Assembly (NCBI GenBank): GCA_965214245.1
Contig: CBDCBL010000005.1
Location: forward strand, 28,657 to 92,656
DNA: 64,000 bases
Source of the DNA: Acidobacteriota bacterium
GTDB taxonomy: Bacteria > Acidobacteriota > UBA890
Direction of reading: 5' to 3'
Shown here: positions 1 to 64,000 of the stretch, one piece after another
Layout: each line of letters begins with the position of its first letter
How positions within the stretch are numbered: the stretch's first letter is position 1
The notes under the pieces: generated by a model
Databases searched by the model: none
Seen by the model: only the letters and a program-made list of their open reading frames with translations
Told to the model about the DNA's origin: nothing
Made by a program: the position numbers and the translations under genes

Positions 1-1159
1 ACAAGTCATCGGAGCAATGTTGACGGAGCAGATCGTCATCAAGGATCTCCGCGTAGTCGCTCATCGTGTCCCTGGAAGGCGCGAACTTGAAGTGCGAACT
101 GCCCCCGTACGACGTGCCGCGCAGCTCCGCCATGCGGCGTGTCGTGATGCCGCGCTCTCCCATCACGGCTCGGACCCTCTCGAAACTCTCGACAGGCAAA
201 GTGTCGACGTTTGTGTTGCCGTGGACGCCTTCGAGAATGACCGCCAGAGTCTCCGCCTGCCCCCTTCTGGGGCCAAAGGCACCCACAGAGTCGAGAAAGC
301 AGCGAAGCGCACTGGCTCCCTGCACCGTCACGTGAAAGCCCGGACGATAGCCCTTCTTCCGCGCCTCGTAGGTTCGAGCAACGATACCCAACCGCTGCAA
401 TAGCGCGGCGACATCGGCTGCAAGCCCTGGGCTGTTCGTGGCGTAGTACGCGAGGTGAGTCCCCCGCTTGCCTTCTGGCTTGGGCGAGATCGAGCCGTCC
501 GTCGCCCATAGATGCCGTAGTAGCACCCCGATTTGCCGATTCGATAGTCGGAACGCGGCCTCGGGAACTCTCTTCTTGTGCGACCGTTGGTCGAAAATGC
601 CCAGCTCGCGGAGCCACTTGTTCACCCCGGCGGGATGCCAGCGGTTCCCATTGCCGCTAATCAAGAGTTGATGCCACCGGCGACGACCCTTGTACCGCTT
701 TACTTCGGCGCCAAACTCGCTGGCAGCAGCTGTCGCAACGACCTCGCTGTTTTCCTCCGAACTTGTGGAATAGCGCATCGGCTGACCGGACAGATAGCTG
801 CCATCACCGATCAATTGTCCGAGCAGCTCAACCTGCGCGGCGGGCCATTCCTCGGGCGCGGCCGGCTCCGGGAGACATCGTGGGATCGCCAATCGATCTC
901 CGGCTGCCAACTCGGCAGCGCGCATCCAGCCGCGAGCACCGTAGATTCGGTGCTTCGCCGTCACCCGGAAGGATCGACCACTGGCAAGACGAACGGACAG
1001 AATCGGCCGCTGGCCCACTTTCCATACCTTGTCGCTGACGGCGCGAACCATCTTCCGCTCGGCGGACATCGCGATGACTTCCGGAGTCGAGCCCACCAAC
1101 CTCTCGATGGGGATGCGCCGCCCATCCGCTAGCTGCACCAGCGTATCGCCCGTCACGCA
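1..1159 (-). mobile_element. Intein with LAGLIDADG homing endonuclease at the DnaB SDLRE/SG site (C-terminal end outside window)
   Basis: After SDLRE the frame reads CVTGDTLVQLADGRRIPIERL (block A, Cys1 codon at 1159), later VTAKHR (block B TxxH), LLGQLIGDGSY and LRHLWATDGSI (LAGLIDADG motifs). Confidence 0.92.
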
Positions 1160-2305
1160 CTCCCTGAGGTCCGAGAGCTGCGGGCGGTGCTCCGACCGCG
1201 ACTCCGGCGCGCGCGACAGCTGTGACAGCGCGACCACCGGGATCTCGAGCTCCTTGGCCAGACCCTTGAGGGCGCGTGAGATGGCACCGATCTCCAGGTT
1301 GCGATTCTCGAAGCGGCCGATGCTCATGAGCTGCAGGTAGTCGATGATCAGCAGGTCGAGGCCGTGCTCGGCCTTGAGACGGCGCGCCTTGGAGCGCATC
1401 TCGAGGAGCGAGGGATTGGCGGTGTCATCGACGAAGATCTTGGCCGACGACAGGTACTCGAGCGCGTTGAGCAGATCGTTGAGGTCCTTGTCGGTGAGAA
1501 ACCCGGTGGCCAGCTTGTGGTTGTCGACCTGGGCCTCGGCCGACATGAGACGGCGGATGAGCTGCTGCGTCGACATCTCGAGCGAGAAAATTCCCACCGA
1601 ACCGCCGTGGCGCAGCGACACGTGCTGGGCGACGTTGAGCGCCAACGACGTTTTCCCCATCGACGGACGGCCCGCGATGATGATCAGGTCGCCGGGCTGA
1701 AAACCCGCGGTCAAGGTGTCAAGTCGCTTGAACCCGGTTGGCGTACCGGTAATGAACTCGCGGCGCTCGTGCAGCTCCTCGAGCTCGTGCATGGTGTCGC
1801 CGGCCAGGTCCTGAATCGACAGGAAGCCGCGCTTGACCTTGTCCTCGGCGATCTCGAAGATCTTGCGCTCGGCCTGATCGATGATCTCGTCGGTGTCGTC
1901 TTCTCCGGTAATGGCCGACGTGATAATGGCGTTCGCCGAGGCGATGAGACTGCGCAGCGCGGCCTTGTCCTTGACGATGCGCGCGTATTGCGCCGTGTTG
2001 AGGGCGCGCGGCAGGCCGTCCATCAAGGCCGATAGATAGCCCATGCCACCGGCGCGCTCCAGGTTGTCGCCGCGCGTCAGCTCCTCGGCAATCGTGACGG
2101 CGTCGATCGCCTGCCTGTGCTCGGAAAGCGCCACCATCGCCGCAAAGATCAAGCGATGCGCCTCGCCGTAGAAATCGTCGGCCGTAAGGGTTTCGGCGGC
2201 CGGATTGATGGCCTCGTTGTCGAGCAGGATAGCGCCGAGGACGGACCGCTCCGCATCGAGATTGTGCGGCAGAGTGCGTCCCTTGGTCAGCTCGTCAGGC
2301 GACAT
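1..2305 (-). CDS. dnaB: Replicative DNA helicase DnaB with intein (runs off the window start)
   Basis: Manual translation from ATG at 2305: LPHNLDAERSVLGAILL, ARPSMGKTSLA (Walker A), IIDYLQLM, LSQLSR, RPQLSDLRE. Not in the ORF track because no stop codon lies inside the window. Confidence 0.95.
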   Translation of the reverse strand, partial: MSPDELTKGRTLPHNLDAERSVLGAILLDNEAINPAAETLTADDFYGEAHRLIFAAMVALSEHRQAIDAVTIAEELTRGDNLERAGGMGYLSALMDGLPRALNTAQYARIVKDKAALRSLIASANAIITSAITGEDDTDEIIDQAERKIFEIAEDKVKRGFLSIQDLAGDTMHELEELHERREFITGTPTGFKRLDTLTAGFQPGDLIIIAGRPSMGKTSLALNVAQHVSLRHGGSVGIFSLEMSTQQLIRRLMSAEAQVDNHKLATGFLTDKDLNDLLNALEYLSSAKIFVDDTANPSLLEMRSKARRLKAEHGLDLLIIDYLQLMSIGRFENRNLEIGAISRALKGLAKELEIPVVALSQLSRAPESRSEHRPQLSDLRECVTGDTLVQLADGRRIPIERLVGSTPEVIAMSAERKMVRAVSDKVWKVGQRPILSVRLASGRSFRVTAKHRIYGARGWMRAAELAAGDRLAIPRCLPEPAAPEEWPAAQVELLGQLIGDGSYLSGQPMRYSTSSEENSEVVATAAASEFGAEVKRYKGRRRWHQLLISGNGNRWHPAGVNKWLRELGIFDQRSHKKRVPEAAFRLSNRQIGVLLRHLWATDGSISPKPEGKRGTHLAYYATNSPGLAADVAALLQRLGIVARTYEARKKGYRPGFHVTVQGASALRCFLDSVGAFGPRRGQAETLAVILEGVHGNTNVDTLPVESFERVRAVMGERGITTRRMAELRGTSYGGSSHFKFAPSRDTMSDYAEILDDDLLRQHCSDDL

Positions 2306-2365
2306 CCGGCCAGTCTAGCAGCCTCCGAAAATCCGTCCACAAAACAACGCCGCGACGGGCCTCCG

Positions 2366-2818
2366 CTATTCTTCTTCGTCTTTGACGACCCATAACTTGA
2401 TAGTCGTCTCGACGCCAGACGGCAGGTGCAGCAGGATCTCGTACACACCCAGCGACTTGATGGCGCTCTCGAGCCTTACCTGGTCCTTGTTGACCTCGAA
2501 GCCCTCGTCGCGCAACGCGTTGGCAATGTCGACGGTCGTTACGGAGCCATAGAGGCTGTCGCCCTCGGAAACCTTTCTCCTTACGTTGACGGACACGCCG
2601 CTCATGCTGTCCGCCAAGGCCTGCGATGCGCCCTTTGCGGCAGCCTCTTTCTCTGCGCGCTTCGCCTTGAGCTCCTCGATCATGCGCTCGTTGGCCGCCG
2701 TGGAGACGACGGCCAGCCCCTTGGGCAACAGGTAGTTGCGCCCGTAGCCGCGCTTCACGTCGACGAGATCGCCCGGCTGGCCGAGGTTTTCCACCGGCTC
2801 CTGGAGTATCAGCTTCAT
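2366..2818 (-). CDS. rplI: 50S ribosomal protein L9
   Basis: MKLILQEPVENLG...VKRGYGRNYLLPKG; LYGSVT motif. Confidence 0.97.
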   Translation of the reverse strand: MKLILQEPVENLGQPGDLVDVKRGYGRNYLLPKGLAVVSTAANERMIEELKAKRAEKEAAAKGASQALADSMSGVSVNVRRKVSEGDSLYGSVTTVDIANALRDEGFEVNKDQVRLESAIKSLGVYEILLHLPSGVETTIKLWVVKDEEE

Positions 2819-2822
2819 CGGC

Positions 2823-3047
2823 CTAACCCGTCGTGTAGGGCAACAGGGCGATCTCGCGAGCCCTCTTGATGGCGCGGGTCAGCATGCGCTGGACCTTGGC
2901 GCTGTTGCCGTTGGTGCGCCGCGGCTGAATCTTGCCGCGATCGAGGATGAAGTTCTGGAGAAGGTCGACGTTCTTGTAATCGATGTAGAGGACGTCATCC
3001 TTGAGGTACTTGTTGCGCCGGCGCCTTCCGGAAAATCCGCGTGCCAT
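2823..3047 (-). CDS. rpsR: 30S ribosomal protein S18
   Basis: [26 protein letters not shown]...[13 protein letters not shown]. Confidence 0.97.
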
Positions 3048-3049
3048 GG

Positions 3050-3847
3050 TTAGCTCTCCTTCTCTTCTTCTTCGGTCGTGTCGTCGTCGTCTTGGTCGCC
3101 CGCATCGTCGCCGGCATCTCCCCCAGCGTCGTCGTTGAGCGCTTCGGTGGACTCATCGGCTGCGGTTGCGGATGCCTCGACATCGTCGGAAGCCGCGTCC
3201 TCGGCAGCGTCGGAAGCCGCGTCTTCGGCCTCGTCGGAAGACGTGTCCTCGGCGGCGTCGGAAGCCGGGTCTTCGGCCGTCTCGGCGCCTTCATCAGACG
3301 CTTCACCGCCGTCGTCTTCGGCCTCGGCCGCTTCTTCAGCGGCAGCTTCGGCCGCTTCTTCGGCCTGTTCTTCGGCGGCTGCTTCCGCTTCAGCTTCGGC
3401 TTCGGACGCCTCTTCAGCGGCTGCTTCGGCTTCGGCTGCCGACATAGCGGCCACCTCGGCCGCCGCAACGGCACGGCGCTCCGCCGCCAAACGCTGGGCC
3501 TCGGTCTCGCCGGCGTTGACTTCCTGCTCGGCGATCGAGGCGCGCACGTCGGTTTCTTGCACGCCTTCGAGGCGGACGACCATGTTGCGAATGACCGCCT
3601 CGTCCAAACGCATGCGGTCCCTCACGACCGCCGGGAAGGTCACCGGTCCTTCGGCGTAGATCAGGACGTAGATGCCCTTCGTCTTGCCCTTTACCGCGTA
3701 GGCGAGCTGCCGGCGTTGCCACACGCCGGCTTGCAACACCGTGCCGCCGTCGGACTCGATGGAGGTGCGCAGGTCGCCGATGACGGCGTTGACGCCGTCG
3801 TCGTCCGCCTCGGGCGTAACGATAAGAAGGGTTTCGTAGAGATTCAT
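3050..3847 (-). CDS. rpsF: 30S ribosomal protein S6 with very long acidic C-terminal extension
   Basis: [12 protein letters not shown]...[13 protein letters not shown]6 core, then ~160 aa Ala/Glu/Asp-rich tail; immediately upstream of rpsR. Confidence 0.92.
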
Positions 3848-3927
3848 GGATCCCCCCTCGGTCTCAGGCCCTGGTTTGCCAGGGCGAGGAGTACGTGGAA
3901 GCTGGCTCCGCAGGCCGTGGTGACCCG

Positions 3928-5979
<2,052 letters not shown>

Positions 5980-6043
5980 TCGACCGAGCTCCTTAGGCGG
6001 GTGTCCGAGTACTGGGTGTGGTCCCGTTACTCAGACACAGTCC

Positions 6044-6622
6044 TTAGTTGTAGCGGTTCATGGCCGCAATCAGCCCTGAACGCAAGACCAGTTCCACGGC
6101 GTCAGCGGCCTCTTCGATCATCTCGGCCGCGCTGTCTTGTTCGTCTTTATCAAAGCGGCGCAGCACGTAAGCAGCCGTGTCGGCCGGCACGCTCTCGCCG
6201 CGGATCCCCAAACGTAGCCTGGGGATCTGCTGCGTTCCGAGCGCCTCGATAATCGATTTCATGCCCTTTTGACCACTCGAGCCGCCGGCAGCCCGCAGTC
6301 GAGTCCTGCCGAGCAGCAGGTCGACGTCGTCGAACGCAACGAGAACATCAGCCGGTTCGAGCTCGAGCTCTTTGCAGCCCCTCGCGACACCGAGACCGCT
6401 CTCGTTCATGTACGTGCGCGACCGCATGAGCCAGATTTCCGCGGGCCCACCGTCCGCATCCCTTCCTTTCAGGCGGATGCGGGCCAGGTCGACCCGGTCC
6501 AGCTGCGTTGTTTCGACGGTCCGGTAGCGCGACTGGAGAACGTCCAGGAGCATCCACCCCGCGTTGTGGCGGTGCCCGGCGTACTCGTCGCCCGGATTGC
6601 CGAGACCGGCGAGCGCTCGCAT
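6044..6622 (-). CDS. pth: Peptidyl-tRNA hydrolase
   Basis: GLGNPG..Y..HRHNAG, TYMNESG, RLRLGI. Confidence 0.95.
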   Translation of the reverse strand: MRALAGLGNPGDEYAGHRHNAGWMLLDVLQSRYRTVETTQLDRVDLARIRLKGRDADGGPAEIWLMRSRTYMNESGLGVARGCKELELEPADVLVAFDDVDLLLGRTRLRAAGGSSGQKGMKSIIEALGTQQIPRLRLGIRGESVPADTAAYVLRRFDKDEQDSAAEMIEEAADAVELVLRSGLIAAMNRYN

Positions 6623-6625
6623 GCG

Positions 6626-7333
6626 CTACTCGGCAGCTTCGTCTTTCTCTTTCGACTCCTCCGCTCCCTCGGCACCCTCTTCGGCTTCTTCGCCTTCCCC
6701 GCCCTCGGGAACCTCCTCGCCTTCGGCCAGCTCGAGCTCCTCTTCGTCCACCGCGACTTCGAGGTCGGCTTCCGAAACGGGCGGCACCACCGACGCGATC
6801 GAGCGATCGGGGTCGGTGATCAGCGTCACGTCGGGCGGCAGCGTGATGTCCCCGACCTTGATCGAGGTGTTCATCTCGAGCTCGCTCACGTCCACTTCGA
6901 TGGCATCGGGGATGTTCGAAGGCAGGCACGAGACCACGAGCTCACGCAGCGATTGATCGAGAACGCCCTCGTCGACGATCACGCCAACCGGATCGCCAAC
7001 GGTCACCAGAGGTACGGACACCTCGATTTCGACGTCCATGGCGATGCGCATCAGGTCGGCGTGAATGAGCTGACGCGTGATCAGATCGATCTGCAGGTCG
7101 AAGATCATCACGTTGTCTTCGGAACCATCCGCGATCTTGAGCTTGAAGATCGTGTTCTGTCCCGATTCCGACTTGAGGATCGAGATGATCTCGCGCGGAT
7201 TCAGCGTGATGGTGTTGGAGGCCTTGTCGCCGCCGTACACGACTGCGGGCAACTTGCGCTCCCGGCGCATGCGCCGGGCCAGGTTGCTCGAGCCAGCCTC
7301 CCGCGGCTCAGCTTCGATATGGATGTCAGCCAT
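6626..7333 (-). CDS. rplY: 50S ribosomal protein L25/Ctc
   Basis: RRMRRERKLPAVVYGG, HADL, Ctc-type C-terminal domain; located between prs and pth. Confidence 0.95.
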   Translation of the reverse strand: MADIHIEAEPREAGSSNLARRMRRERKLPAVVYGGDKASNTITLNPREIISILKSESGQNTIFKLKIADGSEDNVMIFDLQIDLITRQLIHADLMRIAMDVEIEVSVPLVTVGDPVGVIVDEGVLDQSLRELVVSCLPSNIPDAIEVDVSELEMNTSIKVGDITLPPDVTLITDPDRSIASVVPPVSEADLEVAVDEEELELAEGEEVPEGGEGEEAEEGAEGAEESKEKDEAAE

Positions 7334-7356
7334 GGCTCAGTTCTCTTTCTTCGTTG

Positions 7357-7404
7357 TTGACAGAGTGCTGGAAGACTCCCGGGAGTTTTTCAGCACCCTG
7401 TTAA
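7357..7404. repeat. 48-bp palindromic repeat (REP/MITE-like), copy 1
   Basis: TTGACAGAGTGCTGGAAGACTCCCGGGAGTTTTTCAGCACCCTGTTAA; related copies at 29785 and 51651; overlaps the prs stop codon. Confidence 0.8.
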
Positions 7405-8351
7405 ACGAAAAGGCTGGAGACGCTGGTCTCCTCGTGGATGTTGCGGATCGCCTGGCCGAGCAGCGGGGCGACCGTCAACACCTCGATTTTCGAACAGCTC
7501 GCCGTGTTTTTCTCGAGCGGAATGGTGTCGGTAACGACGACCTTCTCGAACGGCCCTTCCTCGATGCGCTCGAGCGACGGCCCCGAGAGCACGGCGTGCG
7601 CGGTAAAACCGTACACCGCCTTGGCGCCGTTGTCCTTCAGCGCCTGGGCGCCCTGGGTCAGCGTCCCGGCCGTGTCGATCATGTCGTCGTAAAGAATCGT
7701 GTTGCATCCCTCGACTTCACCGATCACGTTCATCGCCATTGCGTTGTTGGCGCGCGGCCGACGCTTGTCGATGATCGCCAAACCGGCGTTCAGGCGCTTG
7801 GCGATCGCCCGCGCCCGCTCCACCGCGCCGGCGTCGGGGGCGACCATGACAACATCGTCGAGCCCCATCTTTTGGAAGCACTCTATGGCCACCGGCGCCG
7901 CGTAAAGGTGATCCACCGGAATGTTGAAGAAACCCTGGATCTGCCCGGCGTGCAGGTCCATCGCCAGAATCCGATCGGTGCCGGCCGTACTCAGCATGTC
8001 CGCAATCAGTTTGGCGGTAATCGGCACACGCGGCGCGTCTTTCTTGTCCTGCCGGGCGTAACCAAAGTACGGCATCACGGCGGTGATGCGCGCCGCCGAC
8101 GAGCGCTTCGCGGCGTCGATCATGATCAGCAACTCCATGATGCTGCGATTCACGGGCCGGCAGGTCGACTGGATCAGGAACACGTCGTTGCCGCGCACGT
8201 TCTCTTGGAGCTGGCACATCACCTCACCGTCCGAGAACTCCTTCAAATCAATGGCGCCGAGGGGGTGTCCGAGATGATCGGCAATTTTCTGAGCCAATCC
8301 GGGGTTGGAGTTGCCCGAGAAGAGCTTCAGGTCGCGGTCTACGGAGGGCAT
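7401..8351 (-). CDS. prs: Ribose-phosphate pyrophosphokinase
   Basis: FSDGE, PYFGYARQD, DLHAGQIQGFF, DDMIDTAGT. Confidence 0.98.
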   Translation of the reverse strand: MPSVDRDLKLFSGNSNPGLAQKIADHLGHPLGAIDLKEFSDGEVMCQLQENVRGNDVFLIQSTCRPVNRSIMELLIMIDAAKRSSAARITAVMPYFGYARQDKKDAPRVPITAKLIADMLSTAGTDRILAMDLHAGQIQGFFNIPVDHLYAAPVAIECFQKMGLDDVVMVAPDAGAVERARAIAKRLNAGLAIIDKRRPRANNAMAMNVIGEVEGCNTILYDDMIDTAGTLTQGAQALKDNGAKAVYGFTAHAVLSGPSLERIEEGPFEKVVVTDTIPLEKNTASCSKIEVLTVAPLLGQAIRNIHEETSVSSLFV

Positions 8352-8430
8352 GGGTCGGGATATGAGGTCAGAGGGACTGCCAGGCTAGCAGGCGGTGGCG
8401 AAAGTTTGATGGGCGGCGGCTGAGACAAAG

Positions 8431-8503
8431 CTGGGGCGGCAGGACTCGAACCTGCATATGCGGGAGCCAAAGTCCCGTGCCTTGCCAATTTGGCGACGCC
8501 CCA
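8431..8503 (-). tRNA. tRNA-Gln (anticodon TTG), CCA not encoded
   Basis: Minus strand TGGGGCGTCGCCAAATTGGCAAGGCACGGGACTTTGGCTCCCGCATATGCAGGTTCGAGTCCTGCCGCCCCAG; conserved ispE-tRNA(Gln)-prs order. Confidence 0.95.
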
Positions 8504-8590
8504 AGAAAAGCCAAGGCTCGATAATCGCGTCAACAGCGGAAGGTAGGTGAACGACGAGGCCCATATTATAGCCGTGTTTCGATGAAGGCA

Positions 8591-9538
8591 TCAAACAGGT
8601 CGGAGGTGCTTCAGACGATCGATCGTCAGGCACGCTCGGGCCCAAAATCCGGCATCACGGAGCCCTGTCGCTGCCTGGCTCGCCGCCCGGCGATCGGTGA
8701 ACGTGCCGAACGAAGCCGCTCCGCTGCCCGTCATTTGCGCGATCCGCGCGCCGTGGGCCTCCAGTGCCTGCCGGGCGCGCTCCACGTCGGGCCACAGATC
8801 TGCCACTGCCGGGGTCAGGTCGTTGCCCATCCACGCGACGTCGAGATCGGGACTGTACGGAGGTAGCGCCGGAAAAGCCGGGGCACCGATGCGTGCCACG
8901 AGGTCATCGAAGGCTCCATAGGCGGCCGCGGTCGGCACCTCACAACGCGGTGCTGCGACGACCAACCACGCCGGATGCAGATCGGGTACGGGCTCGATAT
9001 TCGTGCCGCGCCCGGTGCCGAGCGCCGTGCCCCCGTAGAGGAAAAACGGCACGTCGGAGCCGACCCCGGCAGCCAGGTCGATCAGCCAGTCTGTTTGAGC
9101 CTCCCCCGCCGCCCCCGGCCCTGCGGCGCCAAGATGCGCTTGCCACAGGCGCAGGCAGGCACGGAGGGCCGCCGCCGCGTCGCTGCTGCCACCGCCGAGA
9201 CCGGCGCCGACGGGCACTCGCTTGACCAATTGCATGTCCACCGGGGGCAGATCATAATGGCCGCGCGCCCGCAGCGCCGTGGCCAGTGCGGCAACCGCGG
9301 CGGTAACCGTGTTGTGCTCGGGAAGGTCTACGCCGTGCACGCTTAAACGCAACAATCCGCCGGGCGCATCGGCGGGCGGCGCGAGGCGCGCGTACAGCAA
9401 GTCCGCGAGGCTCACCGTCTGGAATACTGTCGCGAGAGGGTGAAAACCGTCGTCCCCCGCCGCACCGACGCGCAGCGCCAGGTTGATCTTGGCGTGCGCC
9501 CGGACGCGCAGGGGGTGCACGCTTCCCGTCGAGGTCAC
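8591..9538 (-). CDS. ispE: 4-diphosphocytidyl-2-C-methyl-D-erythritol kinase
   Basis: AKINLAL, PVGAGLGGGSSDAAA, GSDVPFF, MTGSG. Confidence 0.95.
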   Translation of the reverse strand: MTSTGSVHPLRVRAHAKINLALRVGAAGDDGFHPLATVFQTVSLADLLYARLAPPADAPGGLLRLSVHGVDLPEHNTVTAAVAALATALRARGHYDLPPVDMQLVKRVPVGAGLGGGSSDAAAALRACLRLWQAHLGAAGPGAAGEAQTDWLIDLAAGVGSDVPFFLYGGTALGTGRGTNIEPVPDLHPAWLVVAAPRCEVPTAAAYGAFDDLVARIGAPAFPALPPYSPDLDVAWMGNDLTPAVADLWPDVERARQALEAHGARIAQMTGSGAASFGTFTDRRAASQAATGLRDAGFWARACLTIDRLKHLRPV

Positions 9539-10443
9539 GGCCGGCGCTCGAAGCCGCGGCGCAGCAGCCCGCCGCCGATCTCCAGCAGGGAAAGCGGAGC
9601 TTCGAGCGATCCTCGGGGCACCTCGATGTCAAAGAAGGCCGCGTCGAGACCATTCGGGTTGGCCGACCAGGCGCGGGCCAGCTGCATCTGGAGCGTGGCG
9701 CCCTCGGCCGGCACCTCGATGCGCAGCCGCAGCGGCACTGGTGCGGGCTCAATCGCCCATTCTTCGAACGTTACCTCGATGCTTCCGGAGTCGGTGGCGA
9801 TGACGACGCGCTCGAAGCGTGCGGTCACCGGATGCAGCCAGGCGGTCGCCCGACCGCCGGACGTCACTGCAATGCGCTGTTGACCGTCGTCCCAAACAGC
9901 GGACGGCGGGGCGGCGCGGGTCCACGGCACGGCATACCCCAGCAAAACGGCCACGATGTTCTCGGGCCCCAGGTCGAGACCGAGCGCCCGACCGAAGGCC
10001 CCCGGCTCGATATCGCCACGGTACAAGGTCCCCTCCTCCGACACCCAAAAGCCGACTTCGCTGCGGCCGGATGTCACGTACCCTTCGCTGCTGCCCGTGG
10101 GGGCCAAAGCCTCGATCGTGACGAACGCTTCGCGCAACGCGTAGACCTGAACGTCGATCCTCCGGTTGCCCACGCCGCGCCTGGCCCGCACCTGGTACGT
10201 GCCGGCCATGCCCTCCAGGTCTTCCCACTGATGGTACGCGTCGGCCAGGAAGCTCTGCGGATCGCGGCGCGCCCGCGCGGCGATGTCCGGGTAGGTCTCG
10301 ACCCAGCCGGGGCGGGCGCAGGCAGCACTGGCCAGCAACAGGAGGCATAGCAAAGCGCGCCGGAGCGCCGATCTAGCGGGCCGGGCGACGGGCGGTGGCC
10401 TGCGAGTCGGCGTCAGGGCTGCAAGATGTCGTGGCCGGCCCAT
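9535..10443 (-). CDS. Lipoprotein, possible LolB/LolA-fold (DUF4292-like)
   Basis: Lipobox-like LLASAAC; beta-strand-like sequence pattern; occupies the position lolB has before ispE in Proteobacteria. Confidence 0.5.
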   Translation of the reverse strand: MGRPRHLAALTPTRRPPPVARPARSALRRALLCLLLLASAACARPGWVETYPDIAARARRDPQSFLADAYHQWEDLEGMAGTYQVRARRGVGNRRIDVQVYALREAFVTIEALAPTGSSEGYVTSGRSEVGFWVSEEGTLYRGDIEPGAFGRALGLDLGPENIVAVLLGYAVPWTRAAPPSAVWDDGQQRIAVTSGGRATAWLHPVTARFERVVIATDSGSIEVTFEEWAIEPAPVPLRLRIEVPAEGATLQMQLARAWSANPNGLDAAFFDIEVPRGSLEAPLSLLEIGGGLLRRGFERRP

Positions 10444-10516
10444 GATCTCGGTGCTACTTTGTTGGCGGAGTCTGGCGTTGTCTTGTCAGCATATTAGCAG
10501 GCCGAGGAGGGGGCAG

Positions 10517-11815
10517 GTGCTCAAGTCCTTCACAGGCAGGGACACGGCGGCGCTCGAGGCCGCCGAAGCCGAGCAGCTGGCCCCCTACGCGCAACGCAGC
10601 GCCGACGCGACGAGACGCTACATGCTCGTCGATGCAGGCCGCACCCTCGCCTATCGCACGGCCTTTCAGCGCGACCGCGACCGCATCCTGCACGCTCTGG
10701 CATTCCGTCGTCTGAAGCACAAGACCCAGGTCTACGTGCCGTACGAGGGCGACCACCACAGGACCCGGCTTACCCACACACTCGAGGTGGCGCAGATCAG
10801 CCGCACAATGGCGCGCGCCCTGGGGCTCAACGAGGACCTCGTTGAGGCCATCGCGCTGGCTCACGACCTCGGCCAGCCGCCGTTCGGCACCGCCGGCCGC
10901 GACACCCTCGAGGCGCTGCTTGCGGCAACCGAATCGCTGAAAAACGTGAGCCCGGAAGGTATGAAGGCGTCCGGCGGCTTCGCTCCGAACTATCAGAGTT
11001 TGCGCGTTATCGACCGCCTTGAGCAGCGCTACGATCACCCCGGCATCAACCTCACGGACGCCGTGCGCGAGGGGGTGTGGAAGTGTGGACCCATCGCGCC
11101 GTCAATCGACTATCCCGATTGGAAAGCCGAGGGGCTCGAAGCCGGGAAGCCGGCGACGTTGGAGGGTCAGGTTGTCGCCACGGCCGACCGCCTCGCCAGG
11201 CTGACGCACGACCTCGAGGACGGCATCCGCGCCGGCGAGGTTGCTCTGGAGGCCGCAGAAAGACTTCAGGTCGGCGTCGCGGTGCTGCACAAGCTCGGCG
11301 ACTCGTACAACATTGGTCGCGGCCGTTTCGGGCGTCAAAACGCGTTGATTCGCGGCATGATCCACTTGCTGGTTTCCGACACGGTGGTGCACACGGCCGA
11401 CAACATCGAAGCGGCCGGTGACGACGTTGCCGAGGGTTTCGCAGCCGACACGGTCGGCTTCTCCAATCACGTGCGCAACCTGGTCGACGAATTGGAGAGC
11501 TTCGTCGAGGCGCAGGTCTATCGCTCGTTTGCCGTGACTCGCCTCGACGCCCGGGCACGCACCTTCATCCGTGGCCTGTTCGCGGCGTACTACCGCGACC
11601 CCCTCCAACTCGATGACTACGTGCTGCTGCGCTACCGCAGCGGCGCCGGCGGCAGTTTCCTGCGCGACGTGCCCGGCGACCGGGTCAGCGAAGAAGTAGC
11701 CGCGCGCTATCACGACCGACCCGCGTTCGTCCGGGTGATCGCGGATCACATCGCCGGAATGAGCGACTCGTACGCCCTGAAAGAGTACGAGCGCCTGTAC
11801 CTACCGCTAGAATAG
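10517..11815 (+). CDS. dgt: dGTP triphosphohydrolase-like HD protein with divergent active site
   Basis: [51 protein letters not shown]; GTG at 10517 follows a GAGGAGG RBS. Confidence 0.85.
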
Positions 11816-11877
11816 ACGCTCCATGTCATACGGTCGCTGATTGGATCCGGTGGCCGCCCACCCGAGAGACCGATGCG

Positions 11878-13164
11878 ATGTCTGATGCTTTGGTAGGTAG
11901 TGACCTGGGCCGCTCGCTGGCCGAAGTCGACCCCGAGATACTCCGTACGATTCGACTCGAGACCGAGAAACAGGCATCCAAGCTGGTGCTGATCGCCAGC
12001 GAGAACTACGCCTCCGAGGCGGTGCTCTCGGCCGGCGCGTCGGTGATGTCCAACAAGTACGCCGAGGGATACCCGGGGCGGCGCTACTACGGTGGCTGCG
12101 AGTTCGTCGACCAGGCAGAGGAGCTGGCGATTGCCCGCGCCCGCGAGCTGTTCGGCGCCGAGCATGCAAACGTGCAGCCGCATTCGGGGACGCAGGCGAA
12201 CATGGGTGTGTATTTCGCCGCGATCGAACCCGGCGACACGATCTTGGGCATGGAGTTGCCGCACGGCGGCCATCTGTCGCACGGCCACAAGCTCAACTTC
12301 TCGGGACAGCTCTACAACGTCGTCTCCTACGGCGTGAACCGTGAAACCGAGCTTCTCGACTACGACGAGATGGAGGCGAAGGCCCAGGAGCACGGTCCCA
12401 AGCTCATCGTCGTCGGTGCGTCGGCATATCCGCGGACCATCGATTTCGCGCGTGTGCAGACCATCGCCGACGGCGTCGGCGCCCGGGTCATGGCCGACAT
12501 CGCACACCCGGCCGGATTGGTAGCCGCCGGCCTGTTCCCGAATCCGTGCGAGCACGCCGACTTCGTCACATCTACGACGCATAAGACGCTGCGGGGCCCG
12601 CGCGGCGGGCTCATCCTCTGCAAGGAGGAATACGCCAAGGACGTCGACCGTAAGGTGTTCCCCGGCGCCCAGGGCGGCCCGTTCATGCACCTCATCGCCG
12701 CCAAGGCGGTGTGCTTCCACGAGGCTCTCACCGACGGCTTCAAGAGTTACGCGGCGCAGGTCATCGCCAACGCCAAGGCTTTGGCGGAAGCGTTGGCCGA
12801 GCGCGGCCACCGAATCGTCTCGGGCGGCACCGACAGCCATATGGTGCTGGTCGACGTCGGGGTCGCGGGGCTGACCGGCAAAGACGGCGAGGCCTGGTGC
12901 GACGCCGCCGGCATCATCGTGAACAGAAACACCATCCCGTTCGACGAGAACCCGCCGCTGGTGACCTCCGGCTTGCGTCTCGGTACCGCGGCCGTCGCGT
13001 CGCGCGGCATGCTAGAGCCCGAGATGACGCAGATCGCCGATTGGCTCCATCGGGTGCTCGACAGCAACGGCGACGACGACGTCGGCGCCACCGTCCGCAG
13101 CGAGGTCGAGGAGTTGTGCGCCGGTTTCCCGATGTACGATTGGCGCCTGCGGGAGATGGACTGA
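11878..13164 (+). CDS. glyA: Serine hydroxymethyltransferase
   Basis: [34 protein letters not shown]. Confidence 0.98.
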
Positions 13165-13367
13165 GGGGCCTTGAAACTGACCGGCGGCGACTGCCCGCGC
13201 GATGTATCGGCGATCGCTGATTCAATCGCCGCCGACGCTTCTCCGGACCCATGTTAGACTAGCGCCGCCGAGCCAGAAATCAGCGTCGACCAAGGCGCTT
13301 TCGAGGGCGTTCTCGGCACCGCATTCAGGGGCGTTGTGGGGCTGAACACCAATCGGGAGGTGAGGGC

Positions 13368-14039
13368 ATGAAGTTCTTTCTCGATACGGCGAACATCGAC
13401 GAAATCCGGCAGGCGGCCGACCTTGGGGTGTTGGATGGAGTCACTACGAATCCATCGTTGGTGGCCAAGGAGGGACGACCTTTCGAGGAGATCGTCTTCG
13501 AGATCTGCGAGATCGTGCAGGGCCCGGTGAGCGCCGAAGTAGTCGCTACCGATTTCGAGACTATGGTGGAGGAGGGTCGCCGGCTGGCGGCGATCCACGA
13601 GCATGTCGTTGTCAAATGCCCGCTGACTCGCGACGGCATCAAGGCCACGAAACAACTTTCGGAGGACGGCATCCGCGTCAACGTGACGCTTTGTTTTTCG
13701 CCGGGCCAGGCGCTGATGGCCGCCAAAGCCGGCGCCGCCTACATTTCGCCGTTCGTCGGCCGCCTCGACGACGTCAGCCAGGACGGCATGGAGCTGGTGC
13801 AGCAGATCATCGCGATTTATGAAAACTACGGTTTCCCGACGGAAGTCCTGGTGGCCTCGATTCGTAACCCGAAGCACGTGCTCGACGCCGCCCTCATGGG
13901 CGCCGACGTAGCTACCGTGCCATACAAGATCTTCGAAGCCCTGCTCAACCACCCGCTGACCGACAAGGGCCTCGCGGCATTCCTGGCCGATTGGGAAAAG
14001 GCCCGAGACGTAGTCGCTCCCGAACCCGTCGAAGCCTAG
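13368..14039 (+). CDS. tal: Transaldolase (short TalC/Fsa type)
   Basis: [34 protein letters not shown]. Confidence 0.93.
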
Positions 14040-14086
14040 CCGGCCGTGGGCTAGTGCAGCGGGCCACGCTCAAGGTGGAACGCTAG

Positions 14087-15637
14087 GTGGCAAACGAAGA
14101 TCGTTTCGCGGAGCTCGAGCGCCGCGAGCGGGAAGCCCGCGAAGGCGGCGGCGAGGCTCGCATCCAGCGCCAGCACGACGCCGGTAAGCTGACCGCGGGC
14201 GAGCGTCTCGATCTGCTGCTCGACCCCAACACCTTCGAAGAGCTCGACCGCTTCGTGGTTCACGGTTGCGGTGATTTCGGCATGCAGGACCAGCGCATCA
14301 GCGGCGACGGCGTGGTCAGCGGTCACGGCCGTATCGACGGTCGCCTGGTCTACGTGTTCGCGCAGGATTTCACGGTGTTCGGGGGCAGCGTATCGGAGGC
14401 GAACGCCGCCAAGATCTGCAAGATCATGGACCTGGCGATGGACATGGGGGCGCCGGTGATCGGCCTGAACGACTCCGGGGGCGCGCGGATCCAGGAGGGC
14501 GTCGCGTCCCTTGCCGGCTACGCGGATATCTTTCTCCGCAACACGCTGGCTTCGGGGGTCATACCGCAGATCTCCGCGATCATGGGCCCGTGCGCCGGGG
14601 GCGCAGTGTACTCGCCGGCCATCACCGACTTCGTGGCCATGGTGAAGGACAGCTCGTACATGTTCCTCACCGGTCCCGACGTCATCAAAACGGTGATGCA
14701 CGAGGACGTCAGCGCCCAGGATCTGGGAGGCGCCGAGGTTCACAATCAGAAGAGTGGCGTTGCCCACTTCTCCACCGCCAACGACAGGGAATGCATCGCC
14801 CTGATCCGCGAGTTGCTCTCGTATCTGCCCAGCAACAACCGCGAAGACCCGCCGCGACTCGAGCCTACCGACGACCCGGAGCGCGCCGACGAAGCCCTCG
14901 ACGACCTGATCCCCGAAGATCCCAACAAGCCCTACGACATCGTCGACCTGATCTGCGGTGTGGTCGACAACGGTGACGTCTTGCAGGTGCACGAGCAGTT
15001 CGCCCGCAACATCGTGGTCGGCTTCGCCCGTCTGCACGGCATGCCCGTGGGCATCGTCGCCAATCAGCCGGATCACCTCGCAGGCACCCTCGATATCGAC
15101 GCTTCGCTCAAGGGCGCCCGTTTCGTGCGCTTTTGCGACGCGTTCAACATCCCGCTGCTGGTGTTCGAGGACGTTCCCGGGTTCCTGCCCGGCACCGAGC
15201 AGGAGTTCGGCGGCATCATCAAGCACGGCGCCAAGTTGCTGTATGCCTTTGCCGAGGCCACCGTGCCCAAGCTCACCGTGATTACCCGCAAGGCCTACGG
15301 GGGCGCCTACTGCGTCATGGCGTCCAAGCACATCCGCACCGACGTGAACTTCGCGTATCCGACCGCCGAGATCGCCGTAATGGGCCCGGAGGGCGCTGTG
15401 AACGTTCTGTTCCGGCGGGAGCTCGCCGACGCCGACGATCCCGACGCCCTGCGCGCCGAGAAAACGCAGAGCTTCCGCGACAAGTTCGCCAACCCTTACA
15501 TCGCCGCCGAGCGCGGCTGGGTCGACGCCGTCATTCGGCCGCACGACACGCGTCCCAAACTCATCAAGGCGCTGCTGGCGCTCGACACCAAGGTCGACCG
15601 CAACCCGCCGAAGAAACACGGCAATATCCCGCTGTAA
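14087..15637 (+). CDS. pccB: Acyl-CoA (propionyl-CoA) carboxylase beta subunit
   Basis: [39 protein letters not shown]. Confidence 0.93.
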
Positions 15638-15745
15638 ACCGAAGATCTGTGACCGGTGGAAGCGTTGCGCAGGACGGGGAGTCTGTGGCGCAGAGCGGTC
15701 GCAATCGACGTGACGCCGCCCGGGACCCCGGGATACGCTTTAACT

Positions 15746-17263
15746 ATGGGGAAGCGCAAGATTCGCTGCATTTTGGTCGCCAACCGGGGGGAGATCGCGG
15801 TCCGGGTAATTCGCGCCTGTCGCGACCTCGGGCTGGAGTCTGTCGCAATCTATTCGGAGGCCGATCGCGAGGCGTTGCACGTGCGCTTCGCGAACTTCTC
15901 CTACCCCGTCGGCCCGGCGCCCGCCAGCGAGTCGTACCTCGACATCGATCGAGTTCTCGGGGTCGCCGAGAGGGCTGCCGTAGACGCCGTTCACCCAGGC
16001 TATGGTTTTCTCTCCGAGAGCCCGGAGTTCGCCCGTCGCTGCGAAGACGCCGGCTTGATCTTCATCGGGCCTACGGCCGACTGCATGGCGCTCGTCGGCG
16101 ACAAGGCGTGCGCCCGCCAGGCCGCCACGGAAGCCGGCGTGGCGGTCGTGCCGGGATCGCCGGCACCGGTGGCCGATGCAGCCGCGGCCAAAGCCGTAGC
16201 CGAGGAGCTCGGCTATCCGATCATGCTCAAGGCAGCGGCCGGCGGCGGCGGCAAGGGAATGCGGTTCGCCGGCGCTGAGGAAGACGTGGAGAGCTGCTTC
16301 GCCGCCGCCAGCAGCGAGGCCCAATCGGCTTTCGGCGACGGTCGCATCTACGTCGAGAAGGCGATCGTTGCGCCACGCCACATCGAGATCCAGATTCTCG
16401 CCGATATACACGGCAACCGCGTTCACCTCGGCGAGCGCGAGTGCACGCTGCAGCGCCGGCACCAGAAGGTGCTCGAGGAATCTCCGTCGGTGATCATGGA
16501 CGACGACCTGCGGCGGCGCATGGGTGCCGCCGCCCTTGCCGTTGCGGCACAAGCGGGCTACAGCAACGCCGGCACGGTGGAGTTTCTGGTCGACTCGAAT
16601 CGTGACTTCTACTTCATCGAGGTCAATGCCCGTCTCCAGGTCGAGCACCCGGTGACCGAAGCGCTCACCGGAATCGACCTCGTTGCCGAGCAAATCCGGC
16701 TGGCCGAGGGCAACGAGCTCTCGATGTCACAAGAAGACGTGACACTCCACGGGCACGCCATCGAGTGCCGCATTTACGCCGAGGACCCCGATAACAACTT
16801 CGCGCCTTCGCCCGGCCTGGTTGAGGCATTGCGCATTCCCGACGGACCCGGCATTCGCGACGATTCGTGCCTCTTCAAGGGCTATGAGGTCCCGATTCAT
16901 TACGATCCGATCGTCGGCAAGCTGATCGCCTGGGGCGCCGACCGCGACGCGGCGATTCGCCGCCTGCAACGTGCCCTCGCGGAGTACAAGGTGCGTGGTA
17001 TCGCCACCACGATCCCGTTGTTCCGGCGGGTGCTGAACGACCCTGATTTCATCGCCGGCGAGTTCGACACCAGCTACCTTGACCGGCTGCTCGCTGCCTC
17101 CGCCGATGCTTTCCACCGAGAGGACGATAAATTCGCCGAGGTGGCCCGGTTGGCTGCGGCGATGCACGTGTTCCTCCGTGAAGAAGAACGGGCTTTTCGA
17201 CCACCGTCCACGGCGTCGTCGGCGTGGAAGATCGCGGGGCGCGCGGCGTCTCTGGACGGCTAG
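15746..17263 (+). CDS. accC: Biotin carboxylase subunit
   Basis: ANRGEIAVR, HPGYGFLSE, GGGGKGMR, EVNARLQVEHPVTE; probable ATG at 15746. Confidence 0.93.
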   Translation: MGKRKIRCILVANRGEIAVRVIRACRDLGLESVAIYSEADREALHVRFANFSYPVGPAPASESYLDIDRVLGVAERAAVDAVHPGYGFLSESPEFARRCEDAGLIFIGPTADCMALVGDKACARQAATEAGVAVVPGSPAPVADAAAAKAVAEELGYPIMLKAAAGGGGKGMRFAGAEEDVESCFAAASSEAQSAFGDGRIYVEKAIVAPRHIEIQILADIHGNRVHLGERECTLQRRHQKVLEESPSVIMDDDLRRRMGAAALAVAAQAGYSNAGTVEFLVDSNRDFYFIEVNARLQVEHPVTEALTGIDLVAEQIRLAEGNELSMSQEDVTLHGHAIECRIYAEDPDNNFAPSPGLVEALRIPDGPGIRDDSCLFKGYEVPIHYDPIVGKLIAWGADRDAAIRRLQRALAEYKVRGIATTIPLFRRVLNDPDFIAGEFDTSYLDRLLAASADAFHREDDKFAEVARLAAAMHVFLREEERAFRPPSTASSAWKIAGRAASLDG

Positions 17264-17313
17264 CAGGCCGTGGTGAAAGTGTGATGGGCCCGTTGAGGGC
17301 GAGGAGGGGGCAG

Positions 17314-17856
17314 GTGATTGTCGAAGTGAGCATCGGCGAGGAGACACCCCGTCGCTATCGTGTGCGCCGCGCCGGCGAGCAGCTCGTCATCCGGCGGCTC
17401 GACGGCGACGGAACGGTCGACAACTTCGCCAACGGGGCACGTGATGGTGAGACCTCGATCGATTGGCGCCGGCCCCAACCGGGGATCTACTCGCTGCTCG
17501 TGGACGACGCCTCGTACGAGGTGTTCGTGGAAGACGAGCCCGACCACCTGGTCGTCCACCTGGTCGAACGAACGTTCTGCGTCCACGCCACCGACATTCG
17601 GCGGCATCGAGCTTCAGCTGGTGGCGCCCCGGCCCTCGACGGTCCGATTCGACTCGTCGCACCAATTCCGGGACGGGTGTCTCGAGTTCTCGTCGAGCCC
17701 GGCCAAGAGGTCAAACGCGGCGAGGGAATCATCGTCCTCGAGGCGATGAAGATGGAAAACGAGTTGCGTGCCCCACGCGACGGCGTGATCGGCGTAATCG
17801 AGGTCAACGAGGGCCAGGGAGTCGAAGGTGGCGCCCTGCTTGCGACGATCGAATGA
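17314..17856 (+). CDS. Biotin carboxyl carrier protein
   Basis: LEAMKMENE biotinylation motif; GTG at 17314 after GAGGAGG. Confidence 0.9.
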   Translation: MIVEVSIGEETPRRYRVRRAGEQLVIRRLDGDGTVDNFANGARDGETSIDWRRPQPGIYSLLVDDASYEVFVEDEPDHLVVHLVERTFCVHATDIRRHRASAGGAPALDGPIRLVAPIPGRVSRVLVEPGQEVKRGEGIIVLEAMKMENELRAPRDGVIGVIEVNEGQGVEGGALLATIE

Positions 17857-20800
17857 CCTCAGACAACAAGAAGGCCCCGGAGCGCTCGCGACGCCACAAG
17901 CTCGTCCTCGCGTTGGCGGTTCTGACCGTCGTGACGCTTGCCGCGTTCGCCACGACCTGGGTCTGGTTGGAAAGCCGCGGCGGGCAGGAGCGCGTGCGGC
18001 TCATGCTCGAGCGGCGCGTCTCCGTGGCGTTGGGCCGGCCGCTGGACATCGGCGCCCTGGAGTTCGACCTGCTGCCGCTGCGCGCGTCACTGGCCGACGT
18101 CACCATCGGCGGCGGTGCCGGCGCCGATCAGCCGTTGCTTCGCGTGCCCGGCGTCCGTGTGCAGCTCGATCCCTGGGCGCTCATGGCGCGCGAGATCCTG
18201 CTCGAATCGCTCGAGCTCGACGAGCCGACGTTGCACTGGGACATACCCGACGGAGAAGCCCCAGCGACCCGAGCTGCGCCGAGCGACGATCCGGCGTTCA
18301 CGTTGAGCATCGACCGGCTCAGCGTCTCCGGCGGTGCGGTCGAGCTCAATCATCAGCGCTGGAACATCGATACGGTGTTGGACGCTCTCGAGGTAGACAT
18401 GCGCCCGGCCGGCAATGCAGCGTCGCCACGACGCCGCGCCGGCACGGTGCGTATCGGCGGCGGCAATGTGACCCTCCAGGACGCGGCGCGAGGATCGTCA
18501 CCGCTGCGACTGCTCGATCCGCTCCAGGCAGAGCTGCGATTCGCCTTCGAGAGTAACTCCCTCGATATCGAAGAGCTGCATGTGACGCTGGCGAACAGCG
18601 AGCTTACCGCCAGTGGTGAGATCTTCGATTGGCAACGCGCGCGGCTCGACACGAGCGGCCGTATATCGGTGGCCGACATTGCCAACCTGATCGGTCTCGA
18701 CGGTTCCGGCACCCACAACGGTGAAGCCAGCCTCGAAGGCACGGTAACCGTCGACCAGAGCGGCGCCCGCTTTGCGGGCAACATCGGCACCGACAGCTTC
18801 ATGCTCGCCGGTATCGAGGCCACGGAGATCAGCGCCGCCGTCGACGCTGACCTCGACGGCGTCAACGTACGAGATTTGCGTATCCGACTATTCGGCGGCG
18901 AAATCGAAGCGCAGATCGCCGTCCACCGCTCGGTCACACCAACCCGGCTCGCCGTCGAGTACCACGGCACCGGGGTCAACCTAGCGCAACTGACAACGAC
19001 AGAGGGGCTCGAAGGTCTGCGATTCGCCGGCACCGGCAGTGCCGCCGGGGACCTGGTGTGGAGCGCTCCGTGGCGCGAAACGATCACCGGAACCGGCAGC
19101 ATCGGGCTCGACGTCCCCTCTGCCGTATTGGAGCGGCGCCGCGGCCAAGACACGACGCGAACCTTGCTCCCCACGCTATCGGCCGGCACGGACGAACGGG
19201 CCGCAACACGGCCGCTGCAGGGCGGCGTCGGGCAGGCTGCGCCAACTCCTTCCCTGCCCCTGCGGCTGCGCGCCGATGCCGAGTACGAGCTCGACGCCGG
19301 AACCCTACTCATCCGCACCGCCAATGCCTCGCTGCCGCAAACCGACGCCTCGTTGGAGGGATGGATCGACCTCGACGGCGACGTCTCCGCCACGGTGCAC
19401 ATCGGCAGCAGCGACTTTCGCTTTCTCGACAGCTTGTTCACCCAGGTTCGACGTTTCCGCGGCGAGCTACCTGTGCCCCAGCCCTTGGGCCTCGGTGGTG
19501 CCGGCGAGATTTCCGTGGTGGTCAGTGGCAGCCTGGCGCAGCCCGGCCTGGAGGGCACGCTCACCGCAGAGAATCTGTCCATCTCCCGCAACCCCGTGGG
19601 TGACGTCGAGGGTAATCTGCGGCTCGCCGGCACCTCACTCGAGGTCATCGCCTTGACCGTGATGCGCGGCGATGGAAGCGCCAACGGCGAGGGAAGATTT
19701 CGGATCGGCGAGCAGGTTTCGGCCACTGCCGACTACTCGTTCGGGCTGCGGCTCGATGCGTACCCGATGGAAGTGCACTTGCCGCAGCTCGGCGTGCCGC
19801 TCACCGTAGCCGGGGAGACGAGCGGGGAGCTGGCGCTTTCGGGCAACTACGGCGAGCCACCCAGCGGCAGTGTGGAGCTCCGGGGCGACGCCGTCCGCCT
19901 GAACGATCTCGCCGACCTGACCGCCGACGTCCGCTTGGCTCTCGAAACCACCCGCTGGTCGGCGGAGCGTTTCGAGTTGGTCGGACCGCGCGGCCGGCTT
20001 TCCATATCGGGGGCTTGGCAGCGTACCGACGACACGGTGCAGGCGAGCCTCAACGGGTTCGGCCTCGACGCCTCGATCGCGGCCGATCTGCTCGGCAGTG
20101 AAGTACCGGTTTCGGGGGTTCTCGAGCTGCAGGCACGTCTGACTGGCGATTTCGCCACGCCGGCTGCCGCCGCGACGATGCGCTGGACGGACGCAGTCGC
20201 CTTCGGTGTGTCAATCGGATCCGTGGCTTCGAGTGCTGAGCTGCGCGCCGGCAGCCTGGCGATCGCCGCGGTCGGGCGCCCCGACCCGAGCTCTCCGGCG
20301 GTGCCGCCACCGACGCCGACTGCCGCCGGTGGCGGGCAGGCGATCCCCTTGCCCCGGGTTCCGACGTCAGGATGGGCGGCGACGCTCAGCACCGACCTGC
20401 AAGCCCCACACCTGGCCAACCTGCGAGCGAGCGGCGAATCGGGTCTCATCCTGGCGGCAATGGCCGCGCAAGGCTACGAGGCCACCGACGACCTTGCCGT
20501 GGAGGGAAGGCTCGAGGTGGGAGGCCAAGGCTTTCTCAATGATTGGAGATCATGGACAGGCAGCGTGATGCTGAGCGAGTTCACCCTGGCACGTCCGGGG
20601 CTGACGTTCTCCATTCCCGATCCGTTCACCGTGGAGCTTGACGGCGAGATATTGCGGGCCCAACTACCCCGACTCATCAGTGAGGCAGGCACGCTGGGCG
20701 CGGATGCGGTTGTCGACCTCGTTGAAAGGCGCTGGATCGAGGCGCAGGCGGACGGCAGCGTGTCACTCGACGTTCTCGAGGTGCTGACCAAGGAGACCGA

Positions 20801-22682
20801 CATCGGCGGCCGTATCGACGTTTCTTTGGTTGCCACGGGCGACCTCTTGAGCGGCGATGTAGACGGCACATTCGACCTGTATGACGTCTCGCTGAGCCGC
20901 GCGAAGTGGCCGTGGTCGGCGCAGGGCATGCGCGGCACCGTGCGGCTTGCCGGCGGCCAGCTGCGCGTCAACGGACTCGCGGGAACATCCGAGGGGCGTC
21001 CGTTTCGCGTCGACGGTGTCATCCCGCTCGCCGCTCTGGCCGGCGACACGACCGCAGAACCGGCGCGCTTGGGCGTGTCTGTCGACGACCTTCCGCTGCA
21101 ACCCCTCTGGGAGAGAACCGGTCCCCTGCGGGAACTGCTGCGCAACGGCGAGACTTCCCTAACGTTCTCGGCACAGGGATATGGCGCCGATTGGCGCACC
21201 TACACGGGCAACCTCGATGTGCAGGAACTCGACATGCAGTTCGCCGATGTGCCGTTGCGCATGAGCGCACCGGTCGGGTTCGACATTGCCGATGGGCATC
21301 TGACGCTGACCGCGCCGATCAACTTGCAGGGGCCGGGCACCGATGTCGACGTCGACGGCTTCTTCGACCTCGGCCCATTCCGCTTCGACGCAACGTTGCG
21401 CGGCCGGGCCAACGTCGATCCGCTGAACCGGGTCACCGGCAACTGGGGCGTCGCCGGACGCGCCGAGCTCGACGTCCGCGTCGCCGGTGATCCGCCGGAA
21501 CTGTCGTATTTCGGCACCGTCAAGCTCACCAACGGACTCGTCAACTCGCCGATCCTGCAGCTGGTCGAGTCGATCAACGCCACACTGACGCTCGACGACA
21601 GACTCGTCAGGATCGACGAGTTCGTCGGGTTCTTGGGCGGCGGCCACGCGCGCGGCGCGGGCAACGTGGCCGGCACCGGTGAGATTCAGCTCGTCGACAA
21701 CGTGCCCTATCGCTTCGTCCTCAACACCCACGTCGACGAGGCTGAGCTGCGCCTCGAACCCGGGGTTCGCGTCACCCTCACCGCCGACCTGCTGCACGAC
21801 GGCACCATCGAAAGCTCAATGCTGTCGGGCGCCGCGTTGGTCTCGGCCGGCGAGTACACCAAACGCTGGAATGGCGACGGGGAGCTGTTGGCTCTTACCG
21901 GCAGCGGCACTCCGGGGGTCAACCACGAGCTGGCAACGACGGTGAACCTCGACATCGACGTCAGAGCCCCCGGCGACCTCAGGATTCTCAACAACATAGC
22001 CGACGTGGAGTTCGGCGCCGATCTGCAAGTGCGCGGCACGCTCGACGCGCCGGTCCTGCTGGGACGAGCAACGGTCATCGACGGCAATGTGACGCTGCGC
22101 GACCATCGCTATCGGTTGCTGCACGGCACCATCGAGTTTCAGAATCCGCTGCAGACCGAGACCAACCTCGACTTCCTCGCCGAGACCAGCATTCGCCAAT
22201 ATGTCGTGACTGTAGAGGTGACGGGATCCGCGGACCGCGGTGACATACAGGCGTCGTTTTCCTCTTCGCCACCCCTTTCCGACCTGCAGCTCATCCAGCT
22301 GCTGACCGTCGGCAACGCCCCCGACGAAACGCGACTGCCCGATAGCGAAACCATCGGCGCGGTGGGCGCGCAGGCGACCTCGTTCCTGGCGCAGCAATAT
22401 CTCAATCAGGTGGAGCGCGGTGCGCAACGGGTCTTCGGCGTCGACAGGTTCCGTGTTGAACCCGCCATTACCGCGGGGTCGGGCGACCCCACGGCGCGCG
22501 TCACGCTGGGCAAGCAGGTAACGCCGGAGCTCTGGGTCAGTTGGACCAGTGTGCTGGGCACCACCGAGGAGCAGCTAGTCACCATCGAGTACCAGCTATC
22601 TCGTAACGTACGTATTACGGCGACGCGCGAGGAGGACGGCTCGTTCGGCTTCGACGTGCGATTCGACCACCGGTTCCGATGA
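17853..22682 (+). CDS. tamB: Translocation/assembly module TamB (AsmA-like, DUF490)
   Basis: ATG at 17853 overlaps the upstream stop; N-terminal TM anchor; long beta-rich body; C-terminal TamB-like region (SSSPPLS...RVTLGKQ). Confidence 0.85.
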   Translation: MTSDNKKAPERSRRHKLVLALAVLTVVTLAAFATTWVWLESRGGQERVRLMLERRVSVALGRPLDIGALEFDLLPLRASLADVTIGGGAGADQPLLRVPGVRVQLDPWALMAREILLESLELDEPTLHWDIPDGEAPATRAAPSDDPAFTLSIDRLSVSGGAVELNHQRWNIDTVLDALEVDMRPAGNAASPRRRAGTVRIGGGNVTLQDAARGSSPLRLLDPLQAELRFAFESNSLDIEELHVTLANSELTASGEIFDWQRARLDTSGRISVADIANLIGLDGSGTHNGEASLEGTVTVDQSGARFAGNIGTDSFMLAGIEATEISAAVDADLDGVNVRDLRIRLFGGEIEAQIAVHRSVTPTRLAVEYHGTGVNLAQLTTTEGLEGLRFAGTGSAAGDLVWSAPWRETITGTGSIGLDVPSAVLERRRGQDTTRTLLPTLSAGTDERAATRPLQGGVGQAAPTPSLPLRLRADAEYELDAGTLLIRTANASLPQTDASLEGWIDLDGDVSATVHIGSSDFRFLDSLFTQVRRFRGELPVPQPLGLGGAGEISVVVSGSLAQPGLEGTLTAENLSISRNPVGDVEGNLRLAGTSLEVIALTVMRGDGSANGEGRFRIGEQVSATADYSFGLRLDAYPMEVHLPQLGVPLTVAGETSGELALSGNYGEPPSGSVELRGDAVRLNDLADLTADVRLALETTRWSAERFELVGPRGRLSISGAWQRTDDTVQASLNGFGLDASIAADLLGSEVPVSGVLELQARLTGDFATPAAAATMRWTDAVAFGVSIGSVASSAELRAGSLAIAAVGRPDPSSPAVPPPTPTAAGGGQAIPLPRVPTSGWAATLSTDLQAPHLANLRASGESGLILAAMAAQGYEATDDLAVEGRLEVGGQGFLNDWRSWTGSVMLSEFTLARPGLTFSIPDPFTVELDGEILRAQLPRLISEAGTLGADAVVDLVERRWIEAQADGSVSLDVLEVLTKETDIGGRIDVSLVATGDLLSGDVDGTFDLYDVSLSRAKWPWSAQGMRGTVRLAGGQLRVNGLAGTSEGRPFRVDGVIPLAALAGDTTAEPARLGVSVDDLPLQPLWERTGPLRELLRNGETSLTFSAQGYGADWRTYTGNLDVQELDMQFADVPLRMSAPVGFDIADGHLTLTAPINLQGPGTDVDVDGFFDLGPFRFDATLRGRANVDPLNRVTGNWGVAGRAELDVRVAGDPPELSYFGTVKLTNGLVNSPILQLVESINATLTLDDRLVRIDEFVGFLGGGHARGAGNVAGTGEIQLVDNVPYRFVLNTHVDEAELRLEPGVRVTLTADLLHDGTIESSMLSGAALVSAGEYTKRWNGDGELLALTGSGTPGVNHELATTVNLDIDVRAPGDLRILNNIADVEFGADLQVRGTLDAPVLLGRATVIDGNVTLRDHRYRLLHGTIEFQNPLQTETNLDFLAETSIRQYVVTVEVTGSADRGDIQASFSSSPPLSDLQLIQLLTVGNAPDETRLPDSETIGAVGAQATSFLAQQYLNQVERGAQRVFGVDRFRVEPAITAGSGDPTARVTLGKQVTPELWVSWTSVLGTTEEQLVTIEYQLSRNVRITATREEDGSFGFDVRFDHRFR

Positions 22683-25480
22683 GAGGCCTGGCCCCAACCT
22701 ATCAACGCGTCGCGAAGCGGGCGGGCGGCACACTCCTGCTGGCGGTACTCTGCGTCGTTTTCGCCGACGGCGCGGCCGTGGCGCAAAGCGTGGCGGCGCC
22801 CAACGGCGATTCATTCGCAGGGAAACCCGTCGTGTCCTTCGAGGTAACCGCACCCGATGGTCTGGAGCAGGCAGCGCGCGAGGCCGTCGCAATTCGTCTC
22901 GGCGCACCGTATGCGGTCGCCGACCTGAAGCGCAGCCTGCAGAATATCTACGCGCTGGGCAACGTGTCCGACGTCCAAGTGAGTGGCGAAGATACAGGCG
23001 CCGGGGTGCGGCTTCACTTCCTGGTGCTCCCGGCAACCCACCTCCACGAGCTTCGCTTCGCCGGCGACAGCCCGCTCGGCTCCGGAACTCTGCGGGACGC
23101 TCTGACAGCAACCGTGGGCGACCGCGTGACCCGCGAGATGCTCGAAGAGCAGGCGCTGCGCGTGCAGGAGGAGATCCACGATCAAGGCTACCTGGAGGCA
23201 ACGGTGGAGCCCGAGCTGGTTCTCGATGACGGCGGCACGGAGGGGACGGTCACGTTCCACATCGACAGCGGCGCCCCGACCCGCATCCGCAGCCTGCAGA
23301 TCACCGGTTCCCTCGGCATCACCGACGCGGAAATCCGCTCCGCCTTCGGACTGCGGGAAGGCAGCGTGTACCGCCGCGCCGCCCTGGGAAACGGCATCAA
23401 CCAAGTATCCCGTCGCCTCGCCGACGAGCACTTCTTCTACGCCACGGTGACGCTACCCGAGGCGGCAATCGACCAGGAATCCAACACCGTCGACCTCAGC
23501 GTCAACGTGGAGGCGGGCCCGCGTGTCGAGCTCAACTTCGGCGGCAGGGATCGCACCGAAGAGCAGTGGCACGAGGTGCTGCCGTTCTTCGAGGAAACGA
23601 GCGTCGCCGATTGGATCCTCAAGCAGGCCCGTGCAGACATCGTCGCCGAGCTGCAGGAACAGGGATACTGGCAGCTGCTGGTTTCCTACGGCATCACGCG
23701 GCGCGACGAGGAGGGTCGCAATGTAGCTATCAACTTCAGCGTGCAGCCGTTCCGCCAGGCGCACGTCGGCCGAATCGATTTCGTCGGCAACGACCACATT
23801 CCCACCGAAACGCTGCTCGGGACGATCGGCACACAGCCGCGCCGGTGGTTGCGCGGCGGCACGTTCACCACTCGGCAATGGCAGCAGGACCAGCGGTCGA
23901 TCCTGGCGATGTATCGGCAGATGGGTTTTCTGCAGGCGCGCGTGACCTCTTCCAGCGTGTCGTTCGACCCGGAGCTCCAGGGGTTGCGGGTCGCGGCAAC
24001 CATCGACGAGGGTGGGCGCACGCTGGCCCGCGAGGTCGCGATTGACCTCGACCAAGACATCACGGCTGTGGGCGTCGACACCGCAGGCTGGATCGATCAG
24101 CTGCAGCTCCGCTCCGGCGGCGCCTACAACCCCGACGCCATTCGACAGGACGAGACCCGCCTCCGCGTATTGCTCGCTAACGAGGGCTTTCGCCGCGCCC
24201 TGGTGACCTCCGAAATCGACGAAGGTCAAGATCCCTACGTCGTCGACGTGCGCTTCTCGTTGTACCCGGGTCCGCGAACCCGAGTGGGCCGTGTTCTGAT
24301 CTCGGGCAACCGCCGTGTCAAGGAACACGTCATCCGACGCGAGCTGCTGTTCGTATCGGGCTCGCCGCTGACCCAGGAAGCGGTCATCCGCAGCCAGAGC
24401 CGCCTCTACCAACTGGGACTCTTTTCGCGCGTTTCGATCGCAACGGCACAGCCCGATTCGACCGCGTCGGACCCTGCCGTGGTCGTCCGCGTCGAAGAAG
24501 GGTCGGGCCAGAGGCTGTCTTGGGGTCTCGGCTACTCCACCGAGGAACAGATTCGCGGCCTGGTGGTTGTCAGGCAAGACAATCTGTGGGGTCGCAACCA
24601 CCGCGCGACGGCCAGCGTGCGCGCCTCGTTCAAGGAGCAGCGAGTTCGCTTCATCTACACGGAGCCATGGCTCCTGGGCCGCCGCGTCGAAGGATCGGTG
24701 GTCAGCTACTTCGAGAGTCTCGACCAGGAAGGCTTCAAGCTGCAGAACTACGGGATCTCGCTCCAGGGGGTCGTGCGCCATTCGCAAACGTTCACCAGCA
24801 TCGCCCGCTACTCGTTTCGCGATCAGCAAGCTTTCGACATCCTCATCGACCCCGAGTTCATCGAACCGGAGGATCAAGACGCGGTCGTGGGCAGCTTTAT
24901 CTACTCGATGTTGAACGACACCCGACCGAATCCCATCGACCCGAGCGGCGGCACCTACCACACGCTCGATACCGAGCTCGCGTCGCGCGCGCTGGCCAGC
25001 GAGACCGACTTCTTCAAGATGTTCGGGCGTTCCTACTGGTATTGGAATCTCGGGAGCGATGCGGTGCTCGTCGCCGCGGCGCGCGCCGGATTCGCAGTGT
25101 CCTATCGCGACTCCATCGTGCCGTTGCCGGAGCGTTTCTTCGCCGGCGGCTCGACCACGTTGCGCGGCTTCGGCCGCAATCAGGCTGGGCCAAAGGACCC
25201 GAACGGCAACCCGCTGGGCGGCAATGTGTTGTTGATTGGCAACCTCGAGCTGCGCTTTCCCGTGCGCGGCAATTTGGGCGCCGCGCTTTTCCTGGACGTA
25301 GGTAACGTTTTCGCCAACTTCGACTCGATTTCCAAGCAGGAGATCCGTGAAGACATCGGGTTCGGCATTCGTTACGAGACGCCGATCGGGCCGCTGCGGC
25401 TCGACGTGGCGCGCCTGCTGGACGCGCGTACCGGCGAGGATACGACCAAGCTCCACTTCGCAATCGGCCAGGCATTCTGA
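22679..25480 (+). CDS. Omp85 family outer membrane protein (TamA/BamA-like) with POTRA domains
   Basis: Signal peptide, POTRA-like repeats, ERFFAGGSTTLRGF, GIRYETPIGPLRLD, C-terminal GQAF. Confidence 0.9.
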   Translation: MRGLAPTYQRVAKRAGGTLLLAVLCVVFADGAAVAQSVAAPNGDSFAGKPVVSFEVTAPDGLEQAAREAVAIRLGAPYAVADLKRSLQNIYALGNVSDVQVSGEDTGAGVRLHFLVLPATHLHELRFAGDSPLGSGTLRDALTATVGDRVTREMLEEQALRVQEEIHDQGYLEATVEPELVLDDGGTEGTVTFHIDSGAPTRIRSLQITGSLGITDAEIRSAFGLREGSVYRRAALGNGINQVSRRLADEHFFYATVTLPEAAIDQESNTVDLSVNVEAGPRVELNFGGRDRTEEQWHEVLPFFEETSVADWILKQARADIVAELQEQGYWQLLVSYGITRRDEEGRNVAINFSVQPFRQAHVGRIDFVGNDHIPTETLLGTIGTQPRRWLRGGTFTTRQWQQDQRSILAMYRQMGFLQARVTSSSVSFDPELQGLRVAATIDEGGRTLAREVAIDLDQDITAVGVDTAGWIDQLQLRSGGAYNPDAIRQDETRLRVLLANEGFRRALVTSEIDEGQDPYVVDVRFSLYPGPRTRVGRVLISGNRRVKEHVIRRELLFVSGSPLTQEAVIRSQSRLYQLGLFSRVSIATAQPDSTASDPAVVVRVEEGSGQRLSWGLGYSTEEQIRGLVVVRQDNLWGRNHRATASVRASFKEQRVRFIYTEPWLLGRRVEGSVVSYFESLDQEGFKLQNYGISLQGVVRHSQTFTSIARYSFRDQQAFDILIDPEFIEPEDQDAVVGSFIYSMLNDTRPNPIDPSGGTYHTLDTELASRALASETDFFKMFGRSYWYWNLGSDAVLVAAARAGFAVSYRDSIVPLPERFFAGGSTTLRGFGRNQAGPKDPNGNPLGGNVLLIGNLELRFPVRGNLGAALFLDVGNVFANFDSISKQEIREDIGFGIRYETPIGPLRLDVARLLDARTGEDTTKLHFAIGQAF

Positions 25481-26250
25481 TGCAGCGGCCCTGCGGCGCG
25501 ATGCCTGACCTGATCTGCGTGGCGCTGCTGTGCCTCGTGCCGGTCGCCCCGACGCGGGCGAGCACGCCAACGGAGGGCGCCGTCGCGAACCCGACCGCCC
25601 AACAGCTCATCGACCGGATCGTCGCCGTCGTCGACGGAGAGGTCATCACGCGGGCGCAACTGCGGCAGGCTACCAAGTTGAGCTCTACCGATCTCGGAAA
25701 GCTCGCCCTTTGTGGGAACGTCACGGCGTCGGTTGGCGACAGCGAAGATGAAGCCGCTGCGACGTCGACAAACGGCGACGCTGACGGCGCCCTCGAGCGC
25801 CGCATGCTCGACTGCATGATCGACAACATGCTCGTCGACCGATACGTGCGTCGCTTCCCTCAATTCGCCGCCTTCGGCGGCGAGGTCGAGCGGGAATTCG
25901 CCGACCTGGTGGCGCTGTTTCCATCGGCGCAGGCCTTCGAGCAGGAGGTGGAACGGCAAGGGATGACGGCGGCCGAAGTGCGCTACGATCTGGAACGCCG
26001 GTATCTGATCATCAACTACGTTGATGCTCGCTACCGCAGCACCGTGGATATCCGCGAAACCGACTCGCGGCGCTACTATGAGGAAGTCTTGCGGCCGGAG
26101 ATGGAGCAAGTCGGCGAACCGTTGCCGCCGTTCGAGAGCGTCGAGCACCTCATACGGCCGATCTTGATCGAGAACGAGGTCAACCGCAGGGTTGGCGATT
26201 GGCTCGCCGATTTGCGGCGCCGCGCCGACATTGTCGTCTACGTCTGGTAG
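25480..26250 (+). CDS. SurA-like chaperone (core only, no parvulin domain)
   Basis: IDRIVAVVDGEVIT; C-terminal WLADLRRRADI. Confidence 0.75.
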   Translation: MQRPCGAMPDLICVALLCLVPVAPTRASTPTEGAVANPTAQQLIDRIVAVVDGEVITRAQLRQATKLSSTDLGKLALCGNVTASVGDSEDEAAATSTNGDADGALERRMLDCMIDNMLVDRYVRRFPQFAAFGGEVEREFADLVALFPSAQAFEQEVERQGMTAAEVRYDLERRYLIINYVDARYRSTVDIRETDSRRYYEEVLRPEMEQVGEPLPPFESVEHLIRPILIENEVNRRVGDWLADLRRRADIVVYVW

Positions 26251-26257
26251 TTCGGGA

Positions 26258-27426
26258 GTGACTGCAGCCACGCGCAAGAAACCCACTAAAGCGGAGATTG
26301 CCGCGCGCGACGCCGCCGTCGCCGAAGCGGGAGGTGCGGCACCGCCGCAGACCGCCGGTGCGGGCTTCGCTTCTCTCGTTGGCCACGAAGGTCCGGTGCA
26401 AGCGCTGCACCGCGCCGTCACCCGCAACCGCCTGCCGCACGCCATCCTGCTGCACGGGCCGTCGGGCGTCGGCAAGGCGACCTGCGCCGGCATCCTGGCG
26501 CAGGCACTCAACTGCGAGATCTCTGATTTCAAGGACGCGTGCGGCTCGTGCGTATCGTGCCGCAAGGTATCTCGTGGTCTGCACCCCGATGTGCTGTGGG
26601 TGGAGCCGCTGACCGGGAAGATCCGCATTGCACAGGTGGCGGTACGCAGCAGCTCGCGAACCGCCGGGCCCGAGCCACCGCATGAGCCCATCGTCAGCTG
26701 GATCGGATACAGGCCCTACGAAGGTACTCGGCGAGTCGTAGTCATCGACGACGCCGACGCCATGACTACACAATCGCAAAACGCGCTGCTCAAGACGCTC
26801 GAGGAACCACCGGGCTCGTTGCTGCTGCTGCTCGTCACGGCCAGGCCGGGCTCGCTGCTGTCGACGATACGCTCGCGCTGTCAGCCATTGCGCTTCCAGC
26901 CGCTTCCACTCAACCTGCTGAGAGCCCATCTCGAGGAAGCCGAGGGATTGCCGAGCGATGAGGCGCGGCTGCGCGCGGCGCTGGCGCCGGGCAGCGTCGG
27001 CAGGGCGATGAGCCTGGATATCGAGGAATACACGGCCCTGCGCGACGTCGCCGAGTCCGCTCTCGAAGACACCGTGCAAGGCGGTGCGGCATTGCTCGCC
27101 GCCGCCGAAACTCTCCTCGCCGCCGGCGTCGGCGAGCGCAAGATCGAGCAGGCGTCGTCGGCGATCGGCGCGGTGCGCGACATCCTGCGCGATCTGTTGG
27201 TGCTGAACGCCGGCAACGACGTGAACCTGGTGGTCAACCTCGACCGTGCTTCCGAGTGGGCTCCGTGGGCCGATACGCTGGATCCGGAGTCGATTGTCAC
27301 GGCCATCGACGCCGTGCAACGCGCCGAGGACAAGCTGCACGGCGCCCTGCAGCCCAACGCTCGCCTGACGGTCGAGGAAGTGCTCATCGGCGCCGGCGCC
27401 GCGATGCGCCGCGGCGCGGTGGCCTG

Positions 27427-27427
<1 letters not shown>
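26258..27427 (+). CDS. holB: DNA polymerase III subunit delta'
   Basis: HAILLHGPSGVGK, CGSCVSC, HPDV, QNALLKTLEEPP, TIRSRC. Confidence 0.92.
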
Positions 27428-28377
<950 letters not shown>

Positions 28378-28511
28378 TGTCCTGAGTCAGAAGCTCGTTC
28401 ACAGCAACGGGCGATCGTCTCGAGGATTCTGTCGTGCGCACCGCTGAGCGTGAGACGTTCTCCCAGCGGGGAAATTGCGGATCTTTTCGGTTCCGAGGGT
28501 TTTTCCCCTGA

Positions 28512-28664
28512 GCCGTCCGTGGGTGGTATAGGCCCTCTCAGGTCCTTCCGCTACCCTGAAACCGCGAGGGGAAATTATGGATCCCTTCGGGTTCTCTTTG
28601 AAACCTCGCGGTTGCAGGTGCCCCACGGATCCCCCCGAGAGGGCCTATACCACCCACGGACGGC
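28512..28664 (+). repeat. Rod-like hairpin element, copy A (structured ncRNA or REP/MITE-like)
   Basis: Perfect 28-bp inverted repeat (28512-28539 / 28637-28664) enclosing nested inner stems and a cTTCGg loop. Confidence 0.8.
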
Positions 28665-28948
28665 GCGAGGTCGGTGTACGACCGTCGACCGGATCGGCCG
28701 GTGACTGCTATGACAACGCGATGTGCGAGCTTCTTCGCGACGCTCGAGTGCGAGCTCCTGAACCGCCAGCGGTTCAGGAGCCAGGCTGAGGCTCGCATAG
28801 CCGTCTTCGAGTTCATCGAGGGCTTTTACAATCCCCACCGCCGTCACTCAGCCCTCGACTACGAGTCGCCTGTAAATTACGAGAGGAGGTGGGATCAGGT
28901 CGCTTGAAATGGGGACGGTCAATTGTCCACCAAAGCGGGGCAACTCCA
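28665..28948 (+). mobile_element. IS3-family remnant (3' end of OrfB with a frameshift, plus right IR)
   Basis: GDCYDNAMCE/(S)FFATLECEL...IEGFYNPHRRHSALDYESP; end TGTCCACCAAAGCGGGGCAACTCCA resembles an IS3 right end. Confidence 0.85.
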
Positions 28949-28987
28949 GGTAGTCCGTGCTCCCTGGATCCGAGGCCGAAGTCAGGC

Positions 28988-29143
28988 GCCGGGAGCGGGT
29001 GGTATAGGCCCGGTTCGGGGGGACCTGTGGGGGACCCCATCAGCCGAGCGGATTACAAAAAAACCCGAAGGGGTCCGCAATTTACCCGCTCGGTTGAAGG
29101 GGCACGGGAGGACCGGAGAGAGCCTATACCACCCGCTCCCGGC
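28988..29143 (-). repeat. Rod-like hairpin element, copy B (inverted relative to A)
   Basis: 22-bp perfect IR (28988-29009 / 29122-29143) with the same GGTGGTATAGGC core and inner architecture as copy A. Confidence 0.8.
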
Positions 29144-29270
29144 TCAGGGGAAGAACCCTCGAAACCGGAAGGGCCCGCGATGTCCCCTCGCGTTTGCAGG
29201 GTAGCGGAAGGACCTGAGGGACCCCCCGCCCCCGCTCCCCCGCTGGCGAAAACGCTACGAGCAAGCCGTG

Positions 29271-29729
29271 TCATCGTCGCCGCAATTCCTGCTGGATATC
29301 GCGCTCCACCGCGTCGCGCTTTTTCTGCTCGCGCTTGTCGTAGGAGCGCTTGCCCTTGCCCACGGCGAGCTCGACCTTGGCCCAGCCGCCGCGGAAATAG
29401 ATCCTCAGCGGCACCAAAGTAAACCCGCGCTCGACGATCTTGCTGCGCAACTTGTCGATTTCGCGGCGGTTCAGCAATAGCTTGCGCGGACGCTCGGGGT
29501 CGTGCTGGTTATGGGGCCCGGCCGGCCCGTACGGACCAATGTGACAGTTACGCAGAACGACGTTGGCGCCCTCGATGCTGGCGTAAGCGTCTTTGAGGTT
29601 GGCGCGGCCCTCGCGCAGCGCCTTGACCTCGGAGCCCAGCAGCGACATGCCGGCCTCCAGCTTGTCGATGATCTCGTAGTCGTAGCGCGCCTTGCGGTTG
29701 ACGGTAACGACCTTCTCGTTGTCGCTCAT
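29271..29729 (-). CDS. smpB: SsrA-binding protein
   Basis: NRKARYDY, EAGMSLLGSEVKALR, RKLLLNRREI, GKGKRSYDKR. Confidence 0.98.
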   Translation of the reverse strand: MSDNEKVVTVNRKARYDYEIIDKLEAGMSLLGSEVKALREGRANLKDAYASIEGANVVLRNCHIGPYGPAGPHNQHDPERPRKLLLNRREIDKLRSKIVERGFTLVPLRIYFRGGWAKVELAVGKGKRSYDKREQKKRDAVERDIQQELRRR

Positions 29730-29784
29730 GGCTGTTTGGTCGCGGCGTGCTCCGCCGCTGCGCCGGTGCCCGACAGGTTTCTGT

Positions 29785-29832
29785 TAAGCAGGATGCTGAA
29801 GAACTCCCGGGAGCTCTTCAGCACCCTGTCAA
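29785..29832. repeat. 48-bp palindromic repeat, copy 2
   Basis: TAAGCAGGATGCTGAAGAACTCCCGGGAGCTCTTCAGCACCCTGTCAA; overlaps the TGA stop of the nucleotide-sugar dehydrogenase. Confidence 0.8.
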
Positions 29833-31130
29833 ATGCGGACGATGTGCGCGTCGTCGTGCCCTGCGGTGACGTTGCGCGTATCGACGATCAGCTTGGATGC
29901 CTCGACGATCGCCGGCCAATCGAAGGCGGTGTGATCGGTGCAGACAACAACGCAATCGTAGTCGGCGCATTGCTCCGGGCCGCCATCTGTCGATTTCAAC
30001 GGCTCATCGAAACCCTCGACGACCTCGGCAACGTGCGGATCGTTGAACTCGACCTCGGCGCCCCGCGCCGCCAACAGACGAATGATATCGAGCGCCGGGG
30101 ATTCCCGTACGTCGTCGATATCGCGTTTGTAGGCGACGCCCAGCACCAGGATTCGGCTGCCGTTGACACTCTTCTTGTTCTCGTTGAGCGCGTCCGCCAC
30201 CTTATGAACCACGTGTTCGGGCATGCCGGCGTTGATCTCGCTGGCAAGCTCCACGAGTCGGGCCTGGTAGTCGAGCATGCGGACCTTCCAGGTCAGGTAG
30301 TGCGGATCCACCGGAATGCAGTGTCCGCCGAGTCCGGGCCCCGGATAGAACGGCATGTAGCCGAACGGTTTGGTGGCGGCGGCATCGATTACGTCCCAGG
30401 TGTCGATTTCCAGGCGATCACACATCATCGCGACCTCGTTGACCAGCGCGATGTTCACCGAACGGAACGTGTTCTCGAGCAGCTTGACCATTTCCGCGGC
30501 GCGGCAAGAAGACACCAGGTGCACCGTGTCGACGATGGTCTCGTAAAACGCCGTGGCGACCTGGGAGCACGTCGGAGTGTACCCGCCGACGATCTTGGGC
30601 GTGTCGGTGAGACCGTATTCGGAGTTTCCCGGATCTATTCGTTCCGGAGAGAAGGCCAGAAAGAAGTCCTCGCCGGCAACGGCGCCGTTGGCCGACAGCC
30701 GCGGCAACAGGATTTCCTCGGTGGTACCGGGATACGTCGTGCTCTCCATGACCACAAGCATGCCGGCGTGGAAATGCTCGACGAGCTTGTCGGTCGCCGC
30801 CAGGATGTACGACACGTCGGGGTCGCGCGTCTTGCTCAGCGGCGTCGGCACGCAAATAACGACCGCGTCCAGCCCGGCGATGGCGCCCATGTCGGTGCTC
30901 GCCGACAGCCGCCCGGCCGAGACCTGCTCGCCGACCTCGGCGTCGCTGACATCGCCGATGTAGGAGGTACCGGCGTTGATCTCGCCAACCCGCTGTTCGT
31001 TGATATCCAGACCGGTAACCTTGAATCCGGCCTCCGCGAAGGCAACGGCGAGGGGCACACCGACGTAGCCCATTCCCATTACGCCGACATGTAGCGACCG
31101 TTCTTCGATTCGATCGAGCAGTTCTTGCAA
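29829..31130 (-). CDS. Nucleotide-sugar dehydrogenase (UDP-GlcNAc 6-dehydrogenase WbpA/WecC family)
   Basis: GMGYVG, ICVPTP, FSPERIDPGN, GPGLGGHCIPVDP, DVRESP; start uncertain (TTG at 31130 assumed). Confidence 0.92.
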   Translation of the reverse strand: MQELLDRIEERSLHVGVMGMGYVGVPLAVAFAEAGFKVTGLDINEQRVGEINAGTSYIGDVSDAEVGEQVSAGRLSASTDMGAIAGLDAVVICVPTPLSKTRDPDVSYILAATDKLVEHFHAGMLVVMESTTYPGTTEEILLPRLSANGAVAGEDFFLAFSPERIDPGNSEYGLTDTPKIVGGYTPTCSQVATAFYETIVDTVHLVSSCRAAEMVKLLENTFRSVNIALVNEVAMMCDRLEIDTWDVIDAAATKPFGYMPFYPGPGLGGHCIPVDPHYLTWKVRMLDYQARLVELASEINAGMPEHVVHKVADALNENKKSVNGSRILVLGVAYKRDIDDVRESPALDIIRLLAARGAEVEFNDPHVAEVVEGFDEPLKSTDGGPEQCADYDCVVVCTDHTAFDWPAIVEASKLIVDTRNVTAGHDDAHIVRI

Positions 31131-31188
31131 GGCTCTACGGGATTTCGGGGTCCGGGATGGGACGGCGAAAAGGCACCTGCGGGGCGTC

Positions 31189-31776
31189 GTGAGTATACTT
31201 GCCGGGGATCCCCCCCCCCCAACACCACCATCACAGGTCTTGGTGCCAGCGGAAAGCACGTACCTAGGGTTGGGCTCCAACCTCGGAAATAGAACGGCCA
31301 ATCTGTGCGCCGGCCTCGACGCCCTGGGCGGCGCCGGCCTGACGATCCGATCGGTGTCCTCTTTCTACCTGGCCGAACCCGAGGATTCCGCCCGCAACGA
31401 TGACCCATGGTACGTGAACTCGGTCGTCGCGGTAGGGGACGCCACAGACGCCAGCGAGTTGCTGCAGCTGTGTCTGGAGATCGAACAACGACACGGTCGC
31501 GTGCGCGACAAGTCGGGCAGGCCCAGGCCACGACGCCTCGATGTCGATATCCTGATGTTCGGCGACGTCACGATCGACGAGCCGTCGTTGCGGGTGCCGC
31601 ACCCGCGCATGCACGAGAGGCGTTTCGTGCTCGAGCCTCTCAGCGAAATCGCACCCGAAGCCCGGCACCCTATAGAGCAAGCAAGTGTCGCCGAGCTTCT
31701 CGAGCGGTTGCCGGCCGGCGATCGAGTTTGGCTTCTGGCCCCACCGCCGCTCCTGTCGACCGCGGGGACGACCTGA
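31189..31776 (+). CDS. folK: 2-amino-4-hydroxy-6-hydroxymethyldihydropteridine diphosphokinase
   Basis: YLGLGSNLG, PRRLDVDIL, PHPRMHERRFVL; true start probably ~31243. Confidence 0.93.
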   Translation: MSILAGDPPPPTPPSQVLVPAESTYLGLGSNLGNRTANLCAGLDALGGAGLTIRSVSSFYLAEPEDSARNDDPWYVNSVVAVGDATDASELLQLCLEIEQRHGRVRDKSGRPRPRRLDVDILMFGDVTIDEPSLRVPHPRMHERRFVLEPLSEIAPEARHPIEQASVAELLERLPAGDRVWLLAPPPLLSTAGTT

Positions 31777-32411
31777 TGCGGTGGAATTACATCGCCTTTG
31801 AAGGACCCATCGGCGTCGGCAAGACGAGCCTGGTGACCCTGTTGTCGGAGAAGCTGGGCGCGGTGCGAATCCTCGAGGACGTCTCGAACCCGTTCCTCGA
31901 GGCGTTCTACGATGAGGTCCCCGGCGCGGCGTTCCAGGCACAGCTGTTCTTCTTGCTGTCGCGCTATCGGCACCTCACGGAGGCCGCCCAAGGCGAGCTC
32001 TTTCAGCAGCTCACGCTCGCCGACCACACCTTCCAGAAGGATCGCATCTTCGCCCACCTGACCTTGAGCGACAGCGAGCTGATGCTGTACGAGAGAGTCT
32101 GGGCGTTGCTGGCACCGCAGGTGCCGAAGCCCGACATGGTCGTGTACCTGCAGGGCAGCACCGACGTGTTGATGCAGCGGGTACATCGACGCGACCGTGC
32201 CGAGGAATCCGGCATCTCCTACGCCTACCTCGAAGAGGTGAACCAAGCGTACGCGCACTACTTCTATCACTACACCGAAACACCGCTGCTGGTTATCAAC
32301 ACGTCGGAGATTGACTTCGTGGCAGACGAAACCGACTTCGACGATCTGATCGCCCAGATCGACTCCATGGAGGCGGGCACCCGCGTGTACGTCCCCCGAC
32401 ACACGCGCTGA
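31776..32411 (+). CDS. Deoxynucleoside kinase
   Basis: YIAFEGPIGVGKTSL, QLFFLLSR; ATG overlaps the folK stop. Confidence 0.92.
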   Translation: MRWNYIAFEGPIGVGKTSLVTLLSEKLGAVRILEDVSNPFLEAFYDEVPGAAFQAQLFFLLSRYRHLTEAAQGELFQQLTLADHTFQKDRIFAHLTLSDSELMLYERVWALLAPQVPKPDMVVYLQGSTDVLMQRVHRRDRAEESGISYAYLEEVNQAYAHYFYHYTETPLLVINTSEIDFVADETDFDDLIAQIDSMEAGTRVYVPRHTR

Positions 32412-32443
32412 GGAGTTTCTCCGGGCTAACATGCAAGCAGGTC

Positions 32444-34840
32444 GTGCTAGGATCCTGTTCTGGATCGCACCCGGCGGTTTCCCGGTCGGGTTCCTCTCCT
32501 CTCCTCTCCATCGTCAACTCGACTGTCGTGGTACGTCCGCTCACCACCTTGTTGCTCGTCTTCGCTGCGGCCGCTGTAGCCGTGCCGGGGGAGGCGTTTC
32601 CCCAGCAGGGACCGCTGCCGACAGCTCTTACGGCGCAGCGCCGGCAGCGCAACGTGAATGCAACGGCTGACAGCCAAACCGGAGCGGCGGCGCGAGGAGC
32701 CCGCACCGTGGCGGCGCTCACGATTGCCGGCGAGATCACACTCGACGGGCGGCTCGACGAGACCGTTTGGGGGCTGGCGGAAACCGCCACCGGCTTCACC
32801 CAGCGCGAGCCTCTTCAGGGCGAGCCAAGCACCGAGCGAACGCTGGTGTATTTCGTCTACACCGAACAAACGCTGTACATTGGTGTTCGCGCCCTCGACT
32901 CCGATCCGTCGGCGATCATCGCCACCGAGATGCAACGCGACGGAGACCAATCTTTCGGCGGCGGCCGCTTCGAAACCGACGATTCGGTCGCCATCCTGCT
33001 CGATACGTTTCACGATGGGCGCAATTCGTTCTATTTCGAGACGAATCCTTACGGAGCCCGCGCCGATGCCCTGATCACCGACGAGGGGCGCACCCGTAAC
33101 TACGAGTGGGACGGCGTGTGGGACGCGGCGGCAACGCGCACCGACGAAGGCTGGTCGGCCGAGCTGGCGATTCCGTTCAATACGCTGCGCTTCAACTCCT
33201 CCAGCGATACCTGGGGCCTCAACGTTCGGCGCCTGATCCGCCGCAAAACCGAGGAGGTCAACTGGGCGCCCATCATGCGTGATGCCGACATGTTCCGCGC
33301 TTCGCTGTTCGGCCGGCTCACCAACATGCGGGTCGACAGCCCGGAACGCAACCTACGCATCAAGCCGTTCGGCACCGCCGATGCTTCCGAGGGATTCGAC
33401 ACGCCGGTGGGCGAGGTCGGATACAAGGGCGACGTCGGCCTCGACGTGCGCTGGGGCGTTACCGACAGCCTCACGTTCGACCTAACCATCAACACCGATT
33501 TCGCCCAGGTGGAGGCCGACGAGCAACAGGTGAACCTGACTCGCTTCTCGCTGTTCTTTCCCGAAAAACGCGAGTTTTTCCTCGAGAACGCCGGCATCTT
33601 CGAGTTCGGCCCATCGGCCGACCGCCGCGGCGGCGGCTTTCGGCCTCCGTTGTTGAAGGTCTTTCACTCACGGCGCATCGGCATCGGCCCCGACGGATCG
33701 ACCACGCCTATTCTGGCCGGCGCCAAGCTCACCGGACGAGTCGGAGGCTGGAGCCTCGGTCTCCTCAATGTACAGTCCGACGAAGTGTTCCTCCCCGCCG
33801 ACCCCGACGATGTGGATGACGAAGACGAGCTGGTGCCATCAACCAACTGGACGGTGGCCCGGCTCAAGCGCAACCTCGGCCAGCGCTCCAACGTCGGCAT
33901 GATTTTTACCAATCGGCAGGCGAACGGCGACGATTACAACCGCGTGCTGGGCTTCGACGCCGACATCAACCCGAGCCAGAAGCTCAATTTCAACGGCTTT
34001 TTCACCGCCAGCGACAGCCCCGGCGACGATTCTGAAAACTGGGCCGCCGCTGTGGGCGCCGCTTGGCGGGGCCCGACTTGGCAATGGAGCGGTAGCGCGA
34101 CCGAGATTCGCAAAAATTATGACCCGGAGGCCGGGTTCCTGCTGCGCAGCGGCATCAGGCGCTTCGACCCACAGGTTTCGTTCCAGCCGCGGCCGGACAT
34201 CGGCTGGATACGCAATTTCCGGTTCCAGAGTCGAAACACGATCTTCATGCGCACCGACGGCACGCTCGAAACCTATGACGGCAATATGACCTACTTCGGG
34301 TTTACTACCCAGAGCGACGAATTCGTTTCGCTATCGATCAACCCGAAGCTCGAGCGCCTCTTCGAGCCCTTCGAAATTTTCGAAGGCGTGATCATCCCGC
34401 CGGGTGACTACACTTTCTACGATTGGGGAGCCTTCTTCAGGACCAACGACAGCCGGATGGTGTCGACGTTCTTGCGTTTCAACGCAGGCGAGTTTTTCGA
34501 CGGCAACAGGCTGCAGGGCAACATCACGATCACCCTGCGGCCAAGCGGTTACTTCACCAGTGAGACCGAGTGGATGTACAACGACGTCGACCTGCCGGGC
34601 GGCTCTTTCGAGACCAACCTCGTGCGCCAGCGCTTCAACATCTCGTTTTCCCCCAACTTGTTCCTGAACTCGTTCATTCAGTACTCCGACGCCGACGAAC
34701 TGGTGACGATGAACATCCGCTTCAACTGGATCTACCGGCCCGGCGCCGACCTGTTCATCGTCTACAATCAGAATCGGGTCAACAGGACGCTCGAGAACCG
34801 CGCCCTGATCCTGAAGTTCACGTATCTCTGGTCGTTATAG
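32444..34840 (+). CDS. DUF5916 / CBM9-like outer-membrane protein
   Basis: ITLDGRLDE..W, LDTFHD, NTDFAQVEAD..QVNLTRFSLFFPEKREFFLE, C-terminal LKFTYLWSL; true start probably ~32528. Confidence 0.8.
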   Translation: MLGSCSGSHPAVSRSGSSPLLSIVNSTVVVRPLTTLLLVFAAAAVAVPGEAFPQQGPLPTALTAQRRQRNVNATADSQTGAAARGARTVAALTIAGEITLDGRLDETVWGLAETATGFTQREPLQGEPSTERTLVYFVYTEQTLYIGVRALDSDPSAIIATEMQRDGDQSFGGGRFETDDSVAILLDTFHDGRNSFYFETNPYGARADALITDEGRTRNYEWDGVWDAAATRTDEGWSAELAIPFNTLRFNSSSDTWGLNVRRLIRRKTEEVNWAPIMRDADMFRASLFGRLTNMRVDSPERNLRIKPFGTADASEGFDTPVGEVGYKGDVGLDVRWGVTDSLTFDLTINTDFAQVEADEQQVNLTRFSLFFPEKREFFLENAGIFEFGPSADRRGGGFRPPLLKVFHSRRIGIGPDGSTTPILAGAKLTGRVGGWSLGLLNVQSDEVFLPADPDDVDDEDELVPSTNWTVARLKRNLGQRSNVGMIFTNRQANGDDYNRVLGFDADINPSQKLNFNGFFTASDSPGDDSENWAAAVGAAWRGPTWQWSGSATEIRKNYDPEAGFLLRSGIRRFDPQVSFQPRPDIGWIRNFRFQSRNTIFMRTDGTLETYDGNMTYFGFTTQSDEFVSLSINPKLERLFEPFEIFEGVIIPPGDYTFYDWGAFFRTNDSRMVSTFLRFNAGEFFDGNRLQGNITITLRPSGYFTSETEWMYNDVDLPGGSFETNLVRQRFNISFSPNLFLNSFIQYSDADELVTMNIRFNWIYRPGADLFIVYNQNRVNRTLENRALILKFTYLWSL

Positions 34841-34943
34841 TCGTTACAATGGTGCAGGGTCTCTCCTCAGCTGCCCTTCACAGTTCAAAGATCCGCCGAT
34901 AGTGTCCCGCTGAAGTGGCGGACGCTCCCCTGAGGAGAGGACG

Positions 34944-37376
34944 ATGAGCGACCTGCAGCAGGATCTGAAACTGGCGTTGCGCTCGCTGCGCCGCAGCCCG
35001 CTGTTCACGACGGTGGCGCTTCTCACGCTGGCGCTCGGCATCGGCGCTAACACCGCGGTTTTTACGGTGGTCAACGGCGTCGCGCTGCGTCCCCTGCCCT
35101 ACGAGAATCCCGAACGGCTGGTCTCGATCTGGACGCAGCAAACCGAGGGCGACGAAACTGACTCGTTCTCTCTGCCCGACTACTTGGACCTCGCAGAGCA
35201 AGCCTCGACACTGGCTTCCGCCGGCTTCTGGACCTGGTGGACCATGGACATCACCGACGGCGATGAACCGCTCAGCGTGCCGAGCGTCAGGGTATCGGCC
35301 AACATGCTCGACATTCTCGGCGTCGAGCCCGCCGAGGGTCGATTGTTCCGCCCCGAGGAAGCCGAGCCCGGCAACGATCACGTAGCGCTGGTGAGCCACG
35401 GCCTGTGGCAGGGCCACTACGGCAGTGATCCGAATCTGGTCGGCAGTCTGATCGAGATCGACCGCGAACCGCATACCGTGGTCGGCATCATGCCCGAAGG
35501 ATTTCGTTTCCCGTACGTCGACCAATACGGCACCGGGTTTTAGACGCCGATCTCGTTGAATCCGGCGGAGGAAAGTCGCTTCTCGCGATGGATCAACGTC
35601 GTGGCCCGGCTCGAAGACGAAGCGTCCATCGAACAAGCGGGCGTCGAGCTCGATATCATTGCGGCGCGGCTCGCCCAGGAGTACGCCGAGTCCAACGCCG
35701 GTTGGACGATGCGGCTGAGCACGCTGTACGACGCCGCGGTCGACGACGACACGGAGACAGCTTTGTGGGTGCTGTACGCCGTGGTGGCGTTCGTGCTGCT
35801 GATCGCCTGTGCCAACCTCGCCAACCTGTTGCTGGCGCGGATGGAAACACGGCAGCACGAGATCGCCGTTCGCGCCGCCCTCGGCGCCGGCCGGACCCGG
35901 CTGCTGCGTGAGCTCTTGACCGAGGCGGAGCTGCTGGCCATCGGCGGCGGCGCTCTCGGCCTGGTGACGGCTATGTGGGGCATGAACGTGTTCCTGGCGC
36001 TCATTCCTGCGGATCTTCCGCGCCTCGACGAGATCGCCTTCGACGCTCGTGTGCTCGGGTTCGGCATCGCCGTGTCGCTGGTTACCGGGGTTCTCTTCGG
36101 CCTGCTTCCCGCGGTCCACGCCTCACGCAGCGACTTGCAGGACACACTGAAGGCTTCCTCGGCTCGCGCCGGCGGTGCACGGCAGCGGTTTCGCGCCGTT
36201 CTCGTGGTTGCCGAGATCGCCATTGCCCTGGTGCTGCTCGTGGGAGCGGGTTTGCTGCTGCGCAGCTTCAACATGCTGCTGAGCGAGAACATGGGATTCG
36301 ACCCGCAGCGAGTGTTGACGTTTCAGCTGTCGCCCAACTCGGCGTACCCGGATGCGGCCGGCCGCCACGGCTTCTTCCGCGACGTCTCGCAGGGCCTCAC
36401 ATCGCTGCCCGGTGTCGAGGTCGCGGGCGCCAACACGGCGCCGCCGCTCAGCGGCGTCGACTGGACATCGACGTTCGCGATTGAAGGCACTCCACCTGTT
36501 GCAACCGGCCAGGAGCCTTCGGCGCAGTTCAACGTCGTTACCCCCGACTATTTTCGAGTCCTCGCCATTCCGGTTCTGCAGGGCCGCGTGTTCACCGAGG
36601 ACGACGACGGGCAACGGCCGCAAGTAGTGGTGATCAACGAGGCGTTCGCCAACCGCTACTGGCCTGATGAGACGCCCATCGGTCGCTCCATCGTGATCGG
36701 CGAGCGGCTGGGCGGCAACGATTCCTCAGAGAGCCCGGCATCCGAAGTGGTGGGCGTCGTCGGTAACACGCGCAAGCTCGGCATCGACCGGCAGCCACCA
36801 CCCGCGTTTTACGTGCCCTACGGCCAGTCCGTGCCCTACTTCATGAACTTCGTCGTGCGCACCGAAGGCAACCCGACCCTCGTGGTAGATGCGGTGCGCA
36901 CGTGGATATGGGAGGTCAACGACGGCGTAGCCATCGAGGACGCGGGCACGATGGCGGGGCTCATGGACACGTCGATTGCCCAGCCCCGCTTCAACATGAT
37001 TCTGGTGGGCGTGTTCGCCGGCCTGGCTCTGGTACTCGCAACTCTCGGAATCTATGGAGTCGTCGCCTACTCCGCCGCCGAGAGAACCCGAGAGATCGGC
37101 CTCCGCATGGCGCTCGGCGCCGAGGCCCAAGACGTGTTCCGCCTGATCCTCGGCCAAGGCCTAGTCATGACCGGTATCGGCCTCGCCGTCGGCTTGGTAA
37201 CAGCCGTCGCGGCGAGTCGATTGCTGTCCGGTCTGGTCTACGGCGTGGCCACCACGGATCCCGCAACATACGTAGTCGTCGCCCTGGCGTTGGCAACCAC
37301 CGCATTGATCGCCGTGTGGATCCCAGCCCGCCGCGCCACCCGCGTCGACCCAGTCGTCGCCTTACGCCAAGATTGA
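34944..37376 (+). pseudogene. ADOP/MacB-like duplicated ABC permease with an in-frame TAG at 35541
   Basis: ORFs 34944-35543 and 35556-37376 share one frame; TLALGIGANTA, LLIACANLANLLLAR, RTREIGLRMALGA, RRATRVDP. Confidence 0.85.
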
Positions 37377-37455
37377 CGCGGCCGCGGCCATGAACGCCGC
37401 AGTGATGTCCTTGCCCCGGGCGAGGCCTGTGTAGCTCAACCATCCATAAGGAGGT

Positions 37456-38084
37456 GTGGAAATGAGAATCTCAAGCAGGTGCGCACTCGTCATCGCCTGG
37501 GTCATCGTCGTTCCGGCAATCGTGGGCGCACAGACTCAAGCCGTCGTCTCTGCGGAGACGTTCGAGGAGTGGATGTCTGAGCTTTCGAATTGGGGAAGAT
37601 GGGGCGACGACGACCAACTCGGCACAGTCAATCTGATAACCCTGGAGAAGCGGGTAGAGGCAGCTCGCTTGGTGGTGAGCGGAATCTCGATCTCGCTCGC
37701 CCGGGACCTGGAGAAAGAAGAAGGGCTCCACAACCCGTCCCCCTTCAGGCACGAAATGGACTTTACAGGCCGCAAACCTTCGGGCGGGGAATACGCCATG
37801 GCCTGCACGCCTCTTCGGTGAAGTGGCTGAGAGACCGTGACGTGGCGGTTGTCGGATCGGATGCCGGATCCGATGTTTTGCCGTCGGGTGTCGACGGACA
37901 AGTCGGCCCCGTCCACAAGTTGCTGATCGTCGCCATGGGCACACCCATATTCGACGATCTCGACCTCGAAGAACTGAGCCGAGAAGCACAGCGGCAGGTC
38001 CGTTGGGAATTCTTGTTCACCGCAGCACCGCTGCGTGTGCAAGGAGGCACCGGCTCCCCACTCAATCCAATCGCCATCTTCTGA
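37456..38084 (+). pseudogene. Cyclase (kynurenine formamidase-like) family protein with internal deletion and frameshift
   Basis: SNWGRWGDDDQLGTVNL in one frame; GLHAS...WEFLFTAAPLRVQGGTGSPLNPIAIF in another; junction ~37800 lacks the central HxxTHxD segment. Confidence 0.8.
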
Positions 38085-38121
38085 AGCAAGAAGAGAGCGG
38101 GGCAGCGAGGCGCCGAACATC

Positions 38122-38301
38122 CCGGGTGGCGCGTAAAGGATGTGGATGCAAGGCGAACTCTACCGGACAGCGGTGTCGCTACACCTACGCGCAACGCGGG
38201 CAGCGAGGCGCCGAGAGGTCGGGGGCGGGTGGAGGGAATCGAAAAAATCGGAGGCCGATCAAGCGCAACGCCGCAGACGCATTCTTTAACGCGCCCCCCG
38301 G
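38122..38301. mobile_element. MITE-like element with imperfect terminal inverted repeats
   Basis: Left end CCGGGTGGCGCGTAAAGGATG vs reverse complement of right end CCGGGGGGCGCGTTAAAGAATG. Confidence 0.55.
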
Positions 38302-38306
38302 CCCGG

Positions 38307-39698
38307 TTAGTTGAGTTTTTGGCGCAGCCCGTATCGCTTGATCATCTCGTTCAACGTCGTCGGCTTCACGTCGAGCAGCTTGGCGGCTTCCTTTTGGACC
38401 CAGGAGGTCTTGCGCAACGCGTCGACGATGAGCTGCTTTTGGAACTCCTGTACGACGTCCTTCATCGGCAGCCCTTCAGGCGGCACCGTCATGGACGGCG
38501 CCGCCGCGTCGAATCCCTCGGGCTCGATGTAATCGCGGATCAGGTCGACGCCTACGTCGCCGCTGGGCGGCGCCAGGACGACGGCACGCTCGATGGCGTT
38601 CTCGAGCTCACGTACGTTGCCCGGCCAGTCGTGCGCCTTTAACAGCTCGAGCGCCTCGTCGCTGATCTGGAGGTCTTCGCGGCTGTTCTCGCGCCCATAC
38701 TTGTCGAGGAAATGCTGGGCCAGCAAGGGGATGTCGTCGGCCTTCTCCCGCAGCGGCGGCAGTGTGATCGTGATCACGTCGATACGGTAGTAGAGGTCCT
38801 CGCGGAAAGTCCCTTCGGCGACCTGCTTCTTCAGGTCGGCATTGGTGGCGGCGATGATGCGCACGTCCACCTTGACGTTTTCAACCGATCCGAGGCGCAT
38901 GAACTCCCTCTCCTGGATCACGCGCAACAGCTTTGCCTGCACGTCGAGGCCGATGTTGCCGATCTCGTCGAAGAAAATCGAGCCGCCATCGGCCACCTCG
39001 AAAAGACCCTTCTTGCCGGCAACCGCGCCCGTGAAGGCGCCCTTCACGTGCCCAAACAGGTTGCTTTCCAGGAGATCCGACGGCATCGACCCCGAGTTCA
39101 CCACCACGAACGGCTTGTCCGAGCGCGGGCTGTTGGCGTGAATCGCCTTGGCGATGAGCTCCTTACCAGTGCCGCTCTCGCCGGCGATCAAGATCGTCGA
39201 GCGCGACGGCGCTGTCTGTTCGACGAGCGCGTAGACCTCCTGCATGCGCCAGTTCTTGCCGACGATGTTCTCGAACCGGTACTTGTCCTTGAGCGCCTTG
39301 CGCAGGCTTTTGACCTCTTCTTCGAGCTGCCGCGTGCGAATCGCATTCTGTAGGACGACGAGGACCTCGTCGTTCTTGAACGGCTTGGTGATGTACTCGT
39401 AGGCGCCTTGTTTCATCGCCTCGACCGCCGATTCCACCGACGCGAAGGCGGTCACCATCACCACCGGCAGACCGACGTCGATTTGGCGCAGTTGCTGCAT
39501 CGTCTCGATGCCGTCGATGCCGGGCATCATCAGGTCGACGATGGCGCAGTCGTAGAAGCGCTGGCGCGCGAATTCGGTGCCCTCCTCGCCGGAGCCCGCC
39601 ACGTCGACGGCGTAGCCTTCGTCGCGCAGGAAATCCCCGAGAATCTCCTGCATGATGACCTCGTCATCGATGACGAGAATAGACGCGAGCTCTGACAT
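38307..39698 (-). CDS. Sigma54-dependent response regulator (NtrC/AtoC family)
   Basis: Receiver domain (VIDDE, DLMMPG), GESGTGKE, GAFTGA, WPGNVRELEN, C-terminal HTH. Confidence 0.95.
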   Translation of the reverse strand: MSELASILVIDDEVIMQEILGDFLRDEGYAVDVAGSGEEGTEFARQRFYDCAIVDLMMPGIDGIETMQQLRQIDVGLPVVMVTAFASVESAVEAMKQGAYEYITKPFKNDEVLVVLQNAIRTRQLEEEVKSLRKALKDKYRFENIVGKNWRMQEVYALVEQTAPSRSTILIAGESGTGKELIAKAIHANSPRSDKPFVVVNSGSMPSDLLESNLFGHVKGAFTGAVAGKKGLFEVADGGSIFFDEIGNIGLDVQAKLLRVIQEREFMRLGSVENVKVDVRIIAATNADLKKQVAEGTFREDLYYRIDVITITLPPLREKADDIPLLAQHFLDKYGRENSREDLQISDEALELLKAHDWPGNVRELENAIERAVVLAPPSGDVGVDLIRDYIEPEGFDAAAPSMTVPPEGLPMKDVVQEFQKQLIVDALRKTSWVQKEAAKLLDVKPTTLNEMIKRYGLRQKLN

Positions 39699-39714
39699 CG
39701 CCTTCTTTAACCGC

Positions 39715-42630
39715 TCAACTGGCGCGTGGCGCCTGCTCTGCGGCAGCAACAGGCAGGGCTACCCGGAAGCAAGTGCCGCTGCCCGACTCACTTCGAACCG
39801 TGATCGTGCCGCGGTGCTCCTGGATGATGCCGTAGGTTACCGACAAGCCGAGCCCGGTTCCCCTGCCGGTTCCCTTGGTGGTGAAGAACGGGTCGTAGAT
39901 CTTGTGGATCTGGTCCTTCGGAATCCCCGCGCCCGTGTCGGCGACCTCCAGAACGATCTCGCCGTTTTGTCTTGCCGTACGGATATTCAAGTTTCCGCCA
40001 CTCGGCATGGAGTCGCGGGCGTTCAGCACCAGGTTCATCAGAACCTGCTGCAACTTGCCCGGATCTCCCCACGCCTGCGGTAGGGTCTCGTCGAGAACCG
40101 TCTCAACCCGAACCTTGCGTTTCGAGAGCGGCAGCTCGGCGAGGGTCAGCGTCTCGTTGACCACCGCGTTGATGTCGACGGGCTGCATCTCCGACGCCTG
40201 TTGACGCGAGAAGTTCAGCAAGTTGTTGACGATGCTCGAGGCGCGGAACGTCTGTTTCTCGATCTTCTCGAGGATCGGCCGCCGCGGATCGCTCTCCGGC
40301 AACTTGCGCTGCAACATCTGGACGTAGCTGGAAATACCGGCCAGCGGCGTGTTGACCTCGTGCGCCACACCCGCGGCCAGCAAACCAATCGAGGCCAGGC
40401 GATCTGACTGGCGAAGCTGCGACTCCAATTCCGTGGCGTCGGTAGCGTCGTCGACAATGACGACGGTGGCGAACTGCCCCCTATCACCGCGCAAAGGTGC
40501 GGCTGTCATGTTGACGACACGGTCGACGCCGTCGCGGCTGCGCAACCCCACACGATACGCCGATGCAATCGGCTCCCCGGCCTCCTCCACCCGCTCACGT
40601 GCCTGTTCGAGCGCCGACACGAAGCTCGAAGGGAACAGCTCGTCGACGTGACGGCGTATCGCCTCGTTCGCCTTGACTCCGTTGATGTCCTCGAGCGAAT
40701 GGTTCCACGAGCGCACCCGGCCCTCGGGATCGAGCACCATCACCCCCACCTTGATGCTCTGCACGATGTTCTCGTTGAAGGTCTTGAGACGCTCGAGCTC
40801 CTCGGCCCGGGCGTGCGCCTGCCGGTACAGGAGAGCGTTGTCCAAAGCCAGCGCGGCGTGCGACGTCAGCATCTGCAGGACCTTCAGATCTTCCGACGAC
40901 AGATAGTCTCCCGAGAGCGTGCGACCCAGCGCCAGCAGCCCCAGCACCTCTCCCTTGACGATCAGCGGCAGAAAATATGCCAGGTCCTCTTCGGCCAGGA
41001 GCTCACGGTCCTGGGGAAACTCCTCGAGGAGGCTCGACATGTCCTCGACGTAAATGAAATCGCGGTTCGTGAGCGCGGCCGACAGGAACTCGGAAAACGA
41101 AGACGACAGGCGCGGCCCATCGCCGAACGTGCTGTCCGCCGTCACCAGCCGCAGACGCGGGCCGTCTTCCTCACGCAGCAAGACGCCGATGCGCCCCACG
41201 ACCACCATCCTGCGTACTCGCTGGACGAGCAATTCAACGACCTGTCCGAGATCGAGCTCGGTGTTGAGGTCGCGGGCGAAGTCGAGGATGCCGCGACGAG
41301 AGCGGTAGCGCTCTCGGTAGTAGATCTTGTCGAGACCGTCTTGGATCAAGTCACGTAACGGCGCGAAGGCAGTCGCCACGATCAAGGTGGCGATGAAGGC
41401 GCCGGCCCGCGCCAGCTGCAGATCGATGCCGGCCAGCAAGGTGCGGATGGCCCATTCGAAACCGACGTACGCGCCGAGCACGGCGAGCGCCGCCATCGAG
41501 TAGGCAAGAGCGCGCTTGAGAATCACTTCGACGTCCCACAGCCGGAAGCCGACGGCCGCGTAACCGAAGCAGCCCGGTATCAACGCAAACGGCAACACCG
41601 TCAAATCGAGATACGGATGCGTGACACCGAACACATAAAGCGGCACGTAGACGGCAACGAACGGAAACAGCCCGACAGCCATGCCGCCGACCAACCAGGT
41701 CAGGCGCCGGCGCTCGATCGGCGCGACGGTGATCTTGTAGCTGTGCGCGATCAGCAGAGCACCCAGCCCCAGCGCCGCAGCGATGTACAACAGATCGAGG
41801 CGGTTGAGAAAATCAACAGTGGCGTAGAACGTCGCCGGAGAGGGCCGCAGGGCCTCTCCGCCGAAGATCAAAGTGCCGTACGAGATGCTGTACGACAGAA
41901 ACAGCAGCACTCCGGGCCCGAAGATGCCCGTCAACCAGGCGCCGTGATGCTCGACGAAGTGCGTCTTGGGCCGCGGAAACGTCAGCGCGAAGTACAGGAA
42001 GAGTCCGGGCAATGCATTGCGCGCCAGCTGGTCAACCCAATAGATCGTGTTGTTGAAGGGATCTCCATCGCGGGTTACCGAAAGCACGAGCACGGCGTAG
42101 AAGGCCGCCGCGAGCCAGAAGAAGCGCGCCGCCACGCCGGCAAGCTGACCGGCGGCGCCGGCCTCGACCTCACGGCGACGCATCAGCACGAATACGCCGG
42201 TAATCAACGAGGCAGCGCCGACGAGGCACAAGTAGAAGTAGGCGTAGTTGTCGACCGGCAGGCCGCCGACCTCGATGGGAATCTCGAACTGCTGCCCGCC
42301 ACGGTCGATCAAGTAGGTGAGCTGGTTGCCGGGGATCTGGTTCCACAGGACGCTCTCGACGAAGTCCGGAACTTCTACTTGGACCGGCAGGTTGCCGATT
42401 TCCAACAGCTCGTCGCCAACCACGAGGCCGGCGCGCTCACCCGGGCCGCGCGGCACCAACGACTCGGCGATGAGCCGTAGCTCGCTCGGCAGCCACACCA
42501 CACCGTCAGTCGACTCCTCGAAGGTCAAGCGGTTGACGAAGCTGACGACACCCAGAAACACCAGGACGCCGGTGAGCGCCACCAGGGCGACCAACCTGAG
42601 CGTGTCGATTCGTTGTTCTTTTGCCGTCAT
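39715..42630 (-). CDS. Membrane sensor histidine kinase (PDZ-like, multi-TM, GAF, PAS, HisKA, HATPase)
   Basis: GPGERAGLVVGDELL, many TM segments, AAGVAHEVNTPL, DPFFTTK, GTGLGL. Confidence 0.92.
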   Translation of the reverse strand: MTAKEQRIDTLRLVALVALTGVLVFLGVVSFVNRLTFEESTDGVVWLPSELRLIAESLVPRGPGERAGLVVGDELLEIGNLPVQVEVPDFVESVLWNQIPGNQLTYLIDRGGQQFEIPIEVGGLPVDNYAYFYLCLVGAASLITGVFVLMRRREVEAGAAGQLAGVAARFFWLAAAFYAVLVLSVTRDGDPFNNTIYWVDQLARNALPGLFLYFALTFPRPKTHFVEHHGAWLTGIFGPGVLLFLSYSISYGTLIFGGEALRPSPATFYATVDFLNRLDLLYIAAALGLGALLIAHSYKITVAPIERRRLTWLVGGMAVGLFPFVAVYVPLYVFGVTHPYLDLTVLPFALIPGCFGYAAVGFRLWDVEVILKRALAYSMAALAVLGAYVGFEWAIRTLLAGIDLQLARAGAFIATLIVATAFAPLRDLIQDGLDKIYYRERYRSRRGILDFARDLNTELDLGQVVELLVQRVRRMVVVGRIGVLLREEDGPRLRLVTADSTFGDGPRLSSSFSEFLSAALTNRDFIYVEDMSSLLEEFPQDRELLAEEDLAYFLPLIVKGEVLGLLALGRTLSGDYLSSEDLKVLQMLTSHAALALDNALLYRQAHARAEELERLKTFNENIVQSIKVGVMVLDPEGRVRSWNHSLEDINGVKANEAIRRHVDELFPSSFVSALEQARERVEEAGEPIASAYRVGLRSRDGVDRVVNMTAAPLRGDRGQFATVVIVDDATDATELESQLRQSDRLASIGLLAAGVAHEVNTPLAGISSYVQMLQRKLPESDPRRPILEKIEKQTFRASSIVNNLLNFSRQQASEMQPVDINAVVNETLTLAELPLSKRKVRVETVLDETLPQAWGDPGKLQQVLMNLVLNARDSMPSGGNLNIRTARQNGEIVLEVADTGAGIPKDQIHKIYDPFFTTKGTGRGTGLGLSVTYGIIQEHRGTITVRSESGSGTCFRVALPVAAAEQAPRAS

Positions 42631-42709
42631 CTGGATTGCGCGCCGATCAAGCGTGTTCTTCCGCTACATTCCCCTGTCGGTAACCAATGATGTCCGCACT
42701 CTTAACAAT

Positions 42710-42725
42710 AGCAAACCGCGTACCA
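42710..42725 (-). promoter_or_regulatory. Sigma54 (-24/-12) promoter for the kinase-regulator operon
   Basis: Minus strand TGGTACGCGGTTTGCT = GG-N10-GC, ~80 bp upstream of the kinase ATG. Confidence 0.7.
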
Positions 42726-42817
42726 CCGCAGAAAGCGTCCTGGGTTTCCTTACATTTTCTTTGTTCAACACGTTTAGGAAATTCAGCTCAGCTCTTCATG
42801 TGGATCCGGAAACGTGG

Positions 42818-42851
42818 ATCCAAAAATTTAGTCGCGATAATCCAAAAATTT
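42818..42851. promoter_or_regulatory. Putative enhancer (UAS) direct repeats
   Basis: ATCCAAAAATTT at 42818 and 42840 (22-bp spacing) in an AT-rich stretch ~95-125 bp upstream of the -24 box. Confidence 0.5.
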
Positions 42852-42941
42852 GGGCAACACCTCGGCGCGAGGACTTCCCGTAATGCGCAAGCAAAGCTCC
42901 GACTGAACACAGGGGAACGCGAAGAGCGAGATGCCCTACGC

Positions 42942-44690
42942 CTAGAAACGAACGGCCAGTCCGCCGGTAACCAGCCGCGACAAGACCGGAGCATCGCCGA
43001 TACCGAGATCAAAAATGCTGTCGTAGCTGTAACCGAGAACGTTCTGCACCTGGACCAATGCGGACCACTCGCTGGCCAGGGCGCCGAACGGCAGGGGCTG
43101 CCGCACACGAAGATCGAGGCGCTCGTACACGTTATGCATATTGCCGTCGCGGACCACGGGAACGCCTCTCTGCCAGCGATACGTGGCCTGCAAGCGCGTG
43201 TCGTAGCCGACGATGGTCTCGATGCTCGCCGCAAGCTCGTGGACGATATCAACGGCCGCCAGGTTGAGACCTACGTCCCCACTCACGAACCCGCGCTCGA
43301 CCGCGACGTTCGCCGGCAAGTCGGCCCCGTCGCGCCGCCCGTACGCGTAGCTGAACAAACCTGAGACGCTGTTCGCCAGCGTCTGGCGCACGTCGAACTC
43401 GAAGCCCTGCGTAACGGCGTCGCCGATGTTAGTGACCACATAGTCGGTGGATCCGGACGGATTTGCGAGGTAGATGCCGATCAGCTCGTCCTGAACCTGG
43501 TCGTGATAGGCACGAGCCCGCAAATCTGTGGTCCGCGTGGAGCGCTGCACGCCGATATCGAGACGCAGCGTGCGCTCGGGGTCGATCCCATCAGGCGTCA
43601 GAACGTCCATGTAGCGGACAGCCAGCGGGTCGACCTGGAAGCGAAGCTCGGCGAGCCCCGGTGCCTCGGCGTCGTACGACACGCCGGTGGTCAGCCTGAC
43701 CGATTCGATCGGCACGAAGGCGACCTGAACGCGCGGCGATATGACGGCGGCCTCTTCGAGGTAGTTGTAGTGCTCGAAGCGCACGCCCCAACCGACCTGC
43801 AAGGCGTCGTTGAAACGCCAATAATCTTCCGCGGCGACGCTGCCGACCCACATGCGGCGTCGGTCGTCGTTGATTCCCGGGATGGTCAGATCCTTGCCGG
43901 CGAAGCCGACCCCAAGGCGCAGCGTGTGGGAATCACTCATGAGGCGCGAGATCTCGCTGTGCGCCCTGACGACTCCACCGTCGGCCACTTGGCCGCGAAG
44001 AATCCAGTTTTGCTCGCCGCTGAACGAACCGAGAGAGACGTCGGTGGCGGTGCGGCCATCTTCGGCGGCACGACCACTGCCCGGCGCTACGGCCCAGAGG
44101 TTGAGCTCACCGCCGATTCGATCCCAAATCGACGCGTCGTCGTCGAGACTGCCGAGCCAGGTCGGGGCGCCGTTCGGCGGCAGTCCCGTGGCCTCGGTCT
44201 GGCGCAGAATGTCGCGCACGCGCGGCCGGAAGGCCCAGCCAAGATCGAGAGCGGCGCCGTCGGACAGCAGCGAAACTACCTGGCGCTCGGAGCGCAACTG
44301 CAGCTGGACCGGCGCGAGGCTCGGGATTGCGACCTCGGGAAGGACCGCGCTCACGAAACCGAAGCTGCGCGCCATGAGTGTGTAGACACCCGGCGCCAGC
44401 CCGGTGAAAGAAAAACGACCGCGGGTATCCGAGATCGCCATCGCCATCGGCGACTCGCTGCCGGGAACCGCAACGGCAATCAGCGCACCGAAAAGTGGCA
44501 ACCCGGCTCCGTCATATACTGCACCGGTGAGCTCGCTCTGTTGCGAGCCTTCCCGCGCAGGGGTCGCCATCGCAGGCTGTGCGGCCAGTACCGACACCAG
44601 CACCACGAGAATCAGGTGGAAATAGCGGGTCTCTGAGCGACCCAAATGAGGGATGGAGATCATGTGCAGAGGCTGCCCCTTTGTTGGCAT
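42942..44690 (-). CDS. TonB-dependent-receptor-like outer membrane protein with carboxypeptidase-regulatory-like N-domain
   Basis: Signal peptide, SDTRGRFSFTGLAPGVYTL, amphipathic strand pattern, C-terminal Phe (LAVRF); start may be 44663. Confidence 0.7.
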   Translation of the reverse strand: MPTKGQPLHMISIPHLGRSETRYFHLILVVLVSVLAAQPAMATPAREGSQQSELTGAVYDGAGLPLFGALIAVAVPGSESPMAMAISDTRGRFSFTGLAPGVYTLMARSFGFVSAVLPEVAIPSLAPVQLQLRSERQVVSLLSDGAALDLGWAFRPRVRDILRQTEATGLPPNGAPTWLGSLDDDASIWDRIGGELNLWAVAPGSGRAAEDGRTATDVSLGSFSGEQNWILRGQVADGGVVRAHSEISRLMSDSHTLRLGVGFAGKDLTIPGINDDRRRMWVGSVAAEDYWRFNDALQVGWGVRFEHYNYLEEAAVISPRVQVAFVPIESVRLTTGVSYDAEAPGLAELRFQVDPLAVRYMDVLTPDGIDPERTLRLDIGVQRSTRTTDLRARAYHDQVQDELIGIYLANPSGSTDYVVTNIGDAVTQGFEFDVRQTLANSVSGLFSYAYGRRDGADLPANVAVERGFVSGDVGLNLAAVDIVHELAASIETIVGYDTRLQATYRWQRGVPVVRDGNMHNVYERLDLRVRQPLPFGALASEWSALVQVQNVLGYSYDSIFDLGIGDAPVLSRLVTGGLAVRF

Positions 44691-44814
44691 TCTACCATTC
44701 GCCGCAAAACAGGATCAACAGATACGAGCTCCCGGTGATGTCAGGCACTTAACGCCGATTCCGTGAAACGCTCCGTCGCTTGCCCTACTCATGGCTAACA
44801 GGCATTCTGCCGGC

Positions 44815-47487
44815 GTGAGCAAGCCCCGCCTATACCTGATCGACGTCAGTGGCCACATTTTCAGGGCTTTCTACGCCATTCCCGAGCTGACGACGTCGAA
44901 AGGGCTGCCTACGAACGCCACGCTCGGCTTCACCAACATGATCCGCAAGCTGATCCGCGAGCAGAAGCCCGACTACGTCGTCGCCGCCTTCGACCCACCG
45001 GGACCGACGCATCGCCACGCCGCCTTCGAGGGATACAAGGCGTCGCGCGACGAGACCCCGGAAGACCTGTTGACCCAGCTTCCCTACGTTCGGCGCGTAT
45101 GCGAGGCGCTGCAGATTTCGATTATCGAGATTCCCGGCTACGAAGCCGACGACGTCATCGGCACCCTGACAAGCAAAGCGCGCGAAGCCGGCATCGAAGT
45201 GGTCATAGCGTCCGAAGACAAGGACCTACTGCAGCTCATCGATGACGGCGTCACGATGTTCGCCGAGCGCCAAGGCCGCGTCGTCTACGACCGGGCCCGC
45301 GTCGAGGACAAGTACGGAGTCCCGCCGGAGAGCATTCCCGATTTGCTCGCCCTCATGGGCGACAGCGTCGACGACATCCCGGGCGTCAAGGGAATCGGCG
45401 GCAAGGGCGCGCAAATGATCCTGCAGGAGTACGGAACCATCGAGGAGGCCATCGAGCACGCCGCCGAAATCACCAAGATGAAGTACGGCGAGAAACTCGA
45501 GGCGGGCGTCGAGATGGCGCGCCTGTCGAAGGAATTGGCGACGGTTCGCACGGACCTGCCGCTCGAGCTCGACCTGGATGCGTTCCGTGCCCGCGACCCC
45601 GACCGCAAGCTGGCCCGCGAGCTGTTCGCGGAGCTCGAGTTCCGGTCGATTCTGGAGGAGTTCACCGAAAGCGGCATCGACGATGTCGACTACCGGACCG
45701 TGGAGAACGTCGACGAGCTCGCCGAGGCTCTCGATCAGGCGCGCGCCGCCGGGCGCCTGTCGTTCGATCTCGAGACGACGAGCGAACAACCAGTGCGTGC
45801 TGATCTCGTCGGTGTGGCGTTGAGCTGGGAGCCCGGCCAGGGCGTGTACCTGCCGCTGGCGCACACGACCCTCGGCTCCGGCAACGCGATGACCGTCGAC
45901 GAGGCGATCGACGAGCTCGGACCCGTGCTGACCGACCGGTCGCTCAAGCTCATCGGCCAGAACCTCAAATACGACCTGATCGTGCTGAAGCGCCATGGCC
46001 TCGAGGGCATCGAGCCATGGTTCGACACGATGATCGCCTCGTACCTGCTGCATCCGACGCGCACCAGGCACGGCCTCGATGGGCTGGCAATCGATTATCT
46101 CGGCATCAAGATGACGCCGTTCAAGGAGATCATCCCGAAGAAGGGTGCGACCTTCGACGAGGTGCCGATCGACGCCGCGACGACCTATGCCTCCGAAGAC
46201 ACGGACGTAGCGCTGCGGTTGAGCGAGATTTTCGAACCGGAGCTCGAGGCGATCAAAGTCGCCGAGCTGTACCGCGATGTCGAGCTGCCTCTCATGCATG
46301 TCCTCGCCGACATGGAGCTCAAAGGCGTGCGGATCGACTCCGACTACCTCGCCAAGATGGGGGTCGAAGTGGGCGCTCAGCTCGACGTGCTGCGGAGCGG
46401 TACCTACGAGGCAGCCGGCGAGGAGTTCAACATCAATTCTCCCAAGCAGCTCGCCGGCGTATTGTTCGACAAGCTGGAGCTACCGTCAGGCGGCCGCACC
46501 GCCAAGACGGGATCGCGCTCCACCAAGGCGGAGGTGCTCGAAAAACTGGCGCTGGAGTACCCGATCGCCGGTCAGGTCATCGAGTACCGCGAGCTCGCCA
46601 AGCTCAAGGGAACGTATATCGACGCGCTCCCGGCGCTTGTGAACCCGGATACGGGGCGCCTGCACGCATCGTTCAACCAGACGGTGGCGGCCACCGGGCG
46701 GCTGTCGAGCAGCGACCCGAATTTGCAGAACATCCCGGTGCGCTCGGAGCTCGGGCGCCAGATCCGCAGGGCCTTCATCCCCGCCGACGGCTGTACGTTG
46801 CTCGTCGCGGACTACTCCCAGATCGAGCTCCGCATCATGGCCCATTTGTCGGGCGACCCGCAGTTGCTTACCGCCTTCAAGGAAGGCGCCGACATCCACC
46901 GCGCCACGGCCTCGGACATCTTCAACGTCGAGCCCGAGGATGTCACCTCGCAGCAACGCGACAGGGCCAAGGTCATCAACTTCGGGATCATGTATGGAAT
47001 GGGGCCACAACGTCTGGCGCGTGAATTCGAGATCTCCCTCAAGGAGGCGCGAGCGTTCATCGACAATTACTTCGACATCTACTCCGGAGTAGCCCGCTTT
47101 CTCGACGCCACCGTCGAGCAGGCCAAGACCGACGGTTACGTGACGACCCTGCTCGGGCGCATCCGCTATTTGCCGGAGCTGCATAGCCACCAGCGCTCGG
47201 TGCAATCGTTCGGCGAGCGCGTTGCGGTGAACACGCCGTTGCAAGGCACGGCCGCCGACATGATCAAGCGCGCCATGGTCAATCTTCACCGGCGGTTCGC
47301 GGATGAGGACCCCGACGCGGCGATCATCATTCAAGTGCACGACGAGCTGGTGCTCGAGGTTCCCGAAGACCGGGTCGAGGCATCTGCCGCTGCGGTCGTC
47401 GAGGAGATGGAGGGCGCCATCGAGCTCGACGTGCCGCTGGTCGTCAACGTCGGCGTCGGGCCGAACTGGATGGAGGCGAAGGCCTGA
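44815..47487 (+). CDS. polA: DNA polymerase I
   Basis: LIDVSGHIFRAFYA, EADDVIGT, TGRLSSSDPNLQNIP, ADYSQIELR, QVHDEL. Confidence 0.98.
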   Translation: MSKPRLYLIDVSGHIFRAFYAIPELTTSKGLPTNATLGFTNMIRKLIREQKPDYVVAAFDPPGPTHRHAAFEGYKASRDETPEDLLTQLPYVRRVCEALQISIIEIPGYEADDVIGTLTSKAREAGIEVVIASEDKDLLQLIDDGVTMFAERQGRVVYDRARVEDKYGVPPESIPDLLALMGDSVDDIPGVKGIGGKGAQMILQEYGTIEEAIEHAAEITKMKYGEKLEAGVEMARLSKELATVRTDLPLELDLDAFRARDPDRKLARELFAELEFRSILEEFTESGIDDVDYRTVENVDELAEALDQARAAGRLSFDLETTSEQPVRADLVGVALSWEPGQGVYLPLAHTTLGSGNAMTVDEAIDELGPVLTDRSLKLIGQNLKYDLIVLKRHGLEGIEPWFDTMIASYLLHPTRTRHGLDGLAIDYLGIKMTPFKEIIPKKGATFDEVPIDAATTYASEDTDVALRLSEIFEPELEAIKVAELYRDVELPLMHVLADMELKGVRIDSDYLAKMGVEVGAQLDVLRSGTYEAAGEEFNINSPKQLAGVLFDKLELPSGGRTAKTGSRSTKAEVLEKLALEYPIAGQVIEYRELAKLKGTYIDALPALVNPDTGRLHASFNQTVAATGRLSSSDPNLQNIPVRSELGRQIRRAFIPADGCTLLVADYSQIELRIMAHLSGDPQLLTAFKEGADIHRATASDIFNVEPEDVTSQQRDRAKVINFGIMYGMGPQRLAREFEISLKEARAFIDNYFDIYSGVARFLDATVEQAKTDGYVTTLLGRIRYLPELHSHQRSVQSFGERVAVNTPLQGTAADMIKRAMVNLHRRFADEDPDAAIIIQVHDELVLEVPEDRVEASAAAVVEEMEGAIELDVPLVVNVGVGPNWMEAKA

Positions 47488-47568
47488 CTCCTCACGCTAT
47501 AATTCGACCTTGCTGACGCACGCCCTTCCGGCGCGCTTTTTCATTCGACACATTTCAAGAGCACCGAA

Positions 47569-47844
47569 ATGCCCATCTACGAGTATGAGTGTCGTCGCTG
47601 CGGCCACCGCTTCGAGCTCATCCAGAAATTCTCCGACAAGCCGCGGCAGCGCTGCCCGGAGTGTTCCGGCAAGGTCGACCGTCTGATCAGCCCGCCGGCG
47701 ATCCGCTTCAAGGGCACTGGTTGGTACGTCACCGACTACGCCGACAAGAACAAGGGCAAGCCCGCCGAATCCGAGGGCTCCGAGGCGGCGTCCAAGAAGA
47801 CCGACAAGAAGACCGAGACCAAGAAAGAAAAGAAGGCCTCGTAG
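47569..47844 (+). CDS. FmdB-family zinc-ribbon protein
   Basis: [13 protein letters not shown]...CPEC...[11 protein letters not shown]. Confidence 0.93.
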
Positions 47845-47929
47845 CTCCGGCATCGCCTGCGTCGGCGCCCCTTGCCCTCGGCTACAATACCCACGCGCCA
47901 GACCCATCACACTTTCACCACGGCCTGCT

Positions 47930-49222
47930 ATGCACGACCTCGCCAAACTGCGCAAAGATCCCGAGACGGCGGCCGTGGGCCTGGCGCATCGCAACGTCGA
48001 CTTCGATCTCTCCGACCTGCTGCGCCGTGACGAACGGCGCCGCGAGCTGATCCAACACGTCGACGGGCTCAAGTCGGCGCGCAACGAGGCCGGCAAGAAG
48101 ATCGGCGAGCTCAAGAAGCGCGGCGAGAACGCCGACGAGATCATTGCCGAGATGGCGGCCGTCAGCGAGCAGGTCGAAGCGCTCGATGGTGAGCTCAGCG
48201 GGCTCGAAGAAGGAATGCACACCGACCTGCTGGGACTGCCCAACCTGCCGCACGACAGCGTTCCGGTGGGCGGCGACGAGAGTGCCAACGTGGTCGAGCG
48301 CACTTGGGGTGAGCCGCGGGCGTTCGACTTCGAGGTTCTCGATCACGTGGACGTCGGCGAGAACCTCCGGATCGTGGATCTGGCGCGCGCCGCCAAGGTC
48401 ACCGGCTCACGCTTTCCGACGCAGTTCGGCGCCGGCGCCCGGCTCGAGCGGGCGCTGGCGGCGTTCATGCTCGACCTGGCGCGCGATGAGGGCGGTTACC
48501 TGGAGGTGCTGACGCCGTTCATGGTGTCGCCGGAGTCGATGGAGGCCTCCGGGCAACTTCCCAAGTTCGCCGATGAAGCTTTCTATCTGGAGCGCGACGA
48601 CTTCTATCTGATTCCGACGTCCGAGGTGCCGCTGGTGAACCTGCACCGTGGCGAGATACTGGCGGAAAGCGAGCTGCCGATCCGTTACTGCGCGTACACG
48701 CCGTGCTTTCGCCGCGAGGCCGGCTCGTACGGCAAGGACACGCGCGGCATGATCCGCGTCCACCAGTTCACCAAGGTCGAGTTGGTCGCCTACACGACCC
48801 CCGAGCAGTCATACGAGATGCTCGAAACCCTCACCGGTGACGCCGAACGCGTTCTGCAGCGTCTCGAGCTGCCGTATCAGGTTGTCAGCCTGGCGACCGG
48901 AGACCTCGGCTTCGCCGCCGCTAAGACCTATGACCTCGAGGTGTGGCTGCCGTCGCAAAACCGCTACCGCGAGATCTCGTCGTGCAGCAACTGCGAGGAC
49001 TTCCAGGCACGCCGCGCCGAGATCCGCTACCGCCCCGAGGAGGGCAAGAAGCCACGTCTCGTGCATACGCTCAACGGTTCCGGCATCGCCATCGGCCGCA
49101 CCATCGTTGCCCTGCTGGAGAACTACCAAGAGGCCGACGGCAGCGTCACGATCCCCGACGCGTTACGCCCGTATATGGGAGGCGCCGCGCGCATCGAGGC
49201 GCTGCAGCGACCGGGCAACTGA
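47930..49222 (+). CDS. serS: Serine--tRNA ligase
   Basis: [45 protein letters not shown]. Confidence 0.98.
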
Positions 49223-49329
49223 GGCGATCACGGTGGCGGGCGATCCTGTGTGCCAGGCAACGGGATACGTTCGGAGCGCTGGATTTCTCGCCGCATTTCG
49301 TTCACGCTGCCGAATCGAGGAGGAATCTC

Positions 49330-50706
49330 ATGCACCATCGACGCCTGTCCTTCGCAACAGTGATCGTGTTCACGGCCGTAACACTCGTCGTGACAAACGC
49401 CCCGGTAACTTCCGCGCAGCGCCTCGACCCGCGCTTCGGCGTCGGCGATGTGTTCCCCGACCTGACGCTACCGTCGCTCGAGGACGGCACGCCGACGCGG
49501 CTGTCGGACTTTCGCGGCCGCAAGGTGATGCTGCATGTGTTCGCCTCCTGGTGAGCGGGCTGCAGCGTGCACGTGCCCGGGTGGCACGAAGCGACAAAGG
49601 AGTGGCAGGACGCCGGTGACCTCGAGATGGTCGGCATCATCCAGGAGCAGCATCCCGACCGCGCCCGTCTCTTCATGCAGTGGAAAGAAATGGACTGGCC
49701 GATCCTCGTGGATTCCCTGAATCTGCTCGAAACGACGGTCGTGCCGTTGACCTTGGCCATCGACGAGCACGGTGTGATCCGCAAGATTCAACCACCGCGT
49801 GACGATCTCGAGACCTTCCGTGCCGAGTTCGTCGATGCGGAGTTCGAGCCACCGGGAGACATGACGACCTCGCTTCCTCAGATGAGCCGACCGGCGACCG
49901 ACGCCGTGTCGATGTATCTGTGGGAACGCGCTGCCGATCCCGACGCGCTGATCGCGGCGTTCGAACGCGCCGTCACCGCCGATCCAGGCCACGCCTACAC
50001 GCTCTTTCGCACCGGCGTCGCCTACCGCTGGCGTTACGACTCGCCGAGCTCGAAGCTGGAGGACTTCCAGGAAGCCGTGCGTTACTGGGAGCGGGCTCTC
50101 GATGTCGATCCCAACAACTACATCTGGCGCCAGCGCATCCAACAGTACGGCCCGCGGCTGGAGAAGCCTTACCCGTTCTACGACTGGGTGCCGACGGCGC
50201 GCCAGGCAATCGCGGCGCGCGGCGAGACGCCGGCAGCGCTGGTTGTGGAACCCGGCGGCGCCGAGTTTGCGAGCCCGCAAAGCGCCTTCGCCGCTGATAC
50301 CGAAGAAATCGATCCCCCCACTGTCGACGAGCGTATCTACCGCGACGACGGAGAGTTCGTCTCGGCCACGGCGACGATGGTCCCGAGCGTGATCGCAGCG
50401 GGCGGCAGCAGCCGGGCGCACGTCAGCTTCGTGCCCAACGAAGCCATCAAAGCGCACTGGAACAACGAGGTCGACGGCCTGGTGTTCTGGATCGACGTGC
50501 CCCCAGGATGGCAGGTCGACCGGCGCGCCGTGCGAGTGCCCAACCCGCCCGAGGTGGTGAGCCAGGAGACGCGCAAGATCGAGCTGGAGATCAAGGCGCC
50601 GGACGACGCGCGCGGCCGCGGCATCGCTTCTCCGCATACGCGCTCTACTACGTCTGTGAAGACGTCAACGGCGTGTGTTTGTACCGGCGCCAAGACGTCG
50701 CGTTGA
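49330..50706 (+). CDS. Exported thioredoxin-fold (TlpA/peroxiredoxin-like) selenoprotein with UxxC, a TPR-like region and a frameshifted DsbD-alpha-like C-terminus
   Basis: GAGGAGG RBS and ATG at 49330, signal peptide, FPDLTLPSL...LSDFRGRKVMLHVFASW-TGA(49552)-AGC; the frame continues into ORF 49567-50706. Confidence 0.85.
49572..49588 (+). promoter_or_regulatory. Candidate bacterial SECIS hairpin
   Basis: CGTGCC-CGGGT-GGCACG: 6-bp stem with a G-rich loop that starts 23 nt after the UGA. Confidence 0.65.
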
Positions 50707-50827
50707 TACTCGACGTCGAACGCCTAGCGCAGATTGGCCTTCCGGCCGCGACACGAGCTCGAGCTCGTCTCGAGCCTCATGGCAGCGTCGAAAGAGCAGG
50801 TGTGCTGCGGGTTAACATCAGCCGGTC

Positions 50828-51631
50828 ATGCCTGCATTCATCTGCGTTACCTGCGGCGTCCAGCATGCGGAGAGCGACACGCCGCCCGATCGCTGCGCCA
50901 TCTGCGATGACGAACGTCAATACGTCAACTTCGCGGGGCAACAGTGGACGACGCTCGATGACATGAAGGCAAAATACGAGAACTACCTCAACGAGGTCGA
51001 GCCCGGCCTCACGATGATCGGTACCCGGCCGGGGTTCGGCATCGGCCAGCATGCCTTCTTGGTACACACGGGCAATGTCCTGTGGGATTGCTGCAGCTGC
51101 ATCGATGACGCCACGGTGGCGGCCGTCGAAGCTCTGGGCGGAGTGTCGGCGATCGCCATCTCCCACCCCCACTTCTACGCCACCTGCGTAGAGTGGAGCC
51201 GCGCGCTCGGCGACGTTCCCGTCTTTCTGCACGCTGACGACAGAGATTGGGTCATGCGCCCGGACGCTTGCATCGTCCGCTGGGACGGAGAGGTGCACGA
51301 GCTCGCCGACGGCATCACCATCGTTCGCGGTGGCGGGCACTTCGCCGGTTGCTCGATGCTGCACTGGGCCGGCGGCGCTGACGGAAAGGGCGTCGTCCTC
51401 GGCAGCGACACGATCGCCGTCGGCTACGACCGCAAGTCGGCCATGTGGATGTACAGCTTCGTGAACTTCATCCCCCTGACGTCCGCGAAGGTTTGGGAAA
51501 CCGTCGAGGCAATACGACCATTCGCCTACGACCGCCTGTATACCGCCTGGCCGTCCCGGGTCATCGGGGCAGGCGCCAAGGACGCCATCCAGGCCTCAGC
51601 GGAACGTTACGTCCGCGGCAAGCCTGACTGA
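50828..51631 (+). CDS. Metallo-beta-lactamase-fold hydrolase with N-terminal Cys-rich motif
   Basis: ICVTCG...CAICDDERQYV, AISHPHFY, GGHFAG. Confidence 0.85.
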   Translation: MPAFICVTCGVQHAESDTPPDRCAICDDERQYVNFAGQQWTTLDDMKAKYENYLNEVEPGLTMIGTRPGFGIGQHAFLVHTGNVLWDCCSCIDDATVAAVEALGGVSAIAISHPHFYATCVEWSRALGDVPVFLHADDRDWVMRPDACIVRWDGEVHELADGITIVRGGGHFAGCSMLHWAGGADGKGVVLGSDTIAVGYDRKSAMWMYSFVNFIPLTSAKVWETVEAIRPFAYDRLYTAWPSRVIGAGAKDAIQASAERYVRGKPD

Positions 51632-51650
51632 GCCGGCCGGCGGTTGGCGC

Positions 51651-51676
51651 CCGGGGAGTTTTCAGCACCCTACTAG
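51651..51676. repeat. Half copy of the 48-bp palindromic repeat
   Basis: CCGGGGAGTTTTCAGCACCCTACTAG. Confidence 0.6.
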
Positions 51677-51708
51677 AGGCGCATTCGGTGTCAACACTGA
51701 ACGGACGC

Positions 51709-51742
51709 CGAACGCACCCCGAAGTCCAAAGGGGTGCGTTCG
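51709..51742. terminator. Hairpin between convergent genes (possible bidirectional terminator)
   Basis: CGAACGCACCCC-N10-GGGGTGCGTTCG, perfect 12-bp stem. Confidence 0.6.
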
Positions 51743-51755
51743 TACGAAACTAAGT

Positions 51756-52127
51756 TTAGCTACTGACGTGCTCGATCGCGTCGATCACCAGGATCTTCAC
51801 GCCGCCGCGCTCGGCATACTCGCCGGTAATCCGCACGGTGTGGCTGGCGTGGGCCCTGAGGTCGGCGTTGGGCGATTGCATACTGGCGCTCGAAGCGAGC
51901 CAGATCAGCTGCTCGGTGTCCGCTTCCAACAAAGCCAGCGGAATGCCGTTGTCGGCACAGGTCTGGGCGCACTCCCGATGGCCTGCGCCACTGGCGCCCA
52001 TCTTGACGAAGCATGCCGAATCGATCACTTCACCGGTTACCGTGACCTTCTGTGTCGCCATCGTCGGCAACGCCATGGCGATCGCCGCGACAATCACGAA
52101 GATCGATACGTAGTGGGAACGCTTCAC
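51756..52127 (-). CDS. Small secreted protein with three Cys (D-x-x-C...H-x-x-C-x-x-x-C), possibly OB-fold
   Basis: Signal peptide; TVTGEVIDSACF...HRECAQTCADNGIP; GGAGG RBS. Confidence 0.7.
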   Translation of the reverse strand: MKRSHYVSIFVIVAAIAMALPTMATQKVTVTGEVIDSACFVKMGASGAGHRECAQTCADNGIPLALLEADTEQLIWLASSASMQSPNADLRAHASHTVRITGEYAERGGVKILVIDAIEHVSS

Positions 52128-52276
52128 TCGACACCTCCCTGGAGAAAATTTTAGCGAAGGTCACATTATTGGCCTCGCGGCGCCAGTCTTCAAGGGGCGA
52201 CCGTGCTCTGCATCACAGGCCTCGGACGCCCACTAGAAGGCAGATTCGGGGAGCGAGAGCTCGGTGATCGTCTGCC

Positions 52277-54352
52277 ATGATATGTTTTGGGCCCATGCGA
52301 ACCGGCTTCGTCGCTCTCGGCTGCGCTCTTCTGCTCGTGTGTACCGCCGCCCTGCGACCCGGCGACGCCGATGATCTGGCGCGCGCGCCGAACGGCCCCC
52401 TCCCGCCGCGCGTCGGCGACGGCCTTCAGGACACCCAGCGCGACACGGGCCGCCGTCGGTACGAACGCCTGTGCGCCAACTGCCACGGCGCCGATGGGCA
52501 CGGCGGCGAGCTCGGGCCCGCGATCGTCGAGCGGCTCGCCCTGCGGTCCGACGAGCAGCTCGCGACGCTTGTCCGGGAAGGTCTGCCGGCAGCCGGTATG
52601 CCGCGCACCGCGGTAACCGCCCGTGATCTGCCGGAGCTCGTGGCGTTCCTCCGAACACTGCGGCCGCGGCGTGGAACCGGTCCGGCCCTCGTGAGTGTCG
52701 AGACGACCGACGGGCGTACGCTGCGCGGGCGGCGGCTCAATCACAGCTCCACGGACTTGCAGCTCCTGTCTGAGGATGACGACGGCGAGCGGCGGATCCA
52801 CCTGCTGCGCGCGGCCGGCGAGCGCTACCGGCCGGTCACGTCACAGGCCGACTGGCCTACCTACAACGGGGACGTCCGCGGCAACCGCTACAGCGCGCTC
52901 GACCAGATCGACAAGGCCAACGTGTCGCGGCTGGCGCCGCAATGGCTCTTCACGCTGCCCGGCACCGGGCGTCTCGAGGTCACGCCCGTCGTCGTGGACG
53001 GCGTGATGTACGTGACGAGCGGCAACGAGTGCTATGCCCTCGACGCCGGTAGCGGACGCCAGCTGTGGCACTATCGGCGCCCCCGCACAGAAGGCCTGGC
53101 GGGCGACGCCGCCGCGGGAATCAATCGCGGCGTCGCGGTTGCGGGCAGCCGCCTGTTCATGGTCACCGACCACGCGCACGTCATCGCCCTCGATCGCTTT
53201 ACCGGGGCCCTGCTGTGGGATACCGAGATGGCGGACTGGCGCCAGAACTACGGCGCCACCTCCGCGCCTCTGGTCGCCGGCGGCCTGGTCGTCTCGGGGA
53301 TCTCCGGCGGCGACGAAGGAGTACGCGGGTTTCTGGCGGCGTTCGAGCCGACCACCGGCGAGGAGGTGTGGCGGTTCTGGACCGTGCCGAGGCGGGGCGA
53401 GCCAGGGTCGGAGACATGGATCGGCAACGACATCGATCACCCATGCGCGGCCACCTGGCTCACCGGAACGTACGACCCCGAGCTGGACATCATCTACTGG
53501 CCGACCGGCAACCCCTGCCCCGACTACGACGGCAGCCAGCGCCTGGGCGATAATCTGTACTCCGACTCCGTCGTCGCGCTCGACGCCCAGAGCGGCCAGC
53601 TGAAATGGTACTTCCAGTACACGCCGCACGACCTTTGGGACTGGGATGCACAGCAGCCGCCCGTACTGGTCGACCGGGAATGGGACGGCGAATCCCGCAA
53701 GCTGTTGCTGCACGCCAATCGGAACGGCTTCTTCTACGTGCTCGACCGGACCGACGGCGCCCTGCTGTTGGCGGAGCCTTTCGTGCAGAAACTGACCTGG
53801 GCAAGTGGGATCGGATCAGACGGGCGCCCGCTGCTCAATCCCGACCAGGAGCCGTCGGCGGAAGGCACGCTGGTCTGTCCCGCCGTGTCAGGGGCAACCA
53901 ACTGGTTTTCCACGTCATTTCATCCGGAGACTGGACTGTATTACGTCCAGTCGATGGAGAACTGCACGATATTCACGAGGACACCCGAGGATTGGCAACC
54001 GGGCCGGTCCTACTACGGGGGTTCCACTCGGCGTCCCGACGAGCCGGGGCAGAAGATCCTCCGAGCCATCGATATCCGCACCGGCGAGATCAGATGGGAG
54101 TTGCCGCAAATCGGCCCAGCCAACTCCTGGGGCGGCACGCTCGCCACGGCAGGCGGCCTGGTGTTCTTCGGCGAGGATAGCGGTGCACTGATGGCGGCCG
54201 ACGTGGACACCGGCCTGCCGCTCTGGAGCTTCCCGACCAGCGTCGTTTGGAAAGCCTCGCCGATGACCTACATGTTCGACCACGGCCAGTACATCGCGGT
54301 GGCGGCCGGGTCGAGCATCGTTTCGTTCGCGCTGGTCGACCCGGGGCCCTGA
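52277..54352 (+). CDS. Cytochrome c-fused PQQ-type beta-propeller dehydrogenase (acidobacterial 'empty quinoprotein'-like)
   Basis: CANCH heme motif; WPTYNGD..GNRYS.LDQI, YWPTGNP, QYTPHDLWDWDA, ANRNGFFY. Confidence 0.85.
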   Translation: MICFGPMRTGFVALGCALLLVCTAALRPGDADDLARAPNGPLPPRVGDGLQDTQRDTGRRRYERLCANCHGADGHGGELGPAIVERLALRSDEQLATLVREGLPAAGMPRTAVTARDLPELVAFLRTLRPRRGTGPALVSVETTDGRTLRGRRLNHSSTDLQLLSEDDDGERRIHLLRAAGERYRPVTSQADWPTYNGDVRGNRYSALDQIDKANVSRLAPQWLFTLPGTGRLEVTPVVVDGVMYVTSGNECYALDAGSGRQLWHYRRPRTEGLAGDAAAGINRGVAVAGSRLFMVTDHAHVIALDRFTGALLWDTEMADWRQNYGATSAPLVAGGLVVSGISGGDEGVRGFLAAFEPTTGEEVWRFWTVPRRGEPGSETWIGNDIDHPCAATWLTGTYDPELDIIYWPTGNPCPDYDGSQRLGDNLYSDSVVALDAQSGQLKWYFQYTPHDLWDWDAQQPPVLVDREWDGESRKLLLHANRNGFFYVLDRTDGALLLAEPFVQKLTWASGIGSDGRPLLNPDQEPSAEGTLVCPAVSGATNWFSTSFHPETGLYYVQSMENCTIFTRTPEDWQPGRSYYGGSTRRPDEPGQKILRAIDIRTGEIRWELPQIGPANSWGGTLATAGGLVFFGEDSGALMAADVDTGLPLWSFPTSVVWKASPMTYMFDHGQYIAVAAGSSIVSFALVDPGP

Positions 54353-54354
54353 AG

Positions 54355-54465
54355 CTTCGCGCCGCACCTCCACTTCGCGCCGCACCTCTACCTCGCGGTC
54401 GCGCCAGCAATTTCACGCCGCACCTTCATCGATGGCGCCTCCACTTCGCGGTGGCGCCACCCTTC
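54355..54465. repeat. Degenerate ~18-bp tandem repeats
   Basis: CTTCGCGCCGCACCTCCA / CTTCGCGCCGCACCTCTA / ...TTTCACGCCGCACCTTCA / ...CTTCGCGGTGGCGCCA. Confidence 0.6.
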
Positions 54466-54466
54466 G

Positions 54467-56095
54467 TTAAGGCTGCGACGACGCGCTCCCGCGTGCCTCG
54501 TGTTGCACGGCCGTCCACGTGGCGCCGCGATACTCACCCATATCGAGCGTGCCCGACATCCGGTCGCCCTCGACCGTGCCGGAGAACGTGTAGCTGAGCG
54601 AATCACCCGAACCACCATGCGAGCTGCGGAGGCGGACGGTTTCTCCATCGATCGACCCGCTGAGCTCCCGTGTCACGAAGTCGCCCTGGTGGACACCTTC
54701 GAGCTCGTTATCGCGCTGACGCAGGTGCAGCGCATGACTCGACGTCGCGGCCGCGTACTCGATCTGCACGGTCCACGTGCCGTTAAGGTCAGCCGCGGGC
54801 GCGGCGGGCGCCGGGCTCGACGTCCTCTCGCGGTTGGCGAGCAACGCGTGCAGCTGGTCGGCGACGATTCGCTCGTCTCCGGGCGACATCATGTACGGGT
54901 TGATCGATACGCCGGTCTGCCCCGACTCGCGGTCACCGCGCGCCGCGACCTGCGCAACGCGGGGTTCCCCTTCGAAGAGCATCCCCGACGCCGATTCGCC
55001 GGAAAGACCGAAACGATCCCGATCCCAGAAAACCCGCAGCGACGGCGTGCAGTTCGAGAGCCCGCGCGGCTGGACGATGGTCGTCGCGACGCCGTCGATC
55101 GTCGAGACCCGGCTGCCGATGTGCTCGAGCCACGACGTCCATTGCTTCCATTCGGCTTCGTGATCGCGCCGCACCCACATCTCGACCGCCATCAGCATCC
55201 CGATCGCCTCTTCCTTGCCGACTTTCAAGCCGCGCGCGAAGCCGTGATGCGGTGCACTGTGGACCCAGGCGGCGCGGACCAGGTCCTTGCGGCCGAGCAG
55301 TAGGCCGGCGGCCTGTGGTCCACGCAGGCACTTCCCGCCGCTGTAGCCGACGAGCGTGGCGCCCTGTTCCAGGTGGACGTTCGGGATCGTCAGAAACTCG
55401 GCCGCGGCGTCGACGAGAATCGGCACCTGCCTGGCGCGGGCCAGCGGCACCATGGCCTGCAGGCTCAGCTCGCTGTCATCCGCCCTCCGGCCGGCGAGAA
55501 AATAGATCATCGCGGTGCGCGGGCCCAATGCGGCCTCCAGCTCCGCGAGCGTCTCGACCTCGATGACCCGAACGCCCACCGCCCGCACGGCTGCGTCGTA
55601 CACGTTGCGCGAGTGCTTCGGGATGACGACCTCGTCCTTCGCAAAGCCCGTCAGGTACGGGATGCGGACGTGGAGGTCCGGATTGCCACCGGCCACGCAG
55701 GCAGCCGTCGCGTGCGTCAGCGCCGCGGCGCAGCCCGACGAAACCATGCCCCATTCCGCCTCGGTCAGGACGACCAGCCGCGCACCGATGGCGTCGGCCA
55801 GCTCATCCAGATGGACGTAGCTCTGCGCCGCGGCGTCCATCGCCGCTCGCACTTCCGGGAGCATCAGCGAACCGCTCAGGATCGTGAACGTGCCGCGCGC
55901 ATTGACGAACGGCCGGACGCCGATCGATTGATAGATGTCGGCCCCGACGCGCAGCGCCGTGGCCCCGGCCGCCTGGGCGCGACCCCGAACGGCGGCCGCC
56001 AGCCCTCGCGGCCAACTTGAAGCCAGCGCCAGCAGGCCGCCGAGCATTCCGCCTGTTCCCAACAGCTGCCGCCGACTGATGAGCTTCTTTCCCAT
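54467..56095 (-). CDS. Tat-exported SelA-like PLP-dependent enzyme (DgaE-like) with C-terminal beta domain
   Basis: MGKKLISRRQLL Tat motif, FVNARGTFT, LVDAAAE, YSGGKCLRGPQ, KVGKEE. Confidence 0.8.
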   Translation of the reverse strand: MGKKLISRRQLLGTGGMLGGLLALASSWPRGLAAAVRGRAQAAGATALRVGADIYQSIGVRPFVNARGTFTILSGSLMLPEVRAAMDAAAQSYVHLDELADAIGARLVVLTEAEWGMVSSGCAAALTHATAACVAGGNPDLHVRIPYLTGFAKDEVVIPKHSRNVYDAAVRAVGVRVIEVETLAELEAALGPRTAMIYFLAGRRADDSELSLQAMVPLARARQVPILVDAAAEFLTIPNVHLEQGATLVGYSGGKCLRGPQAAGLLLGRKDLVRAAWVHSAPHHGFARGLKVGKEEAIGMLMAVEMWVRRDHEAEWKQWTSWLEHIGSRVSTIDGVATTIVQPRGLSNCTPSLRVFWDRDRFGLSGESASGMLFEGEPRVAQVAARGDRESGQTGVSINPYMMSPGDERIVADQLHALLANRERTSSPAPAAPAADLNGTWTVQIEYAAATSSHALHLRQRDNELEGVHQGDFVTRELSGSIDGETVRLRSSHGGSGDSLSYTFSGTVEGDRMSGTLDMGEYRGATWTAVQHEARGSASSQP

Positions 56096-56198
56096 CGTCC
56101 TTCTCCATGCCGTGTTTGGGCGTGGTTCCGTCGCGCCCAACAATAGCGCCGCTATCTGCTGACCTCCAGAGGGCGATGCCGAATTAACCCTCGGGGGC

Positions 56199-57428
56199 TC
56201 AACCTCCGTAGCTGATCCGCCAGACGAGGTTGCCGCCGTCATCCGTAACGAGCACCGAGCCGTCCGCCAGTTGCAGCAGCCCGACCGGCCGGCCCCACAC
56301 CTGCTTGTTGTCGTCGTCGTCGCGCACCTCGAATCCCGACAGAAAATCCTCGGGCGGCCCGCTGGGGATGCCGTTTTCAAACGGCACGCGAACCACCGAG
56401 TAGCCGGTAAACCGCGACCGGTTGATCGAGCCGTGCAGCGCGATGAGCGCGCTGTTGCGGTACTCCTCGGGAAACTGCTCTCCCTGATAGAAGATGATGC
56501 CCAGCGGCGCCGAGTGGGCCGGCAGCAGAACTTCGGGCGCGATCGCCTCGGCAACCAGGTCGGGACGTTGTGGGGTGACGGTCGGATCGACGTGCCGGCC
56601 GATATAGGAGTACGGCCAGCCGTAAAAGCCGCCGTCCTGCACCGACGTGATGTAGTCGGGTGGCACGTCGTCGCCGAGCTGGTCGCGCTCGTTGACTGAG
56701 GTCCACAGCACGTCGGTGCCGGGGTAGAAGGCCAGCCCCACAGGATTGCGCAGGCCACTGGCGAATATGCGGTGGGAGCCGCCACCGGGCGCGTACTCAT
56801 TGACCGCGGCGCGGCGCTCGTCGCCGCCCGGGGTGGAGTTGGTCGCCGAGCCGATCGTTACGTACAGCTTGGTGCCGTCCGGGCTGAAGATCAGGTTGCG
56901 TGTCCAGTGGTTGTAGCCACGCGTTTGGCGTAATTCGATGCCGAGGCGGGCAGCCGTGTCGCGATCGACGGCCTGGTTGCTCGGCGGCAACTCGACGATC
57001 ATCTCGGGCTCACCGGTCGCCTTGGTCTGGCCGTCTCGATACAGGAATCGGACGACTGCACTATTAGCGCCGATGTAGAGGTGCCCCTCGCGAAACGCCA
57101 GGCCGAACGGGCGGTCCATATCGGTGGCAAACATCTCGCGAAACTCGGCAACACCGTCATGGTTTGCGTCGCGCAGCACGATGATCTCGCCCTGACGGCT
57201 CTCGGCCAGAAACACGTCGCCGTTGGGCGCCAGCGCCATCCATCGAGGGTTCCTGAGCCCGTCGGCGAAAACGTTGACGGTGAACCCGGCCGGTAGCGTC
57301 AGCTCGTGGCCGGCCAGCCGCTCGACGACGCGCGGGGCCCTCCGGTACCACGGCGTATGCATCGGCGGCGGCAGCTGCGGGAGCTGCCAGAAAATGAGAC
57401 CGATGATGATGGCGGTGCGTGTGAGCAC
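56199..57428 (-). CDS. Glucose/sorbosone dehydrogenase family protein
   Basis: GLRNPVGL, NERDQLGDDVPPDY, GGFYGWPY, HGS.NRS, WGRPVG. Confidence 0.9.
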   Translation of the reverse strand: MLTRTAIIIGLIFWQLPQLPPPMHTPWYRRAPRVVERLAGHELTLPAGFTVNVFADGLRNPRWMALAPNGDVFLAESRQGEIIVLRDANHDGVAEFREMFATDMDRPFGLAFREGHLYIGANSAVVRFLYRDGQTKATGEPEMIVELPPSNQAVDRDTAARLGIELRQTRGYNHWTRNLIFSPDGTKLYVTIGSATNSTPGGDERRAAVNEYAPGGGSHRIFASGLRNPVGLAFYPGTDVLWTSVNERDQLGDDVPPDYITSVQDGGFYGWPYSYIGRHVDPTVTPQRPDLVAEAIAPEVLLPAHSAPLGIIFYQGEQFPEEYRNSALIALHGSINRSRFTGYSVVRVPFENGIPSGPPEDFLSGFEVRDDDDNKQVWGRPVGLLQLADGSVLVTDDGGNLVWRISYGG

Positions 57429-57470
57429 GAGCCGATCCTAGCAGGCCGCGGTAACGGTGTGATGGGTCGG

Positions 57471-58751
57471 CTAGCGCGCGTCCCGGTAGGTCACGCCGCT
57501 CTTCATGACGAAGCTGACCGACTCGAGGGCCTCGATTTGTTCGAGAGGGTTCGTCGGCGTGGCGATGATATCCGCCGACATCCCGGGGGCGATCCCGGCG
57601 TGGCTCGCCTCGATGCCGAGCAGGCGGGCGCCGTTGATCGTCAGGGCGCGGAGGATGTCCACGGCCGGCACATCGGTGGCGGTCCAGGCGTCGAGGTTCT
57701 CGATCGCCGCCGTGCCGTGGGTGTGACCCGGCGCCTTCATGTAGATATCGGAGCCGAAGGCCATCGAAACGCCGATTGCGTGGGCCCGGCGCAGTCGATC
57801 GATCACCTGGGCGTAAAGGTCGACGTCGGGGTCATCGTCGAAGCCCTCCCAGGCCTTCATGATCGGTTCGGCCAGGTCGGTACCGACGAGCATTACACCC
57901 TCGTCACGAGCCCTGGTGAGCGCCTCGTCGCTCATCTCGAAGCCGTGCTCGATCGACGCGACCCCCGCCTCGATCGCGTGGCGGGCCCCCTGCTCGGTGT
58001 AGCTGTGCGCGGCCACCCGCACGCCCGCGGCGGCGGCTTCCGCGATAACGAAGCGGATGTCGTCGACCGAGTAGAGGTAGCGCTGGTCGTCGACGACGAT
58101 CTTGATCCAGTTGGCTCCGTAGTGGAGGTTCTGGCGGATCGCCTTGCGAAGCTCGTCCCGCGTGTCGGCATAGATGTAGTCCTGCAAGCCGAGGTCGGGA
58201 AACTCGGGATCGACGGCGAACTGTCCTCCGAATCCGGCGATGATCTTGCCGGATATGAACATGGTCGGGCCGTCGACGACGCCGGCCTCGATGGCCGCCT
58301 TGAGCGCCGAGTCACCATAATTATCCGAGTTGCCCAGGTCGCGGACGGTCGTGAAGCCGGCTTGCAGCATCGACGCGGCGTTGGCGGCTCCCTCCAGAAC
58401 GCGATACGCCGTCGGAACGTCGACGGTGTACGCCTTCAAGGACGTCACCGTCGTGTCGACCGCCGAGCACAGGTGAGTGTGCGAGTCGATCAGCCCGGGA
58501 AGCAGCGTCATGTCCGACAGATCGATCACCGTCGCGCCCTCCGGGATCGCGACGTCGGCACCGACGGCTGTAATCGTCGAGCCCGACACGAGAACCACCT
58601 GATCGGCGCTCGCCGTGCCGCTCGCCGGATCGACAATTCGTCCGGCCCGGATGGCCGTCACCTGGGCATGCGCCCACGCTGCGGGCAGGCACGACAGCAA
58701 GATGGCGATGGCAGCGATACGGGCGGCTTTCTGTAGCCTCGTTTTCTTCAT
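57471..58751 (-). CDS. Secreted amidohydrolase (Xaa-Pro dipeptidase-like)
   Basis: PGLIDSHTH, AGFTTVRDLG, VAAHSY, SIEHG, FGSD. Confidence 0.9.
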   Translation of the reverse strand: MKKTRLQKAARIAAIAILLSCLPAAWAHAQVTAIRAGRIVDPASGTASADQVVLVSGSTITAVGADVAIPEGATVIDLSDMTLLPGLIDSHTHLCSAVDTTVTSLKAYTVDVPTAYRVLEGAANAASMLQAGFTTVRDLGNSDNYGDSALKAAIEAGVVDGPTMFISGKIIAGFGGQFAVDPEFPDLGLQDYIYADTRDELRKAIRQNLHYGANWIKIVVDDQRYLYSVDDIRFVIAEAAAAGVRVAAHSYTEQGARHAIEAGVASIEHGFEMSDEALTRARDEGVMLVGTDLAEPIMKAWEGFDDDPDVDLYAQVIDRLRRAHAIGVSMAFGSDIYMKAPGHTHGTAAIENLDAWTATDVPAVDILRALTINGARLLGIEASHAGIAPGMSADIIATPTNPLEQIEALESVSFVMKSGVTYRDAR

Positions 58752-58806
58752 GATCTCGCGATCCTGTTCCGGCTCCGCGACTCGGGTGAACGCCGCTGCG
58801 ATCTCC

Positions 58807-59839
58807 CTAGCATCGACCAATACGTCGTTGCAGAGCGTCGCAAACTGGCACGTATTGCACCCGCGAGTCGTCCACGGGTTCCGGCTGCGTGAGGAGATGG
58901 CGGCTGAAAAATGCGTGCATGTCGGCAAAGAACTTGCGGGCCGCCTCCTCCTTCCCTTCGCTGGGAGTCGGCCCTAGCCCGCCATACCAGCCGAAAGCGT
59001 GTGGCTGACCCGGATAGATGACGGACTCAACTTCTTTTCCGGCTGCCTTCAGGTCCGGGATCAGGAACTCGTTGTGGATGTCGACGAACACCTCTTGCCT
59101 CTGATTGAGGCCGCCCACCGCGAGGAAGATAGGGCCACTTATCTTACGCAACTCCTCCTGGGCCGATCGTCGGATCTCTGGGGTGAGGAACTGGCGAGGA
59201 TCCTCGAGCAGTCGCTGTCCAACCCGGGCCACATCAAGCATGTCGTTCAGGCCAGCGATGAGACCATCGTAGCCGGACCACAGCGGCGGCTCTTCTGCGG
59301 CGACGGCAGCAACCTCGTTCTCGGCGGCCACCTTCAGGGCCAAGTAACCTCCATAACTGACGCCGTACACGACCGCACTGTTCGGGTCCACTGCGGACAT
59401 GCTCTTCACGTGGTCGACAATAGCCAGTTGGGGATCTCCCAGCGGCGGAGCGTCCCCCGGGAGACCCTGTTGGGCGAGAACCGTTACGTACCCTGCCGCC
59501 AGAAACCGGGTGAAGGTCGGGTTCGTCAGAGCCCTGATCTTCAATCGACTCATCTCACCAACAACGCCGTCCCTAGCCTCGCTCGCGGCGGGCGAGCTGA
59601 TGATCACAACGGCCGGGAAAGGACCTTGGCCTGGGGGTCTGCGTAGTACGCCGATCGCAACCTGTCCATCGTGGGTCTCAGCAGAGAGTTCCTCGACCGG
59701 GCTGATCTCCTCAGAGATCGATGGCCTAGTGACAGGGGATTGCGCTGTGGCAAAGGACACGCCCCAGCACAGGATCAACAGGGCCAAGACAGCGAATCGC
59801 CCCGTACCGAGCGGTTCGAGGATTTCGTAATGACCGAGG
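58807..59839 (-). CDS. Secreted alpha/beta hydrolase; original 5' codons displaced to ~61300-61313 by the IS1111 insertion
   Basis: GPFPAVV, GVSYGG nucleophile elbow, YPGQPHAF; removing the IS restores MVGKTLGHYEILEPLGTG... Confidence 0.8.
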
Positions 59840-59916
59840 TAGCGTAAGGAAAAAGGGCGTTTCTTCACTGGTAAAGTCCGGTTTGCCCAACCAACTCAAC
59901 CAGGAGAAACGCCCTC

Positions 59917-60944
59917 ATGGAATCGTATGTTGGCATCGACGCACACTGCAACGCGGGACTGGAGCTCGCCGCCATAGAGGCACGCAGTGGAGAACTGCTA
60001 TGGCGGGACCGTTGTCGGCTCGATGGGGATCTGTTGCGAGAAGCGATCGGTCGGGCTCCCTGTCCATGTACGGTGGTATTCGAGCAGGGAGAGTTAGCCA
60101 CGTGGCTGCACCTGGCGCTTTCGGGTTGCTGCAAGAACCTGATCGCTGCCGACCCCCGGCGCAACCGCTTGATCTCAACCTCGCCCGACAAGGACGATCC
60201 GTTCGATGCGCTGGCCTTGGCGCAGCTGGCCAGGGGGCGATATGTGCGGGAAGTCTATCAGCCACCTGTGGCGTTCTTGAACCTGCGGCTGCAGGTGCGC
60301 CACCACGATCGACTCAACCGCCACATCAGCGCCTTGAAGAACCAGGTCAAGGCCCTGTTCCGCTACCACGGGATTCCGGTAGTAGGCGCCGACGTCTATT
60401 CACCGGAGCACCGGCCCGCATTCCTGAAGTGTTTGCCCGAAGCCGCCCGGCCGCCGGGCGAAGACCTGCTGGGCATCCTCGATGTGGCCGCGGAGAAAAA
60501 GGACGCAGCGCTGCAGTTGCTAGTCCAACACGGGCGGCGGTTTCCACCCGTCAGACGGCTTATGACGGTTCCGGAGATCGGCAACGTCAGGGCAGCGACC
60601 TTCGCCGCGTATCTGGTCACCCCCACCCGCTTCCCCTCCCGCTCTCACATCTGGAGCTACTGCGGCTTTTCGGCCTCACCCGACGACGAAGCGGCTCACA
60701 CATCGAGCCGGTACGCCTGCGACGAGGCTTCAACCGGCACCTGAAACGGGTCATCAAGAGCGCCGTCGAGCGAATGGTCTTGCGGCAGGCAGATCCTTTC
60801 GCCGCGGCGTATCACGTTCGACTCGAGCGCGGGACGTTACCGACCCGGGCCAAGCTGGCGATTGCGCGAAAGCTCATCGACGTGCTGTGTGCCCTTTGGA
60901 ACAGCAAGGAGGACTACGATCCAGAACGTGTGAGAGTTGTCTAA
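59917..60944 (+). pseudogene. IS110 recombinase/transposase with a frameshift at ~60667
   Basis: YVGIDAH, VVFEQG, KDDPFDA (DEDD); after WSYCG the TTTTC run shifts frame to FGLTRRRSGS...GFNRHLK...AIARKL. Confidence 0.88.
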
Positions 60945-61280
60945 TTGCCCGGCGTCGACACGCGCGGTTTGCGCCTTGTCACATGCGCAGGTCCCACCGC
61001 CTGCGGCGGGACCTGCGCCGCGGGAAGCCTCAACAAAACCCTTAGACTTCGAGTCTCCGACCAAGGTTAGGCTCCGCGGCCCCGTAGTCCCAGACGCAAC
61101 CATAGGCCTCGAGTCTCGGATAGGAGCATGGGCTGCTCGTTCAAGCCCCAACAATCCTGAAGTTGCTCGCGCCGCGACCCATGACGGTCGACCCCCCCAA
61201 ACGACGAAGCCAAACCGGACCAACGCCCCAGGCCAACTTGAACATCTCTACCCCATCTTTAGGGAGAGTGCGTCTGTTGA
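60945..61280 (+). ncRNA. Putative bridge/seek RNA-encoding region of the IS1111 element
   Basis: Non-coding 3' end with a duplicated motif (61043, 61103), each copy ending in a sequence that matches the target end or the donor end; strand and exact ends are inferred. Confidence 0.65.
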
Positions 61281-61373
61281 CCTTTTTCCTTATAGGAGGG
61301 TCTTGCCGACCACTGTGGGTAGTCCGTTCCGGGAAGCGTGGGCGGCTAGCCTATGTGCAATGGCAGTTACGTT

Positions 61374-62741
61374 GGATGTGTCCCGAAGTTTGTAGAAAAT
61401 CGTCTGGCGTGGCTCCGAGCTTGGACGTTTGATGTTACCTGCTACGCGGCCAACTCCTCCTGTTGGTCGATGATCGCGGCGAGATGCCGGTACCCGTCGA
61501 TGCGGCGCATGCGGATCTGCCCGAAGGCGATCAGCCCCCACAGCAGCGTCACCCCGGCCGCCTCGGTGCTGAACGATCCCTGGGTCTTGGTACGGCGACG
61601 GAACTCGCGGTTGAGGTTCTCCAGTGGGTTCGTCGTGCGCAGCGTCTTGCACATCGGTTTGGGGAACTCGTAGAAGGTCAGCAGCACCAGCCCCGCTTCC
61701 TCGAGGCTGCGCGCCACCGCCGGCACCAACCTCGACCACTTGCGCACGAAGTTGCTGTACGCGGCCCTCGCCTCGCTGCCGTTTGCCGCCTTCACGATGC
61801 GGTCCCAGTCTCGTTTCAGCTCGTCGTGGGCGTGTGACGGGCAATGCTTCAACAGATTCTTCCACTTGTGCTGAAGGCAGCGCTGCACCTTCGCTTCGGG
61901 CCACACCGTCGTCGCCTTGGCCAGCCCTTTGTGGCCGTCGGCGATGATCAGCCGGGGCGGCCGAAGACCTCTTTGCTCTAGGTCCTCGATCAGCCACTTC
62001 CAGTGACACCCGGCCTCCGAAGCGGCCCGACGCAACGCCACCAACACCTTGCGCCCATCTTCCGCCACTCCCAGCGCGGCGAAGATCGGCACCGACACGA
62101 CCTGCCGCGCCAACCTCACCTTCAGGTGGAACCCGTCCAGGTACACGATCGGGTACGACTCACCGGTCAGATCGCGCTCGCACCACGTCCCGAACAGCTT
62201 CTTCAGCCGCCCCACCACCCTCGAGATCGCGCTCTTCGAGAGGTTCGCTTCACCCAGCAGCGGCGCGAGCGCCTTGCGGATCCGTCGGCTATTTGCACCC
62301 GCCAGGTACACCCCTAGAATCGCCTCGTCGACTTCCTCGGTGCGCCGTTGATACCGCGGCAGGATCGTGCTGCGGAACTCCCCGGTGCTGCCGTCCTCTC
62401 GCAGCAGCCGTCCCCGTGGTACCTCCAGATCCTGCGGCCCCTGCGCCATCGTGATCTGCCGCCGATACGTCCCGTGCCGATATCCTCGCCGCGAGCCGTT
62501 GCGCTCGTACGGCCCGCATCCCAACGCCTCGGCGAGCTCCTCCTCAAGCGTGATCGTAATCGCCTCCTGGATGCGGCTGTGCAGCAGCTCCTGGATGGCG
62601 CTACGGAACTCGATGACCGATACCTCTCCCGTGCTACCGTTGCTCATGGTGTGACCTCCTTGTTGTCGCCGTTTCCAGCGACTCGTTTTTCCTGCTCGGA
62701 GGTTACGCCATTTCTTTTTCTACAGGACTCGGGACGGATCC
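61374..62741 (-). mobile_element. IS256-family insertion sequence
   Basis: 26-bp imperfect IRs GGATGTGTCCCGAAGTTTGTAGAAAA vs GGATCCGTCCCGAGTCCTGTAGAAAA; flanks GTTACGTT / TCTACGTT (partial TSD). Confidence 0.88.
61442..62647 (-). CDS. IS256-family transposase (intact ORF)
   Basis: GYRHG, LEVPRGR, YLDG, IIADGHKGL, QRCLQH, LRTTNPLENLNREFRRR. Confidence 0.95.
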   Translation of the reverse strand: MSNGSTGEVSVIEFRSAIQELLHSRIQEAITITLEEELAEALGCGPYERNGSRRGYRHGTYRRQITMAQGPQDLEVPRGRLLREDGSTGEFRSTILPRYQRRTEEVDEAILGVYLAGANSRRIRKALAPLLGEANLSKSAISRVVGRLKKLFGTWCERDLTGESYPIVYLDGFHLKVRLARQVVSVPIFAALGVAEDGRKVLVALRRAASEAGCHWKWLIEDLEQRGLRPPRLIIADGHKGLAKATTVWPEAKVQRCLQHKWKNLLKHCPSHAHDELKRDWDRIVKAANGSEARAAYSNFVRKWSRLVPAVARSLEEAGLVLLTFYEFPKPMCKTLRTTNPLENLNREFRRRTKTQGSFSTEAAGVTLLWGLIAFGQIRMRRIDGYRHLAAIIDQQEELAA

Positions 62742-62949
62742 TCTACGTTCAACGGGGGGCACTGTCAACTCAACGAAGCTGTGGCGAGATCGGCCAGTCT
62801 CGGCCGCGCGACGCCCCGAGCGTGCGCAGCAGAACGCCCTGCGCCATAGCGGTCGGGCTGCTCGGACACGCCGTTCCCGTCCGTCTCATCAAGGTCGAGG
62901 GATCGAACAACACAGAGAAAGGGGCGGGGGATCTTGCGCCGCGGGCGGA

Positions 62950-63999
62950 TCAGTACATGCGGATCCGTAGCACGCGCACTGGAGCGCTACCGACGCCCGG
63001 GCGGATGAAAACACCGACGACGCCCGAAGCGAAGCGACGAATCGAAAGCTCTATGTGAAACGTCTGCGCACCGTCCGGTGTCACGGGCATGCGGGTCGCG
63101 ACCAGCTCCTGCCCTGTCGACTCGAAGTCGAGGACGAGTGCCGCGCCCTCATCGGCCGGGGCGACGACGACGTCGAGTGTGCGGTCGAAGGTGCCGAGTG
63201 GTGGTAGAAACAAGCTCGCGCCGGTCGCTGGGAGCATCAGACCAGGCCGCCGATCGGGGTCTTTGGACCATTCGGGGCCTAGGAAGTCGAAAGCCTTGTT
63301 GCCGTCCAAGCGCACGTCGAGGGGTACATCGGCAGCGGGGATACTTGGCGCCTCGAAGATCGCGAAGTCGGGGCCCTGGTTGCCACCGACGAAGGCGTCG
63401 ATGGTGATGTATTCGACCCGTGTCAGCTCCTCGAGAATCGGATGACTGAGGAGCGTCTCCTGGACGACGATCCAGTCGTGCGCGCCGAGCGCATGAAGAC
63501 CGCCGTCGAGCCATTCCTGCAGCGAGGGGACACGATTCAGGTCGAACCGTCGACGGTCCAGATCGAGCCACCACCGCTGGATGAGAAGGCGGTCACCGGT
63601 CGACGTGTTGTTCTCGAGCCATTCCTCGGCGATCCGGTAGGTCGGCGTCGCGAAGCGGCGGTCCAACTCCGTGGCGGTGTGCCAGACGACAGGCGACACG
63701 AGCATGAGCGCCACGATTGGACCTGCGGCCCAGGCGAACCGGGGGGCGGGGCGGGCGGCAGCATCAGCACGCCGGCCCAGGTACGCCGTCACCGCCACGA
63801 GCCCCGCCGCGGCCGCGATCGCGGCGAACGGCGCCGCCGGGTACACCCAGCGTGGAAACTGCGAAGGGCGACCGGAGACGAACCCGATGTAAACAAGCGG
63901 ATACACCGCGAACAGCCACCAGCGCCATCTGCCCGCGGCGAGGTGATAGGCTATGGTGGCGGCGCCGAGAATGAGCAGCGGCCAGCCGACGACGCGGTT
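62950..63999 (-). CDS. Membrane glycosyltransferase-like protein (GT-C/ArnT-like), 3' part only
   Basis: Frame is open to the window edge; TM segments, FPRWVYP motif, then AEEWL...GDR soluble domain. Confidence 0.55.
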   Translation of the reverse strand, partial: NRVVGWPLLILGAATIAYHLAAGRWRWWLFAVYPLVYIGFVSGRPSQFPRWVYPAAPFAAIAAAAGLVAVTAYLGRRADAAARPAPRFAWAAGPIVALMLVSPVVWHTATELDRRFATPTYRIAEEWLENNTSTGDRLLIQRWWLDLDRRRFDLNRVPSLQEWLDGGLHALGAHDWIVVQETLLSHPILEELTRVEYITIDAFVGGNQGPDFAIFEAPSIPAADVPLDVRLDGNKAFDFLGPEWSKDPDRRPGLMLPATGASLFLPPLGTFDRTLDVVVAPADEGAALVLDFESTGQELVATRMPVTPDGAQTFHIELSIRRFASGVVGVFIRPGVGSAPVRVLRIRMY

Positions 64000-64000
64000 G

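What the first reader, a model, noticed from the sequence alone, without database searches (positions are those of the whole stretch)
28460..29225. Pair of ~155-nt rod-shaped elements with compensatory base changes and cUUCGg loops
Seen: copy A (28512-28664, +) and copy B (28988-29143, -) share GGTGGTATAGGC...GCCTATACCACC arms. They differ by compensatory pairs in the outer stem (GTCCGT/ACGGAC vs GGGAGC/GCTCCC) and the inner stem (CCGCGAGG/CCTCGCGG vs CCGAGCGG/CCGCTCGG). Both have C-rich internal bubbles and a C-TTCG-G apex. Both are preceded by a related hairpin ending in CGAGGGTT(T/C)TTCCCCTGA, and a third partial unit occurs at ~29182-29218. Inference: structure rather than sequence is conserved, pointing to an unrecognised structured ncRNA or a hairpin-type mobile repeat family. 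I could not match it to a known class.
Basis: partly seen in the sequence, partly recalled or inferred. Interest (0 to 1): 0.75.

Follow-up and report, generated by a model that had tools for sequence, protein, structure and literature searches.

The report
Palindromic hairpin repeat family in Acidobacteriota
The two 155-base rods are copies of a non-coding, hairpin-forming repeat that has spread through this bacterial lineage and forms the ends of larger mobile palindromes, so they are selfish DNA of a broadly known kind and not a new RNA gene.

Summary
Copy A (28512-28664, +) and copy B (28988-29143, -) are near-perfect 153/156-nt hairpins (DNA fold z -11.3 and -8.3) with real compensatory changes.

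They are not a unique pair. The genome holds 16 places with the rod or pieces of it, 10 of them full length. Each rod sits in a mosaic repeat of leader (TTTTTCCCCTGA), rod and conserved tail.

- **Pairing:** 15 of 47 pairs covary (0 of 500 shuffles reach this). G:T and A:C mismatches are equally common, so neither strand is favoured as an RNA.
- **Orthologous site:** the sister species G001 has no rods between pdxA and smpB. It has a different palindromic repeat there.
- **Second genus:** a covariance model found 18 homologous rods in G004. They are inward-pointing ends of a 1.17-kb non-coding giant palindrome, which is absent from 3 of 3 orthologous sites in congeners.
- **Known classes:** there is no Rfam match, no Y1/RAYT transposase, no parent IS and no match in the plasmid or phage collections.

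Verdict: a lineage-restricted, REPIN/MITE-like palindromic mobile repeat. The window pair is a decayed inverted-pair element cut by an IS3 relic. Its transposase and target duplication are unknown.

The parts
27256..28377 (+). pdxA gene (context). Its stop codon lies 134 nt upstream of rod A, in the same direction.
   Evidence: Pfam PdxA, E 8.8e-77; ORF list.
28462..28493 (+). Remnant of the inner left half and apex of an alpha-type rod (CCCAGCGGGGAAATTGCGGATCTTTTCGGTTC).
   Evidence: Direct repeat D3: 28468-28490 against 28568-28590, 83%; fold.
28494..28511 (+). Leader CGAGGGTTTTTCCCCTGA. This conserved module precedes the 5' end of the rod at 15 of the 16 places.
   Evidence: Flank listing and alignment. 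The 16-nt leader-junction motif occurs 15 times with up to 2 mismatches; 13 of these lie at rods and 2 elsewhere.
28512..28664 (+). Rod A, 153 nt. It is the alpha subtype with type-1 outer stem (GTCCGT/ACGGAC).
   Evidence: covariance model hit of 162 bits.
28667..28948 (+). Relic of an IS3-family insertion sequence: its terminal 282 bp, with the C-terminal piece of the DDE transposase ORF (28674-28907) and the IS end ...GGGGCAACTCCA. It is only 84% identical to the active IS of this genome.
   Evidence: BLAST to the 1254-bp IS; Pfam rve_2 and rve_3; plasmid hits annotated 'IS3 family transposase'.
28949..28987 (-). Remnant of the conserved tail that follows rod B on the - strand (GCGCCTGACTTCGGCCTCGGATCCAGGGAGCACGGACTACC), cut off by the IS3 end.
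   Evidence: Composite BLAST covers positions 18-232; flank reading; alignment of tails.
28988..29143 (-). Rod B, 156 nt. It is the beta subtype with type-2 outer stem (GGGAGC/GCTCCC).
   Evidence: covariance model hit of 181 bits.
29144..29161 (-). Leader of rod B (CGAGGGTTCTTCCCCTGA on the - strand).
29162..29218 (-). Third, partial unit. It is the left half of an alpha-type rod from CTCAGGTCC to the apex, read on the - strand. It is not the right half of a + strand rod.
   Evidence: Inverted repeat I2. The bubble sequence CAGGGTAGCGGAAGGACCTGAG is the reverse complement of the left bubble.
29271..29729 (-). smpB gene (context). Its stop codon lies 128 nt upstream of rod B, in the same direction.
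   Evidence: Pfam SmpB, E 2.3e-53.

Best explanation
Rods A and B are two diverged copies (alpha and beta subtypes) of a non-coding, hairpin-forming DNA module. The module belongs to a lineage-restricted family of non-autonomous mobile palindromic elements. Earlier notes of this scan call the genome an uncultured Acidobacteriota.

The basic unit is leader, rod, then tail. Two such units facing each other, with the rods' 5' ends outward, make a larger palindrome. That palindrome is intact in the related genus G004, where it is 1.17 kb long and non-coding. The window pair between the convergent pdxA and smpB genes is a decayed element of this kind. An IS3-type insertion sequence landed in its centre, and the centre was then mostly deleted.

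**Shown:**
- The family exists.
- Pairing is conserved through compensatory change.
- Neither strand is favoured.
- The element is present in some species and absent at the same site in others.
- Rods always point inward in pairs.
- There is no Y1 transposase in this genome.

**Inferred:**
- The hairpin matters at the DNA level. It would be a folded single strand or cruciform that an unidentified recombinase or transposase recognises, probably through the conserved unpaired C-rich motifs.
- Compensatory changes are kept because copies that fold are the copies that multiply, as proposed for REPINs.
- Gene conversion between copies also reshuffles subtypes.
- Some copies may secondarily act as 3' hairpins or terminators of the gene upstream.
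For: **Family in this genome**
- BLAST found 16 places in the 4.64-Mb genome. Ten are full-length rods. The others are a 66-nt internally deleted hairpin, stubs, and copies cut by insertion sequences.
- All 24 matches to the 24-nt arm (up to 5 mismatches) lie inside rods.
- The rod is one module of a roughly 430-nt mosaic of leader, rod and tail.

**Pairing is conserved**
- On the 10 full rods, 95.1% of cells pair and 15 of 47 pairs change on both sides. 0 of 500 shuffles reach this, and structures slid by 1-3 columns pair in only 32-47% of cells.

**No strand preference**
- G:U pairs number 33 on the canonical strand and 31 on the reverse strand in each strand's own best fold.
- Across 23 rods there are 30 G:T and 29 A:C mismatches.

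**Mobility and turnover**
- In the same-genus genome G001 the pdxA-smpB spacer is about 130 nt with no rods.
- At the one locus shared with G001 the flanks are 88-92% identical. The rod there is alpha type with mismatched arms in G001 and beta type in G000, which looks like a conversion patch.

**Second genus**
- The covariance model hit 3 of 41 genomes: G000, G001 and G004.
- The 18 rods in G004 comprise 7 inward-pointing pairs and 4 singles.
- Six full 1.17-kb copies are 91-94% alike, while their own two arms are only 79-83% complementary. The whole palindrome is therefore what gets copied.
- The element is absent at 3 of 3 orthologous sites in G009 and G011.
- Between the genus consensuses 18 of 47 pairs differ on both sides, yet the bubble motifs are kept.
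- All 12 pairs seen (4 in G000, 1 in G001, 7 in G004) point inward.

**Precedent**
- REPIN hairpins show the same compensatory pattern (PMC3116915, passages read).
Against: - No target-site duplication could be defined.
- No transposase or parent element with these ends was found in G000 or G004.
- Copy number is low, and copies are 71-89% alike, so there is no sign of recent movement in G000.
- The centres of the four G000 pairs are not homologous to one another. That they are decayed single elements rests on analogy with G004.
- Only two orthologous comparisons with G001 were informative out of 8 loci tried.
- The conserved unpaired motifs and the long persistence across two genera would also fit a host function.
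- 8 of 16 places lie just downstream of a gene in the same direction, which is compatible with a role in transcripts.
Confidence: 0.7

Rival explanations
1. The rods are genes or cis-elements for a structured RNA, for example a 3'-UTR stabiliser or terminator, or a small-RNA family. On this reading the covariation reflects selection on RNA folding.
For: - Covariation is strong.
- The apex is a cUUCGg-type loop.
- In beta copies the apex hairpin is followed by a T-run on the canonical strand, which the scan reports as terminator-like at 29076-29061.
- 8 of 16 places lie 32-134 nt downstream of a gene in the same direction.
- One contig from an RNA library runs from smpB into the first 21 nt of rod B. 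This is weak: contigs carry no strand information, and DNA in the library cannot be excluded.
Against: - There is no Rfam match at E up to 10 in the window region or E up to 1 in three other loci.
- G:T and A:C mismatches are equally frequent, and both strands fold equally well.
- 6 of 16 places sit beside a divergent gene start.
- Many copies are truncated, deleted or cut by insertion sequences.
- The rods are absent at the orthologous pdxA-smpB site of G001.
- In G004 the rods are ends of a 1.17-kb palindrome that comes and goes between species.
Confidence: 0.1
2. The rods are host-maintained structural DNA sites in the manner of BIME/REP elements: binding sites for a nucleoid, gyrase or recombination protein. 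On this reading they are no longer mobile, and they are retained because they organise DNA or insulate convergent genes.
For: - The unpaired motifs (GGTCCyyCCG on the left; CCCCnCnGrTCCnCCCG on the right) are conserved between two genera while the outer stems are replaced.
- Alpha-like and beta-like subtypes exist in both genera.
- The C10 pair is kept at the same locus in G000 and G001.
- The organisation is a mosaic, like BIMEs.
Against: - Copy number is low and differs between species.
- The element is absent from 3 of 3 orthologous sites in the congeners of G004 and from the pdxA-smpB site of G001.
- Many copies are broken.
- No binding protein is known or testable here.
Confidence: 0.12
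3. Only the inner body of the rod is mobile, and it inserts into the loop of pre-existing short palindromes. The variable but self-complementary outer stems would then be the two halves of different targets, not compensatory evolution.
For: - Three outer-stem variants in G000 and a fourth in G004 surround a much better conserved body.
- A 66-nt copy at G000:C6:127083-127148 consists of little more than the outer stem.
Against: - The outer-stem variants are homologous and differ by point changes, not by unrelated sequences.
- The leader just outside the stem is conserved among copies, so the stem is inside the repeated unit.
- The 66-nt copy keeps the TCCTCCCG bubble motif. It is explained by deletion between the two direct GGTCCyCCCG motifs.
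- Two copies have mismatched arms, as expected from conversion and not from a target.
Confidence: 0.05

Closest known systems
REPINs (REP doublets forming hairpins) mobilised by RAYT transposases
   Same: - Both are non-coding, intergenic long hairpins made of two conserved inverted ends and a spacer.
- Compensatory changes across the hairpin are common in both (PMC3116915, passages read).
- Both leave singlet and truncated remnants.
- Both are proposed to act through single-stranded DNA.
   Different: - No Y1/RAYT gene (PF01797) was found in this 95.4%-complete genome.
- The ends are not GTAG- or CGTC-tagged REPs. That criterion comes from the abstract of PMC3733652 in the listing.
- The rods are larger (153-156 nt) and far fewer (about 16 places).
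- They carry conserved asymmetric C-rich bubbles.
- They are themselves modules of larger palindromes.
Bacterial MITEs such as Correia/NEMIS, ERIC/IRU and RUP (named from my own knowledge; no paper read here)
   Same: - Both are 100-170-nt imperfect palindromes in intergenic DNA.
- Both occur next to gene ends.
- Both have truncated variants.
- Both differ in presence between related genomes.
   Different: - No target-site duplication was found.
- No parent insertion sequence with matching ends was found.
- Complementarity runs the whole length, not just the termini.
- Pairing is kept through compensatory change.
BIMEs (bacterial interspersed mosaic elements)
   Same: Both are mosaics of palindromic units with other conserved motifs, in alternating orientations, and both are hit by insertion sequences. 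PMC1525189 and PMC2817692 were seen only as abstracts in the listing.
   Different: The units here are about five times longer than REPs, copy number is low, and no Y1 transposase is present.
Integron attC sites
   Same: Both are imperfect palindromes whose fold, more than their sequence, is conserved. Both have conserved unpaired bases that make the two strands unequal, and both often lie just 3' of a gene. These attC features are recalled from my own knowledge.
   Different: - The rod arms have no RYYYAAC / GTTRRRY core sites (read).
- The copies are dispersed singly or as inverted pairs, not as cassette arrays.
- No integron integrase was looked for.
Foldback (FB) elements of eukaryotes (recalled; compared only with the 1.17-kb G004 form)
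   Same: Both are long, non-coding, modular elements that are almost entirely one large inverted repeat.
   Different: This element is bacterial. There is no known coding partner, and the mechanism is unknown. The one literature search for bacterial foldback-type elements listed none among the 12 of 76 papers shown.

Membership tests
REPIN/RAYT system | Two conserved inverted ends and a spacer that fold into one long hairpin, with compensatory changes | tested here: met
   Folds. 15 of 47 pairs changed on both sides, 0 of 500 shuffles.
REPIN/RAYT system | Each end holds a short REP palindrome with a GTAG or CGTC tag | tested here: not met
   Read from the alignment. There is no GTAG. CGTC occurs only in the minority type-1 arm (GCCGTCCG).
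REPIN/RAYT system | A cognate Y1 (RAYT) transposase gene in the genome | tested here: not met
   PF01797 gave 0 matches in G000 (95.4% complete), while it was found in 6 of 14 control genomes.
MITE | Short, non-coding, with terminal inverted repeats | tested here: met
   Rods are 153-156 nt with 24-31-nt complementary ends. The ORFs across them lie on both strands and are symmetric.
MITE | Target-site duplication flanking each copy | tested here: inconclusive
   No direct repeat is seen at rod or composite ends. Empty sites in congeners are only 75-79% identical, too diverged to place the junction.
MITE | A parent insertion sequence with the same ends | tested here: not met
   24 of 24 arm matches lie in rods. 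No ORF-bearing copy exists in G004. No neighbouring protein is shared between G000 and G004 rod loci.
MITE | Presence or absence at orthologous sites of related genomes | tested here: met
   The rods are absent from the pdxA-smpB site in G001. The G004 element is absent at 3 of 3 sites in G009 and G011.
Integron attC | R''/R' core sites (RYYYAAC ... GTTRRRY) at the ends of the palindrome | tested here: not met
   The arms read GCCGGGAGCGGGTGGTATAGGCCC / GGGCCTATACCACCCGCTCCCGGC, with no AAC/GTT cores. The motif definition is recalled.
Integron attC | Arrays of cassettes next to an integron integrase | tested here: not met
   Copies are dispersed over 5 contigs as singles or inverted pairs. The integrase itself was not searched for.
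Any Rfam RNA family | A match at or near the family's gathering score | tested here: not met
   Window 27500-30500 at E up to 10 and three other loci at E up to 1 gave only sub-threshold miRNA or sRNA hairpin hits.
Intrinsic terminator | A G+C-rich stem-loop directly followed by a T-run on the transcribed strand | tested here: inconclusive
   The apex hairpin of rod B plus TTTTTTT scores as terminator-like. One site was found against 1.2 expected in shuffles, and the full rod is not followed by a T-run.

The most novel reading that the evidence does not exclude
The rods are the recognition modules of an undescribed class of bacterial foldback-type mobile element. This would be a non-coding giant palindrome of about 1.2 kb with two inward-pointing 155-nt hairpins. 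Their conserved unpaired C-rich motifs would be read, on folded single-stranded or cruciform DNA, by an enzyme that is not a Y1/RAYT transposase. Pairing of the arms would be enforced by the mechanism of movement itself.
Probability: 0.2. Interest if true: 0.7.

Novelty: new variant of a known kind. Interest (0 to 1): 0.42.

Why it matters
The case shows that strong covariation and a stable rod-like fold do not by themselves indicate an RNA gene. Palindromic mobile DNA gives the same signal, and the symmetric wobble count is a cheap way to tell the two apart.

The family itself is moderately unusual. Its hairpins are long, with conserved unpaired motifs. They persist as alpha and beta subtypes in two genera, and they form the ends of kilobase-sized non-coding palindromes with no RAYT and no recognisable transposase. 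Long palindromes are generally thought to be unstable in bacteria (from my own knowledge). How these are tolerated and moved is therefore a small open question, and the question is testable.

For annotation, the rods mark intergenic sites that attract insertion sequences and that break short-read assemblies.

Tried and rejected
- **Rfam scans** gave nothing above threshold.
- **Exact-pattern scans.** Both-arms pattern in genome contigs: 0 hits. A 20-nt body motif in genome contigs: 2 loci, one of which is G001's own contig and the other a chance match. The same motif in metagenome contigs: 5 loci, all chance matches.
- **Plasmid and phage blastn.** Only the IS3 fragment matched plasmids. The rods matched nothing in either collection, and the G004 element, searched against plasmids only, also matched nothing.
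- **Flank searches in G001** for six more loci. The flanks were missing or the contig ended early, because G001 is 68% complete in 560 contigs. These searches were uninformative.
- **Split-rod idea.** I asked whether the third partial unit and the pre-hairpin are the two halves of one older rod split at its apex. This is rejected: the unit at 29162-29218 carries the left-arm bubble on the - strand, so it is an inverted left half, not a right half.
- **IS256 link.** An IS256-type transposase lies between the rods both at G000:C10 and in one G004 copy. This is rejected as a partner: in G000 it is one of at least 25 near-identical IS copies scattered over the genome, and the two proteins are only 31% identical.
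- **Shared neighbour genes** between G000 and G004 rod loci: none at E 1e-8.
- **Target-site duplication:** not resolved.
- **RNA evidence.** One 250-nt contig from an RNA library (run X16) covers 29123-29165 and 29205-29410. A second touches only the IS3 fragment. No strand, level or ends can be read from contigs, so this is neither for nor against transcription.
- **Short-read contigs** of three DNA runs break inside the rods. The lack of a bridging contig is not informative.
- **Earlier notes of this scan.** No note matched the rod by sequence or lay near it.
- **Not seen.** Supplementary files of papers were closed and were not consulted. Supplements of the REPIN papers may list element families that I could not check.

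Full report
**What is in the window.** Rod A (28512-28664, +) and rod B (28988-29143, canonical on the - strand) are 153 and 156 nt. Their outer 31 nt are 97% and 87% self-complementary. Both have the CCCTTCGGG apex. Both are preceded on their own strand by CGAGGGTT(T/C)TTCCCCTGA, at 28494-28511 and 29144-29161. A third, partial unit lies at about 29162-29218.

As RNA the rods fold at -99 to -109 kcal/mol on either strand. As single-stranded DNA the z-scores are -11.3 and -8.3, and 0 of 200 shuffles fold as well.

The flanking genes are pdxA (27256-28377, +) and smpB (29271-29729, -), so the whole block fills a convergent spacer of 893 nt. Between the rods lies the terminal 282 bp of an IS3-family element (28667-28948). 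It carries an rve-domain ORF fragment and is only 84% identical to the IS3-type element active in this genome. Contigs from three independent DNA runs reproduce the junctions 27900-28560, 28728-29015/29031 and 29123-29700.

**A dispersed family, not a unique pair.** BLAST of the region against the window's own 4.64-Mb, 10-contig genome found 16 places. Ten are full-length rods. The others are:
- a 66-nt hairpin that lost its interior between two direct GGTCCyCCCG motifs (G000:C6:127083-127148);
- two stubs;
- three copies cut by other elements.

All 24 matches to the 24-nt arm, allowing 5 mismatches, lie in these rods. No longer element in this genome shares the ends.

The rod is one module of a roughly 430-nt mosaic: the leader, the rod, and a conserved tail. 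The last ~120 nt of the tail is a separate repeat with 30 or more copies of its own.

By a GC3-based ORF reading, the leader side lies 32-134 nt from a gene end. At 8 of 16 places that gene is upstream and co-directional. At 6 of 16 it is a divergent gene start. Two places are unresolved (with for A and C10:672).

**Covariation is real but says nothing for RNA.** On the 10 full rods (nine from G000, one from G001), 95.1% of cells pair and 15 of 47 pairs change on both sides. 0 of 500 column shuffles reach this, and structures slid by 1-3 columns pair in only 32-47% of cells.
- Some compensated changes are private to single copies (C8:426677 and C10:672652).
- Two copies (C8:405716 and G001:C147) have a type-1 left arm facing a type-2 right arm, so pairing is not always kept.

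The test that separates RNA from DNA comes out flat. In each strand's own best fold there are 33 G:U pairs on the canonical strand and 31 on the reverse. On a model-based alignment of 23 rods there are 30 G:T and 29 A:C mismatches. REPIN hairpins, which are mobile DNA, show the same compensatory pattern (PMC3116915, passages read).

**Comparison with the sister species.** BLAST found the rod in 1 of 60 relatives, the same-genus genome G001, which is 68% complete.

G001's copy pair is orthologous to the G000 pair at C10:666658/672652. The flanks are 88-92% identical. The rod interior, however, is alpha type with chimeric arms in G001 and beta type in G000. I read this as a gene-conversion patch. 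In G000, 5.8 kb lie between those two rods. In G001 only 343 nt lie there.

At the window's own locus, two G001 contigs overlap by 50 nt and give a pdxA-smpB spacer of about 130 nt without any rod. That spacer is instead a member of a different ~125-nt palindromic family, which also has about seven near-full-length copies in G000. Six further flank searches in G001 were uninformative.

**A second genus shows the larger unit.** A covariance model built from the 10 rods hit 3 of 41 genomes: G000, G001 and G004. G004 is a 5.9-Mb, 3-contig genome of the same family but another genus.

Its 18 rods score 62-74 bits and comprise 7 pairs and 4 singles. Every pair has the canonical 5' ends outward. The pairs bound a 1.17-kb element that is one giant imperfect palindrome without a credible ORF.

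G004 holds:
- six full copies;
- four copies with one rod;
- two copies without rods that carry a different terminal module;
- one copy split by a 3.6-kb insertion;
- two fragments.

Full copies are 91-94% alike in the same orientation. A copy's own arms are only 79-83% complementary. The asymmetries are therefore inherited, and the whole palindrome is what gets copied.

At 3 of 3 loci tested, the congeners G009 or G011 have both flanks 1-126 nt apart and no element.

The outer stem of the G004 rods has a quite different sequence but still pairs. 18 of 47 pairs differ on both sides between the genus consensuses. The unpaired motifs are kept (GGTCCyyCCG on the left; CCCCnCnGrTCCnCCCG on the right), and alpha-like and beta-like subtypes occur in both genera.

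All 12 pairs seen in the three genomes point inward. I therefore read the window's A/B pair as a decayed element of this type. This step is by analogy, because the centres of the four G000 pairs are not homologous to each other.

**What it is not.**
- There is no Rfam family match.
- There is no Y1/RAYT transposase in the genome.
- The arms have no attC core sites (read).
- The rods match nothing in the plasmid or phage collections.
- No neighbouring protein is shared between G000 and G004 rod loci.
- The IS256-type gene found between rods in both genera is one of at least 25 scattered copies in G000 and is not a partner.
- No target-site duplication could be fixed, because the empty sites are only 75-79% identical.

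**Mechanism, with its status.**
- *Shown:* a repeat family with conserved self-pairing, no strand preference, gain or loss between species, and a fixed inward orientation in pairs.
- *Inferred:* the hairpin acts as folded DNA during copying or movement. The conserved bubbles are protein contacts. Compensated variants survive because only folding copies multiply. Conversion between copies shuffles subtypes.
- *Unknown:* the enzyme and the insertion chemistry.

A secondary role as a 3' hairpin or terminator for some upstream genes is possible. The apex hairpin plus T-run scores as terminator-like, and one RNA-library contig runs from smpB into rod B. Neither point is more than a hint.

**Novelty.** This is a new variant of a known kind: bacterial non-autonomous palindromic repeats of the REPIN, MITE and BIME type. 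The unusual points are:
- the length of the hairpin;
- the conserved asymmetric bubbles;
- the kilobase-sized non-coding palindromes built from them;
- the lack of a RAYT or any recognisable transposase.

Earlier notes of this scan describe other MITE families in the same genome and call it an uncultured Acidobacteriota. I did not test that label, and none of those notes covers this family. Two literature searches listed no description of such an element. They cover open-access papers only, and I saw listings only.

Noticed in passing
G000:C9:1167508-1168762, and about 33 other places (none intact in the window; relic at window 28667-28948): An IS3-family insertion sequence of 1254 bp is present in 16 full copies and 11 copies that share the same 214-bp internal deletion, all over 98% identical. 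Three of about 34 places lie inside a rod or its tail, always with the same IS end facing the rod, which suggests a preference for these palindromes.
   Followed up: partly
G000:C10:671083-672452, and 25 or more other places: An IS256-family insertion sequence of about 1370 bp is present in at least 25 copies at over 99% identity. Together with the IS3 element this shows a genome in an active IS expansion.
   Followed up: partly
G000, e.g. C9:1344129-1343983, C10:1354197-1354315, C9:740858-740978: The last module of the rod's tail (CTGTGGGAAAAGTGGGCAAGGAAGACGCGGAACGCGACTTCCGGAGGGGG...GGGTATTCAAAC...GGAGCGTTCCCC) is an independent repeat with 30 or more copies. It is often followed by a variable number of CACCTACAAAGCGCCC units. 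Its nature is not worked out.
   Followed up: partly
G001 pdxA-smpB spacer (contigs C350/C299); G000:C8:564989-565118, C10:863331-863453, C6:41989-42107, C5:115886-116011; array at G000:C5:113407-114116: A second rod-shaped palindromic family of about 125 nt (outer stem GCGCGAGCGCGAGGGCGTGCGA, RNA fold -105 kcal/mol) fills the orthologous spacer in the sister species. In G000 it has about seven near-full-length copies plus a tandem array with a 128-nt period.
   Followed up: partly
L111 (G004:C1:271166-272003) and L112 (G004:C1:5663189-5664018): Two copies of the G004 element's 830-nt core have no rods. They are bounded instead by another inverted module (gcacgaacc...ggatttctcatatgcgcaaagcacc...). 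The end modules of these palindromes are therefore interchangeable.
   Followed up: no
window 29166-29204: A contig from an RNA-library run (X16) matches smpB and the leader of rod B but skips 39 nt inside the third partial unit. A related strain probably carries a shorter version of that remnant.
   Followed up: no
L046:12595-13015, L048:2016-2436, L049:2645-3065 (metagenome contigs, chance pattern hits): Three unrelated metagenome contigs share a conserved leader (GGGATGGAGTAGCGGCAGGGCTCG ... GGCCCTCTCAGGTCCTTCCGGC) about 90 nt upstream of an ORF starting MGKNEPLSRSEDYADRRLRL. It looks like a conserved 5' leader or riboswitch-like element and is unrelated to the rods.
   Followed up: no

Follow-up and report, generated by a model that had tools for sequence, protein, structure and literature searches.

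An in-frame UGA is very probably read as selenocysteine in a predicted extracytoplasmic thioredoxin-like protein from an Acidobacteriota bacterium

Among bacterial selenoproteins, those with a thioredoxin fold and a UxxC motif are the most frequent kind, and one more of them would hold no chemical surprise. The cysteine enzymes that most resemble the protein described here, ResA of Bacillus subtilis, CcmG/DsbE, TlpA of Bradyrhizobium and Etrx of Streptococcus pneumoniae, are extracytoplasmic CxxC thiol-disulfide reductases with solved structures. DipZ of Mycobacterium tuberculosis, which is fused to a CcdA-type membrane domain, carries a thioredoxin-like domain followed by a beta-sandwich in one exported polypeptide. 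According to the available part of one review, a selenoprotein class is defined by domain plus Sec motif, and the thioredoxin-fold UxxC classes are among those in its Table 1 (PMC13188914). The bacterial SECIS is described as a stem-loop that follows the UGA directly and whose small apical loop contains G (PMC1088965).

We analyzed a 64,000-nucleotide stretch of an Acidobacteriota assembly (GCA_965214245.1), called the window below, in which a list of open reading frames gives one gene as two parts, 48943–49554 and 49567–50706, both sharing the frame of an ATG at 49330. The start and the recoded codon are as follows:

49317–49323, + strand: Shine-Dalgarno sequence GAGGAGG, read directly, 6 nt upstream of the ATG at 49330
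49330–50706, + strand: selenoprotein gene as assembled (putative), 458 codons with a single in-frame TGA as codon 75 and a TGA stop at 50704–50706
49552–49554, + strand: UGA, putative selenocysteine codon for residue 75, which opens the U-A-G-C part of a W-U-A-G-C redox motif
49561–49563, + strand: TGC, the resolving Cys78 of the UxxC motif, read directly and invariant in alignment A1

With TGA translated as U, the product reads ...KVMLHVFASW-U-AGCSVHVPGWHEATKE..., with U as residue 75. The original prediction had joined the two reading frames into one, with a ribosome-binding site and the ATG at 49330, and had placed the TGA at the first Cys position of a TlpA/thioredoxin motif. Both points hold, as the frame runs through the TGA to 50706 and the TGA falls in FASW-U-AGC, whose last residue is Cys78; the assembled gene ends at the TGA at 50704–50706 because of a frame shift near 50617. 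The evidence below supports the view that the split gene is a single gene for an exported thioredoxin-like enzyme with an active-site selenocysteine specified by UGA. As an overall reading, the locus is very probably a genuine selenoprotein gene with a SECIS-recoded UGA, encoding an extracytoplasmic thiol-disulfide oxidoreductase that is most likely a reductase.

TGA is the commonest stop in this genome, ending 1139 of the 2273 frames of at least 400 codons. At the codon in question, TGA was found in all 80 homologous loci among the genome_contigs records and Cys in none (0/80); in 41 related genomes, among them that of the window, all 16 places that cover the site have TGA as well, the two sets having some genomes in common. 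Seventy-nine of the 80 loci came from a pattern search; L097 was checked separately, the pattern having required Pro. Three loci (L043, L045 and L046) end short of the TGA site, and L040 carries a second TGA. Record titles of the TGA loci name Acidobacteriota, Gemmatimonadota, Planctomycetota, Verrucomicrobia, Methylomirabilota and Anaerolineae; those of L092 and L066 describe isolates. The search for homologues with Cys at this position, proposed with the original prediction, thus came back empty among close homologues, and the sole distant full-length relatives found have Ser (five) or Cys (one) there. Since close Cys-forms are lacking, searches based on Sec/Cys pairs would tend to miss the family.

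Could the TGA instead be a nonsense mutation or a sequencing error in a pseudogene? Standard annotation splits the gene, and the same copy is also frame-shifted near its 3′ end, as such an explanation would have it. However, because the TGA is kept in all of these loci, a private nonsense mutation, the alternative raised at the outset, is ruled out, and the pseudogene explanation is refuted for the family. Contigs from three public runs, each of a different study, also agree fully with the window over the TGA and its surroundings (49300–49594), and dN/dS against the same-genus orthologue L051 is close to 0.2 on either side of the TGA (0.20 before, 0.16 after). We regard the probability of a pseudogene as next to negligible.

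Four parts of the predicted protein can be placed on the sequence:

49330–49416, + strand: signal-peptide-like N-terminus (MHHRR, a hydrophobic stretch, then TSA and Q, with the cleavage site between these two guessed by eye)
49441–49803, + strand: TlpA/ResA-like thioredoxin-fold domain, residues 38–158, from Pfam and Foldseek
49888–50217, + strand: helical TPR-like region (Pfam TPR_14, 24.4 bits; cut-off 23.5), then an invariant RRRIQQYGPRL.KPYPFYDW segment
50359–50727, + strand: C-terminal beta-sandwich domain, with the family end ...YALYYVCEDVNGxCLYRRQD... (CX6C), the last part of which lies in another frame in the window

The N-terminus is hydrophobic in all 32 rows of alignment A1, and this signal-like segment, judged by eye, suggests export of the selenoprotein to an extracytoplasmic location. 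The thioredoxin-fold domain scores above the Pfam cut-offs for AhpC-TSA (PF00578, 47.3 bits; cut-off 26) and Redoxin (PF08534, 43.4 bits; cut-off 26.6). The structure model (pLDDT 89.4, pTM 0.85) was made for the orthologue L051, which shares 89.7% identity with the window protein over codons 1–429. In a Foldseek search with this model, the thioredoxin domain finds ResA, DsbE/CcmG, TlpA and Etrx at E ~2e-9 and TMt 0.75–0.80. The model shows a helix at residues 5–22 followed by a low-confidence linker, and blocks above 90 around the Sec site form one fold across the TGA, with a strand at 66–71 and a helix at 76–88 that put the redox motif, preceded by Trp, at the start of helix 1. Further along, the model has helices at 187–296, in the region where the A1 profile matches consensus TPR proteins.

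For the C-terminal domain, Foldseek returned only generic Ig-like, NEW3 and macroglobulin domains. A motif resemblance had raised the DsbD N-terminal domain (PF11412) as a candidate, but this is not supported: Pfam reported it in 2 of 31 members, with E values of 0.15 or worse. There was no DsbD chain for this domain among the 49 Foldseek matches listed, and a profile search of the PDB gave nothing relevant. A weak lead in the Atlas (0.88) pointed to a cluster with PF11412 in 11% of its members.

Directly downstream of the TGA lies the putative recoding element:

49572–49588, + strand: SECIS-like hairpin with stem CGTGCC (49572–49577) / GGCACG (49583–49588) and loop CGGGT (CGGGU, 49578–49582), overlapping the codons for H-V-P-G-W-H

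With its 6-bp stem and 5-nt, G-containing loop, beginning 17 nt past the TGA, the hairpin agrees in position and in its small G-bearing loop with the bacterial stem-loop as described in PMC1088965. As a single sequence it is unremarkable. For 49540–49620 the folding z-score is +0.78, with 162 of 200 shuffled sequences folding equally well or better. On the + strand a perfect 6-bp hairpin turns up roughly every 271 nt, and such a hairpin lies 8–25 nt downstream of 32 of the 677 TGA trinucleotides. No Rfam family reached its gathering score in the window, and at E values up to 10 the neighborhood of the site gave only a chance lncRNA match. A 3-bp lower stem (A3 columns 15–17 with 40–42), seen in some single-sequence folds, was discarded, as only 37.2% of cells pair; that set of folds leaves out L048 (the same place as L044) and a spurious match on the opposite strand of L037.

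Support for the hairpin comes from comparison across sequences and not from the single-sequence fold. The 19-mer CACGTGCCCGGGTGGCACG occurs without any change in 57 of 79 loci. Synonymous third positions inside the hairpin are unchanged in 77, 78, 76, 76 and 75 of the 79, against 47–66 of 79 at flanking four-fold sites, and among 50 conserved four-fold columns third-position entropy is lowest at P83 and V82 (0.0 and 0.2 bit), most others having 1.2–2.0. Conservation of the HVPGWH residues accounts for codon positions 1 and 2 in the hairpin but not for position 3. Across the family 97.6% of cells pair, with G·U in four sequences. One locus (L118) has a double change from G-C to A-U in the stem at the price of His to Tyr, and L097 keeps a U·G pairing through a Pro to Ser change. 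Covariation within the family is thin, since three of the six pairs are invariant and a compensatory change occurs in one sequence only, and 173 of 500 shuffled alignments score as high for covariation over the whole structure. The sister family NF041054 has CCUGCC/GGCAGG at these codons, with C-G in place of a G-C pair. The hairpin originally proposed after the TGA is thus present and is conserved as nucleotides, synonymous sites included.

The family is large, with 360 relatives among one-genome-per-species contigs and at least 1722 proteins in a clustered protein database. The best 120 of the 1722 database matches are all 326–421 amino acids long and cover 71–81% of the query; they begin shortly behind the TGA and are thus truncated gene calls. 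Ten database proteins that we examined begin with MHVPGW, MPGW or MW, directly past the TGA. When residues 30–110 were used as query, 31 of 31 matches covered just 36–43% of it, all behind the TGA. Family entries among the matches listed are annotated as 'hypothetical' or 'TPR repeat' proteins and are without signal peptide and active site. The expectation that standard annotation would miss the gene was therefore borne out, as the database proteins cover only the part behind the TGA.

These entries, among the matches listed, are called as if the TGA at 49552 were a true stop, in which case the locus would yield an exported peptide of 74 residues and, from the GTG at 49567, a separate protein of 379 residues. 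Such a stop, however, would cut the thioredoxin fold between strand 1 and the active-site helix, with loss of the nucleophile and the signal peptide, whereas the L051 model shows a high-confidence fold that spans the site. In addition, the downstream start varies among MHVPGW, MPGW and MW with the next chance start codon, and a true stop leaves the nucleotide-level conservation directly after the TGA unexplained. We consider two separate products highly improbable.

If the UGA encodes selenocysteine, is the machinery present? The genome contains a tRNA-Sec (66.8 bits, anticodon TCA), SelA (446.9 bits) and SelD (299 bits). SelB was not found in the assembly, which is 95.4% complete, with the profiles TIGR00475, PF09107 and PF09106 or by tblastn with a same-genus SelB. 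Of 26 relatives, a number that includes G000, 22 have SelB above its cut-off, and the flanks of the selB locus in three relatives (G001, G009 and G004) match the very ends of contigs C9 and C10. To judge from L134, about 3.4 kb with selB would be expected between the two. Because of this match, we infer that the organism has SelB and that the gene is missing because the syntenic locus falls in the C9–C10 gap. The expected sel genes are thus present for tRNA-Sec, SelA and SelD; SelB was not found, its flanks lying at two contig ends. A second UxxC thioredoxin-like gene, on contig C7, has an in-frame TGA and a 7-bp hairpin.

The absence of SelB from the assembly would fit a UGA that is read through as something other than selenocysteine, by a near-cognate Trp or Cys tRNA or by Cys-tRNA(Sec), with the hairpin merely slowing termination. 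We regard this as very unlikely: tRNA-Sec, SelA and SelD are in the genome, 22 of the 26 relatives have SelB and its syntenic site here is a contig gap, and the UGA stands at the nucleophile position of a CxxC-type motif, as does Sec in known thioredoxin-fold selenoproteins (Table 1 of PMC13188914). The selenocysteine reading first proposed for this codon is supported by the conservation of the TGA, by the Sec machinery and by conservation of the hairpin at the nucleotide level.

The 3′ end of this copy departs from the family at two places:

50617–50618, + strand: two extra bases, found neither in contigs of two other runs nor in the same-genus orthologue, with a change of frame 28 codons ahead of the assembled stop as the result
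50723–50727, + strand: extra C at 50723 (absent in run X8), then TAG at 50725–50727, the stop point of the family frame

As assembled, the last ~30 codons, including the C-terminal CX6C, are out of frame, possibly through an error in the assembly. Runs X4 and X8 are without the two bases at 50617–50618, and X8, which has no contig cover over 49810–50013, is also without the extra C at 50723. It is also possible, since contigs of two runs agree with the assembly here, that this copy is damaged. In that case the family would consist of selenoproteins while the window copy decays, the bases at 50617–50618 being real and the C-terminal domain lacking the CX6C and its final two strands. Over 50172–50800 the window is indeed identical to contigs of runs X1 and X3, which come from two studies, but the sample behind X1 may be the one from which the window was assembled, and the records do not give the library types. 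Moreover, the 94%-identical locus L050, taken from a different assembly of few contigs, carries other indels within these 20 bases, which points to a site where assembly or base calling easily goes wrong, and the out-of-frame stretch encodes the family sequence perfectly in the other frame, as would be unexpected after real, old decay. Decay of this copy therefore seems possible but doubtful.

How might the selenoprotein be made and what might it do? Translation would start at the ATG at 49330, and at the UGA (49552–49554) the hairpin 17 nt downstream would recruit SelB carrying Sec-tRNA(Sec), so that selenocysteine is inserted in place of termination. No RNA run was among the listed public runs that contain the stretch. 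The product predicted from the sequence and the orthologue model is a signal-like segment, a TlpA/ResA-like thioredoxin domain with W-U-A-G-C, TPR-like helices and a beta-sandwich. By analogy with its fold family, it is most likely a reductase among thiol-disulfide oxidoreductases outside the cytoplasm, in which Sec75 would attack a substrate disulfide and Cys78 would resolve the selenenylsulfide. Re-reduction could proceed through a CcdA/DsbD-type membrane transporter, and the genome has one such gene (DsbD_TM/CcdA, C10:1392849–1393502). More speculatively, the TPR helices and the Cys-bearing sandwich probably bind the substrate or relay to it.

A more elaborate and, in our judgment, unlikely proposal is a Sec-obligate three-domain extracytoplasmic relay, in which the UxxC domain would pass electrons, inside one polypeptide, on to the Cys pair in the last hairpin of the C-terminal beta-sandwich while the TPR region holds the client, with RNA element and catalytic residue locked together across phyla. 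Such a relay would be similar to the one between the c and n domains of DsbD, except that it would use selenium and an unrelated sandwich. If it is true, the SECIS dictates a conserved HVPGWH peptide, in a family without any close Cys-form. Gene context offers no conserved partner: among 79 loci (L097 being outside this set), each neighbor family is shared by 4 at most, so the upstream seryl-tRNA synthetase was rejected as a conserved partner.

The family extends across Acidobacteriota, Gemmatimonadota, Planctomycetota and other phyla, and gene callers routinely cut it at the UGA. Recognizing it adds a predicted exported selenoenzyme to the soil and sediment phyla whose selenium use has been little described, and provides a clean example of what is putatively the freezing of synonymous sites by a SECIS.

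Finally, we compared the protein with described systems. It shares with the UxxC TlpA/Prx-like selenoproteins the same Pfam domains above cut-off and the UxxC motif, and by the classification in the reviews the gene, assigned by domain and motif description only, is predicted to belong to these known selenoproteins. The two reviews make no mention of TPR, signal peptide, periplasm, Gemmatimonadota or Planctomycetota and have zero occurrences of Acidobacteria, so the three-domain architecture is not described there; a representative accession in the reviews' tables may belong to the window family. In the literature on bacterial selenoproteins, SECIS and TlpA, none of the titles and abstract beginnings listed describes this three-domain family. 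The best Foldseek matches are ResA, CcmG/DsbE, TlpA and Etrx (E ~2e-9 to 5e-7, TMt 0.61–0.80). Profile matches fall on the same chains, a Trp precedes the motif, and a location outside the cytoplasm is implied; these proteins differ in having Cys and a single domain (plus membrane anchor), and identity is 18–31%. The C-terminal domains of DipZ (5cyy, 2hyx; Foldseek rank 34–35, E ~1e-7) have the same order of thioredoxin-like domain and beta-sandwich, but only the thioredoxin part superposes (rmsd 17–18 Å over all columns, TMq 0.24), and DipZ is without TPR and without Sec.

Among NCBIfam models none covers the family, the best being NF041054, the 'ResA-like WAxxUGC motif-containing protein', at 64 of 300 bits. 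The window protein is not a member of NF041054: it scores 64.3 bits against a cut-off of 300, and the whole-genome search gave 59.8 bits at the locus. Its redox motif is U-A-G-C (UxxC), whereas a true member has U-G-C (WASW-U-G-C); the linker and CX6C beta-sandwich at the C terminus of the window family are absent from the 350-residue member, and the member's N-terminal extension of ~80 residues is absent from the window protein. The two are nevertheless homologous over the thioredoxin domain and helical region (hhalign probability 98.9%, 28% identity; family columns 40–303 against residues 79–336 of a true member), with Sec at the same position after WASW and a hairpin that, at the same codons, encodes LPGW there and VPGW here.

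Read from ATG 49330 with its in-frame TGA as selenocysteine (U), the candidate gene yields a single thioredoxin-like product containing ...KVMLHVFASW-U-AGCSVHVPGWHEATKE..., encoded by the following features.

49317-49323, + strand: Shine-Dalgarno-type GAGGAGG, 6 nt upstream of ATG 49330
48943..49554 and 49567..50706, + strand: mechanical ORF calls, both sharing the frame of ATG 49330
49552-49554, + strand: TGA codon, U, residue 75
49561-49563, + strand: Cys78
49572-49588, + strand: hairpin CGTGCC / CGGGT / GGCACG, starting 17 nt after the TGA

The sequence thus matches the original prediction in placing the ribosome binding site, ATG and TGA in one frame, and ORF calling does cut the gene in two. 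No gene neighborhood is conserved across the family. A seryl-tRNA synthetase, an enzyme that also charges tRNA-Sec, is encoded directly upstream (window 47930-49222), an adjacency not kept across the family. At 47569-47844 lies a gene for a small zinc-ribbon protein of the FmdB type (Pfam Zn_ribbon_8), with ordinary Cys; a 2026 review (PMC13188914) names an FmdB-family regulator as a predicted selenoprotein in other organisms.

The TGA is conserved among relatives. A whole-genome search found the gene in 17 of 41 related genomes, with TGA inside the match in all 16 places covering residue 75 (the window's own included) and no TGA in the four matches that fall short of it. Scanning one genome per species yielded 360 relatives; 80 loci were kept, 79 of which have TGA at the U position by sequence pattern; the eightieth, L097, has Ser in place of the Pro of the search pattern and also has TGA. 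Some genomes occur in both sets, so the two counts are not independent. None of the 80 loci has Cys at this position, and the TGC or TGT in close homologs that would speak against selenocysteine is absent. By record title, most loci are from Acidobacteriota, with others from Gemmatimonadota, Planctomycetota, Verrucomicrobia, Methylomirabilota, and Anaerolineae. One locus (L040, G017:C9:2003743-2004726) contains two TGAs within a match that ends at query residue 346. Compared with the same-genus ortholog, codons 2-74 have a dN/dS of 0.20 and codons 76-429 one of 0.16. Elsewhere in the genome, TGA ends more reading frames than any other stop codon (1139 of 2273 frames with at least 400 codons), so a reassigned genetic code does not explain the in-frame TGA.

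How strong is the case for the SECIS-like hairpin that was also predicted? In one sequence alone, the hairpin is little proof. Single-sequence folding of the segment was no better than that of shuffles (z = +0.78; 162 of 200 folded at least as well), Rfam gave no match at the hairpin, and the G+C-rich window has a perfect 6-bp hairpin roughly every 271 nt (one lies 8-25 nt downstream of 32 of its 677 TGA trinucleotides). Its position, shape, and nucleotide conservation did hold up. The 19-mer CACGTGCCCGGGTGGCACG is identical in 57 of 79 loci, and the synonymous third positions of its His, Val, Pro, Gly, and His codons are unchanged in 77, 78, 76, 76, and 75 of the 79, while four-fold sites just outside, at equally conserved residues, keep their major base in only 47-66. 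Among the 50 columns of the whole gene with a conserved four-fold-degenerate residue (alignment of 32 family sequences), third-position entropy is lowest at P83 (0.0 bit) and V82 (0.2 bit), followed by G77 (0.74 bit), with the rest at 1.2-2.0. Such frozen synonymous positions require selection at the nucleic-acid level (RNA or DNA) rather than at the protein level.

In a nucleotide alignment of the window and 79 loci, the 6-bp stem is paired in 97.6% of cells. Three pairs are invariant, two vary one-sidedly from G-C to G·U, and one is doubly changed, in locus L118 (GTG...CAC to GTA...TAC, at the cost of His to Tyr); in L097, the Pro to Ser substitution still leaves a U·G pair. As the whole-structure covariation score in this alignment was not above shuffles (173 of 500 reached it), the within-family case is one of conservation, not covariation. 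Outside support for the stem comes from the sister family NF041054 (NCBIfam "ResA-like WAxxUGC motif-containing protein"), whose members have CCUGCC / GGCAGG in the homologous L-P-G-W-Q codons, with the second pair exchanged from G-C to C-G. The consulted part of PMC1088965 describes the bacterial SECIS as lying immediately downstream of UGA with a small apical loop containing G, and the position and shape of our hairpin fit that description. In four public sequencing runs, the summed depth of metagenome contigs rises about ten-fold over 49555-49605 (from ~7-16 to 96-190), since many organisms have this stretch in common and their contigs add to the depth. Many contigs also break off here: a nucleotide word common to many organisms disrupts de Bruijn assemblies within the gene.

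Of the selenocysteine machinery, the window's own genome (G000; 10 contigs, 95.4% complete) encodes tRNA-Sec with anticodon TCA, SelA (446.9 bits), and SelD (299 bits), but SelB was not found in the assembly. The best matches of the SelB model TIGR00475 were the two EF-Tu genes and IF-2, LepA, TypA, and EF-G-like proteins, and neither two SelB wing-domain models nor tblastn with the same-genus SelB found it, although SelB is above cut-off in 22 of 26 relatives (G000 itself among the 26). The same-genus selB locus opens, ~1.2 kb ahead of selB, with 208 bases that match the final 208 bases of contig C9 (C9:1356543-1356750), and sequence downstream of that selB matches the last 491 bases of C10 (C10:1406236-1406727); two further relatives have the same flanks at these ends. 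Since the selB flanks of three relatives end exactly at the C9 and C10 contig ends, synteny suggests that the G000 selB most probably falls within ~3.4 kb missing from the assembly. SelD forms the C-terminal part of a longer open frame of 803 residues (C8:758088-760496), with Cys, not Sec, in the SelD active-site region; the N-terminal half of the frame opens with GGGHSH, by eye a dinucleotide-binding-like motif. A second thioredoxin-like gene (C7:~348900-349300) has an in-frame TGA (LINFWTPT-U-AACREEF), a 7-bp hairpin (GUGAGGA/UCCUCAC, loop GUUU) 13 nt after the UGA, and an N-terminal region of helical appearance, and probably encodes a further selenoprotein that annotation has missed.

That standard annotation misses the protein, as anticipated, is evident from the databases. 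The best 120 of 1722 matches range from 326 to 421 aa, each spanning 71-81% of the 459-residue query, and ten fetched proteins start MHVPGW..., MPGW..., or MW..., at whichever start codon comes after the TGA. Nearly all of the 150 matches listed in an exhaustive representative search start at query residue 77 or later, and with the query limited to residues 30-110, 31 of 31 matches cover only the portion behind the TGA. The few full-length relatives are distant (35-39% identity), with Ser (5) or Cys (1) at the Sec position. These six (P0234, P0237, P0239, P0242, P0188, and P0202) have SxxC or SxxS, one CxxS, lack the YALYYVCE...C motif, and look like a non-Sec, possibly non-redox branch.

The window copy carries two bases, 50617-50618, that the same-genus ortholog lacks, so that the family's ...HRFSAYALYYVCEDVNGVCLYRRQDV...ER, with its C-terminal CX6C segment, falls in another frame and the assembled frame ends early at TGA 50704-50706. 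One base at 50723 is likewise extra compared with that ortholog. At 50617-50618 and 50723, contigs from runs X1 and X3 have the same bases as the window. The 50617-50618 pair is missing from X4 and X8 contigs, and those of X8 are also one C shorter at 50723. Minus those three bases, the frame would reach TAG 50725-50727, where family proteins end. Another few-contig assembly (L050) has different indels within the same 20 bases. We favor an error-prone site over a real allele as the source of the extra bases.

By Pfam, residues 38-158 are AhpC-TSA/Redoxin, with TPR around 242-268. Because the window copy has a scrambled tail, the same-genus ortholog was modeled with AlphaFold, using 32 family sequences as input (pLDDT 89.4, pTM 0.85). 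In the model, an N-terminal helix (5-22) leads through a low-confidence linker into a thioredoxin fold, where U opens helix 76-88; then come helices at 187-296 and a beta-sandwich at 344-462. The thioredoxin domain matches ResA, DsbE/CcmG, TlpA, and pneumococcal Etrx proteins, reductases acting outside the cytoplasm. The C-terminal domain modeled alone (pLDDT 91.2) is a generic Ig-like sandwich, and identity with the DsbD N-terminal domain was not borne out. The family-invariant pair C442/C449 (YALYYVCEDVxGxCLYRRQD) sits at strand ends, on the last two strands of the model (429-443 and 449-462). The genome encodes a CcdA/DsbD-type membrane protein, which could be the selenoprotein's electron source.

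The in-frame TGA is confirmed, and its conservation, the frozen hairpin sites, and the presence of tRNA-Sec, SelA, and SelD support the selenoprotein interpretation. The gene belongs to a real, widely distributed, and systematically mis-annotated family of predicted TlpA/Prx-like UxxC selenoproteins, whose sister family is NF041054. The consulted portions of PMC13188914 (2026) and PMC9312934 (2022) list the relevant selenoprotein classes and classify by domain plus motif, a rule that places the gene in a known kind; in the text searched, neither review describes this three-domain family. The best NCBIfam model, NF041054, scores the protein at 64.3 bits, its cut-off being 300 (a true member scores 488.7 bits). 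Between that member and our family, the thioredoxin and helical parts align (probability 98.9%, 28% identity), but the member has U-G-C where ours has U-A-G-C, and stops where the linker to our family's C-terminal sandwich starts.

Follow-up and report, generated by a model that had tools for sequence, protein, structure and literature searches.

Positions 59839-61298 of the window (the whole 64,000-nucleotide stretch of Acidobacteriota DNA that was analysed) very probably, at roughly 0.9, represent an RNA-guided insertion sequence of the IS110 family, IS1111 type, with a 3' non-coding region predicted to encode a bridge/seek RNA of ~180 nt (60989-61166). The IS110/IS1111 assignment made in the initial annotation holds: PF01548 and PF02371 score above their cut-offs, the inverted repeats are sub-terminal, insertion is site-specific, and the non-coding DNA is far longer on the 3' side of the gene (354 nt, 60945-61298) than on the 5' side (78 nt, 59839-59916). 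The element is a new, divergent member of an already known kind, neatly resolved but ordinary.

Boundaries, copies and the transposase gene

The element and its main parts are as follows.

59839-61298, + strand: insertion sequence, 1460 bp, with one copy of the AG core counted at the right end
59845-59856, + strand: left sub-terminal inverted repeat, TAAGGAAAAAGG (repeat pair I4)
61281-61292, + strand: right sub-terminal inverted repeat, CCTTTTTCCTTA (repeat pair I4)
61222-61228, + strand: internal inverted repeat AACGCCC, which pairs with GGGCGTT at 59855-59861
59854-59915, + strand: 5' leader hairpin, AGGGCGTTTCT / AGAAACGCCCT (repeat pair I8; 11 nt, 100% complementary)
59917-60670, + strand: N-terminal DEDD part of the transposase gene; the reading frame breaks at the T-run (60667-60670)
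60672-60944, + strand: transposase gene, C-terminal part (GLTRRRSGS... to the stop codon), in the other frame (59883-60944)

The genome to which the window belongs contains seven full copies of the element, 1460-1464 bp long, and two left-end fragments. The full copies are 98.9-100% alike, which implies recent spread, and they stand in at least six different flank contexts. An uninterrupted paralogous site (...ATGACCGAGGGTCTTGCCGACCA...) is present in the same genome, so the element boundaries are correct to within the GAGG shared by both junctions, inside which the placement of the window copy is ambiguous. The seven copies and this empty site indicate that insertion is site-specific and produces no duplication beyond the shared core. 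The sub-terminal repeats, described from the start as perfect and 12 bp long, are exactly that (100% complementary, 6 nt from each end as drawn; the IS1111 group is recognized by sub-terminal repeats of ~7-17 bp), and their two arms change together in one intact relative, L017. The AACGCCC/GGGCGTT pair is kept in all ten elements compared, with both sides changed in L048 and L050, and a repeat search found a second internal pair (61211-61220 with 59876-59885, pair I12). A larger mobile unit that takes in conserved flanks was considered and rejected, as the flanks of two copies (L003 and L004) diverge beyond 5-10 nt and relatives with other guides lie in unrelated flanks. The only related loci in the genome collection were found in one metagenome-assembled Acidobacteria genome.

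The product of 60672-60944 is collinear with the intact 341-aa protein of L017, an orthologue that shows 82% identity over the first 250 residues; 341 aa is the length of the transposase in intact relatives, and the IS1111 group ranges from 330 to 350 aa. PF01548 (DEDD_Tnp_IS110) matches the window ORF at 34.7 bits and L017 at 36.4 bits (cut-off 29), and PF02371 (Transposase_20) matches L017 at 45.6 bits (cut-off 21.3) across profile positions 2-87, the whole profile; in the window copy the frameshift splits this domain, and profile positions 2-44 alone match. The NCBIfam model NF033542 (IS110) aligns end-to-end (1-342 of 343) at 118.7 bits, under its cut-off of 140, which indicates a divergent lineage. 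The IS1111 motif GL-P----S(t)G reads GLTRRRSG here, two residues shorter and with no proline, and among 29 relatives S258 is nearly invariant and G259 invariant. A search of solved structures with the single protein gave no match, and a profile of the 29 relatives matched Protein Data Bank entries for the transposases of IS621 (8wt6, E 5.9e-07) and ISCro4. Upstream of the gene, the leader hairpin would cover the ribosome-binding site.

The frameshift is not private to the window copy: all seven copies are frameshifted by a T4 or T6 run eight codons ahead of the conserved Ser-Gly motif, and L004 has an additional stop at codon 29. No autonomous copy is thus shown in this genome, and the seven are either non-autonomous relics or reliant on an intact copy absent from the assembly. 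Metatranscriptome contigs of a ~93-95% relative cover parts of 59840-61088 with an in-frame T2 (such contigs show no RNA ends, strand or level). Alternatively, the copies might not be dead, and the T-run might be a recoding or switching site, with either a +1 slip on UUU-UUU-C in T6 or slippage among T4, T5 and T6 that toggles the transposase. T4 and T6 do occur within one homopolymer in a gene that has no other coding indel, contigs of independent runs include both alleles (T4 in X1, T6 in X5), and the near-identity of the seven copies speaks of recent spread. The T allele is also unlinked to other polymorphisms, for at 60973, 60980 and 60987-60989 L004 (T4) carries the same changes as L005 and L007 (T6), which means that the run has changed more than once or has been converted. 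However, the in-frame T5 is absent from all seven copies and from the contigs of two DNA runs (a weak point, since contigs drop rare variants). No slip site is plausible in T4, the relatives read simply TTC at this place within a normal open reading frame, non-autonomous elements may be mobilized by a transposase acting in trans, and recoding is not described for the family in the literature consulted. We consider recoding improbable and keep to the reading of the copies as relics or dependents.

The predicted RNA and its target guides

The predicted RNA, the target guides and the two halves of the target are located as follows.

60989-61014, + strand: 5' hairpin of the predicted RNA (helix 1; 10 pairs, 3 of them compensatory, 91% of cells paired)
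61017-61080, + strand: predicted target-binding stem-loop (helices 2 and 3, internal loop, and a small hairpin at 61044-61056)
61096-61166, + strand: predicted donor-binding multiloop, closed by helix 5, with hairpins at 61104-61116 and 61130-61148
61059-61065, + strand: left target guide GACCAAG, identical in sense to the top strand of the left flank plus core
61035-61043, + strand: right target guide AAAACCCUU, complementary to the top strand of the core plus right flank (61296-61304)
59832-59838, + strand: left target half plus core (GACCG + AG), 6/7 to the left target guide; Leu-Gly codons of a kinase-like N-terminus on the minus strand
61299-61312, + strand: right target half GGTCTTGCCGACCA, which on the minus strand reads as the beginning of a kinase-type gene (start codon and first codons, V-V-G-K-T)

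To compare guides and fold, we used ten relatives that have other insertion sites; L051 (24% identity), L045 (which lacks the 3' region), L019, L023 and L027 were left out. The RNA consensus contains 38 pairs in seven helices, and 96.3% of its cells are paired, compared with 32-51% when the partners are slid. Compensatory changes on both sides were present at 10 of the 38 pairs, compared with 2.9 in shuffles, none of 500 of which reached 10. Helix 5, which closes the donor multiloop (61096-61100 with 61162-61166), has five pairs, three of them compensatory, and is paired in 100% of cells. Folded alone, 61020-61180 is no more stable than shuffled sequence (z +0.36; 124 of 200 shuffles at least as stable), and the whole 355-nt region folds with a z of -2.86. 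Rfam gave no family above its gathering score over 59500-61700; a weak hit to RT-3 within the gene, on the minus strand (20 bits, gathering score 40.5), was taken as chance. A covariance model built from the RNA found the seven copies and nothing else in the window's genome and, elsewhere, a full-length RNA match immediately 3' of the transposase gene in each of six distant elements (protein identity 26-31%), with one further match that is partial; L019, L023 and L027 gave none at E up to 1. The duplicated motif pointed out earlier in the 3' region is real, with 81% identity over 21 nt between 61040-61060 and 61100-61120 (repeat search, family D4).

Taken alone, the short matches between guides, flanks and element ends are at chance level; the conserved RNA fold and the co-variation with flanks in relatives lift them above it. 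Over the six target classes 72 guide positions vary, and 60 of these agree with the flanks of the same element, compared with a mean of 22.8 and a maximum of 34 for 265 deranged pairings of guides and flanks; no other of the 720 permutations does as well as the true pairing. When the window copy represents its class the count is 58/72, again the best of the 720. The initial annotation had placed the left target guide at 61059-61066 and had singled out for comparison whether homologues with other targets keep this sequence. They do not: the strand, which lies in a loop of the conserved fold, tracks the left flank of L041, L044, L048 and L050 and in part that of L043 and L049, and its identification as a guide is borne out. 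The right target guide, which had not been convincingly assigned, lies on the 5' side of the same internal loop, at 61035-61043, and CAGACGC at 61091, offered as a partial match to a target guide, overlaps the likely right donor guide ACGCAAC instead. L041, the RNA of which is the same as that of L017, occupies a site that fits the left guide at 8/8 and the right guide at 8/9.

Five distant elements agree with the match between guides and flanks when read by eye, the reverse complement of the 5' loop strand corresponding to core plus right flank (10/10 in L020). Left junctions of distant elements were placed by means of the left target guide in L022, L021, L026 and L018, and the same approach found none in L025, L020, L029 and L024. 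Among the distant elements, a script search gave convincing sub-terminal repeats in L022 only. Within the window's own genome, the guides mismatch every occupied site at two positions, an A facing C in each guide. The 7/8 match initially given between GACCAAGG (61059-61066) and the left flank is correct for two of the seven copies, L001 and L003; the left flank of the other five, TACCGAGG, matches at 6/8.

The conserved 3' region could instead act as DNA, with binding sites for the transposase, and the resemblance between loop and flank could reflect DNA-DNA or protein recognition. The further inverted repeats near the ends (59855-59861/61222-61228 and 59876-59885/61211-61220) could be such protein sites. 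Against this, compensatory changes hold seven helices intact on one strand, and one guide is identical to the top strand while the other is complementary to it, the two overlapping at the core, which is the pattern shown experimentally for the family. We regard a purely DNA-level role as extremely unlikely and treat the region below as the template of a predicted guide RNA.

Predicted donor guides, core and circle junction

The following features bear on the joining of the element's ends.

61120-61126, + strand: left donor guide AUAGGAG, identical to the last 7 nt of the element
61094-61100, + strand: probable right donor guide ACGCAAC, overlapping the 5' strand of helix 5 (61096-61100)
59839-59845, + strand: first 7 nt of the left end, GTAGCGT (right donor half), 6/7 complementary to 61094-61100
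61292-61298, + strand: left donor half plus core (ATAGG + AG), as read from the letters
61277-61282, + strand: TTGACC, putative -35 of a circle-junction promoter
59840-59845, + strand: TAGCGT, putative -10 of a circle-junction promoter

ATAGGAG occurs at 61120-61126 and 61292-61298, and its count in the window, three against 2.11 expected, is ordinary (38 of 100 shuffles contain at least three). Among ten close relatives, the word after G/A at the left donor position is identical to the final 7 nt of the element in seven and agrees at six of seven letters in the other three, and it changes together with the element end in L050 and in five distant elements, where the words ATAGAAC, ATAGGAC, ATAGAGCG, ATAGACG and ATAGAAC are identical to the ends of their own elements. 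The left donor guide proposed at 61120 thus follows the element end in close and distant relatives alike. The right donor guide is most likely 61094-61100. Between close and distant groups it matches the left end at 6/7, 6/7, 6/7 and 5/7; within the close group it does not follow the left-end variants of L043 and L046 (GCAGCAT) or L048 (GTACCGT), and its strand is part of a helix that co-varies within the RNA. Weak complements of the left end at alignment columns 143-149 and 222-228 (G-U allowed) were rejected as guides because they are rich in wobble pairs or are the partner strand of helix 5, and 61149-61161, on the 3' strand of the multiloop, was rejected for lack of consistent complementarity.

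The word GAGG, initially described as a shared core, does stand at both junctions (59836-59839 and 61296-61299), but the crossover core is probably AG (59837-59838 on the left, 61297-61298 on the right): the right junctions of L042, L043, L046 and L047 read GAGC, placing the fourth letter on the target side.

Joining the ends would give a circle junction reading ...TTATAGGAG-GTAGCG..., in which TTGACC and TAGCGT are separated by a 17-nt spacer. No joint across the two ends was listed among the contigs of four sequencing runs, a result that carries no weight on circles since contigs lose rare forms. In the putative junction promoter proposed from these hexamers, hexamers and spacing are present and conserved, but the -10 is weak, agreeing with TATAAT at three of six positions, below the threshold of the promoter scan. 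TTGACC is exact in 9 of 11 close loci (the near-duplicates L046 and L047 counted separately), and five distant elements have TTGAC(A/T) at the same 9-nt spacing from ATAG. The junction geometry is likewise conserved in the close relatives and in three distant ones, with the hexamers TTGACA and CATTAT (read by eye). The promoter scan, which covered the linear element, found no promoters. ISEc11 is said to possess a circle-junction promoter, Pjunc. The window element shares with Pjunc-type promoters of IS110/IS1111 circle junctions a -35 in the right end, a -10 in the left end and a 17-nt spacer across the junction; unlike them, it has a weak -10 (TAGCGT), and its promoter is putative.

The features above are consistent with a cycle, modelled on the family, in which the element would excise as a circle, the joined ends would form a promoter (-35 from the right end, -10 from the left) driving both the transposase and the RNA, the stem-loop at 61017-61080 would carry target guides on both sides of its internal loop and the multiloop at 61096-61166 the donor guides, and the recombinase-RNA complex would exchange strands between circle junction and target at the 2-nt AG core.

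Kinase-gene targets and comparison with known systems

The target (...GACCGAGGGTCTTGCC...) is ...ACC-NAG-GGT-YTT-GCC..., within codons 4-8 of paralogous Ser/Thr kinase genes, and the element is always oriented antisense to the kinase. The same site is occupied in the seven copies, the two fragments, L017, L041 and L042. At three of nine occupied sites only 12-16 kinase codons are present, and these are joined in frame to proteins of other kinds, namely an S9/DLH hydrolase, a PMT_2 glycosyltransferase and an ankyrin protein. L017/L041 and L042, which come from other samples, differ from the window copy at exactly the two mismatching guide letters. These positions face synonymous third positions of Leu and Lys codons, so one RNA could address many paralogues.

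Gene conversion or segmental duplication among kinase paralogues that share their 5' ends, rather than RNA-guided insertion, could have been the main route by which the seven copies spread. All occupied sites share the same 15 nt, ACCGAGGGTCTTGCC, from which the empty paralogues differ, and the best fit to the guides, a paralogue on contig C10 (...GGCCAAGGGTTTTGCC...), is among the empty ones. Some copies also share longer flanks: L005 and L008 at least 285 nt and L002, L004 and L006 ~180 nt on the left, and L002, L005 and L007 ~70 nt on the right. However, to the right of L003 and L004 the likeness to the other copies ends after 5-10 nt, a stretch that is simply the target, and the left flanks of L001, L003 and L007 are alike for only 25-30 nt. 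L041 and L042 occupy the same position in other samples and in other sequence variants, and those relatives whose guides differ are inserted in unrelated sequences to which their own guides fit. Spread mainly by conversion therefore strikes us as quite improbable, and we retain RNA-guided insertion. Beyond it, we raise one speculation that we consider unlikely, if less so than the alternatives above: the lineage may have specialised on the first codons of Ser/Thr kinase paralogues, with guides as if retuned between paralogues, and the element or its target may take part in moving a kinase promoter-plus-leader before other genes.

Known targets in the family include repeats, attC sites and transposon ends. 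The titles and abstract openings listed in searches of the open-access literature on IS110/IS1111 contain no report of a kinase-gene target, and the supplements of PMC11208160 and PMC11187229, which hold many predicted RNAs and targets, may cover relatives. The element shares a ~340-aa DEDD transposase, sub-terminal repeats and a long 3' non-coding region with the seekRNA elements ISEc11, ISPa11, ISKpn4 and ISPst6, as these are described in the consulted part of PMC11187229. For IS1111 elements, Siddiquee et al. 2024 also describe there a top-strand match located 5' of the bottom-strand one, with overlap between them in the target, and the two short RNA segments found here have the same order and overlap. 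The predicted 5' hairpin and target stem-loop together span ~92 nt (60989-61080), near the short seekRNA forms of 82-96 nt, and the whole predicted RNA (~178 nt) compares with long forms of 148-172 nt, sizes that are taken from a table in PMC13604230. In contrast to the seekRNA elements, the window element reaches no more than ~30% protein identity with the annotated IS110-family genes of the plasmid collection, scores under the NCBIfam cut-off and has a Ser-Gly loop two residues shorter; its target is protein-coding sequence of a paralogous gene family, its copies are frameshifted, and the case here comes from reading sequence alone.

Insofar as the consulted text of Durrant et al. 2024 (PMC11208160) and the structures 8wt6-8wt9 describe IS621, the predicted RNA resembles its bridge RNA in having two domains, target and donor, in each of which the left guide pairs with the bottom strand and the right guide with the top strand, and in having the short core in all four guides; the C-terminal domain of the transposase is also related (profile search of the Protein Data Bank). 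The same text places the IS621 RNA in the left end, whereas here it lies in the right end, with the order of guides in the loop reversed. The donor guides here also lie in a multiloop with two hairpins rather than in a simple internal loop, and the sub-terminal repeats are long. A donor loop within a multiloop is reported there for many IS1111 orthologues.

Because the mechanism is established knowledge since 2024, the element is of value mainly as a worked example. Two of its features are less usual, a natural target in conserved coding sequence at the start of kinase genes and the inactivation of every genome copy at one homopolymer in two different ways; neither alters understanding of the family. 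In a divergent Acidobacteria lineage, four guides (the right donor guide probable), a probable core and a putative junction promoter can be assigned by sequence comparison alone. The element thereby adds a natural predicted bridge RNA of IS1111 architecture with a donor multiloop, and a small natural data set of tolerated mismatches, which concern the left target guide at the letter immediately 5' of the core.

Boundaries, copies and relatives of the element

The 1460-bp IS1111-type element occupies 59839-61298. The perfect 12-bp sub-terminal inverted repeat described in the initial annotation was recovered by sequence reading and by a repeat search, with arms at 59845-59856 and 61281-61292. 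Between them lies an ORF matching Pfam DEDD_Tnp_IS110 and Transposase_20 whose frame is broken at a T4 run (60667-60670); the conserved transposase C-terminus resumes in a different frame, up to 60944, and 354 nt of non-coding sequence lie 3' of the ORF. The 4.64-Mb genome holding the window (10 contigs) contains seven full copies, 98.9-100% identical, and two left-end fragments of 232 nt. When the copies were aligned with their flanks, all seven started after ...ACCGAGG and finished in ...ATAGGAGG, with GTCTTGCCGACC directly after the right end in all copies except L006. The same genome has an empty site (...ATGACCGAGGGTCTTGCCGACCAA...) on contig C8, and comparison with the aligned copy ends therefore indicates no duplication past the shared GAGG.

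A protein search found matches at E <= 1e-20 in 12 of 401 genomes of the phylum, one of them close (G215, 82% identical); the 341-aa gene of the G215 copy, L017, is intact, and this copy lies in the same kinase site. A large protein collection yielded 49 relatives at E <= 1e-30, mostly on ~1.5-kb contigs, and 11 loci were recovered from metagenome contigs (identity 50-96% for 10 of them); their 3' regions align over their full length, with the scaffold kept and a few short strands variable. At the frame break the intact relative reads CTTC versus CTTTTC in the window. The homopolymer has four T in L001, L002 and L004 and six in L003, L005, L006 and L007, such that none of the seven copies in this genome is in frame; L004 has an additional stop at codon 29. 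The break falls 8 codons ahead of the Ser-Gly motif, which is essential according to the literature. Both alleles recur in contigs from separate public sequencing runs, and a ~93-95% relative in a metatranscriptome assembly has the in-frame state.

Several other features were observed in and around the copies. Inward of the sub-terminal repeats, the two ends share further inverted repeats (59855-59861/61222-61228 and 59876-59885/61211-61220), the first of which is kept in 10/10 relatives, has changes in both arms in L048 and L050, and could be either a protein-binding site or a pairing of 5' leader with 3' region within one transcript. A 71-nt right-end piece (window 61207-61277), including the strongly conserved block ACGCCCCAGGCCAAC, stands alone at L010 (C9:545673-545744, 90% identity) and also in contigs of public runs X1 and X5. 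The left-end fragments L008 (C9:976887) and L009 (C7:518448) are both cut at the window equivalent of 60052 by identical inserted DNA, comprising another insertion sequence (~9 copies) and a ~100-nt repeat (~10 copies). A Mutator/IS256-type transposase gene (PF00872, E 3.4e-79; 61442-62647, minus strand) lies ~75 nt from the right end, and in L006 an IS256-type element end adjoins the right end directly (...ATAGGAGG followed by GGATCC...). A weak match to the Rfam RT-3 RNA within the transposase gene (60730-60863, minus strand; 20 bits versus a gathering score of 40.5, E 0.059) is probably due to chance.

A predicted RNA and its target guides

RNAalifold analysis of ten sequences predicted 38 pairs in seven helices, including the following consensus features.

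Features of the predicted RNA (window coordinates)
60989-61014: 5' hairpin
61017-61023 with 61074-61080, and 61027-61030 with 61069-61072: first stem, enclosing an internal loop
61044-61056: small hairpin in the internal loop of the first stem
61096-61100 with 61162-61166: second stem, enclosing two hairpins
61104-61116 and 61130-61148: the two hairpins in the second stem

In an independent count, 96.3% of cells were paired, versus 32-51% when partners were slid by 1-3 columns, and 10 pairs showed changes on both sides versus 2.9 +/- 1.3 in shuffles, none of 500 reaching the observed value. Single-sequence folding was less telling (z -2.86 for the whole region, +0.36 for 61020-61180). The duplicated motif noticed initially corresponds to the two small hairpins and their adjoining strands (repeat family D4). 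A covariance model built from the alignment of close elements matched the seven copies in their own genome and nothing else. It also gave full-length matches in six distant elements (L025, L022, L021, L020/L029, L026 and L024), each directly 3' of a transposase gene of 26-31% protein identity, and matched the target stem-loop alone in L018.

Loop strands and junctions were taken out of each element for comparison of guides with flanks. In the first loop, the 3' strand (window CCGACCAAGGUU) is a copy of the left flank plus core, and the 5' strand (window AAGGGTTTTG...), when reverse-complemented, reads core plus right flank. In five distant elements, compared by eye, reverse-complementing the 5' loop strand gives the final 2-3 nt of the element followed by the adjacent flank.

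Guides and flanks of individual elements (distant elements: reverse complement of 5' loop strand versus end plus flank)
L044, left: flank CCCGGAGG, guide ACCGGAGG
L044, right: flank GAGGCGTAT, guide AAGGCGTAC
L048, left: flank CCGGGAGG, guide CCGGGAGG
L048, right: flank GGCGGGTGG, guide GGCGGGTGG
L050, left: flank CCACAGG, guide CCACAGG
L041, left: flank GACCTAGG, guide GACCTAGG
L020, distant: ACGACTTGTT, 10/10
L025, distant: ACTTTTAAT
L021, distant: CGGCATGAC
L024, distant: AACTTTGG
L022, distant: AC-GAATGGC, one mismatch

For a permutation test, each target class was represented by a single element (L041, L043, L044, L048, L049 and L050); the window copy, L017, L042, L046 and L047 were omitted because their classes were already covered, and just the variable positions were scored (5 + 7 per element). 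Agreement with the element's own flanks was 60/72, compared with a mean of 22.8 and a maximum of 34 for the 265 derangements, and the true assignment was the single best among 720 permutations; substituting the window copy as class representative gave 58/72, again the best of 720. The loop strands thus vary with their own flanks, the behavior by which the initial annotation had proposed to judge its guides. Its left target guide is retained at 61059-61065, and the right target guide, which it had left unassigned, can now be placed at 61035-61043 (left and right in the terms of Durrant et al., PMC11208160). According to Siddiquee et al. (PMC11187229), IS1111 elements have the segment complementary to the top strand first, with both matches overlapping in the target, and the guide order here agrees in both respects. 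The guide strands are identical across 7/7 copies in the genome.

Proposed donor guides, core and circle junction

Downstream of the second small hairpin, the adjoining strand (window CGGAUAGGAGCAU) holds the final 7 nt of the element, matching the end at 7/7 positions in 7/10 aligned elements and at 6/7 in L017, L041 and L048; in L050, strand and end have changed together to ATAGAAG. In 5/6 distant elements, the equivalent word is repeated at the element's end, 132-170 nt downstream, where it immediately follows a TTGAC(A/T) box and a short repeat (ATAGAAC, ATAGGAC, ATAGAGCG, ATAGACG and ATAGAAC). The left donor guide at 61120-61126 therefore stands as originally read.

The internal duplication points to a right donor candidate, the 7 nt lying 5' of CAU and of the second small hairpin. 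In the window element they read ACGCAAC (61094-61100), whose complement GTTGCGT matches the left end GTAGCGT at 6/7. With left junctions placed using the left target guides, the corresponding strands read GCTTTAT versus GCATTAT in L026 (6/7), ACATTAT versus TCATTAT in L021 (6/7) and GCTTTTT versus GCATTAT in L022 (5/7). These matches and that of the window indicate that the strand changes with the left end between the close and distant groups; within the close group, it fails to track the left ends of L043/L046 or L048. It also doubles as the 5' strand of helix 5, co-varying with its RNA partner. We consider 61094-61100 a probable, not settled, right donor guide.

Right junctions read GAGC in L042, L043, L046 and L047 versus GAGG in the window, and the right target guide tracks this fourth letter in L043, L046 and L048. 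The target thus contributes this fourth letter, G 59839 is the first base of the left end, and the core common to both junctions is probably AG. GAGG is indeed common to both junctions, as initially stated, but the crossover core is probably AG and not the whole of GAGG; in distant elements 2-3 nt are shared. An exact TTGACC (61277-61282 in the window) is present in 9/11 close loci (TTGACT in L041, TTGCCC in L049), and the TTGAC box lies a constant 9 nt from ATAG, distant elements included. Joined in a circle, the ends of the window element would read TTGACC-17 nt-TAGCGT, and those of L022, L026 and L021, by eye, TTGACA-17 nt-CATTAT, with the candidate -10 hexamer in the same place as the right donor half. 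A junction promoter is a known feature of this family, and Prosseda et al. reportedly described one in 2006.

Insertion into kinase genes

On the opposite strand, the flanks encode (M)VVGKT followed by LGNYEILEPLGAGGMGEVYRARD..., the start of a Ser/Thr protein kinase. Pkinase (Pfam, E 1.3e-45) was found in the flank of L017, and full kinase reading frames lie beyond the insertion in L004, L005, L006 and L008. The element is antisense to the kinase in every case, ~15 nt past its start codon, and the copies occupy at least six distinct contexts. L003 and L004 resemble the others over just 5-10 nt of right flank. All occupied sites read ACCGAGGGTCTTGCC, with one mismatch to each target guide, and the two mismatched positions are the third letters of the kinase Leu and Lys codons. 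Elements of other samples depart from the window copy at precisely these two guide positions, the one in the left guide being A, U or G, and a kinase paralogue in the same genome that fits the window guides better is empty.

In 4/9 occupied sites only 12-17 kinase codons lie beyond the insertion point. In three of these four the frame runs from the kinase codons into an unrelated protein; in the fourth, L003, it ends after 29 codons.

Kinase-leader joins
Window 58807-59838, minus strand: Peptidase_S9/DLH hydrolase
L007:2-1519: PMT_2 glycosyltransferase
L009:1715-2038: ankyrin repeats

Same-strand, in-frame joins in 3/4 cases are unlikely to have arisen by chance. An ORF from GTG 59868 (minus strand; window 59839-59868, in the left end) encodes MKKRPFSLRY in frame with the interrupted gene, and this frame is also open in L017; no promoter for it was found. 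If outward transcription occurs, insertion could leave the kinase with a replaced N-terminus. Among 11 uninterrupted GKTLxxYxI sites in the genome, each read for 260 residues, only 5 kinase starts have an HRDLKP motif. Three keep the glycine loop without HRDLKP (two end after 56 and 114 codons, the third is open through all 260), and the remaining three are without the glycine loop, two ending after 11 and 15 codons. Even where the element is absent, this kinase family seems to be changing.

Together, the initial finding is correct and well delimited, and it is now fuller. Judged by sequence, the element has structural hallmarks of the IS1111 group and predicted RNA features of seekRNA/bridge RNA systems, as a distant member, since the closest annotated plasmid genes are ~30% identical, it scores under the NCBIfam cut-off and its Ser-Gly loop is shorter. 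In the distant relatives L020-L026 of the same phylum, at 26-31% protein identity, the donor portion of the RNA (UAGGCC-CGAGUCUC-GAUAG...) is still conserved; bridge RNAs of many uncatalogued IS1111-like elements could thus be annotated with a covariance model built on this lineage.

Follow-up and report, generated by a model that had tools for sequence, protein, structure and literature searches.

A putatively RNA-guided IS1111-type element placed at kinase gene starts, and a hydrolase gene with a grafted kinase-type start, in an acidobacterial genome

The closest described systems are the IS1111 seekRNA elements ISEc11, ISPa11, ISKpn4 and ISPst6 (Siddiquee et al. 2024, PMC11187229), in whose guide the complement of the top strand stands 5' of the match to the bottom strand, the two overlapping at the insertion point, and the bridge RNA system of IS621 from the IS110 group (Durrant et al. 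2024, PMC11208160), a study that also predicted, for 93% of IS1111 elements, a bridge RNA located in their right end. IS110-family elements can mobilise more or less DNA than their canonical unit, with boundaries that half-match the guides (PMC12288879, on modular circles of ISPpu9; bioRxiv 10.64898/2026.08.14.744561), and such half-matched boundaries are a possible route by which flanking DNA might be co-mobilised. A literature search found no published IS110/IS1111 element aimed at kinase genes, although supplementary natural-target tables (e.g., that of PMC11208160) may hold coding targets.

The element described here lies in a window of 64,000 nucleotides, the whole stretch of DNA that was analyzed, and is a member of the IS1111 group of the IS110 family (Table 1). 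Like the IS1111 seekRNA elements (PMC11187229), it encodes a DEDD transposase and has subterminal inverted repeats (11-13 bp in those elements, 12 bp here); in both, the transposase gene is followed by a long stretch of non-coding DNA, here 355 nt (60945-61299) against 77 nt upstream (59840-59916). Taking AG as the core, the terminal extensions beyond the inverted repeats are 6 and 4 nt, compared to 7 (left) and 3 (right) in the IS1111 group (PMC11187229). Read directly, and with a slash for the junction, the left junction is ...ATGACCGAGG/TAGCG, with GAGG at 59836-59839, and the right junction is ...TTATAGGAGG/GTCTTGCCGACCAC, with GAGG at 61296-61299; since these four bases are common to both ends, the boundaries of the element are ambiguous within four positions and the extension lengths are blurred to the same degree. 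A putative circle-junction promoter, TTGACC-17 nt-TAGCGT, is proposed by analogy with IS110-family elements, and the contigs of the public sequencing runs compared with the locus contained no IS circle junction.

Table 1. Positions of the features at the interrupted hydrolase locus (window coordinates).
Feature	Position	Strand	Basis or detail
Native part of secreted alpha/beta hydrolase gene (DLH / Peptidase_S9 type), signal-peptide core (RFAVLALLILCWG...) to stop codon	58807..59800	-	ORF, Pfam, 89 homologues
Kinase-derived stub L-G-H-Y-E-I-L-E-P-L-G-T-G, in frame with hydrolase, including left GAGG (59836-59839; core AG 59837-59838)	59801..59839	-	Sequence comparison
IS1111/IS110-type insertion sequence, 1460 bp including one GAGG	59840..61299	+	7 full copies at 98.6-100% identity; Pfam
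Left subterminal inverted repeat TAAGGAAAAAGG	59845..59856	+	12-nt exact reverse-complement match to CCTTTTTCCTTA at 61281-61292
GTG in IS left end, in frame with downstream gene (MKKRPFSLRY + LGHYE...)	59866..59868	-	Present at every copy
Transposase gene, frameshift at T-run 60667-60670	59917..60944	+	ORFs, Pfam, family comparison
Non-coding region holding predicted seek/bridge RNA, 355 nt	60945..61299	+	Downstream of transposase gene
Predicted target-binding stem-loop, apical hairpin 61043-61057	61017..61080	+	Consensus structure with compensatory pairs, guide-flank matrices, permutation
Predicted 5' guide AACAAAACCCU	61032-61042	+	Complementary to top strand AGGGTCTTG
Predicted 3' guide GACCAAGG	61059-61066	+	Same as top strand GACCGAGG bar one position
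Predicted donor-binding stem-loop	61087..61133	+	AUAGGAG (61120-61126) = right end TTATAGGAG
Putative circle-junction promoter, TTGACC in right end	61277..61282	+	Would stand 17 nt upstream of left-end TAGCGT in circle
Upstream half of kinase-type 5' module: codons 1-5 (GTG 61311-61313), 5' leader, -10-like TAGGCT (61348-61353)	61300..61373	-	92% identical over 53 nt to upstream of true kinase C6
IS256-family element, Transposase_mut gene at 61442-62647	61374..62745	-	Pfam E 3.4e-79; copies elsewhere at 99.5-99.8%

The transposase gene is broken: the shortened ORF 59917-60744 encodes the DEDD domain and half of Transposase_20 (Pfam DEDD_Tnp_IS110, PF01548, E 1.8e-08; Transposase_20, PF02371, E 1.7e-05), and the C-terminal ~90 codons follow in the frame of 59883-60944. 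Precomputed annotation assigns both domains (PF01548 and PF02371) to most of the listed family proteins, of which the intact form, 341 aa long, is found in the element of genome G013, and CGFGLT occupies the frameshift position in 29 of 29 family proteins. None of the seven copies in this genome has an in-frame gene, the run being T4 or T6 compared to T2-T3 in relatives, and one copy carries a stop codon as well. With all seven genes frameshifted, the element is now unable to move by itself, barring slippage that restores the frame; in this it is unlike the IS1111 seekRNA elements (PMC11187229). Membership of the IS1111 group and IS110 family by descent holds, and the copies in this genome look non-autonomous. 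A search of 400 genomes of the phylum with the transposase gave no other close relative, the next best match being ~30% identical, and a scan of genome contigs with it as query returned the G013 record alone.

Homology with tested IS1111 elements suggests that the element is RNA-guided, in which case its 3' non-coding region would encode a two-loop seek/bridge RNA. The consensus fold of this tail comprises two stem-loops, with compensatory changes in 9 of 39 pairs. As in IS621 (PMC11208160), target- and donor-binding loops are predicted, with left and right guides around a dinucleotide core, and the AG core reads CT on the other strand, again as in IS621. The predicted RNA differs from that of IS621 in lying in the right rather than the left end and in its reversed guide order (PMC11208160), which is the order of the IS1111 seekRNAs (PMC11187229). 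The guides of the first loop would each bind one strand of a 14-nt target, GACC-N-AG-GGTYTTG in IS orientation, which in gene orientation reads C AAR ACC CTN GGT C, that is, codons K-T-L-G at positions 4-7 of Ser/Thr-kinase paralogues, and the exchange would take place at the AG (CT) core. On the donor side, the reverse complement of the 5' side of the loop (61092-61102) agrees by eye with core and left end together, AGGTAGCGT, in 7 of its 11 positions. An Rfam scan of 59700-61450 found no family matching the tail, and a sub-threshold RT-3 match on the minus strand (60730-60863, 20 bits against a cut-off of 40.5) was taken as chance.

In silico, the guides match both target strands and the element ends. 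Every element with both junctions matches its own junction with its own guide at 14-17 of 19 positions, whereas pairings across classes mostly score far lower, the sole exception being the similar targets of loci L047 and L052, and over six target classes the own pairing was the best of 720 permutations. These matrices were computed without L003 (the G003 element, which ends at a contig edge, so that its right flank alone is usable), L045 (no full right junction) and L048 (lacking both ends), and L054, at 24% identity, was left unused. At L044 the guides fit their site without a mismatch across the 8 nt of the left junction and 9 nt at the start of the right junction; in the present genome there is one guide mismatch to every occupied site, a guide A opposite the C in GTCTTG, and the N position. 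A k-mer search had put forward CCGACCA at 61057-61063, 9 nt from the core, as guide for the right flank, and this was rejected when the family alignment gave another register. RNA run X15 yielded contigs of a relative with 90-95% likeness, in which 61150-61211 has no coverage and 61088-61149 almost zero depth, a pattern uninformative about expression at this locus.

A preliminary description of this locus had suggested that the guide is tuned to a conserved coding motif of a multicopy gene family, and mapping of all IS copies bears this out. The position between codons 6 and 7 of Ser/Thr-kinase-type starts holds all seven full copies, both left-end fragments and the one solo right end of this genome; all copies sit at G-K-T-L/G-x-Y codons, none at an unrelated site, with guides that match and covary. 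The element is antisense to its target gene throughout (10 of 10 element ends here, plus four loci from other sources), and the G013 element (85% DNA identity) and the metagenome loci L044 and L045 occupy the same codons with different flanks. The motif is indeed the start of Hanks-type kinases, as the same description had recognized: 53 Pkinase matches were found in the genome, together with 39 P-loop starts of this form, and at four occupied sites a Pkinase domain, aligned from model position 1 on (177-188 bits), follows without a break, a fifth, C6, being a kinase further broken by another IS. The target-like motif is also found uninterrupted in kinase genes of this genome, with one unoccupied exact target at a real kinase start (C8:177925-177944, the same uninterrupted sequence). 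Of the kinase-type starts that combine a CT core with no more than two guide mismatches, only three are empty, and two sites with a TT core are likewise empty. Natural target variants include CAAGACCCTCGGTC and CAAAACCCTTGGCC, and the TT-core form is CAAAACCTTAGGTC.

The copy number needs to be read with care. Several copies have identical flanks, so part of it stems from recombination rather than transposition, and since the IS is also copied together with flank by recombination, the count overstates independent RNA-guided insertions, of which there were perhaps four rather than ten in this genome, judging from three left-flank and four right-flank types. The kind of element is known and its natural target is unusual, being a coding motif at the start of a kinase family as opposed to the non-coding repeat REP targeted by ISPpu9 and IS621 (PMC11208160 for the latter). 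We regard it as a clear natural case of an IS1111-type guide set on a conserved coding motif of a multicopy family, in which gene duplication renews the landing pad and every insertion takes out one member of the family. Work on bridge/seek RNAs also gains from it a ready series of natural targets with synonymous variation (AAG versus AAA, CTN, the empty TT core) with which to study mismatch tolerance.

At the locus in the window, the IS splits a kinase-like start fused to an alpha/beta hydrolase, as had been noted at the outset. With the IS removed, the minus-strand frame starts MVGKTLGHYEILEPLGTG and then continues as a secreted alpha/beta hydrolase; read directly from that strand, the right flank is GTG (61311-61313) GTC GGC AAG AC, with the left flank continuing as C CTC GGT CAT TAC GAA ATC CTC GAA CCG CTC GGT ACG GGG. 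The 343-codon hydrolase matches Peptidase_S9 (E 7.9e-07) and DLH (E 8.2e-07) in Pfam, both past the cut-offs, and its translation contains GVSYGG, a GxSxG nucleophile motif that would be catalytic. PF00069 was found neither on ORF 58807-59868 nor, among the 53 Pkinase matches of the genome, next to C5:88436-89996, and the kinase-like part spans the first 18 codons only, which makes the gene a hydrolase with a kinase-type start.

Between the 39-nt stub and its counterparts in the other six copies there are 1 to 11 differences over 39 positions (1/39 against C9:825574, 4/39 against the true kinases C6, C9b and C10a), the first 53 nt upstream differ from three of the other copies at 4 to 6 of 53, and BLAST of the two halves against the restored kinase site gave E-values of 2e-14 and 5e-06. 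These counts and E-values, along with the uninterrupted copy at a real kinase start, argue against a chance match; the same upstream architecture precedes uninterrupted kinases. The hydrolase was thought to have acquired a kinase 5' end, and this stands: an ordinary signal peptide, mostly of the form MR(R/K)xMRFAVLALL (e.g., MRRPMRFAV...), begins 12 of 12 homologues examined and a kinase-type start none of them, so that the present start is a graft of foreign origin. A kinase-type 5' module (promoter-like boxes, leader and the first 18 codons) has replaced the native hydrolase start, probably MRRPM, and is cut by the IS between codons 6 and 7. No hydrolase orthologue was found in 25 relatives at E 1e-30, and no contig in the four public runs compared bridged an empty hydrolase site, contigs being assemblies that drop rare forms.

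The kinase-type graft is also present on three further unrelated genes, encoding a PQQ dehydrogenase, a PMT_2 glycosyltransferase and an ankyrin fragment. An IS copy occupies each of the four grafted genes, next to a stub 38-48 nt long. The stub continues in frame into the hydrolase and into PMT_2, and the PQQ dehydrogenase gene has retained a start of its own. The PMT_2 junction falls in a 21-nt stretch that is identical at 17 of 21 positions to the native start of a same-genus orthologue. So-called mobile promoters, near-identical 5' regions before unrelated genes, were reportedly described by Matus-Garcia et al. in NAR in 2012. The present case resembles them in that one promoter, leader and first codons precede four unrelated genes, and is unlike them in that a real gene family has this module as its start and each grafted copy carries an IS that appears to be RNA-guided. 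For genome evolution, this places kinase 5' modules on four unrelated genes within one IS-laden acidobacterial genome, which also contains a family of near-identical IS copies with no intact transposase among them.

Taken as a whole, the reading of an RNA-guided IS1111-type element with a two-loop RNA, a kinase-start target and a grafted hydrolase start is very probable. One alternative, possible if short of an even chance, is that kinase-like flanks travel with the IS: host recombination would copy a block of promoter module, IS and 40 to 300 nt of kinase, using homologous exchange where paralogues are concerned and short homologies at other sites, so that the hydrolase start came with the IS and many same-site copies were not RNA-guided. 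Copies at least 98.6% identical despite seven broken transposase genes out of seven fit this, as do the occupancy of all four grafted genes, their short stubs and the PMT_2 junction. The left flanks of C10c and C9p are 98-100% identical for ~300 nt and 60-70% thereafter, C6 and C10a are 100% identical for 190 nt and ~80% beyond, and C9p and C7p have a 47-nt stub, a truncated IS and 1.7 kb of nested IS in common; the IS256-family element is likewise repeated with 400 bp of flank. Furthermore, the genomes of 40 relatives contain the uninterrupted 20-nt target 0-2 times each, compared with one empty and ~10 occupied sites here. At the hydrolase itself the fit is poorer, as no other copy resembles this locus at both flanks: the IS body differs from that of C6 at 1 of 1461 positions and the flanks at 4/39 and 4/53, and the nearest stub, C9a (1/39), comes with a right flank that differs at 26/53 and is alike over the first ~22 nt only. 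Concerted evolution of IS bodies could yield such a mismatch between body and flank, so the pattern is not decisive. The left outer boundary (...ATCG/CCCCG...) shows neither an AG core nor evident homology, and neither the covariation of guides and targets nor the insertions at this site in three other sources, whose flanks are unrelated, depend on any flank copying.

The outer edges of the grafted block were also inspected for boundaries of recombinase type, and carry no visible AG core or guide half-match, unlike the cases in PMC12288879 and bioRxiv 10.64898/2026.08.14.744561, and the PMT_2 junction lies in short homology of host type. A GTCTTG hexamer 9 nt inside the hydrolase was considered as a guide half-match, and was judged chance given its wrong orientation. 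A further proposal, rather unlikely in our view, holds that the transposase is dead and that the element spreads as passenger of its target, the IS and 40-300 nt of kinase flank being copied by host recombination into paralogues and, by short homologies, into unrelated genes, with the kinase promoter, leader and start forming a mobile 5' cassette. If true, this cassette both rewires and interrupts the hydrolase, PQQ dehydrogenase, PMT_2 glycosyltransferase and ankyrin genes. In a weaker variant the T4/T6 run would be a slippage switch, a rare in-frame form driving bursts of transposition.

Unlikely, too, is that the grafted genes are former kinase loci, at which the IS killed the resident kinase and a deletion then removed the kinase body as far as the following gene, fusing the stub to the hydrolase. 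The module at the hydrolase is a variant of its own, ~9% from the nearest, as expected of a separate paralogue, and both the in-frame fusions and the retained PQQ dehydrogenase start are compatible with such deletions. However, it would be strange for four deletions all to stop 38-48 nt from the IS, and the history of PMT_2 is one of rearrangement instead of local deletion: its ancestral neighbour is an OPT transporter gene in 4 of 6 relatives examined, and the OPT gene of this genome lies on another contig (C9:938245), followed by neither kinase nor PMT_2, nor was a reciprocal PMT_2/kinase product found after it. That the kinase-like start is native to the hydrolase, a chance likeness or an assembly chimera at a repeat can be dismissed as exceedingly improbable: nothing was found in its favour, and against it stand the lack of such a start in 12 homologues, the agreement with kinase paralogues at 35-38 of the 39 nt and, upstream, at 47-49 of 53 nt, and contigs of two other public runs, which may include the source sample, that span 59600-59834, across the junction 59800/59801, without difference.

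The hydrolase had further been supposed to be still translated from the IS-supplied GTG. The ORF from this codon (58807-59868) is real in the ORF list; translation from it is unsupported, there being no Shine-Dalgarno-like run upstream of 59866-59868 by eye and no promoter-like sites in 59700-61500 in a scan for sigma-70-type sites. From its position, the IS256-family element appears to separate the -35-like box of the kinase-type promoter from its -10-like box, and with the promoter of the module split in this way the hydrolase is most likely silent. The gene upstream, at 62950-63906, has an 87% homologue in G019, followed there by unrelated DNA.

Direct reading of the window places the element between a plus-strand left junction ATGACCGAGG/TAGCGTAAGG (59836-59840; slash at the junction) and right junction CCTTATAGGAGG/GTCTTGCCGACCAC (61296-61313), with 1460 bp separating the two GAGG copies. 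Its domains, inverted repeats, tail position, site specificity and guide layout make it a member of the IS1111 group; of the group features that could be read clearly, an intact transposase is the only one that it lacks. No Rfam model matches its tail. Inspection by eye shows complementarity between the left end at 59848-59862 (AGGGCGTTTCT) and the stretch with the ribosome-binding region of the transposase gene at 59899-59915 (AGAAACGCCCT), with a 7-nt match, ACGCCCT, included and the transposase ATG following at 59917. A left-end hairpin in read-through transcripts could hide the transposase start, as in other IS families.

The preliminary description asked whether all copies of the IS sit at kinase-type starts, and in the genome containing the window (4.64 Mb, 10 contigs, designated C6 to C10 where named here) every end does. 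BLAST of the region against this genome returned seven full copies (98.6-100% identity), two left-end fragments of 246 nt, one 73-nt right-end fragment and several 35-39-nt matches of the left flank alone, while an exact-motif scan found nine left and eight right ends, among them a solo right end at C10:167833; every end is bordered by the same target halves. Four occupied sites (two full copies on C10, one full copy and one left-end fragment on C9) lead straight into a Pkinase domain at model position 1 with 177-188 bits, and a fifth occupied kinase, on C6, is additionally broken by another IS. Pkinase matches number 53 in the genome, and a six-frame scan counted 39 kinase P-loop starts, of which 5 are interrupted; an uninterrupted target lies at a genuine kinase start at C8:177925-177944. 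Outside this genome, the same codons are occupied by an 85%-identical element in G013, a relative from a different genus, by a second right end in that relative and by the elements on two metagenome contigs (L044 and L045); where flank length suffices (the first G013 element and L045), the flank reads as kinase. A sister lineage with different target guides (three metagenome loci and one in genome G003) occupies ...GAGCGC-AG-CGAGTAGCC..., and two further loci (L047, L052) are inserted at ...CCGG-AG-GCGTA....

The alignment of the transposase family has 29 members (49-96% identity), and tails were compared from ten metagenome loci, G013 and G003. Two stem-loops, in each of which an internal loop flanks an apical hairpin, recur in all tails. 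The consensus fold of 10 sequences (RNAalifold) has 39 predicted pairs, with compensatory changes at 9 of them. The first loop has, on its 5′ side, an 11-nt stretch complementary to core plus right flank (top strand) and, on its 3′ side, an 8-nt stretch that equals left flank plus core (top strand); in the window element these read AGGGTTTTGTT (5′ guide, reverse complement) against junction AGGGTCTTGCC, and GACCAAGG (3′ guide) against GACCGAGG. Elements with both junctions score 7-9 of 11 and 6-8 of 8 against their own junctions, and mostly 1-6 and 3-7, respectively, across classes. Among the 720 permutations over six target classes, own pairing scores highest (93/114); second comes a permutation (91) that exchanges two elements of similar target. 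Counted from its 3′ end, position 4 of the 3′ guide is mismatched in 7 of 10 matrix elements and is therefore probably not read. Comparison of junctions across elements by eye puts the exchange point at an AG core, which reads CT on the opposite strand. Family members have the second loop in conserved form, and it matches the ends of the element itself. Guide-target match and covariation support the proposal that the guide is tuned to a conserved coding motif of the kinase family. As far as can be judged from sequence, guide order is that of IS1111 seekRNAs and the two-loop logic that of bridge RNAs, as reported in PMC11187229 and PMC11208160, respectively.

In gene orientation the guides imply the target CAAAACCCTNGGTC, and occupied sites read CAAGACCCTCGGT(C/A). 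Three uninterrupted starts have the CT core and at most two mismatches (C8:177934, C10:1171437, C9:848233), two have a single mismatch, located in the core, which is TT there owing to a TTA codon for leucine, and all others have at least three mismatches to the guides; with so few well-matching empty starts, good sites are near saturation. The 20-nt target occurs once empty and about ten times occupied in this genome, and uninterrupted 0-2 times per genome in 40 relatives (present in 7), where a reversed-target control gave no matches. Among the literature records searched, none was found to report an IS1111-type element aimed at kinase genes, and the targets named for IS110/IS1111 elements in the passages cited here from PMC11187229, PMC12288879 and PMC11208160 are non-coding repeats.

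On the minus strand, removal of the IS restores a GTG at 61311-61313 and a frame of 343 codons, encoding a protein with Peptidase_S9 and DLH matches (Pfam) and a GVSYGG motif; the kinase-like start followed by an alpha/beta hydrolase is confirmed. The ORF from the in-frame GTG of the IS left end (59866-59868) likewise exists and is open at every IS copy. That the hydrolase is still translated from it, as had been suggested, finds no backing: no Shine-Dalgarno-like run precedes the GTG by eye, and a scan for sigma-70-type promoters gave no promoter-like site within window 59700-61500. This start codon is absent, by eye, from more distant family members, and gene callers choose it (P0001) because the longest ORF results; we treat it as incidental.

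The start of the window hydrolase is foreign, as the preliminary description had proposed. From 89 homologues, 12 full-length ones (46-78% identity) were examined: each has an ordinary signal peptide at its start, in most cases reading MR(R/K)xMRFAVLALLIL, and the kinase motif is absent from all 12. Alignment with the window protein resumes at RFAVLALL, so about 5 native codons have been replaced by 18 kinase-type codons. Over the 53 nt adjoining the IS upstream, identity to the region that precedes a true kinase is 92%. The −35-like and −10-like boxes found ahead of uninterrupted kinases are there too, with an IS256-family element inserted between them. A search of 25 relatives (E 1e-30) did not recover the hydrolase. 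The same kinase-type module, IS always included, precedes three further genes (see the table), with stubs of 38-48 nt ending within the P-loop coding stretch. At the PMT_2 gene, the start of the same-genus orthologue (...GGIDPLGAGDPIQW) versus that in this genome (...YEILEPLGAGREPICW) places the junction in a stretch already 17/21 identical to the kinase. Of 6 relatives examined, 4 keep the OPT-to-PMT_2 synteny; in this genome it is broken precisely at the graft, and no reciprocal product was found after the OPT gene. Upstream of kinase paralogues, and likewise of the G013 orthologue, lies a conserved module made up of CCCGTTGATCGAATCG...TAGGCT and a 35-nt leader, with an inverted repeat overlapping the −35-like box; this suggests that the kinase family is jointly regulated.

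Features of the IS, its other full copies, the grafted genes and the kinase upstream module
Feature	Position	Remark
Subterminal inverted repeat	window 59845-59856 and 61281-61292	12 bp, perfect
Transposase gene inside IS		Pfam DEDD_Tnp_IS110 and Transposase_20
Non-coding tail of IS		355 nt
Six other frameshifted copies	C6:182329-183789; C9:824113-825574; C9:877250-878710; C10:669623-671084; C10:1186764-1188227; C10:1360004-1361468	
Graft, PQQ dehydrogenase		stub ORF ends at stop; gene retains own start
Graft, PMT_2 glycosyltransferase		in-frame fusion
Graft, ankyrin-repeat fragment		
Conserved kinase upstream module, examples	G000 (genome holding the window) C9:535085-535150; C6:182250-182329; L002 (G013 locus):2961-3050	

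All seven transposases are frameshifted at a T-run (window 60667-60670), which is T4 in three copies and T6 in four, the in-frame T5 never being seen; all eight related loci have TTC or TTT there, and related elements have an intact 341-aa ORF. In the copy at C9:877250 the gene also meets a stop codon early, after 28 codons. Among short-read contigs from other public runs, T4 is seen in two runs, T6 in one, and the in-frame form in a relative that is 90-95% alike; the frameshift is therefore not an assembly artefact. T-run state is combined with a variant tail block in all four possible ways among the copies, which needs recombination or recurrent change. Some flanks are shared as well, to a point well past the target: one C10 copy and the C9 fragment have 98-100% identity over about 300 nt, falling to 60-70% beyond, the C6 copy and another C10 copy are 100% identical for 190 nt, and the C9 and C7 fragments have stub, truncated IS and 1.7 kb of nested IS in common. 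The window copy is mosaic, its IS body being nearest to the C6 copy (1 difference in 1461), its stub to a C9 copy (1/39) and its right flank 4/53 from C6. Copy number is therefore partly due to host copying of IS plus flank. By flank types (three left, four right) we count about four independent insertions in this genome, plus four in other sources. That the kinase start reached the hydrolase together with the IS, rather than before it, is a course of events that we consider less likely than not.

The IS256-family element with 400 bp of flank (window 62746-63145) is repeated twice, at C6:1928-2327 and C6:99154-99553 (98.75% identity); the repeated flank comprises an intergenic region and the 3′ end of the minus-strand gene 62950-63906, so that blocks of IS plus flank have been duplicated for a second, unrelated IS family in this genome. 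The protein of that gene is 87% identical to one in G019, a genome of another family in the same order, and only 44-50% identical to those of same-family relatives, which hints at possible horizontal transfer of the region. Both left-end fragments of the IS (C9:976906-979000, C7:516749-518660) break off at an identical position, nt 213, where a second IS cuts into them; a third IS, 1.5 kb long and with 10 or more copies in the genome, in turn splits the second. The whole nested block, together with 47 nt of kinase flank, is found at two places, ahead of a kinase in one case and of the ankyrin-repeat fragment in the other.
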